A stretch of 58,465 bases of DNA, counting the filler, from Basidioascus undulatus (Eukaryota), in assembly GCA_000826855.1 (NCBI GenBank). It is 7 parts of 7 records of this genome, joined end to end, with 100 filler letters (N's around TTAATTAATTAA, not from the genome) between each part and the next. Parts side by side here need not be neighbours in the genome. Positions count along the whole stretch, not along the records: positions 50,226 to 58,465 come from JTLS01001417.1; 6 more parts are not named here. One strand, given 5' to 3'. The notes under the pieces were generated by a model, which searched no databases, was not told the DNA's origin, and saw only the letters and a program-made list of their open reading frames with translations. Of the stretch, positions 1-58,465 are shown in pieces. The first letter of the stretch is position 1, and the number at the start of each line of letters is the position of its first letter. The position numbers and the translations under genes were made by a program.

Positions 1-87
1 AATGTATCCGACCCATGTGTCCGGGAATACTCATTCACTCCACATCACCACCCCCTCCGCTGACCCCCCGCCCCGCCCACCTGCTAG

Positions 88-393
88 GGCGTGAAGCTGC
101 TGAAAGCGAACCATGAGCATCTCTCCCCGCTCTACGTTTTTCTCTCCCCTCCCTCGTTCTCCGAGCTGCGCACGCGCCTCACCGGCCGGGGCACCGAGAC
201 GGCCGAGTCCGTCGCGGCGCGCCTCGCTGCGGCACAGGAGGAGATGGCGTACGCGCGCACGGGCTCATTCGACGTCACCATCGTGAACGACGATGTCGAG
301 CGCGCGTACGCCAAGCTCCGCGGACTGGCCCTCGGGGAGAAGGTCGAGGGCGACAAGCTGCCCGAGGAGGAGGCGCAGCCTTCCGCGGTCTAG
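88..393 (+). CDS. GUK1: Guanylate kinase, last exon (5' part outside window)
   Basis: GVKLLK..YVFLSPPSFSELRTRLTGRGTET..RLAAAQEEMAY..FDVTIVNDDVERAY matches the guanylate kinase LID/C-terminus; preceded by branch GCTGAC (59-64) and acceptor TAG (85-87). Confidence 0.9.
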   Translation, partial: GVKLLKANHEHLSPLYVFLSPPSFSELRTRLTGRGTETAESVAARLAAAQEEMAYARTGSFDVTIVNDDVERAYAKLRGLALGEKVEGDKLPEEEAQPSAV

Positions 394-979
394 GCTGGGT
401 CGGAGGGAGTCGGGCGCGTTGGGGTTGATGATGTGCGGAGCGGATGGCTTTTGCTCTTTTTCTTTTTATTCTGGGGCCGCAACTGGGGCTGGGGCGGTCC
501 TTCGTGGGAGGTGGGTTCTGGCATCACTGGTCGGGTCACGATGCGCGAGAGTGCTCCTCAGGCTGTGGGTGGGGAGATTGGTTTGTGAGCCTAGATGGTA
601 GCTTGTGAGAGAATGGAGGTGGCTTGAGACAGGGGAACATGCGGTGATTCGAGAAGGATGAGTGGTTCGGAGCAGAAGCACAACCATTTCATCGCAAGTC
701 ATCATCCACGCAGTTTCTCCATCGCGGCTCCGCGGGACCGTGACAGGGTATATTCCTCTCAGTACCTGATACTGTGATGCGTGAACATTTTCCTGCTCTT
801 AGATACCTATTTGGATAGACCTTCGGTCATCCGCGTGCTACACCGATGCGAATTTTTTGAACACTACTGGCTCATGGCAGGCTTTGTTTCTTGGCTAGGG
901 GAACCGGCTAAAAACAAGAACTTAAGGAATGACTAAAGAGCGATCCTCGGTCAGAACACTTCAGTAAAGAAGGAATGGC

Positions 980-1487
980 TTAGATACTGGAGTATGTCTG
1001 CTGGGTTGGGCAATCGTAACCGTGGCTTCGTTCCACCGGGTTTGAGTCACCTTGATCACAACGGGCAGGCCACCAAAGTTCTGGGGACGTAGGACCTAAG
1101 TAAAAGTACTTCTTCAAAACGTTTAGCAGGGCTACCCATTCCATAGCAGTGGGATGGCGGGCCCCATGAAGATAACCGTCGAACTTTTGAACGCCGGTGT
1201 TCAACGGACCGTTTAGCTTCAAGGATGAGTAAGACCTTCTAGATGTATACAGGACGGATTACTTTGCTAATTCTTTCTCTGACTATTTGACCAACATAGT
1301 GTCCCGTCGCCTTCGCATGTCCAGCTGGGCAAGCAGCACTTCGATTGCCTTGATACCTCTCCCTCAAAGACCCCGTTCCTGTTGGTCCATCGGAGTAACC
1401 AATATTGAAAATCCAGTTTCTCAAGCGTCGTGTCGGTCATCCGGCACGCTGCGACCAGTGGAAGACCGGGGTCGTGGTATCCTCTGA
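980..1487 (-). pseudogene. Spliced relic of an unidentified gene
   Basis: A GTAATC...TTGAAG intron joins ORF 1239..1424 in frame to ORF 980..1222, but protein-like sequence upstream switches frames and contains stops; lower GC than neighbours; no recognised family. Confidence 0.3.
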
Positions 1488-1924
1488 AATCCGTGATACA
1501 AGGATGAAAACCCGTTTAAAACGGTATGTAGTGCTCACAGCGTGTCATTTTCAGCAATTCTCATAGAGAAAGGATGATCCAGGCTAAAGGTAAATTTAAC
1601 GACGTGGGGGCGGAGGAAAGCTTTACTTGTTCAGTGTTTACCGGTACCAACGGCATACATGCGAGCAGATCCGTCCTGCGCCTGTCCCAAAACGTCTATC
1701 ATCATACGGGCAGCTTGTTCATCCAAAAGTAGCGCAGGTGGTATCGTACTGAAATGCAAGGCAGTGTCAAGAGGTGTTGCAGAAGGGAGAAACCGTCGTA
1801 GGCTCCGTCAAACCGGGAGACTCAAAAGCGAGAAGTGCTACAAGAAATCAAATGAAGGAAAGTCGAGATGGAGAGAAGGTAGAAAGGAACTGAAAAGGAC
1901 TGAAGGACAGAAGGCTCAAGGTAT

Positions 1925-2472
1925 TCAGCGCTGCTGATAGCCGAACTGGGGCTGGAAGCCCGTCGGCTGAGGCTGCATCTGCTGGAAGAAGCCCGTCGGC
2001 TGGGGTTGCAGGCCCTGGCCGAAGTCTGGCACAACACGTCCCGTCAGTCAGTTACGAAGTGCACGGGAAGGGGATCGAGCGTCGACTCACTCATCCCCAT
2101 TGGCATCCCCGTCGGCTGCGGCCGGAGCGCGTCATACTTGTCGGCGGACTGGGGCACGCCGTTCTGCCCGGAGCCGCTCCCGCCCGCGAACTGGCCCGAG
2201 CGCATCTGCGCGAAGATGTTGGACGGCTGGAAGTTAGGCGCGGAAGATTGCGCGGGGGGCTGCGGGGCGGGCGACGGCTGCTGCGCGAACAGGCCGGACG
2301 GGTTGGACTGGAAGCCGGAGCCGAAGGCTGAGCGGCGCCAGAAGGCGAAACGATGATCAGTAAGCGAAGAGGGAAGAAAAGCCAAGGAGAGAAAGACGAA
2401 CATGCTTGCTGGCCCGGCTGCGGCTGGATCTGCGGCGACTGCTGCCACCCCGTGACCTGGGGCTGCAGCGCG

Positions 2473-2508
<36 letters not shown>

Positions 2509-5500
2509 GGTTGCCATCCCGTCGCCTGGGGCTGCATACCCTGCTGAGGCTGCCAGCCGGTCGCCTGGGGTTGCAGCCCCTGCTGCTGCTGGTGGGGCTG
2601 CCAGCCAGTCGCCTGAGGCTGAAGCCCTGCGCCGCCCGCGCCGAACCCGCTCCCGCCCGTGCGCGTAGGCATGAAGGGGTGGATGCCCGTGTTGGTGGGG
2701 ACGAGGGGCTGGAGGAGGGCCTGGTTGGCGGGGACGGGCGCGAGGGGCCCGCGCGGGGCGTTGGGGTTGTGCATCGCGGGCGCACCCGTCGGCTGCGCCT
2801 GCAGCGCGCTGAGCGACATCGGCGAGCTGCCCATACCCAAGCCGGCGTGGTAGCTCTGCGGGGGCGGGGAGGCCATGGGCGAGGCTATGGGCGTCGTGCC
2901 CGTGCTCATCGCGCCCGTGGACACGCTCGTCTGCACCGGCGCGGACGGGGGGCGGTGCTGGTTGATCTTGGCGAGAATCGCGTCGTACGAGCCGCCCGTC
3001 GGGTTGCTCAGCGCCGGCGAGCCCGTCGCGGGCCGTTGCTGCGTGAGGTCGAACGAACCGGTCGACTGCGGTGCGCGCGGCTGAGGCGCAGCGGGCGAGG
3101 TGGGCTTGTTGTCCTTGACGGTCCATGCCTGCAAAGACGAGGGGGAACAAGGCCAAGCTCAGCGAGCCATCTAAAGCGCCAGTCGGTCTGTATTATTCAC
3201 ATCGTCGTCAAACCCACTGGCGAGCGGAATAGTAGAGCTGGAGCGCTTTGACGGAAGCTGCACAATGGGCGCGGCAGGTGCGGGGGACACGGCAGGCGGT
3301 GCGGGCGCCGCAGCAGGCGGGGGCGGGGAGGTCGGCGCAGGCGGCGGGGAAGTGACGACGGGGGGTGTGGCCGTGCGGGTGAGCTGCTCCGAAGCAGTGG
3401 AGATTGACGCGGCATCGATCGCCGAGGGCGCAGTCGTCTTCGTCTGCGGGCGTCCGCGGCGGGACGCCTTGAGCGCGCCGCCGGGGCCCGCAACGAAGAG
3501 GTTCGGCGCGGGGCTCGTCACGCGCTCGTCCGCCCCGCCCGCCTGCAGCTTGCGCGCGAACTCCTCGTCCTTCCTGATCTGCTCCTGGCGCGCGGCCTCG
3601 GCAGCGTCCGGCGTGGGCGTCCCCGCGCCGGCGGAGCCGGAGCCGCTGCCCGTCCGCGCCGCAATGGCCTTCTTGACGCGGATGATGTCGCCCTCACGGA
3701 GGCCGAGGGTGCGCATGGTGGCCGGCTCGATGTCGGCGAGGATGGACTCGTCCATCTTGTCGCGCTCGAACGCGCTCGCGTACCGTGTGCAGTCGTCCAC
3801 GTCGCACCCGGCGTTGAGGAAGAACTCGAACCAGTCGAAGCGGTTGCGCGGGGCGCTCGCCGTCCGCACGCGCGTCTCCGTCAACGGGAGCTGCGTCTGC
3901 AACTGCCGCATCGACCGCCGCTTCTCCTGCAGCCGCCCGAGCGGGACGTCGTCCTCGTCGTGGCCCGCTGATGCCGACGACGCGCTGACCTTGTCGATGT
4001 ACGCCAGGTCCACAGTAGACATCTTCTCCTTGGGCACCTCGATCGTCACGCCATTGAGCTTGTGCAGGCGGATCTTGCCGTTCGTCACGCCGAGGAACTC
4101 GGCCTCGACCTTGAACTGCCCCGTCTTGTCGTGCCAAATCCGCGTCTTCTCCGGGTTCGGACCTGCGGACCGATTCGCTCATGCGATTCAGTTCTCAATC
4201 AAAAGCGGTCGAGGAGAGGAGAGGAAAGGCACGCACGCGCACGAGACCCGCCCGACGGGGACGGGCGGTCAGGCAGGCTCCGGTCCTTCGGTTGCAGCTT
4301 GCGCGCCTTGTCCATGTTGTTGTCCGACGGCTTGCGCTGGATCGGCGGCGTCGGCGCGGGCTGCGCCTTCCTCGCCTCCTCGGCCGCTCGACTGCCGGTA
4401 TCCCAACATCCCATCATCTCAACTATTAGTCAGCCTCTCGTTCCCTTCACTCCGTAACCTGCTTCCGCCATTCCGGATGAACACGCCAACGCACCGCTTC
4501 GCGGCCTCCTCCGCCCGCCGCTTCGCCTGCTCAGCCTGCATCTTCTCCTGCCGCTCGCGCTCCTCGCGCTCCCGCCGCTCCGCCTCGGCCGCAGCGATGC
4601 GCCCCTGCTCCTTCTGTCGGGCAGCCTCCTCCGCGGCAGCAGCGGCGGCAGCGTCCTCGTGTGCCGTGTCTGCATCGGCGACGGTGGCCGAGTTGAGCTA
4701 TGCAAACCGACCACCGTCAGCCACCCCTCGCGTTGGTGGCACAATGTGGGGACGTAGAACGCACCTCAACATACGAGCCGGGAACAACGCCGGTCTTGCC
4801 CGTGCGGGGCGAGTGGCATTTCCACCACTCCTCCGAGGCGACGCGGTCGAGGACGAGGAGCGCGTCGCCCTCTGCAACGCTCAGCTCGTCGTCCGCCTCC
4901 GCCTCAAAGTCATACAGCGCGACCGCGGGCTCGCCCTCCGCCAGCTTCGTAGCTTCCTCCTCCTCCTCCTCCTCGCTCTCATCGGCCGTAGTAGGCGACG
5001 TCGGCGAAGGTGCGAAATGCACGCCTTTCTGCGTCCGGACGGGGGGGGGCTCGATGGAGAGGTCCTTCATGGACGAGGGGAGGCCGGATGACGGCGAGGA
5101 CGCAGCGGACGAGGGAGCGGCAGCTTCGTCCGCGATGGAACGGGAGGAGTCGATCTTGGTCACGATCTCGTCCAGCGTCGAGCTGTTCCCCGTGTGGAAG
5201 TGCAGCGTCGCGGCGTTCGCGCCCGAGAGGATCAGGTGCAGGTGCTTCCCCCGCTCGGTGGACACTTCGGAGACGTCCGTGATGGGCCATTGTCGGACAG
5301 GGGCCTGGGCGGGAGTTGAGCATGGGGGAGGGGGAGAGGAGCGGAGGAGGGAAGACGGTACCTTGTCGGCCTCACTCGCGAAGAAGATAGCCCCGTTCCC
5401 GACACCCAAAGTGCCCTTCTTCTTCTTCTTCTTCGCGTCCACCTCCTGCAACCACAAGTTAGCACACACGCTCTTCCTCTCCTTACTCTGTCCCGCTGTG

Positions 5501-6076
5501 ACCGCCACGCACCGAGACAGTCCACGTCTTGATGTCGTCCGCCTTGGCGCGGTCCTTCGCGCCTGCTGCCATCTCGTCGGGGGAGACATACTCGGGCTGG
5601 GCGGCCTGGTCGCAGCGAGGGAGAGGGATGTGAGTGTGTGAGAAGGACGGCGGAGCGGAGTGGCGTACGGGTATCGCAGCGAAGACGGCGTTAGGCTGCG
5701 CGGCAGCTTCCGCTTCTTGCTCCTCCTCCACCGGGCCCTATATCAAGCCGGGGGAGAGCAAACCACATGAGTCTCCACCGCCAGACGCCAGACCCGGAGC
5801 CTGAGATCAATGAGGAGAACGCACAGTGTAGTTCTCTGGGACGTATCCGAGTCCGCCGTCCTTGTCCGTGCTCCGCTGCGCAAGGAACCACTCGCCGTCG
5901 GTCTCAAAGATGAGGAGCGTGTCGTCCTCTGTCCCATTCCCACCCATGTCCCGCATCAGCCCCCGTCTTCCTTCCCGCGCCGAGAGGGAAGCCCGAGACG
6001 CACCCTTGACGGTCAGCTCCTCCTCGGTCGTAGCGGTGTAGTCAAAGAGCGCCTTCACAATGGATACTGGCTCGGA
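1925..6076 (-). CDS. SLA1: Actin cytoskeleton/endocytic adaptor Sla1 (multi-exon)
   Basis: SH3 domains (VKALFDYTATTEEELTVK..GYVPENY; AVALYDFEAEADDELSV..WWK..GVVPGSYVE), SHD1 (RIWHDKTGQFKVEAEFLGVTNGKIRLHKLNGVTIEVP), SHD2/SAM-like (FDWFEFFLNAG..LGLREGDIIRV), C-terminal LQPQATG/QPTG repeats; stop TGA at 1925-1927. Confidence 0.93.
2475..2507 (-). repeat. (CAG)11 polyglutamine microsatellite within SLA1
   Basis: CTG x11 on the + strand; reads Q11 in the SLA1 repeat region. Confidence 0.9.
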
Positions 6077-6425
6077 CTGGGGGTCTCGCGGCGTGAGCAG
6101 AGGATATCCAGGGGGGGGAGAGCGGGGAGAGTGGGAGGGAAGAGGGAGGAGAGTGAGAACATGGTGCGGGTTGGGAGAGAAGACGACAGGGAACGCAAGG
6201 AAGACAAGAGAGAAGGCAGACGTGATAGTAGCGATAGTAGCTGATTACGTACGCCTCGGAAGATAAGCGAGCGCCGAGCGCAGATCGCCGGCCCCGTCGC
6301 CTTGGCCGCTCATCCTCCTCGCCGTTCAGTCACCGCTGATAGCCTACAATCACACGCATACATCCGCACATATCGACATACTTTCTGTTTTCAACACTCA
6401 AGTCCCTGGATCGGACGGAACAGCC

Positions 6426-7077
6426 ATGCCCACCGGTGTCGTCCGTCTGCCCATCCCTCAACAGGTAGAGGACGTGCTTACCCCTCAAGGAGCCGCACAG
6501 GTATGGCTCGTAGGCCGCGTGTCGGCCATCGACGAGGAGGAGGGCGGATCAAAGAGCATCACTATCACGCCTGACGGCGCTGCAAACGGCCGGGGAGACT
6601 TCAGAGAGGGGGGCGAGGTGTTGGTCAATGGTCCGTCCCCCGCTCCCCTCCCTCCTCACGCACGCGCTGAGATCGCGGGGGAAAGGTGTACCCTTGAGGG
6701 TTCAGGTTGTTACGAGCGAGGGCTTCAAGGCGGTCGTGGACGCTGATCTGAGGGAGCGGACGAATCTGGGAGAGCTGCGAGTGGGGGGTGAGGTGAATGT
6801 CGGGCGGACATCGAAGGAAAGGCGGCTCAGGTGCGCTTTGTCTTCTCTTCCATTTTTGGAACTCGAACTGAAAGTATGTGATGGATGGGAAGCAGGGCAA
6901 CATTGACTTCACCGCACCCCTCGTCTCCGTCTCATCCGACCCAACACGCCTCACCTTCTCCCTCGCCCCCTCTTCCCCCCCGCTCCCGACACACCTTACC
7001 CTCGACGGGCACCTCCTTCCCATCACCCTCTCCCCATCCACCATCTCCATCTCCCTCCCCCCGTCCCCGCCCTCCGG
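6426..7077 (+). pseudogene. Degenerate riboflavin synthase (RIB5/RibC alpha-chain)-like gene
   Basis: Spliced product MPTGV|VWLVGRVSAI..GGEVLVNG|VPLRV..LRERTNLGELRVGGEVNV..QGNID..LTLDGHLLPIT aligns with the family pattern MFTGIV..GDSIAVNGxCLTV..LRRTNLGELKVGxxVNLE..QGHVD..IALDGxSLTV. Key residues are changed, splice phase at intron 3 does not match, and the C-terminus is lost. Confidence 0.7.
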
Positions 7078-8110
7078 CTACTCGTGGAGTACCTTGGGGG
7101 CGGGGTCTCGGGACAGAGGTTTGGGTATCTTCAGCGACAGGGATCGTCCTCTCCCAGGTGCGTTCCTGTGTCTTGTATCGCTCGTGTCAATCCGCGCAAA
7201 ACGTTCAAATTGTGGTTTGCAGGAACTCGGCGTGCACCGCCGCAATCCCGCTCTATGGCCGGACTCCATCGAGAACGAGTTGCGGAAGCGTGCTTTCTAG
7301 TATGTACATCTCTTTCCTCTATATGTGTCTACGAGTTCTCAAGATTTGCACAGGGTCCTGTATATTCTCGACCGCCACGCTGGTGCAGCATTTGGTCGAC
7401 CTTGCACTGTGCGTGATGAGGAGTACGTGTTGCACTTTATTCTGTTTAACCTTAAGATCTTGAAGACATTTATTTCCCTTGCAGCTTCGACATCGACATT
7501 CTGAGTCCACTGCCTGACGAGGTCGGAACGCCGGCCGAGACCTCTGTCCTCTTTGCAAACTGCGTGATTCGACTTCACGGCATCTTGCAGGCTGAAAACA
7601 GTCGTGCGTAGAGGGCTGCTATATCTGACCACAGCTATCCGTTTTTGAAAGCACCAGCGTAAATGCAGTATCCACTGAAGAAGAACGGCGTCAACAACGC
7701 GGAAAAACAAATCAAGGACGCCGCCACCTTAGACTCGAAGCTGAACCGCTGGCTTGAGAGCGTTCCGGAATCCCTATTTGCTTTAGCATTTGCTTCCCCC
7801 TTCAACAATCGTGCTGATCTGAAATACACATGCAGTGAAATGGGATCGTAAGCCATGCCATACTGAGCAGCAGGGTTCTCAACTGACTTGGACGCTGATC
7901 GCGGGTTGGAAAAGCTCATCGGAAAGGCCCAATAGCATTTGCGCAGATGTGCTCCTTGCAGGCGGGGTACTACAACGTGCAGGTACATCCATGCGCTCTG
8001 GTTACACAACAAGAGAATTGCCTCGATGCAACCTTGCGTTACAGATCTACATTCATCGCGCCTTCATCCCCACTCCGCGCCGACCGATCCAGGATCCAAT
8101 TCCTACCTCC
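7078..8110 (+). pseudogene. Zn(II)2Cys6-type fungal transcription factor, middle (Fungal_trans) region, disrupted
   Basis: Spliced motifs VWVSSATGIVLSQ|ELGVHRR..ENELRKRAF*VLYILDRHAGAAFGRPCTVRDE|DFDID..LDSKLNRWLESVPE..YYNVQ|IYIHRAFIP. The conserved Trp is a stop (TA|G, 7298-7299 + 7354); frameshifts near 7100 and 7590; no N-terminal zinc cluster. Confidence 0.8.
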
Positions 8111-8302
8111 CTAACCTTCAATATGGGTGTCACCAAGCCGACACCCTGCAGCCGAACGCCCAACGCGTCCTCCGCCTTCTCCTGCATCCACCAGCACCCC
8201 ACCACCACTGCACTCCGAACCCAGCTCGCTTCAGAATCAATCCAAAGGTATCGCATCAGCACCCCTACCACCCTCCCCCCCTCCCCCTCGCCTTCCTCCA
8301 CG

Positions 8303-8402
8303 NNNNNNNNNNNNNNNNNNNNNNNNNNNNNNNNNNNNNNNNNNNNTTAATTAATTAANNNNNNNNNNNNNNNNNNNNNNNNNNNNNNNNNNNNNNNNNN
8401 NN
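8303..8402. other. Artificial contig spacer
   Basis: N44-TTAATTAATTAA-N44, giving stops in all six frames. Confidence 0.99.
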
Positions 8403-8765
8403 CGCTCCTCCTCGCCCTCCTCCCCGCCCCACTCGCACACGCACTCCCCCTCATCCTACACGCCGTCTCCGCCGACTTCAACAACCCCGCCCCTGCCCCC
8501 GAAAACACGCCGCTTCATCTCGAAGACCATCCCCGCAGTGCCGCTCGCGCTCGACGCGCGCCTCGAGTGGACCCGCCGCGGCCTCATGCGCGCGTGGGAG
8601 GCCGCGTGCGAGCCCCTCTACAAGTGCCGCTGCCGGATCTGCGAGCGCGCCGAGCGCGCGTGGGAGGCCGGCGTCAAGCGATACCTCGACGAGGAGCGCG
8701 CGGAGGCGTGTGGCGCCAGGGGAGCGGACGGCGAGGGCGGGAAGAGGGCACGGGTCGGGGATTGA
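8403..8765 (+). CDS. C-terminal end of a conserved basidiomycete hypothetical protein (partial)
   Basis: IPAVP..LMRAWEAACEPLYKCRCRICERA resembles a W-x2-AC-x-PLY-x-C-x-C-x2-CERA motif I recall from basidiomycete hypothetical proteins; GC-rich codons; stop at 8763-8765. Confidence 0.6.
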   Translation, partial: RSSSPSSPPHSHTHSPSSYTPSPPTSTTPPLPPKTRRFISKTIPAVPLALDARLEWTRRGLMRAWEAACEPLYKCRCRICERAERAWEAGVKRYLDEERAEACGARGADGEGGKRARVGD

Positions 8766-10971
8766 GCGGGACGGGCGTATGGACGTCGAGCGAGGCGTTG
8801 ATGCCTTTTGATGTTTCTTTCTTCCCATTTCTCGTTGTTACTCTTCTTTGGGTGGTTCACTTGCCGTCGCTGTTCTCTTTCGTTCCGTTTTTTTTCTTTG
8901 CATCGCCGCTCCAACTTACATGCTTGTCCACGCACATCATCTTCAATCTGTTACATCTTCACTCTGTCTACGCTTCATACTGCGCACGCACGCCCGCTCG
9001 AACAACAGCACTTTATGCACGGTTGTGCATGCCGCTTGACGTGACTGGACCGGTTTAGGTGTGGCTCGGCCGTGGTGCTTGCCTGCGAACTGCCTCGTCT
9101 AGCTTGCGGCGCACGCTGCCATCTTGATGGGATGTCGGTCTATCTCCCATTTGCTCTTGGGACTCAGGTCTTCAGGAGAAAAATAAAAACAATCTTGCCA
9201 TTGTCTGCGGATCAGGGGAGGCGGAGTCCCCTTGTCGCACGACCTCTACCCTGCGCCGCCAATAGCCGCCTCTTCCGCCATTGTTTGTTGCCCTCTTAGG
9301 AAGAAGCGTCTTTGCTCCCAAAAACCATGTTCCGCAGGACATCGCCATGCCAAGCGTATGTTGTTCAAAGGCCCATTGGCTTTGGGAGGCGGCAGGGGAT
9401 GTGTGTACCGCTGCGAAGTGATAGCCACCCCATCCGCTTGATACTACTTCTCTCGCATGCTCTCCTCTCCCTCCCTCTTTCGCATTTTTAATCTCTATAG
9501 CTTTTTTAGTACTTATCACTCTAATTATCATCAGTAATTCATTACTACCCACCCACGCTCCTTTACACCTAATCTCACCGACAACGCTAATCTCGCCGAC
9601 GACCGCCTCTCGCCGACAACTGGACGATGGTAAGTTTTTGTTCTTCGGCTCGCCCAGCTTACCTTCACATAACAAAATACTGGCACTGCTTAAGATTTCA
9701 GATGAGGATTGGGCGGCACGTTCCCCCTGGCACTCTGGCTACCACGGCCACCATGACTACATTCCCCCTTCCCCCCAAACCAAAAAAGGGGTATGAACTA
9801 TCTTGTCTTTGGCTTCACTATCATCTGGTGCTAATATTGATCTCCCCTGTGCGAAATTCACAGGACACTCCCATCATCCTGAGCAGAGCCACGCACGGCT
9901 CTGGCAGCGACTTTAAACACCACGGCAAGTTATCTGACTTGAGCATTGATTCTGGTCATTCTCTGACATGCCGTCCTTGTTCTTTCAGGGCGACAACCGC
10001 CCCATCCCTAAGCCTCAACACACCCGGTAGATTCCATTTCTGATCCGATCAAGGGTGTACGCACCCTGCTCTGTTTCCATCTGACGAGACCGCCAGCTCA
10101 CCTGTTTCGAAAGCAGTCCTTTCATTCTCTTTGTTTATTTTCTTCTTTTGCTTTTCGTGCTTGTAGGCTTCGATATTAGCCTCATGCGTTTTCCGTACCT
10201 TAATGTTTCCTATCTACCTTGGCTTAGCCTCCAGCTGTTCAGCAGCGTCATACATGCCCATTCATTTTCTTTCAGCCACGTTCCACAAGCCGCTTGCACG
10301 CCAGAAACCTGCAATGCTCCGCTCGCCTTCTACAATCTACTTGCGCCGTGTTTGAACTGTTTGGAGTTAAGGTCCCCTGAGTCATTTCGAGCCGGTCACC
10401 ACGTTGTGTACGCGTGCGGCCTTGTACGCCTTATTGCTTAACTTGTTAAATTCAGCAATTGCCGAATCACAGATATTTGCGCTGTCCGTTGACGAGACCG
10501 TTGGCTGATTCTTGTCCAGACCTAAACGCCGATACGGAGCGGTCTTCACCGGTCGAGGCGTATTCAAAATTGATCGCGCCCGTGTTTTGAACGACTTCAA
10601 GAGCTCCCTCAGCGAAGTTCCAACGTGCTTCCATGGCCTCAGGCGCCGGTTACTTGAGGCCGCCAGAAATTGTCCAACGATGAAGTATGAGCACCTCCGC
10701 AGCGTAACTCGTTGACGTCCTGCACGCTATTGGATGCCATGCCACACGGACACGAGGTGAGGCATCAATGGAGTCAAAGGGTATGCGTAAGGAGTACAAC
10801 AAGAGGGAATGCGATTGACAACCAAGAAATGAGCCGGAAACGAACAGAACAGAAAGAAAAGTGCAAAAAGAACCGAAAGAACACGGCCTAAGAAGAAGCA
10901 GCCTCTGTCCAAGTGCGTGGAAGAGAACCCAAAAGTACAGAACACCGAAAGACATTGCAAGAAACAGGGTA

Positions 10972-13900
10972 TCAAGATGCGGCCTCCATCTCGGCCGCTG
11001 ACACCGCGGAGGCGTCCTCGTTATTCTCATCCTCCTCGATCACAGTTTCGACTCCCACTCCAGGCGATGAACTTGGCTCGGCTTGTTCGTCTGCTTCGGC
11101 AGCGGCTTCCGGCTCGGTCTCTGTGTCGAACAGCCAGTGAGACTGCGGACAACGCCTTGTCAGCGAGCTGCTCATCGAGCTGAAATAGACAAGACAGCAA
11201 AGCTTCTCAGCCATAGTACCTGCAAGATGAGGGACTTGACCAACTGCGAGGCGTGGCCAAGATTGCCCATGCTGGCCATGAAGCTTGAGGCTCCGCCGGG
11301 AGCCTTCAGGAGCGTAGGACCGAACACGATAGCGAGATTGTGCGCAAACCTGCGTAGCGACGTCAGCAATCTAGGCCAAATAAGCTGGCTCACATCGATG
11401 AAGACATACATCTGATTCTGATCCTCAAAGTCCGTAACCCTGTCCCCCAATGTCAATGAAAAGTCCAGTGCACGTCAGCCAGTGAGAATAATGCACTTGT
11501 CCAGGTGCTCGATGAGACGTCGCAGCAGAGCAAAGTGAGGGCGCGGGAGGTTCCAGATGAGCTCGCGGATAGTGTACATGCGGTCGTCGTAGTCCGCCAT
11601 AGCTGCGAGAAAGCGGTAAGTGAGCCAGTTTACCGCGCAATAACAGCTCCTGAGCTTACACGCAGCGTTGATAAAGTCTTGGTAGGAAGCGAAGGGTATA
11701 AGTGGTTCCCGCAGCTCGCGCAGCCACAGTTTGAGGGCGCCCGTCACGACGTGGATATCGCTGAACTCCCCCTGCGTGAGGTCGACGCCCGCGACGTCTG
11801 AACAAAGGGCAGGAATTAGCTCGAGTCTGACTTCCTCCTTGGTCAAGTCACGCACCGCGGTCTAGTGCCTCTCGCAAAGCGTTGACGGCGCTCACAGATC
11901 CGCTCAGGCGGTAGATGCCGATTTCAGTCAGACCTTCACAATGACTGTCAGTCACAAAGCAATGGACGGCTCTGGATGTGTACGGTACACACCGCGAGAT
12001 TCGATCTCAGCCAAGCAGCGCTCGACGATCAACGGGATAGCGCCGGATTCGATGCCCGCTTCGCCGTGCTCGCGCCGGACTAGATCGCTCAAATCGACTC
12101 CGTAGACTGCACATACAGATCAGCATCCGCATGGGCGTAGGAACGTACAGGTGCGACTCTGAAGCTTCACCTGTACGAGCGGTTTTCCGGGCCCCGGCCA
12201 AGGTCGATAAATGATCCGCCGCGTCTGGCGTATCCGGCTTCGCGGAGCGCTGCGCAAGATACGTGAGCCGCTTGGCTGCCGACGCCTGCGCGGACTTAGT
12301 TATGCTCGCGATCCACTCCCGTGCGTCGTCGAAAGTGGAAGCTTGCAGCAAGTAGTAGCCGCCATCCTCAGTCATGATCTGGAACGTGCAGCTGCGGATC
12401 GTGTTCGGGAAGTCGGCAGCTCGCGCCGCGTTGAGCGTGAGCACGAGCGCGGGCTTTGAGATGGGTTCGAAGTCGAGCTCGGACAGGCGTTTCCGCGCAG
12501 ACGAGTCGCCTGGCGCGGGAAGCGACCGATCCGTAAAGGCAATGGAGAGGGGGCGGAAGGGGCGGAGCAGAGCCGTCATGCGCTTCGACTGCTTGCTCGC
12601 TTTCTTGCCTTGGCCGCCCATCGCGCGCGAGATCTCGAGCTCGCGCTTCTCCGCGCGATGCTGCTCCTCCTTCTTCTCGCGGACGAGGCGCTCGCGCAGC
12701 TGACGGTCGCGGCGGTTCTTCTCTTGTTGCAGGGTGATGAGTCGTTGGAAGGGGCGATGAGCGCGGGAAGCACCGCGGCCGAGCTCGCCTTCGCGATGGG
12801 CTTCGTCGCGGAGGTAGCGCATGTCGACGATCGAGTCGGCCGCCTCGCGGTCCATCGTCTGCAGCAGGACCGAAACGGCTGACTCGTCCGCCGCGGTGAG
12901 CGTCGAACGTTGTCCGAGTTGAGGCGCGTTGCAGCAGAGGTTGAAGAGGTACCTAAAAGTGGGCGGTCAGCAAGCAGTTGCAGACGGCGAAAGAAGCGCC
13001 CACCAAACGCACCTCCGCTTATCGAAACTGATCAGCAAGTCGCTCGGCTCCGGTTGCTCCAAGACAACCTCGAGCATGCGCTCCCAGATCCACCCGAGAT
13101 CGACAGCGCACGCCTTGCCCATTTTGGCGGGACGGAGCGCAGCGGGCGAGAAGAAGCTCGCAAACGAGTCGACGGACGCCTTGCGCGACTTCGCGACCGT
13201 CTGCCACGCGAGCACGAAGACGCGGGATTCGGGCGAGACGAGCGCGGCGGTGAGGGCGGCTTCGACCATGGACCGCACCGTGGGTGCGAGCACGCCCTTG
13301 TCGAGCTCCTCTGGGCCCGCGAGCGACGCGCTCAGCGAAGCCATGCGCGCGCGACAGACCTCGATGGCGCTCAGCAATCGCTCGATGCGGGTCTGGCGCT
13401 GGCGGAGACCGATGCCGGGCTTGATGATCTGGCCGAGCGCCCAGCGGCGCAAGATGCCGAACGCCTTGATCGCGGCGCGTACGCTCGCGGGCAAGCGCCG
13501 CGAGATGGGCGTCTCCATGTCACTCTCAACGACAGCGACGTAAGCCATGATGTCGCTGATGACGATGTCGTCCGCCTCGGTGTGCGAGTGCTGCACGCGG
13601 CTCGAGAACCACGCCTCGCGCTCGGCGAGCTGCGACTCGAAGACCTCGGCCGTCGCGACGAGGTCCTGCTCCGAGATGTTGCGGAGGATCGCCGCGCCTA
13701 TGGTGTCCAGCGAGTTGACGAGGTCCTCGGGCGTGCTGTCGTGCAACCGCTGCATCGGCGTCAGCGCTGGCGTAGACTTGGGCTCGGCGGTCTTCGCTTC
13801 GCCCTCCTTGCGGTCGTCATCGCGCTCGACCGCCTCGGGGCGCAGCGTCCGAATAGCGAAGAACTTGTCCAGATCGACGACGGCCTGGCGAACAGCCTCC

Positions 13901-15767
13901 AGCGACGCGGAGGCCTCGGGGGATGCGTCTGCTGTAGGCTTCCGCTGCGCCTGGTCCTTGAGGAACGTCGCGAACGCGGTGTAGAGGTCGCCCTCGTCCA
14001 GCACGTCCTGTATGCCGCCGCCGTACTGGAGCCAGAAGCGCAGCGCAGAGGTGACACCGAGCCGCAGGCGGGTGACTTGCTCCCAGTCGACCTCGTCGTC
14101 GTCCAGAATGACGGGCGTAGCCGACCATGACGGGAACTGGTTCTCCGAGGCGGGATGGGCTGAGTCGACGAGCTCCTTCGACGCGTGCGGCGCACTGTCG
14201 AAGCGTTTGCGCAGCAGCTGTCCCAGACGCTAGATCAGCACACGCGATGCGGAACAGATGCTAGTCTTCTCCGGCGCACCTCGAACAGGACTTGCGGCGC
14301 GCAGAAGCTGCGATAGGTCGCGAAGAAGACGTCCGCGTACTCGTTGAGGTCCATCGTGAGCCGGATCTTCTTCGCAGTCAAGATCGGCAGGCCCGTGTCG
14401 TCCGTCCCGCGCACGCTGAGGTCCTCGACGCCGAGGACGAGGACGTCGACGAGCCTGTCGAGCGTGCCAGACTTGACGAAGACCTTGAGCGGCGCCTCCG
14501 TCTGAAGCGAGAGGGTGTCCGAGCCCGCGAGCGAGTTGCGGACGGAGCCCGTGCCCGCCGCGGACGACGCGGGGAGGCTGCTCCGGCGCGGGGCGGCCAT
14601 GAGCGATGCGCGGACGCGCGGGTGGACGTCGAGCGCGGGGCTGGCGCTTCCGGGGAAGCCGGTGAGCGTCGACACGCTCGTGCGACGTGAGCCGGGGCGC
14701 GAGTCGATCAGACTGCTGCGGCGCGAGGCCGTGGGCGAGTCGCCCTTGGTCGAGGTGAACGTGGGCTCGCTGAGCGCCTTGAGCACGAGCTCCCCGTCCG
14801 TCACGCGGAAGAGCGTCTCGCCCACGCTGGACATCTCGCGCATCGAGCCGACGAATGCTTCGCGCCGGTGCAGCATGCTCGAAATGCCGTCCGCGCCTCC
14901 CGCGGCGCTTCCCGCGGCTCGGGTCGGGCGCCCGAGGTCGACGCTGTTCCGGCGAGCGCGCGACGGGGAAGACTGAGTCCGGACGAGCTGCGCGGTGGAT
15001 TGCGCCGCGGACGGGTGGGCGAGCGCAGTGAGGTTCTGCGAGCTGAGGTCCTTGCGGCTGGATGCGAGGCTCTCCTTGGCGGATTCGAGGATCTTGTAGC
15101 GGTCGACAAGCGAGATGTATGGGAGAGGCGCGGGGAAGAGGAGAGGGACGAGCGGGTTGACAGAGGACGGGTGCGCGGTGGAGGGGGGCTTGGCGTCGGC
15201 GAGCGTGTTGCCGAGCAGGCGGGGCTCGCAGACGAGCGAAGGCGCAAGGAAGAGGGAGATCCTGTTGATCCCACGAAGATAAGCATTCAACCGCATCGAG
15301 AATGGGCGTAACAGACAAATGGAACGTACTGAGGCATCTGAGGCGTAGGCAACCCGCACATGTGCTGGAAGAACGCCGCAAACTCGGGCAAGACAGCCTG
15401 CGCCTGGGGGCCGTCCTTCTCCTGCGCCTTGCGGGCCTCCTCTGCAACGCCCGCCGCCCTGGCCGCCGCGTCCCTCACATCCCAGCACGGACCCAACGCG
15501 ACCGCGTTCGCGGGGAGCCCCTCCTGCGCCGCGGCGGGCGGGGCGGACGCGCGCTTCCTCGCGTTGTGGATGTCGTCGATGACGCTGCCGAGGTACGGCA
15601 CGGGGCTGGCCACCTTGCCGGACTTGACCTTGCTGCTGGGGACCAGGACGACGCCCTCTACCCGGGCGTTCTCGACGTCCGTCACGCCCACGTCCGCCAG
15701 CGTGCGCGCCCACCCTTCGAGGAGGGCAAAGTCCTCCCGCCCGATGCGCTTCCATGTGCGCGTGAGG
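10972..15767 (-). CDS. BEM2-like RasGEF / PH / RhoGAP protein (multi-exon, 5' truncated at chimeric junction)
   Basis: RasGEF motifs (ARLTRTWKRI, VPYLG, VKSGTLDRLVDVL, FFATYRSF, LISFDKRR), PH-like (TFQIMTEDGGYYLLQASTFDDAREWIASI) and RhoGAP (GIYRLSG, DIHVVTGALKLWLRELREPLIP, NLAIVFGPTLL); stop at 10972. Confidence 0.88.
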
Positions 15768-16596
15768 CGCGCGGCAAGGGATGCATGATGACGGTGTTGG
15801 GTTCGCAATATTGCGTGTAGATGGATTGGTTTAATCGAAAGCGACCCCGGTATAGGTCCGCTTCTTCCTTGCTCGCAAAACGCTCTTCCTGAATACGTGT
15901 TGAGTATGCGATATCAATGTTGGTAATACTCGCAGGAAGATCATCAGTCACCATGACTTTATGACCGACCTTGCGCAGCTCTTCAATAATGTAGTCTGGC
16001 ATCGCTAATTCTTTTGGCGAAACCAGGGTGACGGTGATGTTATTAAAAATGCACAGCAGCTTGCAGAGCGAGTGAACCGTACGGCCGTGTTTTAAATCGC
16101 CAATCATGGCGATGCGCAGGCCGTCAATGTCGCGCCCTTTGGAGCGCAGTTCTTTGCGGATGGTGTAGAGATCAAGCAAGGCTTGGGTGGGGTGCTCATT
16201 AGAACCATCACCACCATTAATAACAGGAACGCGACTGCCTTCGGCAAACTCGGCGACGGACCCGGTTTGCGGGTGGCGCATACAAATCACATCGCTGTAA
16301 CCGGAAAGAACACGCGCTGTGTCAAACAATGATTCACCTTTCGTTAAAGATGAACTTTCAAAGCCAGTCGTCTCACGTACATTTCCGCCTAACAAATTAA
16401 AGGCAGCGCCGAAGCTGACACGGGTGCGGGTGCTGGGCTCAAAAAACATGTTACCAAGGATGGCCCCTTCAAGGACGCGCGTCACTTTGCGCCGTAACGC
16501 ATAAGGCTCCATGGTATCGGCAACATCAAAAATACGCTGAATGTCAGCGCGCTCGAATTGGGTGATGGAGAGAATATGGGCACCAGTGAAATTCAC
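15768..16596 (-). CDS. pyrB: Bacterial aspartate carbamoyltransferase catalytic subunit, 3' truncated
   Basis: Intronless, lower GC; FFEPSTRTRVSF, KGESLFDT, MRHP, NGGDGSNEHPTQALLDLYTI, GDLKHGRTVHSL, TRIQEER, IMHPLPR. GTG start at 16596 with a Shine-Dalgarno site; homology stops right after HPLPR. Confidence 0.95.
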
Positions 16597-16603
16597 AGGA
16601 GAA

Positions 16604-16608
16604 TCCTT
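16604..16608 (-). promoter_or_regulatory. Shine-Dalgarno-like ribosome binding site for pyrB
   Basis: AAGGA lies 7 nt upstream of the GTG at 16596. Confidence 0.7.
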
Positions 16609-16685
16609 AGCGGGAGGCCGCTGGTTGGGTAGCAGGAAATCGGCGGCCATTTTAGCGATAGATGCTGCGTATACCAACGGCGCAC

Positions 16686-16785
16686 NNNNNNNNNNNNNNN
16701 NNNNNNNNNNNNNNNNNNNNNNNNNNNNNTTAATTAATTAANNNNNNNNNNNNNNNNNNNNNNNNNNNNNNNNNNNNNNNNNNNN
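16686..16785. other. Artificial contig spacer
   Basis: N44-TTAATTAATTAA-N44. Confidence 0.99.
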
Positions 16786-17312
16786 CCCTCTCCCCCCTGC
16801 CCGCTACCGCCACCGCCCCCCCGCCGCAGCTACAACGCCAGCTGCGCCACGCGCTCTCCTCTCCCTCCCTCACCTCCTCCTCGCGCCCCTCCACCACCTC
16901 CTTCCCTACCTCCACCCAGCCAAGCACCTGGCTCTTCACCCTCTTCCCGCCCTCCGAGCCCGCCCCTACCCCAAACCCGCTCTTCGCGCACCCCTCCCCG
17001 GCCTGCCCCACGCTCACTACAGTCCTCCACGCCCACCTGGGAGCGCCACAGCCCAAGCGCCGCCGCTCCATCTCTATCCTCCGCTCCACGCTCTCCCCCA
17101 ACCCGCCGCCCGTGCCTGCCATCCCTACGACCTCGGCATTCGCGCTCAGCTCGAAACCCGGGCTTCTGCGCTCGGGGTCGGGCGGCGCGGGCGGAAGGCG
17201 GGGAGAGGAGGCGAGCGGGCCCTGCCCGAGGAAGACAGGTAAGGGACCGATGGAGTGGGAGGACGAGGATGTGGGGGGAGGGCGGAGGGCGGGGGGCGTT
17301 GGGAGGATGTGA
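16786..17312 (+). CDS. Pro/Ser-rich C-terminus of a hypothetical protein (partial)
   Basis: Frame appears open from near the contig start to TGA at 17310-17312, followed by a pyrimidine-rich UTR-like region; no family recognised. Confidence 0.4.
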
Positions 17313-18558
17313 CCGTCTCGCGGTCGGTTGGCTTTCATTTTCGCTTCTGTTTTCATTTTTCGTTTCATCCGCCTCATTGTCCTGATTGTCCTGCACGCTC
17401 TGCTCTACGTACTTCCTACCTCTAATCGGCTTCTGCCTGCCCTCCATGCGTTCCCCTCATTCGGTCCGCGCTCTCCCTCAATCCCTCCCCTCCTACTCTT
17501 TCCCAGCATCTCGTCTCGTCTCGTCTCTCGTTCGGTCTCTCGCACTCGCATCATTACAGCATAGCATAGCATTTCCCATCCCACTTCTTCTCTCCATCAT
17601 ATTCTATTTCAGCCACTTCCGTTCTACCCTATCCCAACCGCTGCCTATTGTACCACTGCACTACCAGCAGCCTCCTCCCCCTTCCTCAATTCCGTTCACT
17701 GCCCCTGCATTCCACTTCGCACTTCGTCTTCCACTCCTCCCTTTTGCCTCCTGCTCGCCCTCGGCTTGCAGCCCCCTTCGCACTCCGCACTTCGTCTTTC
17801 CATCCATCGCCTTGCCTGCCTGCCTGCCCGTCCGCCCGTGCCCCGAATCGCGTACATATATAGTCTGATTGTTCAGCGCCATGCACCTGTGACCTGTGGA
17901 GGCGGGCGAAGCGGGACACAGGATGACTATGGTATCAGCGATCAGCCGCCCGGCAGCCCGTCAACCCCCCGACAGATTGGAAGTCCAGCAGCTGCACATG
18001 CGAGGTTAAGGGTGCGTTTCGGGAGGCTGGCACGAAAGGGCTGGTAGACGAAGAGGGATTTCAAAGCGATTGATGTTGAAAGGCCGATGCCGGCCCGCTC
18101 GTGGTCGAGTACGAGCGCAGCGAAGGGCGCGTTGGGCTGTTGAAGCCTGAGCGAGGTTGATCGGTGGTCGAAGATGAGCAGGCCGAGTCGAATCGAGCGT
18201 TCAAGTGTCCATCTCCGGCGTGCACGACCCCCTGAGCGCGAGATCCGCCCCAGTGCCACAGCGAGGTCCTCGCACACCCGCACCCAGCGAGCGAACGTCT
18301 CTCTCGCCGCACCCGCGCACCACGGCAAGCCTCTCCCATCTGCCGACTCCTTCCATGTGAAAGAAACGTGTTCCACAGCACTCACTGCACATTCCTCTTC
18401 ACGCCTCCATCCGCCGCTTCCATCTTCCCGCTTCCATCTTCCCTTTCCGCCGCTCCTCTCCCTGCTCCTCCACCTCCCTCCCCATCCGGCCCTCCCGACC
18501 TCGCCCGCTGCCTCCCAGCGCGCAAACCCCCTGCGCTGCGCGGATCTCCCCTCCCCTC

Positions 18559-18991
18559 TCACTGCCCCTGCCCCGGCAGCCAGCCCGCCTGCGTGTCCTC
18601 GCGGTTCGCGCCGCGCAGGCGAATCCGCCCGTCGGCAAGGTACTCGGTGATAATAGGCGACGCGGCGGGGCGGTACTTGTGTTCTGCCGAGTACCTGTCC
18701 TCTCCTCCGGAACGTCAGCTCTCTCGATTGGGTTCTCAGCGGTTGGACGGCGTAGGGGGGGCAAGGCGAAGGGGAAGGAAGAGGGGATTGAAAGAGTGTG
18801 GCGGGGGGGAAGAGGACCCACCGATCAGCGTGGATGATCACGGGCGCCTTGGGCGTGGTGAGGAAGGCGAAGACGAGGTAGGCGAGAATGGAGAGGAGCG
18901 CAATGAACGCTGCGGTGCGGAGGAGGCGGCTTTGCGGGGCGGCGGCGGGGCTGGAGGGGGAGGGAGTCGGGGCGGAGGTGGATTTGGACAT
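18559..18991 (-). CDS. Small single-pass membrane protein, conserved basidiomycete type (2 exons)
   Basis: TM segment AAFIALLSILAYLVFAFL, then IIHADR|YSAEHKYRPAASPIITEYLADGRIRLRGA; intron 18695-18821 (GT..AG); stop at 18559-18561. Confidence 0.8.
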
Positions 18992-20068
18992 TCTCCGAGG
19001 AGGAGGAGAGGAGGGAGAGCGGGCGGTGGTGATGGTGGTGATGGTGGTGGTTGTAGTCTGGTGAGTGAGGAGGTGAACGGCGGGCAGGGGAAGGGAGACA
19101 CGGATGCAGATGCCGAGCTGTGAGGCGGGGGTTGGGCGGAACGTCCGCGGATGAGGAAGGGATGGAGGCCTTCGTCCAACTGCACGAACTTACTATTGAA
19201 AAACAGTTGGAAGTACCTAAGGTATTTGATGCTGCACGGAATGGATTGGAAAAAATTCTGGCAATGCAGGCTTACACATAAGTCGCCGAGTCTGCCTGAC
19301 TGCGTGGTGGCCATCGGGGTAAGCTCGCTACATTGCTATACTTCCGTCTTTCTTCCACAGCATTCGGAACATAGGTTCATGAACAACCAAAATTCACAGG
19401 CGAGTGTATTTGTGTACCTGTATTTGAAGCTACCAGCAACGCTGCGAGGCATTCAACGACTGCGAGCGTGAAGACTCGGGACCGCCTGGCTCCGCTTTTC
19501 AAGACCACATCATCCTGATTTATCCTTCTTCTGCCACGGTAGTATCCTGCCTCAGAATCTCTTCATGCCGACAGGAGGTAGGGTGCGGGCGCTCAGGCTT
19601 GTTCTTGTTCAGTCCGAAGCTCGGGTTCCGGCCGCGGGGCCAGCAACTGTTGCTGTGCTGCCTATCACTCTACTCGGATTCGTGTACATGTAATCGGAGG
19701 CGGTAATGTATTTGTGGTAGTGGATTATCATGGGGCAGACTGGACCGCCAAGCCGGTCGGCTCCACTTCGCTATACTGCAAACCAGGAGTACCCAGAAGA
19801 AACCAGTGCCCGGCCTCAGTTCGACGTTCAAAATGTCACTCAAAGGGGGTCTGCGAATGGTCAACCCCATATATACACCAGAAAATGATGGCACCAGAGG
19901 CGTTCTCCAGATGTATCTGCCGCGGGCGGACCGTCCTGACAGTGCCGCTTGGACTCGCACCACCACCGTCGCTTCTCTCACCGCGTCCACCGCACATCCG
20001 CTTACCGACGCAGGCTCTCATCGCTCTTCAGGCCGTGACACACACCACTACCATAGGCTTCACTGAGC

Positions 20069-21082
20069 ATGTCCGTGCAGTCAAGCCTTATCAGCGTCGG
20101 CGCAGGCGCCGCCCCATCCGAGTCATCCCTCTCCCTTGACCTCTTGACGCCCGAGCTGCTTCTCGAGGTCGCCAGCGCGTGCGACCGTGCCTCGCTCAAG
20201 GCTCTCTCCTTTACGTGCTCGAGACTGCGCGGTCTTCTGCTGCCCAAGGCCTTCCAGCATGGCGTCTGCGTCCAGCCGAGGAAGATCGGCCGGCTTGTGA
20301 GCTGATCTAGCGGAACCCCGCAGTGTCCAGGCTGTCCGGTGGGCAAACCCTCAACAGATTCCTCCTTTAAAGGGATAAACCTGACGCATAATGAGGGTGA
20401 TTCTAGGCGCCTCTTGTTAGGCATTCTTCATCTCCACCCGGGCGAGGACGTCGGAGGACGGCTCCAGGGACGACTTCGAGGAAGGGTTCAAGAGCGACTC
20501 ACCTATTCTTGGGGCGATCACGGCCCGACGGAGTCGACAATCTCACAGCTGACTCGTCTTATCCGCTGTATTCCGGGACTGGTCCACATTCATTTCCCTC
20601 AGAAGATGGGACCTCTGCAGGAGACCATCGCAACGACGGCCCTCACTGCGCATTTGGCGGAGCTGTCCCACCTCGAAAGCCTTTACATCTCGATCAATCA
20701 CCTGCTCCCGCACTCTTTCATGCGCATCACCGGTCTAAAAACGCTTGAGATCCAGTGCTACTGGGAAGATCAAGAGCACCATATTCCCCCGAGGCCAAAA
20801 GAAGATCGGGCGCTTGAACTGGCATTCGAGGTGAACGCTTCGACGCTGGTCAGTCTGAGGGTGGTGGAGAGCTCCACGTCGGCTTCTCCGAGATGTTTCC
20901 GAGAGTGGTTGAGAATCTCACGGTACTGTGGCCTGAATTTGCCCATCGCGCCATCCTCCCGGTGCATTCTTCCGTCTCGAGCCCGGTTTCGTAGCGAGCT
21001 TCGAGCACGCGAAGGGTTTGCGCTATCCGAGCGTCTACCATTTTTCACGCGTTGCTTGGATCTCCGTCCCGTTCAATGCTGA
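20069..21082 (+). pseudogene. F-box-like / leucine-rich protein, disrupted
   Basis: LDLLTPELLLEVASACDRASLKALSFTCSRLRGL is F-box-like; the frame breaks with stops at about 20303-20310; LRR-like LSHLESLYIS..ITGLKTLEI follows. Confidence 0.6.
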
Positions 21083-21476
21083 AATGAGTTCGAGTTTCGT
21101 TTTGAGGGGGGGAGAGATTTTGACCGAGCATTCCTTCGCGTACTAGGCCTTGTATCTCGCAGTTGCAGCTTTGTGATGAGCCATGGGAAACGTTTGTGCG
21201 CTTGCTGGTGTGCCTTTGGATTCGGCGCCAGCACTCTTGAACCCAGCTCGGCCAGACCAGCCATTGATTCACCATACAGCCACGCAGTTGCACAACGGCT
21301 GAACCGAGCGCGAACAGTCCAGGCATCGGGCACGTTGCAGAGTCCGTGACGAATAGCCTCGTCTCACGATACACGGCAGTCGAACGGCAGTGGCACCGTG
21401 GCACACAGCGATACCTTTCCCTATCCCCCACTAGCCACACGGAACCCTGCACCATTCCTCAATACTTCATTCAAAA

Positions 21477-22605
21477 TCAATCCATATACTCCCTCCTCCC
21501 CGCCCCAATCTCCAGATCTGAACCGACCTCCGCCTTGCCCATGCCCCCCTGGCCCTTTCCATCCCTCCAATCCGGCACGCCCTCCAGCCCCAGCTCATTG
21601 CGCATCTCCCCGAGATCCCGCTCCCACTCGCGCTCCCAGTAGATCCCCAGCAGGGGCTTGCAGCGCGCACCCTGGCGGAGCGCCCATGGCGCGAGGTCCT
21701 GCACGAGCGCGCGCCGCTGTGCGGGCTTGGTCAGCCGCAGGGGACCGAAGGCGGCTGAGAGGCCGGCGACGGGGGTGCGGAAGTGGGCGAACTCTGGGCA
21801 TAGGGGCGAGGTCATGAGGGATTGCCGAAGAGGGGGAGGGGAAGAAAAAGAATGGAAGAAGGGGAGACAGGGGAGACAGGGGAGACAGGGCTCACCGAAG
21901 TACTTAACTACCAGCTCCGAGAGGATGTCTACCCGCTGGCCGAGGAGGAGGTGGTACAGGTCGTGGCTCTCCCTGTACCTCTGCACAACGTATGCCAGCT
22001 CCTCGTCATCCACATAGTGCACCTGTCCCTCCGCGCCCTCGTCAGCTACCTCCCCTTCTCGCCTTCCTCTCGCAGACACACCGGATCCCGCGTGTCCGGG
22101 CTCACTCCACACCGCTCCAACCACCCTGCGTATTCCCTCCCCAGCGTCCCGCGCGGGAGCGCGCGCAGCTCGCTCAGCGCGACGGACGACGTCGAGATGC
22201 GCGGACGGTCGTGGAGGATTGCGCGACCTGATGGTGAATCGACCATCTGTGCGCGGAGCGAACAGAGGAGCGAGATCGGCGTGGATGTTTCGGTTAGGGC
22301 GGCGAGCATGTCTAGAGAGGAAGGGCATTAGAGAAGGGGGAAAGAGGGGAAGAGGAAGACCCACCGTGCCGGTAGGGATCGACAAGCGACACGACCGCTG
22401 AGCCCGCGGCGAGGAACGCGTTTTGGAGCGGTCCTACGGGCCAGTGCCCTATGTTACAATCCCGTTTCCATCCGTAAGTGCGAGCCCGTGATGGGAAGGA
22501 GATGGGGAGATGCGCTGCCCACGCACCGGGGTACGCAGGCGCGAGAGTCGAGCGCGCTCGGGTCGCGCCTAGCTGGCCGAGGGAGGAGGAGAGGCGAAGG
22601 GGCAT
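21477..22605 (-). CDS. COQ4: Ubiquinone biosynthesis protein Coq4 (multi-exon)
   Basis: Mitochondrial presequence, PAYPG|HWP, DPYRH|DMLAALTE, GRAILHDRPRI, LRALPRGTLGREY, VSPDTRDP|VHYVDDEELAYVVQRYRESHDLYH (HDxxH), ELVVKYF|EFAH, LLGIYWE. Confidence 0.96.
21861..21890. repeat. 9-bp tandem repeat (GGGAGACAG)x3 in a COQ4 intron
   Basis: Read directly from the sequence. Confidence 0.8.
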
Positions 22606-23924
22606 TGTGGGCGTGTGTGTGTGCGCAGAGGAAAGAGGTAAAAATTAATTTGGGTTGGTGTAATGAAGTTGTGGGAGGTCGGAGAAGGAGGAGAGCAGGA
22701 AGACGCTCGAGCATACGCGGGTTAGGTTTTGGTCCGGGAGCTAAATGAGATCATGAAGCCGTATGGCTTGGTATGGCACTGCAGCGACATTTTCGAAAAG
22801 ACAAATCTTGTAGAACGACCATTGGGTATCTAGTTGACTGATGCAGGTAGAGCAGAACCAAACAGTGTGAACCAGGGCAGAGCAGGCCAAGTAGGAGGTA
22901 CCGGTGGCTTATATGCATGACACAGCGCATATGCATGCTGCAGTCTGCTACAAGACTGCGGCTTCAACATCAATGTTTTCTGGACGCTCATTCATTCAGG
23001 CCTGGAAACTACGTCCAAATCTGACATGCAAAAAACGTCGAAGGGGGTCAATCCCGAAGGAGAGTGCAACCGACTCCGCGCTGCCGGCATGTGGCAGGGT
23101 GCTTGCTCCATAAGGAAATGGGATCGACAAATATTGAAAGGTTGGTTTGACTAGGTCTGTAAAATGGGGATTGATACACTTCGTGGGACTGGCGGATATA
23201 GTTGCTCCGGAACCAGTGCTCGATGCAATGCAGTGCTCGACACCATCGCGCATGGCAGCAGCTGAAACTGCCACAGCCAACCTCTTCTATCAAACATATG
23301 AAAATGTGTTCCCTAACTGCATTTGCTTTACCTGTAGAATTAGCACCGACATGCATGAGCACGAATAAAGGTTCGTGCCTTGGGCACTGGCAGCAGTGAC
23401 AGTACTGTCGTTTCAAAGTCTGAATCGTTTGGCGTGAGATCTAGATACCTTATCCAAGCTTGCTTGAGCAGCAAAATATATGCTGCACAGATTACTATCG
23501 GAGACCTTATGTTAGCAAGAAGGTCATTTCGTTCCCCATGCCAGCTCACTCGATTTTGGCTCGGTCGTGCTGCACAGACGGGCACTGCATACCAAGCAGT
23601 ACTCACAAAAGGTCGCGCCGGTCCTGCGTACCTCTGAATTTCTCTCTTACAGTAACATACACCCTTCAAAACAGTTCACATGCTGCAATGTGATCAGGTT
23701 CTCGATAAAAATGACGTGCAGTATCTTGACCTGAAGCGGGGCCTCACACCTTTCATTCTCAAGTCCGTGCCGAGCGCGCACGCACGCAGCGGGCACACGA
23801 TCCGTTGTCTCATCCCTCACTCGGCACCGCCACTCACTCCTCTTGGAAGCAGCTCCTTTCTTTCACCCAAATAAAGCATACAATTGACTGACCGCAATAT
23901 TGCTCTTGTATTCCAACCATCATC

Positions 23925-24287
23925 ATGACCTCTGCTCTCACTACCGCCCTTTCCGGGCTCTTCCCCATGCTTCCCCTAATCTCAGCTGCCCTCCTCGGCT
24001 CGTCATTCACGGCACGCGCGGGCCTGCAGACCTGGCTTGCGGTCTCCCACGCGCAAGGCCCCGCCTCTGAGGAGGTGGTCAAGGCTGCGGAGGACGAGGC
24101 GAAGAAGAAGGGGGCGGCGAAGGCGTCGCTCAAGGGCGTCGGTCCCGTGTTCCTCCTCCTTGAGTTGGAGGGCGCGATCGTCTTGTTCTTCAAGGCGAGC
24201 TCGCAGGCTCAGAACGGGGTCGCCTTGGTCGGGTTTTTGATCGTCAGTCTTTTTTGGATGAGCGGTAGGAGAGAGAAGGGGTCCTGA
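23925..24287 (+). CDS. Small hypothetical membrane protein (120 aa)
   Basis: ATG in ATCATCATG context, GC-rich codons, three hydrophobic segments separated by a charged linker. Confidence 0.6.
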   Translation: MTSALTTALSGLFPMLPLISAALLGSSFTARAGLQTWLAVSHAQGPASEEVVKAAEDEAKKKGAAKASLKGVGPVFLLLELEGAIVLFFKASSQAQNGVALVGFLIVSLFWMSGRREKGS

Positions 24288-24449
24288 ACGCTGTGGGTAC
24301 GACAGACGCACGCGACCTCCGAGTACTTCGACCAAACTTCGCTATCTCTTTGCGTCGCGTAGCCCGCAAAGCCGAAGGCCGTACGTCCCTCCTTTATCTC
24401 TCCCATTTCTCATTGTCGATAACCCGCCCATCATATAGGTCTCCTTTTC

Positions 24450-25061
24450 ATGTCGACAGCCCCGCCCTGCGCAAACTTAACCAACACGCCCTCAGGCGGC
24501 TCACAACACTCACGACTACCCTAACACTCGCCGCCGCCCGCTTCGTGTTCCCGAATGCCCCGGTGCTCCAGACGACCATCGACCTGGCCATCATTTCCAA
24601 CACGCGCGTCATGGGCAAAGCGGTTAGCCTCAAGTGGATGGTCGTTGGCGCACTCGGGCTTGAGGTGCGTCGCAATCAATGCCCACACGTCCGGATCCGA
24701 GCTTGGCTGATGGCGGACTGACAATATGACATCATCAGATCGGAAGCCCACTCTTCGCCCTCGCCCTCGTGTTCCCCATGGCCTCCCCCGCGGGGGTGAG
24801 CGTCGCCGCGGGCATCCAGTCTGTCGTCGGCGACACGCCCAACAACGAGCCCGCGCAGGCGGTGCTCGTCGTCGCGCTCCGCACCTTCGCCGCGGCAATC
24901 CTCGGCATGGTCCTTTCCTTTGCCTTCGTCGCCTACCGCCTCGACTACTTGCTCGCGGACGTCGCCCGCCTCCTGAGTCCGCGTTCGCGGTCACCGAGTC
25001 CGAGGGTGCGTGCTCCGACCGCCCCTACCGCTACCGCCGTACTCGGTCACCAGGTGTCGAT
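24450..25061 (+). CDS. Hypothetical membrane protein (start uncertain, runs off contig)
   Basis: KWMVVGALGLE|IGSPLFALALVFP..AAILGMVLSFAFVAYRLDY joined by a GTGCGT..CTGAC..CAG intron (about 24665-24738). Confidence 0.5.
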
Positions 25062-25161
25062 NNNNNNNNNNNNNNNNNNNNNNNNNNNNNNNNNNNNNNN
25101 NNNNNTTAATTAATTAANNNNNNNNNNNNNNNNNNNNNNNNNNNNNNNNNNNNNNNNNNNN
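25062..25161. other. Artificial contig spacer
   Basis: N44-TTAATTAATTAA-N44. Confidence 0.99.
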
Positions 25162-25173
25162 GCTGGCCTGGCC

Positions 25174-25260
25174 CCTTCCCGCTCCTGTATCCCCTCCTGT
25201 TGCCCATTAGCGGTCCTTCTCGCTCCTGTACTCTTCCCCCTCTTGTTGCCCATTAGCGGT
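25174..25260. repeat. Imperfect direct repeat of about 41-46 bp, two copies
   Basis: CCTTC.CGCTCCTGTA..CCCCTC.TGTTGCCCATTAGCGGT at 25174-25214 and 25215-25260. Confidence 0.85.
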
Positions 25261-25721
25261 GTCGCATGCAGAGCTCTTAACGCCTAAACTAAACCATCCC
25301 CATACCTACAAGAAGGATTGCATTGCCGAGAGGTAGATGCGGCTGCGAAGGGCTTAGCACCAGGATGTCGCAGGTCAGGCCTCGATACCGCAACTGAACG
25401 TGTGTGCTTCCGGCCTGAGCCGGCGTCGGATCAAATTGAACAATATTGTTGTATCATAAATCACTCAAATCTCTGGAGCACGCTTGCACAAGCTGATGAG
25501 ATGTATGCCAAACCCTCCAACTAAACGAAGGACGGGATGCAAGCGAGTGGGCAACCATAACTATGGCGGATACGAAAGAGCGACTGTGTCTTAAAAAGGA
25601 GATGGGCAACTTATGGAGAGAAGAGAAAGTCTGTGACCAAGTACTATCAATGTATTGTTACTAACCCTAAGAAGAGAGGACTCCGAGGGCGGTGCTCGAG
25701 CGGAGGCAATGGACACTGCGC

Positions 25722-26095
25722 CTAGACGCGGGGGGCTCGGCGGTGAGGCGAGGACCGCAAGCAGGTGCCATTCTTGAGCTTGAACCCACTGGTGCAGCTT
25801 GTAATGACGCACTCGCCCTGAACACAAGCGACCGCACGCGCTCCGTCGATGGCAGTGCAGTCAGTGCCGTCGACCCCAGGGCACCCGCCGCACGACTCCA
25901 GGTCGGACTGGCCGGGGTATGGGAGGGTCAGCTTCAACGGCGATTCAGGAGTTGAGAGAAAGAATTACGCACGGTCGTGTCGAGGCACTCTAACCAGCCA
26001 GACGAGTCGGAGAGGGGGCACAGAGTGCGGTTCTCTGGGCATGCCGCCCTGCTTCGGACGAGTCGAGGAGAAGGAGTTTGTGACGGGCAGGCTGA
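25722..26095 (-). CDS. PriA-like Cys-rich secreted protein, C-terminal domain (5' exons not resolved)
   Basis: ACPENRTLCPL..WLECLDTT|SDLESCGGC..DCTAIDGARAVACVQGECVITSCTSGFKLKNGTC is the basidiomycete priA-type C-terminal domain. Confidence 0.8.
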
Positions 26096-27770
26096 TCATG
26101 ATCACGACAGGTGAGCGTTGGGGCACGGAGGCCCTTCACTGTCATGAGTGAGGCTTTTTTCCTTGCGACCTTGTTACATATCCTGAATCTCGATGCACGA
26201 CGCTTTTTGAGGCTCTGCTACACGCGCAATGCACTTTTTGGGTTTCTTGTACCTGTCTGATGTCCTCAACGGCGACGCTGTGCGGCGTAGTTGTGCTGCG
26301 ATCTTTCCGTTGCGGGAGACTGTATCAGGCATTGTTCCTGTTGTCAGTGCAGACGCTGGCACTACACAAGCCAGGCTTAGGGCCTCATATCACAAATGAA
26401 GCATCTCTTCGGCGTTTCATATATGAGACTTCCTCCGCTCCTGCAGTAACCCGTCAAAGTACGTCCCGGGGCCTTCCACCCAATCTCTTTGAGAGGAACC
26501 ACGACACCGACGGCGATGTAGAACCCGAGCTCAGCCAAATGTTCATGGTCGCGGACGAGGCGGGGGCGCAGCAGCAACGTACCATATCCGTCCGGCCGCA
26601 CAACAACAATACCGCCGTCCTCCAGACTATACTTGCGGTGGGTGCCGCCAAGGTGGCGCTCGGCCTGCCCGTTCCCGATTCGTCTCATGAAGGCCACTCG
26701 TCGTCCGCGTAGATCATAGCGTTGAGGCCGCGCAGGTCGCGCAGGTCCTCGATCTCAACGAACCGGCTCTCTCGGACCACAATGAGGATGGAGAACCAAG
26801 GGTTGAGCTCGCTGAGCATCGAGAAGCGGGAGTCAGCTGTGCTGTTCGACGACGAGCAATTTTGATGAAAAAAGATAAGTGCGCGCACTCGTAGCCTATT
26901 AACCCGGTGTTCAGAACGTCTGGCAGCGGCCGCTTCACGTTGGGCAGGGGCGCGTTGAAGCGTTGAACGAAGAAGCCGGGGGATGAGGAACTTCGACAGC
27001 TGTGCGAGCTTGGGCTTGTTCTGCCCGAGCCGGCCGGCGAGGACGCAGATGGGGAAGTCGCCCGGGAAGTTGTACTGGATCTCGTGGATTAGGCGGAGCG
27101 GGGCAGTGTTGGCGCAGCGGGTGACACTGAAAAGACACTCGTCAGGTGATGGAAAAAGAAAACTGCCTGGGCAAGGGAGAGTGAGACGCACGAAGCGGGT
27201 AGGAGACGCTCTCCCAGCACGGAGCTTCAGGCCTTGGATCAGCTGCAGGCCAATACGGGTCAGGTTGTCGTCGGGCACGACGAGCGATCCCATCTCCTAG
27301 TTGACGCCCGCGCCGGTAGTGAACGCCGCATTGCGGCGCTGCACATTCGCGAAATGCACCTTGCGCTCGGCCGGAGACATATCGGCCTGAGGGCAGAAGG
27401 CAAAATATGCGATAGAGTTGAGAAGCCGAGAGGGTTGCGAGACCTGAGCACATGACACTCGAGACACACAGCGTGAGGGGCAGACTTGGGAACTTCCCCG
27501 AAGAAGAGGGCGGAGTACTCCTCATCAAAGTCGATGAGGCACTTCCCAACCGGAAGTAGCCAAACAAGGATCATGTATCAGGAGGACAGTTTTTGTAGCA
27601 ACTGCGCAGAAAGAACGCACCTTCCGCCGCTCGTCATGGTAGGTCTGCAGCATAGTCTCAAGGGCGAGACCATGGAGGACGAGGTTGAGCTGCAAGCAGT
27701 TGAGCCATCAGCGTTTGGATTTGTACTTTGTGCTGGAAGACGTTGTTCGGAGGAACGCACATTGAATTCT

Positions 27771-29582
27771 GAGGTTATGGCAGTCCATCAGAGCGGTGTT
27801 CATGCCCTGGCCAGCCTTGGGGCTGTGAGTGTGACTGTCGACCGAAACGAGAGTCAATGACCCTCAAAAGGATCATATGCTGCAATATCTACCTACCAGG
27901 CGTCTGTAAAAATATCGAAGTGTCAATTTATTACTCTTCAACCAACACCAAGAGAGTGACTGAGACCTACCTACCGCCAGCGATGAAGACCCAGTTGTTG
28001 AGAAAGCCTGGTTGACGAGACGCTGGCCGATGGGGTACGCTGATGCCAAACAAATTAGTCTGACTTTCGTTCAAGACGAGAGAAAAAAACCAACCACCGG
28101 TCCACCACTCGACCTGCTCGAACTCGAGCTTGTACGGCGCGATGATCTGATGAATGCGAGGGTGAGCCAACGAGAACTGTCGAATTACGGATGGAATGCT
28201 GTCTGGTCTTTACGGATGGAATGCTGTACCTTCTTGTCCGTCTCCATGATGTCCTCCGCCTTGACCTTTCACCGCGCAGCAGTAGCGGGCTCGACCGACT
28301 TGCTGCGATCGCCTTGTTGACCTGCGTGTACAGGCGGACAATCGGCTTGCCTGCTTGTTGTTTTCGCGGGGAAAGATGTACATGGCTGCATGTCACACAG
28401 TCAGGATGGTTTGTGCTACGCTAGATTTGATAGATGGATATACGCACCGCCTTAGTTCTGAGAGTGAATGGCAGCAATCTTCCGGAGGTGGAGGCAGCAA
28501 TCTTCCGGAGGTCGAGGAAGTCGGACTTGACAACTGCGACGCACATGGAACGTGAGCCGTGTGCTTCTACGCTAAGAAGAGCTTCCCAAGGCACATACCA
28601 GCGTCGATTGCGCCCCAAAGAGTGTTGACATAGTCGCCAGTCATGAACACGCCGTGGTTCTCCACCATGAACAAGCGCACAGCCAAACGACCACCGTCGC
28701 AACCAACTGGTCCAAACGAGTTTTGTCAGGTGCGTCTGTAGTTATGTGGCGCAGTGCAAGGGCTAGAACGTTTACCAAGGTACTTGGTGCGCACAGCCTT
28801 GAGCTCACCGCCGTTCGTCGCGCCCTCCGAAGACGGCTCGCGCAGAAGCGTCACGCTGACTGGGTAAGTGCCCGTCTCGGAGAGCTCGAAGCTCTTGAAG
28901 CCTCAGGGCCCGGTAGCGCAGGCCGTGGTCGTCCATGTCGCGCAGGAAGGCCTGCTCGATCAGACCTGTTTACGCTTTTCCGGCTCAGTACCGAACCTCT
29001 ACGACAAATCGAATTAAAGGGGAAGACGCACCTTGTTGCAGGCCGAGCGTACACCCATCCTCGATCTCCAACTCGTCCGTGAAGCTCTGCGCTCGGCGAG
29101 AGCGCTCAATGCCTTTACCGTTGGGCGTCGGGTCCCAGAAAGTGCGCTCGTAAAAAGCGGAGGAGCGGGAGAAGAGGATGTCGCCGAGAGGCTGCATGTT
29201 CTTAAGGCCCTCGATCGTCCGGGGTTGAACGCCGTCGGCGCGGCCGGCTGCGGGGACAGACACAGGGTCAGTGTTTTGGAAAAGCAGATATATGAACTGG
29301 CCGAGGTACCAGTAGTAGGCTCGGTGCTAATGTCCGCAACGAGTACCTTGTGACCCCCAAATCGAGCCAGCGAGGTAGCCAGCATCAGACCTGGCGTCAC
29401 AGGGCACCCCAAGTCAGTACCTCGCTCATGTCGCCCGCTAAACATAAACCATCGGAACGCACCAGCGGGCCCGCACCAATCAGGACAACGTCCCACTCCT
29501 AGTTGGACTGGACGTCGTTGAGGGCGTCGGGGTAGTCGTGCTCGTACGCGTCCTTGTTGGATTGCTCCTGCTCCTTCGACAT
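27771..29582 (-). pseudogene. FAD-dependent phenol 2-monooxygenase-like pseudogene
   Basis: DVVLIGAGP..GLMLATSLARFG, GRADGVQPRTIE, KYL|VGCDGG, SDFLDLRK, VRLYTQ, YPIGQR, FIAG|DAC|HTHSPKAGQGMNT. In-frame TAG (29499-29501), TGA and TAA stops, frameshifts, a 23-bp duplication; homology ends after DCHNL. Confidence 0.92.
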
Positions 29583-30231
29583 GTTGAGGTGGTTCGGGGG
29601 GTGGTTGGGGGACAGCAGTGATGTGAGGTTGTGTGAGACAGTAATGAGGGAAACAAGAGAAGATGTGTCCTGGGATTTAAGGAGACGGGCCAGGGCAGCC
29701 GAAGGGGAGCGTGAGGGGGGGCGCACAGGTGGTGAACATTTGAGGTGCCCGGCAGCTGCCAGAGATCACGGCGCGTCCGGACTCCGGACCGTTTCACGCA
29801 TGAGACCAGCAACATCAAAGTGAACAAGTCCATATCGTCTAAACATTTCATATTACTTTGACAGGCACGATGTTGCGATGTCTACAGTGCAGTAGCTGCG
29901 AGCCGGTATCGCGAGGCGAGGAGACGAGCTCGAGCGTTCGTCGATCACGGACCTTTTTTTACCGGCGGAGGGTGCCTCCGGCAAATGCTGCCCGCCTGAA
30001 CCGAATCTGGCCAGTTTCGCGAAACGTCTGCCTGATAACTGCTAAACTGCTAAGACTGCCAGGCCTCAGCGATTCCGGCAGACCTGCCACGCCTTCTTCA
30101 ATCGCGAGAACAAACATCTGTAATTTCTCGTACGTTTCAGCTCTGTAATACAACAACCCCCCCCGTTCCCTCCCTCTTCCTCATGCGCCTCCTCCACGCG
30201 AATCGCCACCGGGCCAACACCCACCACCCAC

Positions 30232-31784
30232 CTACGAGTCCCCGCCCAGGAACTTGTGCTTCTCGCGCTTGCCATACTCCGTCACGCCGCGACCGGAGCC
30301 TGTGACGCCGACTGCGTGAAAAGAGCGCGGGGTGGGGCAAAGTCAGCGGGTTGCGGTCCTCGGGAAAGTTGATGGAGATTGTGGACAGGTGAAAGAAGTG
30401 GGGAAACGGATCTAAGGTGGGGCCCAGCGCTACTGGGCCGACGCTCCTGGAAGATGCAGGAGATGAGCAGCACGCGTCCTGCGAGCTGTGCCACTTCGCT
30501 ACGATACCGCATTTGACAGTTCCGAAGGCGAGCCGGCCGGGGAAGAGCAGGGGTGCGTAAGCGCGTCGGCTTTGGTACAAGAGTAAGAAAAGGAGAAGAA
30601 AAGGAACTCGGAGATCCAATGTCTGAAACGACACGGTTCGGCGGTGGGGGGGCACCGGCGCTTAGCGCTCACCTTTCCCGTGCGGGTTATCGGGCGTCTT
30701 AAAGCTGTGGGAGCAGAGAAGCAGGGCGTCAGTAGGGAAAGGGGAGAGCAAGGGGAGAGACAAGGGAGAAAGGGAGGAGTAGATGAATGACGCACATGCT
30801 CTTCCCTTCCACGCCCGAGATGTGCACGCCCTTCTTCGTCGCCTTCTTCGCGAACTTTTGCCAGGACGCTTGCTTGCCGGCTGGAAGTGGGGGAAGCGAG
30901 GGGAAAGGGATAGGTCAGTGAGTGAGAGGGAGAACTGGGTTGAGAGGTGAGACAAGCGGCTGCAAAGGGGAGGAGAGGGAGGCAAGGCGCTGAGTCCCAC
31001 TACTGAGAAGGTACCGTAAGCCCAGTAGATGGGAGAGGTGCAACTTGAGACGCCCCGCAGTCTCCCGTCCTAGACCGCCAATCCCGCCACGCGCCAACCG
31101 ACTCCAAAAGACCCGACGGCGTGCACTCACCCATCTCCGCGTTCTTCTGCTCCCGGACCTCCGCCTTCTTCTCGTTCTTCTTCCTCTTCTTCTCCTTCTC
31201 CGAGTCCGCTACGCCCTTCCCGCCCGCGACCGCCCCCTCCGCGGCGTCCGCCCCGTCGTCCGCTTTGCGCTTCCCCCACGCGACCTTGCTGTTGGGCGGG
31301 AGCTGCTTGACCTCCTTCGGGCCGACGGTCTCGGTCGAGTTGTAGCCCTTGAAGATGATCGAGTACACCGTCTTGGGCGCCGCGCCCGAGACGGCCGTGA
31401 TGCGCGCGGGGTACCACCGCCCGTCGCTGTGATACTTCGCGAGGACGTCGTCGCCCGCTGCGAAGACGGGCTGGGCGTCTGCGGCGGCGGCTGGGGGAGC
31501 GCTGCTGGGGGCGGTGGTGGAAGAGGAGGAGGTGGCAGGGGCCGCGGAGGTTGCGGGGAGGGAGGCCTTGACGAGGTCGATGAGATTCGCGAGCTCGGTC
31601 TTGAGCGCGAGGAGCTCTGCGTTACCAGGGTCCGCCTCGAGTGAGACCGACACCTGGCTGAGCTGGTACTCGTACGCCTCAAGCTCGTCCTTGTTCCTAT
31701 ACATGACCCGGGACGCAGGTCAGCTTCACGGCACATAAAAGGAAGGCGAGCGCCTGGGAGCGAGAAGGGCAAGGAGACGAACAT
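30232..31784 (-). CDS. SPF30: Splicing factor SPF30 / SMNDC1 (Tudor domain), 5 exons
   Basis: MNKDELEAYEYQLSQV..LEADPGNAELLALKTELANLIDL, Tudor domain (AKYHSDGRWYPARIT..YSIIFKGYNSTETV), SWQKF, SIFKTPDNPHGK|VGVTGSGRGVT. Introns 31697-31782, 30881-31130, 30705-30795, 30312-30672. Confidence 0.93.
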
Positions 31785-33424
31785 TGTACTGGAGATGTCG
31801 AACGAAGAAGGATTGGCGAAAGCGAGGAGTTATTGAGGTAGGTCGAAAAGTGCTTTGTTGATCGAAACCGAGTCTGGCCGTTCGAATGTGAGCGAAATCC
31901 CGAAGCGAGCAGCAGGAAATGGTGATGGTGTAGGGCGGAGAGGGAGCAGGCGAAGTTCGCGCAAGACCAGCCTCTTTCGGCATTCTTGAATTGTATGCAC
32001 CTGCATGTCGACCGTAAGATGTCCCCCTGTCAGATACTCGCTTGACTTGGGTTGACACTCTTCCCTTCCTCCTTTCTGATCGTTGCCATGACAGTATGCT
32101 TTCAGGGCACATTCCGTGCCTTTGCCGTGCGCAATTCGCATATCATCGGCGATGCAGCGTAACGCGTAGGTTGCATTGAGTCCGGCATTCGGGCCATATG
32201 GAGACTGCTCCCGCTTCTCGCAACTAATCCGCCTTACATGCTCAAGCACACCCCAGCACAGCCATTGTTGACAGCCTTTAACAGGTCTTGGCCGCTCAGT
32301 ATTCTCATTTCAGCTTGCGCCTAGCGGCTGAAACGCCCCTCTAATGCCTTGACTGCCTCGCACGGCTCACAGGCAGACGGCCAAACACTCCGCAGATCCA
32401 TCTCCTCTCATTCCCGCTCACGGCCCGCTTTAGACTTTCTGACATTCGTATCTGCTCTCAGGGCCGGAATAGTCGTTATTGCTCGATCGCGGTCTACCGC
32501 TCCGGGCCTCTTGCTCCGACCGCGCGAGTGCGCTTCCACCTTAAACCTCTTCACCTTCAGTACCTTGCTTCCCCGTCCAGTCCGCCCTGGCGATTGACAT
32601 GTGAAATTGCTCGGCATGTTCTGTTCGGATCTGCCGTGGGGACTTCAGGGTGTCTGGGGTGCCGCATTGCTACTACTCCAGCCTCTGCCTTCTCCCTTCT
32701 CGTCGTCATCCCCGCTCTAGCCTCAAAATCGATTCTTCCATACTCGCCCGCGCCTAGCGAGGCCCACCCACCGCCTATCGTTACCCATCGCTTTGTTGCC
32801 GCTCACCGCTTGAGCACGGTCTCACTTACCCCACATGTACGCTCAGGAGCATCAGTACTATCTGGTGCGTTTCTCGGCGTCTACAGCGTGCTGCAGTCAC
32901 CCTCACCCTAGGTGGGTCCCTGCAGGCCGCTGGGGAAATGGAGGCCGAGATGGAGATGGATATTGGAATGGAGGTGCGTCTGTTTATCTCCCTCAGTTCC
33001 AAGCACATGTCGAGGCCTGTCGGCTTATGGAAGGAGAGGGATGCACGCCGGCGAGCAGCTGCACGTCCCGACTGTCTTCTGTTCCAGCAACTCGCCCTCT
33101 CTCCGCTATGCTCCCATGCCGACGCCTACACCAGAAGACACAGCACGTCCTTCTCTTCCTTCCCCCTTCCTTTCCCCCTTGCGCCCATCTCACTCTTTCC
33201 CCGCTCAACAGCAATACCCACACACCCCGACCGGCTATGCACCGCCGCCCCCGTCCCCGCCAGCCGACTACGCGACCTACTACACCTATGCACATTCTCC
33301 TCCCGAGCCGCGCTCAAGCGTGCGTCCCTCATCCTCCCTCCCCCTCGTCTCTCCCCTCAAGAGCTTACCTCATCTCCCCTCTTTCTTGCCATCACCATCC
33401 TACATCCTTCTTTCACATGGAACA

Positions 33425-33524
33425 NNNNNNNNNNNNNNNNNNNNNNNNNNNNNNNNNNNNNNNNNNNNTTAATTAATTAANNNNNNNNNNNNNNNNNNNN
33501 NNNNNNNNNNNNNNNNNNNNNNNN
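33425..33524. other. Artificial contig spacer
   Basis: N44-TTAATTAATTAA-N44. Confidence 0.99.
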
Positions 33525-33676
33525 GTCAGGCTGTCGGTGCGGGTATCTGGGCGCTGCTGCTGCTAGGCATGTTCGGGAGCAGGGGGATGGACGTCGTCGA
33601 GCAGTTCTTCGTAAAAGTAAGAAAGCCGAGCCGACATTCTGAAGGATAGCATCTGACGTGCGCCGCGCCCTTTCAG

Positions 33677-36600
33677 CACTGGAGCGCTTCCTACGCCGAA
33701 TCCTCCGTCTCCTCACTCTCTGCGAGCGTCTTCAACGTCGCCCCGCGCGTCATGCACTTCGGCGGAGAGGCGCACAGCCAGGTGCACGAGCACCCGCAGC
33801 TCTACTTTGCCCAGGCCAGCTCCTCGGGAGGGAAGCACTCGATAGACTGGTACCTAGGCGTCTATACGCTTATCCTCTTCGTGAGTTCCCGTTTCCGTAC
33901 TGTGCGTGATCACCGGACAGAAGAGCCCAAGGCTGACGCTGTGCTTACTCAGGCTGGATTGTTGATCGGCGTACTCGCTTTGGTCTTCGGGTACTGGGGC
34001 GCGTATGTCGCGTCGAAGAAGGTGCGCATCCGATCAACACGACTTAACGCGCGAAACCTGACAGCTTATGGGAGGGTTACGCAGCTCTATGTCCAACTCG
34101 TCGACCGCGTCGTGCGCTCTCCGATGCGCTTCTTCGACACCACGCCCGTAGGCCGCATCCTCAACCGCTTCACCAAGGACGTGGAGACGCTCGATGGCTC
34201 GTTGATGTCAAGGTATTGCCGTTTCACATCAGCCACCTCGACTGGAAGCGGGCTGACCGTTTGCATTCCTTTCTTTGCAGCTCGCGCATGGCGCTGACTT
34301 TCTTGTCTGTCGCACATTCTCGGGCGCTCGCAGTGCGGTCATGGCTGATAAGCCGGGCCTTGCAGGATTGGCTTCATCGTCTCTGCTGGAATTGTTGCGG
34401 TCTTGCGTGAGTTCGCCCCGGAATGTTAACACTGCAAGCATTCTGACGCGATTGGAACGCGCAGTGCCTCCTTTCATCGTCCCTGCGGTCTTGATGACCT
34501 TCATCTACTACCAAGTACGTTCCCCGACGATGCCATTAGCTCGATGTCCTGTTGAACGTATCCGGCTGGTAACAGTATGGGAACGCTTATCTGAAGAGCT
34601 CTCGGGATCTCCGGCGCATCGAGTCGACCGCGCGCAGCCCGCTCATTGCCGGCTTCAGCGAGCTTCTGAACGGGCTGGTGACTGTGCGCGCAATGTCGGC
34701 AGAGAATCGGTTCTTGTCGGTATGTACATCTGATGAACTTTGGTTTGGAAAGCCCGTCTGATTTCTTGTGTTTAGACGGTTTACGCCAAAATCGACCATA
34801 CCTCTGCGGCGGTAAGCTACGAAAGGCTGCAGCACGAATGACTTTAGAGGTCTCCATCTTGCTGATACCTTTCCTTTTGTCATCTTCAGTGGTACTCGTT
34901 CTGGATGTGCAACGTAAGTCTCTTCCGTATCACACATCTCGGTTGTATTCTGGTGTGACAGGCGGAAACAGCGCTGGCTACTTGTCCGCTTCGACACCCT
35001 CGGCGGTATCGCCGTCTTTGTCGTTTCGATGCTTTCCCTTCTCGGGGCAATTGAAGCGGGAAGCGCAGGTGCGATTATTGACGAAAGAAGCGCCAGATGC
35101 GATTATTGACACGGGCCACGCAGGTATCGCGATCGTCAACGCTCAGTCGTTCGTGACAGCCCTGTACTGGCTCTGCCGTGCCGCGACACAGCTTGAGATG
35201 GACCTGAACGTGAGTTCACATTGATTGTGGGAGCTACCTGAACCTTGCATTGCTGATGAACGCACTTTTAGGCCATGGAGCGCGTTGCCGAGTACCTCGA
35301 CCTGCCTCAAGAGCCTCCGGCCGTCGTCGAGAACTCTCGCCCACCCGCGTACTGGCCGTCGACCTCAAGCACTGGCCCGCTCATCCAGGTCGAGGATCTC
35401 GTCATGAAGTCGGTTGCTTCACCCACAATGTTGGTTATGTACGTTTCTGACGGCTATGCTTGCAGATATGCGCCCGACCTGGAAGACGTGCTGCACGGGG
35501 TTTCGTTCACTGTCAGTCTGCTTAATTCATGAAGTCCCATCCCATGTTTAGGTATCTGACCTTTTTTTGAGCTTCCAGGTCAACGCGAAGGAGAAGATCG
35601 GGCTCGTCGGTCGCACGGGTTCGGGGAAGAGGTAAATGCGCTTTTGCAACGCTTCCGGGCGCGATGCGCTGTAGACATGGGGCTGACTCGTTCCGCACAG
35701 CACGCTCGCTATGTCATTCTTCCGATTTAACGACCCCAGCTCCGGCAAGATCATCGTTGACGGTACGCTCGTGTCTTGGTGTTTTATGAGAGCTTGCGTG
35801 ACCCGAGCTGACGGTGGTCTTTCGGCTTCGTAGGCATTGGTTCGTGGCCTTGACAGCTTCTGGGCATGCTATTTCAAACGCTGATTAGTTAGGATATTTC
35901 CAGACATCACCATCATCGGTCTCGAGGATCTTCGCAGCCGCATCACGCTCATCCCGCAAGACGCGGTCTTGTTCACCGGCACTGTGCGGTAAGTTGCCGA
36001 ACGACTACCCTCACAGAGCATCCAACCGCTGACTGGGATGTGCAATGTCTGCAGTGACAACCTTGACCCCTTCGACGAGCATGACGATGCCACGCTCCTG
36101 GACGCGCTCAAGCGGGTACACCTCATCTCTTCCTCCCCGTCGAGTGCCGGTCCCAGCCTGGTGGCTTCGCTCGCGCACATCGCCGTTGACGTGAACAGCC
36201 ATTTGCCCGTTCCCAACGGCGGCAATGCCTCCGGCACGGCAACGCCTACTTCAACTGGCGGAGAGTCGAGCCGTATTACCCTCGACACGGAGGTCTCTTC
36301 CGGTGGCGCCAACTTCTCGTCGGGACAGCGGCAGCTGATTGCGATGGCGCGGGTGAGTTCTGTGGAGGCCTTTAGGCAGCACCGAAGGGAGCGCTAACAG
36401 CGGCGACGGCACAGGCTCTGCTCCGCAACAGCGCCATCATCATCATGGACGAGGCCACTGCAAGTGTCGACTTCGAGACGGACACCAAGATTCAGAAGAC
36501 GATCAGAGAGGAGTTTTCTAGCTCATGCTTAATCACCGTGGCTCATCGGTGCGTCGAACAGCTTTTACTTACCTTGATGCACCTGACTGACGGTTTCCTT

Positions 36601-36903
36601 TGCAGCTTGCGGACCATCATCGGTATGCGGTCTTTGTCTCAGACTGGAAGGCAGCCTAGACTGACAGAATACTTCTCCTCCAGACTACGACCGCATGTGC
36701 GTTCCAGACTGTTCCGACCAACGAAGACGTCCCGCTGACACATCCCGTTCCACAGCCTTGTTCTCGACGCCGGCAAGGTCGTTGAGTACGCGTCGCCGGC
36801 GGAGCTGCTTTCGATCGAGGGTGGCATCTTCCGTGGAATGGTGGAGAACTCAGGCGAGGCGGACGAGCTGAAGGAGCTCGCCAGTGCGGCAGCGAGGAAG
36901 TAA
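33677..36903 (+). CDS. ABCC/MRP-family ABC transporter, TMD2 + NBD2 (5' part off contig, many introns)
   Basis: [38 protein letters not shown], Walker [20 protein letters not shown], signature NFSSGQRQL, Walker [17 protein letters not shown]; stop TAA at 36901-36903. Confidence 0.95.
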
Positions 36904-37399
36904 TGCTGGAAGGATGGCTTTTCGGGTGGCGGAAGGAACGACGTGTTCTCAGATAGACGGTCTAGTTTGATCGACATGCATTAGAAATTCGTAGGCTATA
37001 AATTGACGTCTTGCACGTTTGCTGACTGTCTCTGTTCGAGTCAAATGGCAGGCGGCACTGCAAGGGAGTACAGACGTAAGCAAATTGCACCGGAAAGTGC
37101 ATGCTCTATGCTTTCGCGACACACTACGCGCCCCCACAGGTAATCGTTCAGCGCCTCTCCCTCGCTCAGTGTACTCGAGCACGTGTACCAGCATGAAGCA
37201 AGGCTCAACAGCCTCGCCGCGTCCGACCTCCGCCGCAGAACCTGCCCGCGAGAACCCGAACAAGCCCTTCCCAGCATCCACGGCGTCAATCTCAAACTCG
37301 CGCAAGAACTGCCGAAACCTGCTCCTTTGCTCATCGGTCACGACAAAACATGATGTTGTGTAGTGGATTAATGAAGGCAACCAGAAGTTCTTTCAACTA

Positions 37400-38293
37400 C
37401 TCATTGTCAATATAGGCGAACAAAGCCAAATATATGCATGGTCTGGCCCCAGCCCCATGGGAAGCTCCATAATAAGCCTGAGGGGGGCCGAGAGACAGAT
37501 AGCGGATATGTAGATGACGAGCGAGGAAGCTCGCAACTAAGCCAAGGTTGTGGTAGTCGAGCGAAAGAGTGTAGATGTAAAGCGCTACGCTTAGCGAAAG
37601 CCAGCTCGACGGAAGCCTTTCAGACTCCCCGTTGTCTATGAAGATTGAGCGGAGCTCAGTGGCAGCGATCAGCACGCCTTGGGAGAACGAGGCCAACGAT
37701 GGAATGGCGGCCATGCTCAGCAGAGCGTACCCATGAAACACAAGTCGTTCAAGAGTCCGGGAGAAGCCGATATTTACCGTATATACTCGCGGAAAGTGGG
37801 CCCTGAAAGCTTCCGCCTTGCCGCTCTTGATATCGCCGAAGTCAAGGCATAGAGATGTGAGCTGTGTGTGTGCGGCAATGGCACGGAGAAGCCAATCCAG
37901 TCATTACCTCGAGCGCGCTGGATGAGTTGGAAGGGAGCCCCATGCGGCTGAAAGAGCATATAAGATGAAGTGAATGAAGACTAGAGAGATTGCGAGGGAT
38001 CAACCCAGTCCTCCACAGTACGCCCATGCATGCGCATGGTACAGCCGCTGAGGCCCAGAGACACGGCATCGACTTTAGAGTAGAGATCCGTCCGATACTC
38101 AAGAGTCCGCGAGAGGAGGGCAAGCGAGACCAGTTTGTGCTCATGACGCTGATGGAGCGGTATAGCCTGGTTCCAACGATGGCGTGCAGGCGTCGGCAGA
38201 TAAGGGCAGAGCGTGCAGCGTGGAAGGCGGCGCGTTGCTCAGGATTGCGGAAAGCGTCTCAGTGGGAAGGTCAGTGAGGCTGGGATGAGCCAT
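37400..38293 (-). pseudogene. F-box-like protein, frameshifted
   Basis: MAHPSLTDLPTETLSAILS..TLHAL continues after a 1-nt frameshift (about 38207) as ALICRRLHAIVGTRLYRSI; downstream fragments are broken; 3' limit approximate. Confidence 0.65.
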
Positions 38294-39341
38294 ACGGGAG
38301 TAAGAGTTCGAAAGTACGGGTGAGCTTGACCGAGAGCGGGTACCGGGCAAGGGGTGTTGTCCAGTGATGATGGCGGAGGACAACCCAGTGGGAGTGTCTC
38401 TAGACGCGAGCGCGGTCGCCGCGGCTGTGCACCAGCCCGTTGGTCACCCGGTATAGCAAACGCCCAATGGAATGCGGCAAGGCTCTATGCAATAAAGTAT
38501 GTAGCATGTCATTTCTTGAACCCCTGCAGTTCCTCGGCAATCTTGGAAACACCTCGCAGCGTCGCATAGTCCGAAATCACGTCCTCCCACACTCTGCTGA
38601 TGTATCTACAGTTCTGGGATCGGATAGTAGAACTTGAGATACAGCAGCTGCTCGCTGTTTATGTATTCACTCCTTGCGCAGTGCGGCATAGTCAGCTACC
38701 TGTCACCGCAACCAGACCAGCTCGTCCCACTGCTACCGGGGAGTAATTAGACATTGATCCATTATAGGAGTCTTGTACCAAGTCTCTGTGGCTACTTCCC
38801 GGCTACTTGTAAGCATCTTGACCAAACCTTCCCTTGCGGCATGCGTCCACTGTCCGATGCATACGTACGTCCGTTCGGATGTCACCAGCTCCTCCTTTCA
38901 TCTACCCGCTCGCTCTTGTACAAGTACCCAGTTTCTATCCGAAACGGCGACTAACCACGCTATGTGTAGTTTAATCCATCCGACTCGAGCTTCGACCGTT
39001 GGTTTTGACCAGCAGACGACGGAAGAGCCGTCCAGTCGGTGAATTGGATTTGGCTTGAATGAATGTTAAATCCTCTCAATAACTTGCCGTTTTCTACTCC
39101 GGGTCGGCGCACCACTGCAAGCCTTTCCCTTTTTGGAGTTCATCCGCACGCCCTGAGCCTGGAAATCTAACCGGCCCCATGCTTGCCCTCGTTGCCTATT
39201 CGCCTACCTCCATGATCACACCTCCAGACTTTACCCAATACCGACGCATATCAGAGTCTTTGATGCTAAGCGAGTCTGCGTCGTCACTGGTCAGTCCCGC
39301 TTGCACAACTCAAATCCCCGCCAGCCAACGTTCCCGGCTCG

Positions 39342-40527
39342 TTTGCAGGCGTATGGCAAACAGGGAAAGGGGGACGGTGGAGCGCTTCAACAGAACCTTG
39401 GATATCTGTTTCGATAGATGTGCTATTGGGCAGTCCTTGTGGCTGGAACGGCGACCGTCAGGCGTTCCGGGAAGCTGAAGACGTGGGTCGCCCACTCCCG
39501 AGTGGACACTTCGACGAACAAGGGAACTACGACGGTAAAGGAGATTAAAACGTTATAAACTCAGGTGCGTTCCTCAACTCAATTCTATGCACAACCTCAA
39601 TGATCAAGCGGCGAGTTCAGGAGGTCCGGTAGGCGTTCGCCTGAGAGACGACTTGTTATCTTCGCTGTGCTTCGTCATGAGGGTAACTTGTTTACACCCT
39701 CTAATAATTGTTAGATAGTTAAATGAAAGGGTGCAGAAGGGTCTTAGACGCAGAGGTTAAGAACCGCGACAAGCGATGCGTGCTCACAAACCATCGAGCG
39801 GAGCACTGCGGCTTCATCGGACAAACGGCGTCGCACATCATTCAGCTCTCTGATATTGCCGGAAGCTCTACCTTCTATTTAGAGTCCTTCTATCTTTATA
39901 GTGATTATCGTAGGCTGAGACAGATTCTCTGCTTCAACAGATCTCCAGATACACGCCCTTTCTGGACCCGTGGCCGTGTCTCAAGGCCTCAATTGCCCTC
40001 AGAACGGCCTCCTAATGGAGGATAATCTGCATCAGCATTTAGTCAAGTATCACGTCTGTATAGGCCCCGATGTGCGTTTGCTAAACCGCCTGATGTTAAT
40101 TTCTGCTCACCCTGTCTTCACTCTCTTTCAGGACAACTGCCGCATCGTCTATTTCACCTAGATGAGCGAAACCTTGGAGCCAATCAACGTACCCAAAGGT
40201 GGCCCTTTGCCTATTCTCACATTGTATCCCCGGAACGTCGAAGCACACGAGCGCCCCAGCGACCATTTCCTCAGATGGTACTATGAGCAAGCCGTGCTGG
40301 CCAACATCCGCGGAAAAGGCAAGATTCTTCATCCATACTGTGACGTGAACTTTGAAGAAGGGGTTGTGGAGGTCTCCGACCCAAAGTGAACAACGGGCAT
40401 GGGAAAGACCGTGTTGGAGATGCAGGTGGCCAGCAGACTGTACGGCGCAGCTTTCATTGAGGACGATTTGAGCGACGCATCCCAGCAGCCTTTACCTAGC
40501 TTATATGTATGCGATATTTCTCAGTAA
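39342..40527 (+). pseudogene. Fungal HNH_2-type endonuclease-domain gene, disrupted
   Basis: FAGVWQTG..TVERF..LDICF N-terminal part, VKNRDKRCVLT..ASHII, LNCPQNGLLM..LH, DNCRIVYF, RPSDHFLRWYYEQAVLANIRGKG; in-frame TAG at 40159-40161 and TGA at 40387-40389, plus a frameshift. Confidence 0.8.
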
Positions 40528-41432
40528 TTTCAGGTACTTTTATGAAACTCTTCACCTGGTTAGCGGCCTTCAGCACTTGTGCTTTCCGGGTCTGCATCCC
40601 CTTGCGCCTGCAGAGCAGCCAGGCCCGCTTGCTGTCTTCTTGAACGTCCATTGCCTACTTACTGCCTAACATTACAGATTACAGATTTATTAACCGATAT
40701 GGTCAGCGCTAACTTAACACAGATTTTAGAGTCATAATGCAGATTACTTCTACCGAGCCAAGAACCGGCGACAGCCAATCCAGAATTCAATGGCCCAATC
40801 GTGATGGAAAACACAGTCTCTGCAAGGGTGTCATGTGAGGAAGGCGAATTTCCTAGATGAGGCGACAGGCAGTCGAGGTCGGTTCGCTGCGAACTGCGAA
40901 CTGCGGAGGAATGGACGAGCTGCGGCTCAGCAGCGGACGACATAATGAGCTCCATGAACTTCGTGCTTGTAGTCTGGTGCATGCCCTGCATGGTGACATC
41001 TACATGTCCAAACCACTCGTTATACAACTTGTGGTTGTGAAAGACTGCTGCGGCGCTGCTGCGACTTTCCCACTCTGTCATCGTCGCGCCCAAGTCGGAC
41101 CCCCCTCCCGCAACGCGCATCACAAACGCAAGCGCGCAGCACACAGACGCAGCACGCCCAGCAAGTAGGTAAATATATTGGATGTCATCTCATGTGCGCA
41201 TGAGGTAGAGTATCGCGTCGCATTCGAACTAATTAACGTAGGCATAAGTGTGAGAATGCCCGAGACTAAAAGGAGCGTCGAGTAGCTGTGATCGCAATGC
41301 AGCAGGAAGGGACGAAGGTAGGCACTGTGTGTACGGGTATATGGTTTTGTGACCGGAGATCGGGTAGGAAGGCAGGAGGGAGAAGGAAGGGAGAAAGGGG
41401 AATGTCCTCGAATAGATTATGGAATGTGAACA

Positions 41433-41500
41433 TGATGGAATGATGGGATGTGTGGTGGAATGATGGGACGTGTGATGGAATGATGGGATGTGTGATGGGA
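41433..41500. repeat. 20-bp minisatellite, about 3.4 copies
   Basis: Unit TGRTGGAATGATGGGAYGTG at 41433, 41453 and 41473, plus a partial copy. Confidence 0.9.
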
Positions 41501-41758
41501 GGAGGCAAATCAATACGCAGTTGAAAATGAGCAGGAAGGGGAAGGGAATAGAGGACAAAGTCAAAAGTCAATGGCAAGAGTGAACGATGGAAAGATGAAT
41601 AGGCAATAGAGTGGATTGACAAACGTGAAAGAGTCCATATGCGAGTTTGAGGTGAACGCTCGAAAGGTGTTCGAAGTGTCGAAAGTTGAAACGAAGTGTC
41701 TGTCCTCATCCCATCCATCAAGTGATCCTCCTCCCCATCCCCCCTCCCCCATATTCGC

Positions 41759-41783
41759 TCACACGTCCCATCATTCCACCACA
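41759..41783. repeat. Perfect 25-nt inverted copy of 41451-41475 at the contig end
   Basis: TCACACGTCCCATCATTCCACCACA is the reverse complement of TGTGGTGGAATGATGGGACGTGTGA. Confidence 0.9.
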
Positions 41784-41883
41784 NNNNNNNNNNNNNNNNN
41801 NNNNNNNNNNNNNNNNNNNNNNNNNNNTTAATTAATTAANNNNNNNNNNNNNNNNNNNNNNNNNNNNNNNNNNNNNNNNNNNN
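41784..41883. other. Artificial contig spacer
   Basis: N44-TTAATTAATTAA-N44. Confidence 0.99.
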
Positions 41884-44510
41884 GCCGGCGCGCGAATTGA
41901 AGAGGTTCCGCGATATCGTGTCGAAGCCGAAGAGCGAGGTGGGCGTCTTGGGACGGGCCGACGACGGCGTGCCGGGGCCGGACGCCCGGCCGATCGCGGC
42001 GGGGCGGTAGTCGTACAGACCTTGGCCTTGGACTGTGGCGAGGTGGGTTGGATGGTGAGTGTGGGTCAGAAGACGAATTGAGACATAGCGAGATGCGCAC
42101 TGTGGTAGACCATCCGCTTGATCACCTCTTCGATGGCGACAATTTCCTGATCGCAATCATCGGGATTGCGCACGGTCGTCGTGAGTCTGAGTGCAAGGAT
42201 AAGTCAGCTGCGCCGAAGTGCCAGTTCAGAACAGCGACACCCGTACCTGCACAGCCTCCCCGCGAGCGGCTGCGCGCGGAAGACGATATGCGGCGAGTCT
42301 GTCTCGTCGACGCCGACCTCGATGGGGTCCGCCTCGCTAACGGGGTCGATGTGCAGCACCGCTCTGCCCTTTCTCGGCTCGGAGAACCACCTCTCGCGGC
42401 CCTCCCACAAGTTCCAGAAGCACCTGGCGAAGCCCTTTCCGCGGCCGGCAGCCAGCCCGCCCGAGACGAGGGGCTCCCAGCCCTGGCCGACGAGCGCGCG
42501 GCAGCGGCCGGCGAGGACAGGGCGGAAGAGCGCCTGCGCGCGCCAGAGGTTGGAGAGGAAGCGGAGTTTGGGCGGGTCGGGCGAGAGAGGCTCTGACGCG
42601 GAGAAGGTCGGGGGTGGGATCGAGAGGTGCCGTGAGAGTCGCGAGAAGCGCTCTTCGTCGGTTGGGGGGAGAGTGGGGAGGAGGAGGCCGATCTCTGCAG
42701 GACAGGTCGTTCAGCCTTAGTTGCCTGCAGTAACAAAGCCAGCTCGAACACGCACCGTCCTCAGCCAAGTCGGTCCCCACAACGTCCCACACGTCCACGA
42801 CGCCCTTGCACACGAGTTGGCCCCTGCTGGCGCTCCTCGCGCGCGCAGGCGTCGCCTTGGCCGCGGCCTTTTCGAGGTCGTCCAAGCCCGCGAGCTTGCG
42901 CCCACGGCTCTGCGCGTTCGGCCGGCGCACGATCATGAGCTTGTCGGTGAAGAGGAAGAGCGTGCAGGGGATGGGCTGCTCGGGGTGCGATGAGGGCGAG
43001 GCCGCGGCCGCGAAGGGCGAGGGGAGGTCGTCGACGTCTAGGCAGTCGATGAAGGCGCGGTTGTGGGAGATGAGGTTGGGCTGTGGTGTAGGCGGTCAGA
43101 ACCTTTGAACCGAACTTTAAGAAAGCAGAGCAGACGCACCGGGAAGTCCTCGATCGCGCGCTGCAGGGCGTACATCGTCTGCGCCCGCTTCGTCGTCTCG
43201 TCCGTTTCGCAGGCCGCAATCTGGCTCGCGACCGCAATGGCCTTCTGCAGCTTCGTGCGCTGCGGGTCGGCCGCGGGGAGATGGCGGATCATGCCTGGAG
43301 CAGAAGGAAATGAGTGGAGCGGGCGAAAGCAGGACAAAGTCTGGATATGCAACTTACCCTCGAACAGGAGCTTGTACCGCGGGATGCGCTGCACAGGCTC
43401 CATCAGCAGCTCGCGCAGGCCGACGTTGTTCATTCCCGAGGTGGTGAATTTTGTGCGCTGTGGATGCCAACGTCAGATGGTCCTCCTTTATTCCCATGGC
43501 GCCTTTGATGACGCACGTCGATAAAGTCGGAGAAGGTGCGTTTCTTCATCAGATCGCGCTCGAGCTGGGATGCCTTGTCGCGGTTGATATAGTACGACGA
43601 GTAGCAGGAGAAGTTGGGCATCTGCGAAACGCTTTCAGCGCCAGCCCACTCATTCCAATGCTGCGGAGAGCGCGGAAAGAGACTCACATGCCGCAAACAA
43701 ATATCGCCAATGTCGCCGTCGGGCCCGAGCGACTCCAAGTCATGCAGGAACGCCTGGTTGACGGGGATGAGCGTGTCGAGGTTCCCGAAGAGCGTGTTGG
43801 CATCGTAGGCGGAGATAATGGCCGTGTCGCGATGTCGCGCGAAGTTGCGGAGGGGGTCAGCATAGTGCTGCCATGCATGGTAAGGTTTGAGCGTGTGAAG
43901 ATCGATCTTGGAAGAGCAAGAGCGCGGGACTGGAACGGGGACGGCCAGAGCGACAACGCACCTGCTTCAGAGCCTTCAGGCGCCGTACGTAAGACGCCTC
44001 GGTGCTAATCAGCTCAGTGCACTGTTGGAGGTAAGCAGGGGTAGGGTATGCTGTTCCAGAGGATTTCGGGGGCAAGGGCGGCTGTGAGGTCGGGACAGTG
44101 TAAGCGCGGAGACCCTCAACGGCGATTGCAAGATAGACATTACAAGATATTGATTGAGGTCATTCGCGCTGTTGGACCGCGAGATCCCTCCTGAGGAATT
44201 TGCGAGGTTCGTGGTCGCGTCGAGCGCCTCGCCGAGCGAAACGAGCAAGTCTTGGATCTCTGTTGTGCGAAGCACCGCCCCTTCGCGCCTCAGCTCGCGC
44301 TCGTCCCATCTCCACATCTTCACCCTCATAAGCACCTTCCGTAGGACCTTCCCCCTCATTCTCCAGCACCACATCGCAGAAAAACGCCTTGCGCTGGGCC
44401 TTTGGCCCATCGCTGGTCTTCGGGCGTGCGGGCGCGTCCTTGGAGCCCAGCGAGAGCGAGAGCGGTCCGCCCGGCGACTTGCGCGGGGAGAGCAGGCCGA
44501 ACGCCATCAT
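41884..44510 (-). CDS. Dbl-homology RhoGEF (multi-exon, 3' part off contig)
   Basis: ELISTEASYVRRLKALKQ|HYADPLR, LFGNLDTLIPVNQAFLHDLE, GLRELLMEPVQRIPRYKLLFE, FP|PNLISHNRAFIDCLDV, CTLFLFTDKLMIVRRP. Confidence 0.9.
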
Positions 44511-47500
44511 CGTTGTCGTCCCGGTCGACAAATAGTTGGGAATGCTGCTGGAGATGGTGATGCGGACGAGGGCCAGGTGGTTGTGGAAGTTGAGGTGATG
44601 AGGAACGGGGAGAGCAGAGGTTGGAGAGCGACTCATCGGGCGCGTCGAAGTCAAACGCGTCTGATACACGTGACTGTGAGCAGTGCTGCAGCCAGGCGCC
44701 GTCAATCAATCTGGGAAATTGTTGCTCAGGATGGGTGTATTGAGATAGTCTTGCTAGGTTGAAAAAGGTTACTTGAAGTGAAATGCACTTGTTCAAGCCC
44801 GCCAAGGTACAGAGCCGGGAGTTTGCGCAGCCCGCTGGTGAAGCCTTGAAACTGAATCATGCGCTATCAGACGCATCCGTCTCTCATCAATACACTCTCA
44901 TATTCTCATGGCAATGCAACACAGAGGGGTTGTGTTTATCACATGGTTTACATAGCAGGAAACTTCCCAAGTTTCATGCACCGCTGTGAAACAGACTTGC
45001 CAACGTGTACAGACATCCTTCTCCCTCAACCGGCCACGTATAAGAAAGGCGAGTAAGATGAACTTAAAAAAACAAAGCATGGGCTAGCTTGTCTGTTACA
45101 TGTGGAAAGCCGGTACAGCCAGCGCCGCCGGAAGAGCTGGGAGCTGGAAAGCCGGAGAGCAAGGAACCGTTGGGGCGCCTGGTGGCCCTCTCATTGTCCT
45201 TTGTCCCTTCACAAGCCCAATAATTGAATCATCTACATAATTTTAACCAACTTTCACGTATTATCGGTCACTTCTCACAGACGACGATGACTATGAGCAG
45301 CCACAGGCAGGGGTGGCAATGCGAGGATGAGAAGACTTCCCTTGGCTGCAAAAGACCCTGCTAAAGATCGCAAACACTTGAAGAGTTTTCGTTCCTGTTA
45401 TTACATCCGAACACTTATATCATAGAAAGCAGGTGATCGCTCTTGAAGCGGGCGTCAGTCCTTCCACTGTACTGCTGCGCGACGACAGATCTGCCATAAC
45501 AAAGCCGAGATTGGCGAAAAGGGACATGGGCATGTCCTTATGATCCTGATTATGTGAGATCCTATAACAGGACCCCGTTACACAGGCCCACTGGTTCCTC
45601 GTCACGGCCAGTGGAACTACTAGCATATCGTAGGTGCTGAACAATAGGAAATGAAACGGTGCCGATGCGTCACTTCGGATCCCACTTCTGCACTCGGACG
45701 GCCTGAACAACTAAGATACCACGCAGTGGAAAGGATTGTATTATTTGAAAAGTTTTCGTAACGTAAACGATACCCAAACGTCCCCCAGCGTCCACGACCC
45801 GCCTTCCACTACGAACCCAAGCATACAGCCCCGCCGCTCACACAGATTTTGAAGCCCAACTCTGACTGTCTACCCCCTGTGCTCCTCCGGCTCTGGAATG
45901 GGAAATACGACGCTCCGAGCCCTATGCGGAAAAGCAAACTGAGGACTGGCGGGCGAAGCTGGAGCAGAACCCGCTGAGCGCGTGGACGCAGCGTACACCG
46001 AGGTGGAACTGCAGAACTGCCCTGAACAGTGACTAGGCTTCCCTCGAGCGGAGAAGGGAGGAGGAGTCCAGGGTCGAGGAATCTTTCCGGTGGCGATGAG
46101 GGTCGTCTGATCGAACGTGTACAACAGAGACGTGAGCACCTTCGCTCGAATGGGAAAGCAGAGAAGATTGCTTACCCCCCTTTCTGCACCCCCTGCTGTG
46201 CTCGCACCGTATCAATCTCGAGGTTGAGGTTCGTTCGGACGAGCGCCGCGGGCTCCATGGCCTAGCGCGTTCGAGGTCGAGAGAGTGCAGCTCAAAACCG
46301 AGAGGGTTGGGTCGCTTGCGGGGTCGCTGGGGGCGCTCGAGACTGAGCGGAGCGGATCTGCAATAGAGGCTTCCGGCGGAGTGGGGAGAAGGCAAGTCGG
46401 CGGACGACGAGAAGACCAAAATGAAAACATGCTAGCTGAGGAAGCTGCGCAAGAGGCTGCGTCAAAAGCAATGCCTTTGAAAGTCATTGGCGTCTGTCCG
46501 GCAGCAGGGTGCGCCAACACAAGGGATCGTCAGCACAGACCTTAGTGAGTCTCCACTACTTATCGTCTCCTCGCAGAAGTTCTCGATAGCCCTTCTCAAC
46601 TGGTCAAGGGTTAGCCCTTTCGGGTCTGTTTGGAGGCCGCCGACCGTCCTTTCGTCCAGAGGAGCTGGCGCTCTCTGAAACACATCCTGTCCACTCTTTG
46701 AACCTGATGGACTAATAGTTCCATTAGTAGGAAGCAGAGGATTTTACATGAAACTACGCTCACTGAACCCCTTATCAGCTTCGCTCGCGTTCAGCCCGCT
46801 GGGTGGAGTGCCGGCGGATTAGGACTGCGATGATCTTCACAACGCTGCCGCACGGGGCACAGCGGAGCTGGTCTCGATCTCCGCAGTGCACAGCCTTTTC
46901 ATTTTGAGAACTCTCTCCGCTGTTCAACCACGCACGTTCGTGGTCCAGAAACTGGCAGCAGCGGGCAGGGCTCCTCGGAGACTTCGTTGCGCAAAGACGA
47001 AGTGCGTGCGCGTGAGCCAAATCGTTGGGCCCGGCCGGCTAACCCTCGTCGACGCCGAAGTCGGAGTTCATTCATACATGTAGCTCGAGCGAGATACTCG
47101 GTCGGAATGATTGGTAGAAATATATAATAAAAAACAGGTTTCACCACCGATAGCAGTCGGCGTGTGTGAGAGCATCGAGGTCAAAACGTCGATGGAAGTC
47201 TGGAATACAACTAGTGCCATCCTCACGACTCTCCGGTTGCATCTCGAAAAGGGAACGCCCCCTCACGGGCCCTGCCTCGTGCTTCAGCTGGATCCGTTGC
47301 GTGCGCATACAGCGAAAAGCTTTGAGGTGCACACGGCAGTCGAACTCCGTGAGCCGCTGCCATCTCTCCCTACAATGGCTTTTGGAGCACAAAATAACAT
47401 CCGGACTTACCAGGCTCTCTTTCCCCTCATCTTCACATCTCACACCGACCAACTCTTACCTGCTTGTACTAATCTATGAGCGTTCCCCGCCCCACCCCGC

Positions 47501-49128
47501 ACACCTGGCCCGTCAAGAAGGGCGGGTCCTTAAAGGGGCCTGGAGGATAAGACAGTCTTCCGGAGAACAGGACTAAATACGAAGAGGGGAGCGAAGAGTA
47601 TGTCTGGAACTTGATTCTTCTTTCTCCCCGACATCTATTCTCTGACTTCCTGCCCGCCTTCCCATTAGGCAACCGGCGCCCTTTCCTTTGGCCAGCTGCG
47701 CCCTCCACTGCCGAAATCCTCCATCCTTCCCTCGATCCATCACATACACCACTCGAAATCTTCAAGGTGTCCCGCCCGGCGAGAAAGGCTTCGACGTCTC
47801 CAACGACACCTCCCGCTCGCTCTTGATCTCAACCGTCTCGGCCCCTGCATCCGTTGTCGACCTTTCCTCTTCGCCACCGCCCAGGTCTCGAGCCCGCGCG
47901 AGAGCGCGCCCGCGTCCTCCAGTGGGGAAAGTCGACACAGGAGGGGTTATGTGGGGATACGTTCCCCCACCGCCTCGGCTTGCCCACGCCGCCTCGCAGC
48001 CGAAAGCGCCTCGCAGCGAACGGCTGAAAGCGGAGGAGACTGAGCGGGTGCGCGAGTTGGTGAGGTAGGAGTTTGAGAAATTCACCTTACATTCGAGCTC
48101 GGAGCTGAGCCCGCATCAGCTCCAGCAACACCGCGCCGGCTCATCGTCCTGGATCGGCAGGACTGCGAGCGCGGGGCGCAGGCCGTCACCGCCGACCCTC
48201 CTTCCACCTGGCGACCTGACTCCCCTCCAACACCTGCCGACTCCCTCACGTTTCGTCGCAGGCTCTCCCTCGTCCCTGCTGAGCCCACTGCGACATGGGC
48301 TCCCGAGCCGCCAATGACGCCGCCGTGTGATGCTGAGCCTTTCTGGGAGGGAGAACTGCAGGGCCAGACGGAGGAGAAAGGGCGGAAAAAGAAGGGGGGA
48401 TCTCGGAGAATTTTGAAGAAGTTGGTGGGAAAGGTTGGAGTCTGATGTTGTTGATTCTTCCTTGCAGACATTCAGCATGCGTAGTACTGTTTACTGGCGT
48501 GGGGACATTTCATAGCTTTCGCTTTTCTCCAACCGTGTTTGTTTTGTTCCGTAGTGCACCAGCCTGCTCTTACCAAATTTTTCTCTCGCACCTCGACATT
48601 TTCTTCAGAGGAGTCTCCTTTATCAAGGCTTCACAACCTGCGCTTTGCGTGTAGCCTTCGTCTCTCACACTAGATGGTTTTCAGTAGTCGCAGGAACGTG
48701 GTTGGTTTTGCTTCCAGACCCCAAACACGACCCGTCACATTTTTCAGAGGAGTTTCGGGACACCCAAATCTGGGATGCTTTGGCGCCGAGGGCGATGTGC
48801 ACAGAGGGGGATCGCACAGAACTACAGCCCACGAAACCGATTGCATATTCTTTTCAGCTTGTAATCGACGCTCACCTGATAGGGGAGATCTATCACCGAG
48901 TGCTGCACAAAAGCAAGGTCAACGACCGTTTAGGCTGTGACGCTGGCATAAAGAAGTCCCCCTTGTGGGCGCTGACGGGCGTGCACGTCTGCTTTTGGAA
49001 GAGTCGGCTTGCGCATGTCAGGCGAAGAGTACTGTTGTTTCTTTCAGAGGAGAGACAACATTATGCGAGAATATGGTGGGCTGCTTTCGCTTGTTACCAG
49101 CGCTGCTACAGAATGACCAGATCAGCAA

Positions 49129-50125
49129 TCACATTGCACCGCCGTTGGCATGAGCACCGCTCGGTCCAACAGTGTCCCCACCCACAAGCGAAGACCACAG
49201 CGAAGCAACGTCCGCCTCTCTTCCATCAGCCCAAGCCGTCCAGTCCCCGCCGAAGCCAGAAAACAAGGTCAGGTCGAAGAACGAGAACGGGTCGAGATTC
49301 TGCTCCGCGTGCTGAGCGAGCGCTGACGGCTGCTGCGGCTCGGGCACCGTCCGAGGATTGTTCAAAGCCGCGTCGTCGTCCCACCACCCGCGCTGCGCGC
49401 AAATATTGCGCGAGCACCACGCAGGCCAGCCGCCGAGGTCCTTCAGGCGGACGAGCAGTCGCTCTACATCGGCCATGTAGCCCTCCTTCAGCGGCAACTG
49501 GATGCCCGTGTGCCTCGCGTACGAGCGCGTATGGAGCAGCGTGCCGAGCACGAGCGTGATTGCAGTGTGTGTGTGGTTCGGTACGCGCGCGAGGTCGAGC
49601 GCTAGCGCGGCGAGCACGGCTGCGCTTTCGGCTCGGACCAGCATCGCGCCCGTGTACCAGTACGACGGTTCGCGCACGGTAGGATGGAGGGGGAAGGGGA
49701 GGAGCCGGATGCTGGACGTCAGGCGGAGCGATAGGAGCATTTGCGCGAGGTACGAGTCGAAGTAGAGCAGGTCGAGCGTCGGATGAGGCGTCCGGTCGGG
49801 CAGCTCACCTAAGGAATGAGAAGCAGTCAACGAAACCAAGGCAGCAAACGGAGAAGATGTATAGAGTACGCACTGCTCAGTTGGTCGATCTCCGGCCTCC
49901 ATATGTCCAAAAATGACCCGAGCCTCTCGAAGGCGTCCCTAGCCTTATCGATACAATCACCGACGAATCTGCTCGTCTCCATGCGCTCGATTGCCTCGGC
50001 GACGTCGAGCACGGTCGAAAGCAGGCGACTCTCGAGACAGAGGCGACGATCGGTCAGAGCATGCTGCGAGGACGGTGGAGCAGACGTGTCAAAAACGACG
50101 TGGGCGGGCGGGTCGGGAAGAGTCG
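49129..50125 (-). CDS. C-terminal part of a hypothetical protein, possibly a fungal transcription factor (partial)
   Basis: Two GC-rich exons joined by an intron near 49808-49875; helical region followed by an acidic/aromatic tail (LDPFSFFDLTLF..DWTAW) typical of activation domains. Confidence 0.55.
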
Positions 50126-50225
50126 NNNNNNNNNNNNNNNNNNNNNNNNNNNNNNNNNNNNNNNNNNNNTTAATTAATTAANNNNNNNNNNNNNNNNNNN
50201 NNNNNNNNNNNNNNNNNNNNNNNNN
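50126..50225. other. Artificial contig spacer
   Basis: N44-TTAATTAATTAA-N44. Confidence 0.99.
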
Positions 50226-50644
50226 GGGTGGGAGACGAACTTGCGGGGGGTGAAGGTGAGGGGATTCTTGGATCGCCGATGCGGATGACAGTTGGGGAGA
50301 GATGGGGCTGGCGGGGGGAGGAGGACTAGGACTACTGGGGTGGAAAGTTCGCGCAGCATGCAGCAACGCGACTTCGGGGCCAAATGTACTAGGCAAGCTG
50401 TTTATTCAAGGGAGACAACCTCGCTCCCATTCGCGTAAATACGTAAATACTATGCCTCTCGGAAGCGCACGCACAAATCTTGACGGTGGCAGAAAGCAGA
50501 CGTTCTCCGGCTTCGTGTCGGCCCAACGCCCCAGCCAGTTATCTAAGACTTCCTCAATATTTCCACTGCGGTTACTGTTTGGTAGCAAATGATAAAGTGG
50601 ACGTCGGGTGACAGCGCGCCAGCTCGATGTCGGGAGTACAGGAG

Positions 50645-50681
50645 TGGCAGTCTGGCAGTCTGGCAGTCTGGCAGTCTGGCA
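50645..50681. repeat. 8-bp tandem repeat (TGGCAGTC), 4.6 copies
   Basis: Read directly from the sequence. Confidence 0.9.
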
Positions 50682-51478
50682 TGATATGGCGCAGCGCTTC
50701 ACACCAAGGGCGGGGTCTGGTACATAGCAAAAGAAAGGGGAACGGCGTTGGTGAGTACCCAGCAGTCAGCTCTTTCGGAGTGGGATACTTATTTTAAGGT
50801 GGAAAAAATCCACCGCAGCACATCCTGACTCTGAAGCCCTACTCAAACGGCAGCTGCAACGATGGTGAAAAGGGCGTTCATCATTCAGGCCGGCGAGTAT
50901 GCTTTCATGCTCCCATCGTTCTTGAGTCTTTCGGGGCCAGGCTGGGTTGTTTCCTGGGATGTCTGGAGCAATAGGAGAAGATAAAGAGATGATAAAGTCT
51001 TGCAAATATGCAAGTCTGTAGCAGTGGGGTCTGGTCACTGCGCCAGGTCATCAGCAAGTGGGCTGCCGGTCTGAAGAGTGATGGGTGGCTGTCTGACATC
51101 TGTGACTATGCGCCCCAGATACCATACAGCACCGAGTGCAGGTTACACGCGGCTGGAAGTGAAGAGCGCTCCATCAAGGGGGACTGAAACCCCACAGCAG
51201 GCCACCTTCTCGCTTCCGATTTGAACGACATCATGTAACCATTCAAGATATCTCAGCTTCAACGCGACTCAAGCTCGCTCTTTCCGCTTTGCTTCGGCGA
51301 TGTATGCCGTCCTTTGGACTTGATGTACCAGTAAAAGTACATACACATATCAGGAAGATTTTACTTCTACAAGCTCCAAGCAAGACTGTCGTGGCAAAAC
51401 ACAAGGCGAATCCCACAGCTGCCGTCTCCCTACGCACGGCCTCATCCCTCCAGCTGCTCCCCATAGCATCACACAAGC

Positions 51479-51483
51479 AAAAA
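51479..51483 (-). terminator. RNA polymerase III terminator (T5)
   Basis: TTTTT on the minus strand, 5 nt after tRNA position 37. Confidence 0.7.
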
Positions 51484-51488
51484 GACAG

Positions 51489-51572
51489 TACGAGTGGCGC
51501 GCTCTACCACTGAGCTAAGGGGGCATCTGAAATGAATGCCCTCTGGCTGGATTGAACAACCGACCTCACCAT
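51489..51572 (-). tRNA. tRNA-Thr(CGU) with halves in permuted order (3' half 51572-51537, spacer, 5' half 51524-51489)
   Basis: 5' half GCCCCCT TA GCTC AGTGGTA GAGC G CGCCA CT CGT A; 3' half A TGGTG AGGTC GGTTG TTCAATC CAGCC AGAGGGC A. Joined, they give a 72-nt cloverleaf with U8, A14, G15:C48, G18G19, U33, G53-UUC-A58-C61 and one C5.A68 mismatch. Confidence 0.85.
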
Positions 51573-51579
51573 TTCGCTG

Positions 51580-51590
51580 CCGAACGACCA
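51580..51590 (-). promoter_or_regulatory. A-box-like element in the leader of the permuted tRNA
   Basis: TGGTCGTTCGG fits TRGYNNANNGG except at the central A, and lies upstream of the B box GTTCAATCC (51557-51549). Confidence 0.5.
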
Positions 51591-52903
51591 AGAAGTGGCT
51601 GCCGGTGACAACAGATGAACACATTCTGTGAAGGCCGCGTGCACAGATACAGCAAAGTGGCACATCGCATCCTATTTTCCAGGGGACGGGAAAGTTTATA
51701 TTATATGTTCACAAAGAGCTGCTGTCTCAGCGAAATGTACGACAAACAGCCAAACATGGCCACGGAGCAGTGGCGCACATGCCACTTGGCCCAGTTCTTT
51801 AAGGACGCTTTCACTCCGTATCACGGCAGTGACTTGATGATAGACTCTAGTACAAATGACTGGTCCAACGCAACCTGACACTCCAAGAGCAGAGCTCGAC
51901 TGACTCCCGCATGAGCATATATAGCACTTCATGAGAAATAACACCATACTTACCCGTGTACAAAAAATCTATAATGAATAAGCTTTCTTCAGCTAGGCAT
52001 GGGTGGGAGGTGTATTATAGAAAGGCATTGGCATCAAGCAAAATCTGGGCTCAAAGGGGAGCAGGGCTGGCTTCGCGGCCCAGAAATTGTTAGATCCTTC
52101 GGCGAATGGATGTGCAACGACTGGAGGAGAAAAATAACAGGTTTAAAGGCCAACAAAAGGACTTTTGGTTCTACTGCGCCTTCTTCAGTGGGCACAGGTC
52201 ACACAGCGACAGGCAGCCTACAGCCAAGCAGGGCTTTCAGCGGATGGCCATGTCAAGACACCACCCAATCCCACGCGAAGGGTATCTAACCGCCCGAATA
52301 TTCGGAAGAGCCCCTGCTGAGGAAGAACAGGAAGGTAATCCGGTGACAGCTTTGTTTGCAGCCGCACTGACCTTGTGGCGTGGCCGCATTCAGTTTGCTT
52401 CAGGGCGAAATAAGGAGCAGCAAATGTTATCTCAGGCTACTCAAAGTTGTGAGCGAGTGTTGATATGCTCAGTTACGAATACAGCGAGGGGACGCTGCTC
52501 GGAGAGAGTGCGCGACAGCGAGTATCCCAAGATGTGTTTCCAAGCAAATTTAAAAGCACGTCTGACCCGAGATCAAGCCAACCTGCCACACAGTGCTTGT
52601 CAGACCCGGGACCATCACTTATTTGAGCTTTGGGTATTATTTAATAAAGACCAGAAGGAAAACCTTGGTGTCCGGTCTTCAGGGCCACGGCGGCCGTAGC
52701 CTGACATCTCCATCGCTAGGTTCCTCCGCTCAACGCCAGCGCTCGAGTCTTCCGCTGTCACTATTACAGTTTCCCTCAAAGAGGACGATGATAGCCTGTT
52801 ATCCCCTGAAGACGAAGTAAAGGGCAGCTTGGGAGCGCACCAGCGGGCTCTTGAAGGCCGTACACACTTTGGCCTTTGGCCCGCGTGCATACGGTCCTCA
52901 GCA

Positions 52904-53497
52904 ATGCGCTCACTCTTCAGCTTATTCCTTCTCTTCAGCGCCGGGGCATGTTATCTGTGCTTCGTACATTCCCTCTACGACCCTCTGGGAGCTGCGCCCG
53001 ACAATCTCGCTCTCTCTGACCAGCCCGTGAGCAACGCTGAACGATTTGCGTTGGGGCTTCCGCCGCTTCCGCAAGGCCGGTCGTTTGAGCACAAAGAGTG
53101 CACGCCCCCTTTCCATCAGTTGATGTAATTACGTCCTTGCGAGTATGTCCTCATATTCATCTGAACACCAACCCTTGGCAGTCGTACGTCACTCTGTTCC
53201 TTCTAGAGTTCCCTCGCTCCCATGAGTGCCAACAGTAGACTTACTGGTCAACCACACTCTCCTCAAAGTGCCTTTATTCCCAGTTCAATTATAGACACTT
53301 TCGGCAATGTCGCTGTTTACAAGGGCAGCTTTATCGGCGAGTTGGTGGGGTACCTCAGCCTTACGAGTTCATTGCCCCCTCCGCTCAACCAGATCTCACA
53401 GCAGATCACGGACACGACGGCCATCCTGCAAGACCAGGAGGCTGTTGCGACAACTCCAAGCGCGGGGGAAAGCGTAAGACACTCTGAGCATGGCTGA
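52904..53497 (+). CDS. Putative secreted protein with NAERFxxGLPPLP motif (3' structure unresolved, possibly decayed)
   Basis: Signal-peptide-like MRSLFSLFLLFSAGA, then VSNAERFALGLPPLP, a motif I recognise from basidiomycete secreted proteins. Confidence 0.55.
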
Positions 53498-55739
53498 CGA
53501 CCACATTTTTGGGAGGTTTGACAGTTGTTCGTACCGTTTCCAGCCCGGGGGATAGGAGAAGACTCCGAACAGCGACAAGGATGCGGTCACGGTGGGTTGC
53601 CGTTCTCGCTGCCCACTTCGAAAGACCGTCTCTGACCTCGCGCACGTAGACATCTTGAAGCGAAAAAGATAAGTTCTGGCTTACCGATCCCAGGTAACAA
53701 GGCCCACACGCTAACTCGCCGTCAAACACATCGGCTACTGGAGCCGAAGGGTCTTCCACGTTGGATCATTGCAAGGGAAGTGCCTTTCCTCAAAGACTTT
53801 CTGGGTCCCAATTTTAACGTTGAAGTCAAAGAGTAAACCGACATCTGGCGTGCCCCTCTCGGCGCCGTAGGCGTCAGGGACTCAGTTTGGGTGGTTGGGT
53901 TCTGGTACCGGAGCCTCTCCTCTTTTCTCAAAAGTTTACAGGTTACTCTCGCCCCGTTCAGGTCTACAGAACGAGTAGAAAATACTGTGCCAAGCCGTTC
54001 GCAAGATGTCCAACGTACATTGCGCCTTAAACAGTCAAGTCACCCGCATCCAACCACCCTATTGTTCACCCCATCCTCCCACTTCATGCTCAGCTGCATC
54101 GAAAACCAGGAACCCAGTACCCGTTCTCCCCATTCCAGCGTAGCCCACGGAGTCTGCCCTTGGCAACGAGCTGGCCCCTATTCCAGCCGTGGCTGCCTGT
54201 CGGGAGCACTCGGCGATGACTGCGTGTGTTCAAGAACATGTTCCTCCCATTCCTTCGGGGATAGATAGAATGAGCCCCAGTAATACGGCTCATGAAATAT
54301 ACCACTCATGGGAAGACAACTGTATGCACCAGATACTGGGTATCGGAAATGACCACCAAAGGCCTTCATCAGAGAGGGAGCTTCGTGGTAACTCGCAGGG
54401 CGATACACCTACCATGGCCCAGTACACTTTTCAAACAAGATCTGCTGCTTCTGCGCGCTTGAAGATCCCGCCCGGCCTCGGATACCCCGCAGAGGTGGAG
54501 CTCTCTAACCAATGGCCGTCGGGGTGAGGGAGCCTCTGTGCGGTCAAGGGCATGGTAGAGTTCAGCCCACTTCTCTGTTGTGTGGGTGGGGACATCAATC
54601 AATTACCGCCGAAATAACGATAGCTTCTCCAGACGGAGATGACGACATCGTCCTCTCCCAGCAGGTGATACAGGTCGCGCTCCCACTACAAGAGGTCAAT
54701 CCCGCGCTGGAGCTGGCCGTGGGCACCCGCGGCGAACGGGGGGATAGAAGCAGTCGAAAGTGATGGGCGACTTTCTGATGGAGTGGGACATTTCTGATTT
54801 CAGGATGGCAAGGATGGTGGTGGGGTGGAAGGAAGAACCTGCAAGCGGTCGCTGTCCGCCAACGGGGCGGAAACGCGGCAACGAGACATCGTTTGACTGA
54901 CGCTTGAAGTGTTTGAAGGGGAACCAGCTAATTTTCTCTAGTTGGGGGGACGGGTTGATTGGCATTTCCAGGCGTGTGACGCACGGCCGCTGGGTGCACC
55001 GTAGGCTGTCGCTGCAAAATTGGACCTGGAGTGACATGCATTCCAGGGTGTTCATCGTGTTGTTTTAGTGTCAAAATGCTCCTCATGAAAATTTGGGGAA
55101 TTCTTGTTCACGGAAGGCTGTATTTGCCTCTCGCTATCTTCGTTTCTGTGTCGTACATATCCTCCGGCTGGTTCGAAACGGCTTCCAATGCTGCCAGCTG
55201 AGTAGTCGCTCTCAAAGCTCCCACTCTGCCCTATCTTGTGGGATCTAAAAGAGGTACTGAACTGGTGTGATAGAAATTATTTGGGTTCACTTCGGTTTGC
55301 ACCCCTGGCATTTGCGACTTGCATGCATCTTTTGTGCACAGATGCGACTCGCCTGTTCAGGCCTGTCCCACCCCTTAGCAGGCGTCTATCCCACTTCCAA
55401 ATTTCATTCACATTCTGAAGTTTTGAGTACAAAGTCTCTTGGGACTATGAACGGTCACAGTCGCTTATCGAAGATCACCCCATATCGGAGTCGCCCTACT
55501 AGAAATATCCCGCTGCCGCGGGCAACCCACAGCAGTTCCGCACTTCGTTTCCGGCTGACGCTGCTCGCCATGTTAGAATCAGTACTCGTAAGAGAAGCCC
55601 TCTTGCCCTTCTTTCTTGCCCCCCGACCCACTACAACCTCTTCCAGAAACAACCTAACAGCCTTACAGCATGAGGTTCGCCCGCATCCTCTTCGAGCAGG
55701 CGAACGGCAGCTTACCCGTACCAATGAATTTTACAGTAC

Positions 55740-56309
55740 TCAATCCAACATCGAAACCGACCCCAACGCCTCTTTCCTCGCCAACACCTACCTCTCGCAG
55801 CTCTCCGCTCTTCCCCTCTTCGAGCAGAAGGCCCTCTCTTCGCAGCTTGCTGCTCGCATCACCGCAGCCGAGGAGATCAACAGACTGCACGAGCACTTCC
55901 AGGGCTGCAGGCCAAGGTCCGTGCGCTCAAGCATCACGTCGACTTCCGCACCGACATACGTCTCCAGCACTTCTGGACCAACCGCGGCGAGCGGTGGCAC
56001 GCCGAGTATGAGGTCATGGTCGGCGTCCAGGAAGGGTCGGCGGCAATCTCCAAGTCTCTGTCCCTCGACATCGAGTACTAATCGGTGGAGGGACGGTACC
56101 TTACCGGTGCGCTGGGGGAGGACTGGGTGCGGATCAAAGGCGGGTATGGAGAGATGGCGGCGGAGCTGCGCACGTTCTCGTACAGCGACCCAGGGAGGAC
56201 CTACCATGACTGGGACGAAGGCGGCCTGCGCCGTCTGTTCGTTCAGCTCGCGGAGGACATCGGCCTCGTCGCGGCGGGCGCGATCCCGGACGTCGAAGTG
56301 AGCGGATGA
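55740..56309 (+). pseudogene. Hypothetical protein, disrupted
   Basis: GC-rich protein-like frame changes near 55905 (continues KVRALKHHVDFRTDIRLQHFW..) and has an in-frame TAA at 56079-56081 before ORF 56085..56309. Confidence 0.5.
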
Positions 56310-56766
56310 AGCTACGAGCAGAGTGAATCAGAAGTGGATGCTGGGGACGGAGAGGCCGGCCCTGTCGCTCCGGAACTCGAGCAGCTCATCCGTGCTTTCC
56401 TCGGCGACAGTTTGGCAAATCGTGAGGCCGAGGCGAGGAGACACCGCGCATCCTGGAGGTGATCGTGCGCAGGATCCATGATGTCGAGCAGTATTGAGAG
56501 AGCGTGTGGTTTGGTTCATGAACCCATGCATATCGCCTTGCGTCGGTCATTGAACGATTGGCACTGTGGGCGTCTTTCTGAACACGCACTTCTGACCGCC
56601 GTGGGAACCTTGGAAATGAGTAACCATTGAAAAATGAAGACCGAGGTCGCAACTCAATGTCCAGTGAGCACAAGCCGCGAAACCCAAGCAATCCAGTCAA
56701 CAGCAAGACAGTCTGTGAAAACCCGACGCCGCGAAGGGCACAAGACGAGGGTGCTGCATCAACCAC

Positions 56767-58403
56767 TCACGACTGCCGGACATACAGCTCCTTGAGCTTG
56801 CCCAGCGCCGCCTGCACACCGCCCAAACCCCAACCTCGTCAGGCAAATCTTGTTGAACAAATAGGAAAAAGCGCACCTCGTAAGTCTCCATAAGCCCCTC
56901 CGTCTCCTTCTCCTGCACGTTGACTTTCTTGACGCGCTGCGCGTGCCCAGCGTCCGCGAGCATCTTCTTGAAGTATCGAGCCTGCTCGCACATTCACCAA
57001 GATCAGCAGGTGTCTCTCGGAGATCCGAGGAAGACTGGCTGAAAGGAAGGGAGAGAAGACGGACCTCCTGCTCCTCGACAAGCGACCACGCGCTTCCCTC
57101 GCGGCCCGCGCGCGCAGTCCGGCCCACGCGGTGCACGTACTTGCGCATGTCGACGGGAACGTCGTACGAGACGACGTGCGCGACGGAGGCGATGTCGATA
57201 CCGCGGGCGATGAGGTCGGAGCACACCAGGCTGAGCGCCCATCCCCGACAGAAGTGTCAGTGCAAATCCTGTTCCTGGGAGGAGGAGCCCAGACGCACAC
57301 GTCGATTTCCCCCGCCCTGAAAGCCGCGAGCATCCTTGTCCTGTCCGCGGGGCTGAGGTCGGACGTGTATGCCTTGACGACGATCTTCTTCTCCTGCGTC
57401 TTGCTCTTGCTCTTTTTGGAGGGGTGGTGGAGGTCCTCGAAGAAGTTGACAAGGTGCACGAGGCGCGTGACGCTCTCGACAGACTTGGTGAAGCAGAGCG
57501 CGTTGGAGACGCCCACGGTATGGAGGAGATGGAGCAGCACGAGCGGCTTGAGCGTCGAGGGGGAGACGATCATGTGTTCCTGGAAGGGCAGCGGAAGAGG
57601 CTCAGCATGCCAGTTCGCAGGGAAGGGGTGGGGGGAAGGGGGGACCTTGAGCGTGGAGGGCACCGCGAACTCTTCCGCGACTGCGGCGCCTGAGCGCGGG
57701 GCGCGTACGGAAATGAACCGCGGCGAGTAGAGCTGGAGCGCGGCGATCTTGGCAGGGTCCTTGGTGAGCGTGGCGGAAAAGAGGAGTTTCTGGACCTGCA
57801 TCCTCGAGGCGGATGATCAGCGCTCGGAGTTATGGAAAGGAAAAGGCAGGCAGCTCGGAACGCACAGTCTGTGGGAGAGCACGGTGCAGGTCGGACGTGG
57901 GTGCGCCGAGCGTGGCGTGCAGCTCGGAGGGGGCGAGGGCGTCGTGCACGGGGAGTGCGAATAACGATACAGCGGAGGAGGAGGATTGGGGCTGGGGTCC
58001 GTGGGCGGAAATGGAGGAGAGGACGTTGGGCAGCCACTCTTGGAAGGACTGGTTCAGGAGGCGGTCGGCTTCGTCTATGATCTGAAAGAACAAGAGGGTG
58101 CATTTAGATGTCGTTCAGACGGAGTAGGACAGCGGCGCTGAAGGGCACGAACGAGGAATCGCAGATGTTGGAGAGAGAAGTTGGGCGTCGAGTTCAGGTG
58201 GTCCATCAGCCGTCCGGGGGTGGCGATGAGGATGTCGACCTTGGAGGAACCACCGAGTAACCTGTACACAGAATGGGCGAGATCCTTTAGAAAGCCTCAT
58301 CATCGCGGGGTCGTCTGAGAGCCTCAACGTACGGAGAAGAGAGGTCCGCCACAAGTCTCGACTGCTCAGTCGTGAACGAGTGCTGGCCCGTCGCGACGCC
58401 GAT
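56767..58403 (-). CDS. DBP6: DEAD-box RNA helicase Dbp6/DDX51 (5' part off window)
   Basis: [97 protein letters not shown]; stop TGA at 56767-56769. Confidence 0.93.
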
Positions 58404-58465
58404 CTGCCCTTTCCAAACCCCATCAATGCCCGCCCGCTCCACCCCCGAGCTCTCCCACTACCCAA

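Follow-up and report, generated by a model that had tools for sequence, protein, structure and literature searches.

Can a tRNA gene whose two halves stand in reversed order exist in a fungal nuclear genome, and is such a gene likely to work? The question is raised by a short segment on the minus strand of the 58,465-nt stretch of DNA analysed here (the window), in which the 3' half of a tRNA-Thr(CGU) precedes the 5' half. The window is made up of seven contigs, of 8,302 down to 8,240 nt, joined by linkers of the form N44-TTAATTAATTAA-N44; it is a pseudomolecule, so that linkage between its pieces is without meaning. When the segment 51572-51479 is read base by base on the minus strand, the 3' half is followed by a 12-nt spacer, the 5' half, the pentanucleotide CTGTC and a run of five T residues (Table 1). 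This is the layout that had been described from the sequence alone (the sequence-only reading), and it proved exact to the base. The 3' half contains the 3' strand of the anticodon stem (UGGUG), the variable loop (AGGUC) and the T arm (GGUUG-UUCAAUC-CAGCC), which includes the B box, and ends with the 3' strand of the acceptor stem (AGAGGGC) and the discriminator A73. The 5' half consists of the acceptor strand GCCCCCU, the D arm with the A box, the 5' strand of the anticodon stem (CGCCA) and the loop CUCGUA with the anticodon CGT. No CCA is encoded in the window unit. The permuted genomic arrangement is almost certainly real.

Table 1. Parts of the permuted tRNA-Thr(CGU) unit and linkers between the contigs, in window coordinates.
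Feature	Position	Strand	Description and basis
Leader -9..-5, GGCAG	51577..51581	-	5' strand of the leader-trailer helix; predicted to pair with trailer CUGUC (MFE and centroid structures)
Leader -4..-1, CGAA	51573..51576	-	Intron-like 3' end; predicted from the MFE structure
tRNA-Thr(CGU) 3' half, positions 38-73	51537..51572	-	ATGGTG...GGGCA; sequence, exon identity, covariance-model match
Spacer, 12 nt, TTCATTTCAGAT	51525..51536	-	Joins position 73 to position 1; longest T run T3, so without T4
tRNA-Thr(CGU) 5' half, positions 1-37	51489..51524	-	GCCCCC...CTCGTA; sequence, exon identity, covariance-model match
Trailer +1..+5, CTGTC	51484..51488	-	Intron-like 5' start; 3' strand of the predicted leader-trailer helix
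T5 run	51479..51483	-	Likely RNA polymerase III terminator; sequence, T runs in other copies
Linkers N44-TTAATTAATTAA-N44	8303-8402, 16686-16785, 25062-25161, 33425-33524, 41784-41883, 50126-50225		

For an assessment of tRNA identity, the halves were joined by their coordinates in a script and scored with ARAGORN, which names the 72-nt product tRNA-Thr(cgt). The joined molecule has the anticodon stem CGCCA/UGGUG and the T stem GGUUG/CAGCC, six of seven acceptor pairs with a mismatch C5:A68 in the window copy, and the residues G1:C72, C2:G71, U8, G18G19, U33 and U54U55C56. The complete cloverleaf that had been proposed, with its stems, its acceptor of six out of seven pairs and its threonine identity pairs, is thus upheld by ARAGORN on the joined halves. 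As written, the window yields no tRNA at all, neither with ARAGORN without and with introns nor with Rfam at gathering thresholds, and the expectation that standard tRNA finders would miss the locus was borne out for these two tools. The weak Rfam tRNA match that exists (17.3 bits) covers the 5' half only. Membership in the Rfam family YrlA (RF02553) was rejected, since its gathering score is 69 and the match, a weak one that arises from topology only, reaches 15.4 bits: the tRNA-like domain of YrlA shares the rotated topology of T arm, capped acceptor stem and D arm, but is bacterial or phage-borne, lacks an anticodon arm and takes no part in decoding.

Of the 16 conventional fungal-type tRNA-Thr(CGU) loci introduced below, 11 were used to build a covariance model after five near-duplicates had been set aside. 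Applied to the 58 kb window, the model recognizes the two halves separately: the 5' half scores 45.7 bits (E 1.4e-8), the 3' half 35.0 bits (E 4.5e-6), and the next match reaches only 13.0 bits (E 0.6). The core of each half occurs once in the window at up to three mismatches, with chance expectations of 0.01 and 0.00. ARAGORN was also run in a rotation-aware manner on 17,093 rotated pieces covering all seven contigs; 21 of 23 joint-spanning matches lay at the permuted locus, and no second permuted tRNA was detected in the window. The remaining two, singletons in contig 2 (14633 and 14783), which is GC-rich, were taken as noise. When the same scan was applied as a control to the 16 conventional loci (20,165 pieces), all 31 joint-spanning matches fell on the conventional genes themselves.

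These conventional loci (L001-L016) came from a metagenome scan in which the 3' end of the 5' half had to precede a base other than A. In every one of them, the 5' and 3' exons are separated at 37/38 by an intron of 7-31 nt, and a T run comes after the 3' exon. The halves of the window unit meet precisely at this intron site, as had been stated from the sequence. Eleven of the 16 loci, among them L001 and L009, have 5' exons that match the 5' half at 35 of 36 positions; in L001 and L009 the 3' exon agrees equally well (35/36) with the 3' half. The sole two differences from these two loci concern the mutually pairing positions 5 and 68, which read G5:C68 there and C5:A68 here. On the basis of these identities and of the 37/38 split, the halves are best understood as intact exon copies of an intron-containing gene family, cut at the intron site. 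The ends of the conventional introns also resemble the leader and trailer of the window unit: the 3' end finishes with A, and the G at position -3 of the leader is present in ten of the 16 introns. In contrast to the conventional loci, where the 5' exon precedes the 3' exon, the intron is closed and the terminator follows the 3' exon, the window unit has a swapped exon order and an open-ended 'intron'. The permuted layout, searched for in the metagenomes as T arm, N{15,45} and D arm, gave no matches. Run with introns, ARAGORN reports a tRNA in all 16 conventional loci and labels ten of them Thr(cgt); the other six are labelled Lys, Ala, Stop, Ser or Glu because the intron is placed differently. 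Conventional tRNA-Thr(CGU) genes may be present in the rest of the genome.

In principle, the unusual order of the halves could be an assembly artefact or a chimera. The source assembly exists in fragments of ~8 kb, and at least one of its contigs ends in an 856-nt Cellvibrio-like stretch. Contigs from read sets were compared with the locus; such contigs attest the presence and not the absence of a sequence. Two of the sets, X1 (2014) and X2 (2025), are genome-sized and come from different studies, and the third, X3, is a soil metagenome that contains parts of the locus. X1 has a contig of 88 nt that equals 51489-51576 and runs through half, spacer and half; in the overlaps with it, the two flanking contigs show 0 and 1 differences. 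The same order is found within two other long contigs in both X1 and X2, and an independent 151-nt contig from X3 covers 51495-51645 with six differences, none of which is listed in the spacer and two of which lie in the upstream flank. As contigs from all three sets carry the same order, it is not an assembly artefact but a design that is repeated in the genome, and we regard a chimera as scarcely conceivable. Reads spanning 51470-51600 had been named as a check; contigs spanning the spacer are available from X1 and X3, but the exact spacer of the window unit is absent among the X2 contigs listed. Among the latter, the exact flanks are bridged only by two 60-nt variants (51502-51565), in each of which there are five substitutions and the spacer is four bases shorter. 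The copies may have undergone gene conversion, the strains may differ, or the contigs may have been simplified. As a separate observation, position 52015 is G in X1 and X2 and T in the window assembly.

How often the unit occurs can be judged from sequencing depth. The 88-nt contig of X1 has a depth of 45.6, compared with 15.8 and 18.9 for its flanking contigs, which indicates that the exact unit is present about three times in the genome. Summed over the spacer, depth amounts to 79.3-95.3 versus about 16-19 in X1 and to 195.6-232.8 versus about 43 in X2, corresponding to about five to six genome-equivalents in both runs. At least two diverged copies sit within other long contigs in X1 and X2 alike. 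In diverged copy 1, the whole unit lies inside a contig of 12,390 nt (28,968 nt in X2) and differs by nine substitutions without gaps; in diverged copy 2, it lies inside a contig of 10,859 nt (10,857 nt in X2) and differs by eight substitutions and four gaps.

A copy number of this order would also be compatible with a short dispersed repeat or mobile element that carries a tRNA-like module rearranged by chance. The segment common to the copies, however, measures just ~88-98 nt and ends at the boundaries of the tRNA halves and of the predicted helix, neither a target-site duplication nor a terminal repeat was seen, and the constraint on the sequence tracks the cloverleaf. The order of B box and then A box is also unlike that in tRNA-derived SINEs. 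We consider such an element very improbable. The similarity between copies stops at 51581 in one contig of X1 and three of X2, and at 51484/51485 in two contigs per run. These are the ends of the predicted leader-trailer helix, which fits a conserved pre-tRNA unit. Some copies are alike beyond the unit, in the flank segments 51457-51505 and 51553-51591.

The listed differences among the copies fall into the spacer and onto the acceptor positions 51519-51521 and 51540-51543; the listing takes in changes with a share of at least 10% of the summed depth, so that one to two changes per copy are unplaced and could include the anticodon. The spacer is the most variable part. Five of its 12 positions are changed in diverged copy 1 as opposed to at most four of 76 elsewhere (Fisher p 0.0019), and seven of 12 in diverged copy 2 as opposed to five of 77 elsewhere (Fisher p 7e-5). 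The acceptor stem of diverged copy 2, as read from the listed changes, is GCCTCTT/AAGAGGC with seven standard pairs out of seven; compared with the conventional GCCCGCT/AGCGGGC, both members of the pairs 4:69, 5:68 and 6:67 have been replaced. Diverged copy 1 has G5:T68, a pair that is also found in conventional genes such as L003-L005.

This pattern bears on the main rival to a working gene family, namely that we are dealing with a dead relic: tandem intron-containing tRNA-Thr genes, or a single rearranged one, would have decayed, and pseudogene pieces comprising the inner halves would have been spread by segmental duplication. The C5:A68 mismatch of the window copy, the flank segments that some copies have in common, a box order that is wrong for TFIIIC and an upstream region in which no recognisable promoter was found can all be read in this way. 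Neutral decay, however, would not be expected to spare precisely the inner 72 nt, to leave halves that match functional-type exons at 35 of 36 positions when paralogous spacers differ at 5-7 of 12, or to compensate acceptor changes on both sides as in one of the copies. The outer halves are moreover undetectable above background. When the flanks of the window copy were aligned with the missing halves and compared with 606 background pieces, the 5' half scored 12 against the 100 nt upstream, a value matched by 85% of the background pieces, and the 3' half scored 14 against the downstream flank, matched by 66%. Alignments of the covariance model with the flanks are therefore to be regarded as forced and not as evidence, and the earlier remark that no partner halves were found in the flanks agrees with these scores. 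Among the flanks of other copies that are listed, a listing that takes in neither 14 loose ends nor 59 pieces, none runs on into a conventional partner half. To judge from these comparisons, the preserved part of the window copy is the inner 72 nt only. Gene conversion from conventional genes could also have kept the halves intact. On balance, we hold a dead relic to be unlikely.

The predicted fold provides a further line of argument for a permuted gene. Folded without constraint, the 98-nt unit from -9 to +5 (51581-51484) forms a permuted cloverleaf with an energy of -31.8 kcal/mol, the MFE and centroid structures being the same. It contains the anticodon stem, the T arm and the D arm. In the MFE structure, the ends of the spacer add three base pairs to the acceptor stem, which is closed by a 7-nt loop, and leader GGCAG and trailer CUGUC form a 5-bp helix. 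At the junction, a 2-nt bulge (U36 A37) is followed by a 3-bp helix of C-4 G-3 A-2 with G35 C34 U33 and by a 1x2 loop that contains A-1 and A38, between which the predicted 3' cut site is located. The junction is thus predicted to be a relaxed structure resembling a bulge-helix-bulge (BHB) with both cut sites unpaired, and it differs from the strict 3-4-3 BHB. The folding energy as such is unremarkable (z -1.33; 16 of 200 shuffles fold equally well or better), and for transcripts with longer leaders (107 and 187 nt) the MFE structure is not a cloverleaf (z -0.43 and -0.04).

The T5 run begins 6 nt after A37 and is the only run of at least four T residues on the gene strand in 51400-51760. Runs of at least five number nine per 8240 bp contig on both strands, and the chance of one within 10 nt is ~0.005. 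The four downstream flanks of other copies that are shown singly each have a T4 or T5 within ~20 nt of the 5' half. The sequence-only reading, which had placed a terminator behind the 5' half and none in the spacer, is corroborated on both points, and the T runs behind other copies extend it. Within 50 nt upstream of the unit there is no TATA-like element. The nearest one, TATAATATAAA at 51705-51695 on the minus strand, lies ~123-133 nt upstream of the 3' half and could be a distant Pol III element or an unrelated Pol II element; the stretch from this element to the gene is free of T4 runs. The A box of the 5' half (51517-51507) has the B box, which belongs to the 3' half, 41 nt upstream and the T5 run ~25 nt downstream. 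Fungal Pol III transcription of tRNA genes is normally TFIIIC-dependent, and an A box before the B box is normally needed. A B box ahead of the A box is described as unsuitable for TFIIIC in an account of algal permuted genes, according to which a TATA-like promoter is found within ~50 bp upstream of most permuted genes in C. merolae and is not universal in green algae (PMC3978253).

Given this arrangement, TFIIIC might use the A box only. Transcription would then start in the spacer and yield a small RNA similar to a 5' tRNA half that ends at the T5 run, and the 3' half would serve as a B-box landing pad. Such a half-tRNA gene would agree with the spacing of A box and T5, with the B box lying upstream and with the lack of a TATA element near the 3' half, but it would leave unexplained why the acceptor strands, which come from two different halves, show compensated pairing. 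The same is true for the conserved leader-trailer helix, which needs a transcript that starts upstream of the 3' half. We judge a half-tRNA gene to be very improbable.

The identity of the host can be approached via a neighbouring gene. A DBP6-like DEAD-box helicase is encoded at ~56.7-58.4 kb on the minus strand of the same contig (50226-58465), in keeping with the earlier statement that DBP6 and the tRNA unit share a contig. The helicase reading is split over several frames, which points to introns, and the best matches are DBP6-type proteins from Microbotryomycetes (Sporobolomyces, Leucosporidium, Rhodotorula, Microbotryum) with 44-50% identity over about half of the query. On account of this intron-containing gene and its best matches we take the contig to be fungal. 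The host is most likely a Pucciniomycotina-like basidiomycete with no close sequenced relative among the matches. That there is demand for a tRNA-Thr(CGU) is suggested by the largest exon of the helicase, where 10 of 21 threonine codons are ACG, more than any other.

The presence of several units, the contrast between conserved halves and diverged spacers, the compensated acceptor pairs, the T runs and the predicted fold all argue in the same direction, that of a permuted tRNA gene. We thus propose that the window unit is probably a member of a small family of type II permuted nuclear tRNA-Thr genes, split at 37/38, in a Pucciniomycotina-like basidiomycete. That the units also form a working gene family seems to us somewhat better supported than its opposite. 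The proposal that this is a fungal permuted tRNA gene has accordingly gained support from structure, copies, conservation, fold and the fungal nature of the contig, and its functional part stands with the reservation just expressed.

Permuted tRNA genes have been published from C. merolae, four Mamiellophyceae, chlorarachniophyte nucleomorphs and the archaeon Thermofilum pendens; as described by Soma (2014, PMC3978253), known examples are split at 37/38 with 5-64 nt intervening between the halves, the 5' half is followed by a T stretch, and the termini form a BHB; Table 1 of that paper lists a permuted Thr(CGT) for C. merolae. With the type II genes of Cyanidioschyzon merolae and the Mamiellophyceae (Ostreococcus, Micromonas), as far as these are set out there, the window unit shares the order of 3' half, spacer and 5' half, the junction at 37/38, the T stretch after the 5' half, a spacer without terminator, the absence of an encoded CCA and an intron-like, BHB-type junction of leader and trailer, which is here a prediction. 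Its spacer of 12 nt lies within the algal range, in which several spacers have exactly 12 nt. Unlike the algal type II genes in that description, the window unit resides in a fungal (opisthokont) host, has no TATA-like element in the 50 nt upstream, is predicted to have the relaxed junction (2-nt bulge, 3-bp helix, 1x2 loop) in place of a strict 3-4-3 BHB, and belongs to several paralogous permuted copies within one isoacceptor family. The permuted genes of T. pendens (type IV) share the circular permutation, but are reported as archaeal genes with the junction at 59/60 in the T loop, a spacer of 1-7 nt and additional introns. Among the papers listed by our search of the freely accessible literature, none reports a permuted nuclear tRNA gene from a fungus, in accordance with the sequence-only reading, which knew of none. 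The window unit would thus be a type II permuted tRNA gene in a new lineage.

The origin of such a gene can be envisaged as follows. A conventional tRNA-Thr(CGU) gene with an intron at 37/38 would have been duplicated in tandem and the outer halves would have been lost, leaving the 3' half, a spacer and the 5' half; leader and trailer would be what is left of the two ends of the old intron. This model of tandem duplication and loss (Soma 2014, PMC3978253) fits the present case because of the intron-containing relatives, the exact 37/38 split and the intron-like ends of leader and trailer.

For expression of the permuted unit, we infer by analogy how transcription, promoter use, processing order and use in translation would proceed; the pathway is modelled on that of algal permuted tRNAs (Soma 2014, PMC3978253). 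A single Pol III transcript would run from upstream of 51581 to the T5 run and comprise leader, 3' half, spacer, 5' half and trailer. Leader and trailer would pair with each other and with the anticodon and offer the BHB-like junction to the tRNA splicing endonuclease, which would cut after A37 and before A38. Sealing of A37 to A38 by tRNA ligase would give a circular intermediate, from which RNase P and tRNase Z would remove the spacer before CCA is added. In a fungus, such a pathway faces two serious difficulties, the box order discussed above and the sequence of processing events. In yeasts, the ends of tRNAs are processed before splicing takes place in the cytoplasm. Here, either the steps would have to follow one another differently, or removal of the spacer would come first and the two halves would be held together by base pairing only.

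It is possible, though in our view short of likely, that all genes of the tRNA-Thr(CGU) family of this basidiomycete are permuted and functional and that they arose independently and recently in an opisthokont. If so, a Pol III system of the TFIIIC type would have to transcribe a gene with the B box before the A box, or else use an upstream element that escapes recognition, and the fungal Sen endonuclease, Trl1 ligase, RNase P and tRNase Z would run in reversed order via a circular pre-tRNA. Permuted tRNA genes have so far been looked upon as an oddity confined to a few unicellular algae, to nucleomorphs and to a single archaeon, where they are discussed as either ancient relics or lineage-specific inventions (PMC3978253, PMC13578239). 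A multi-copy fungal family beside ordinary intron-containing relatives would show that the layout can arise recently from a canonical gene with an intron at 37/38 and that standard annotation may miss essential fungal tRNAs. It would also offer a tractable test of how Pol III promoter order and compartmentalised fungal tRNA splicing deal with a gene that is written back to front.

Some observations on other contigs of the window are added here. The end of contig 2 carries an open reading frame for an aspartate carbamoyltransferase (15685-16683, minus strand) that is 93% identical to the protein of Cellvibrio mixtus over 84% of the query. This similarity breaks off inside the contig, and the 856-nt stretch 15830-16685 has a GC content of 0.51 compared with 0.61 in the rest of contig 2. 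The contig end looks like a bacterial contaminant fragment or part of a chimeric contig. Another reading frame on the same contig (14235-15830, minus strand) has a weak RasGEF_N match of 21.4 bits, below the Pfam cut-off of 28.3, and contig 3 contains a reading frame with a Coq4 domain (21477-22433, minus strand, E 3.5e-37).
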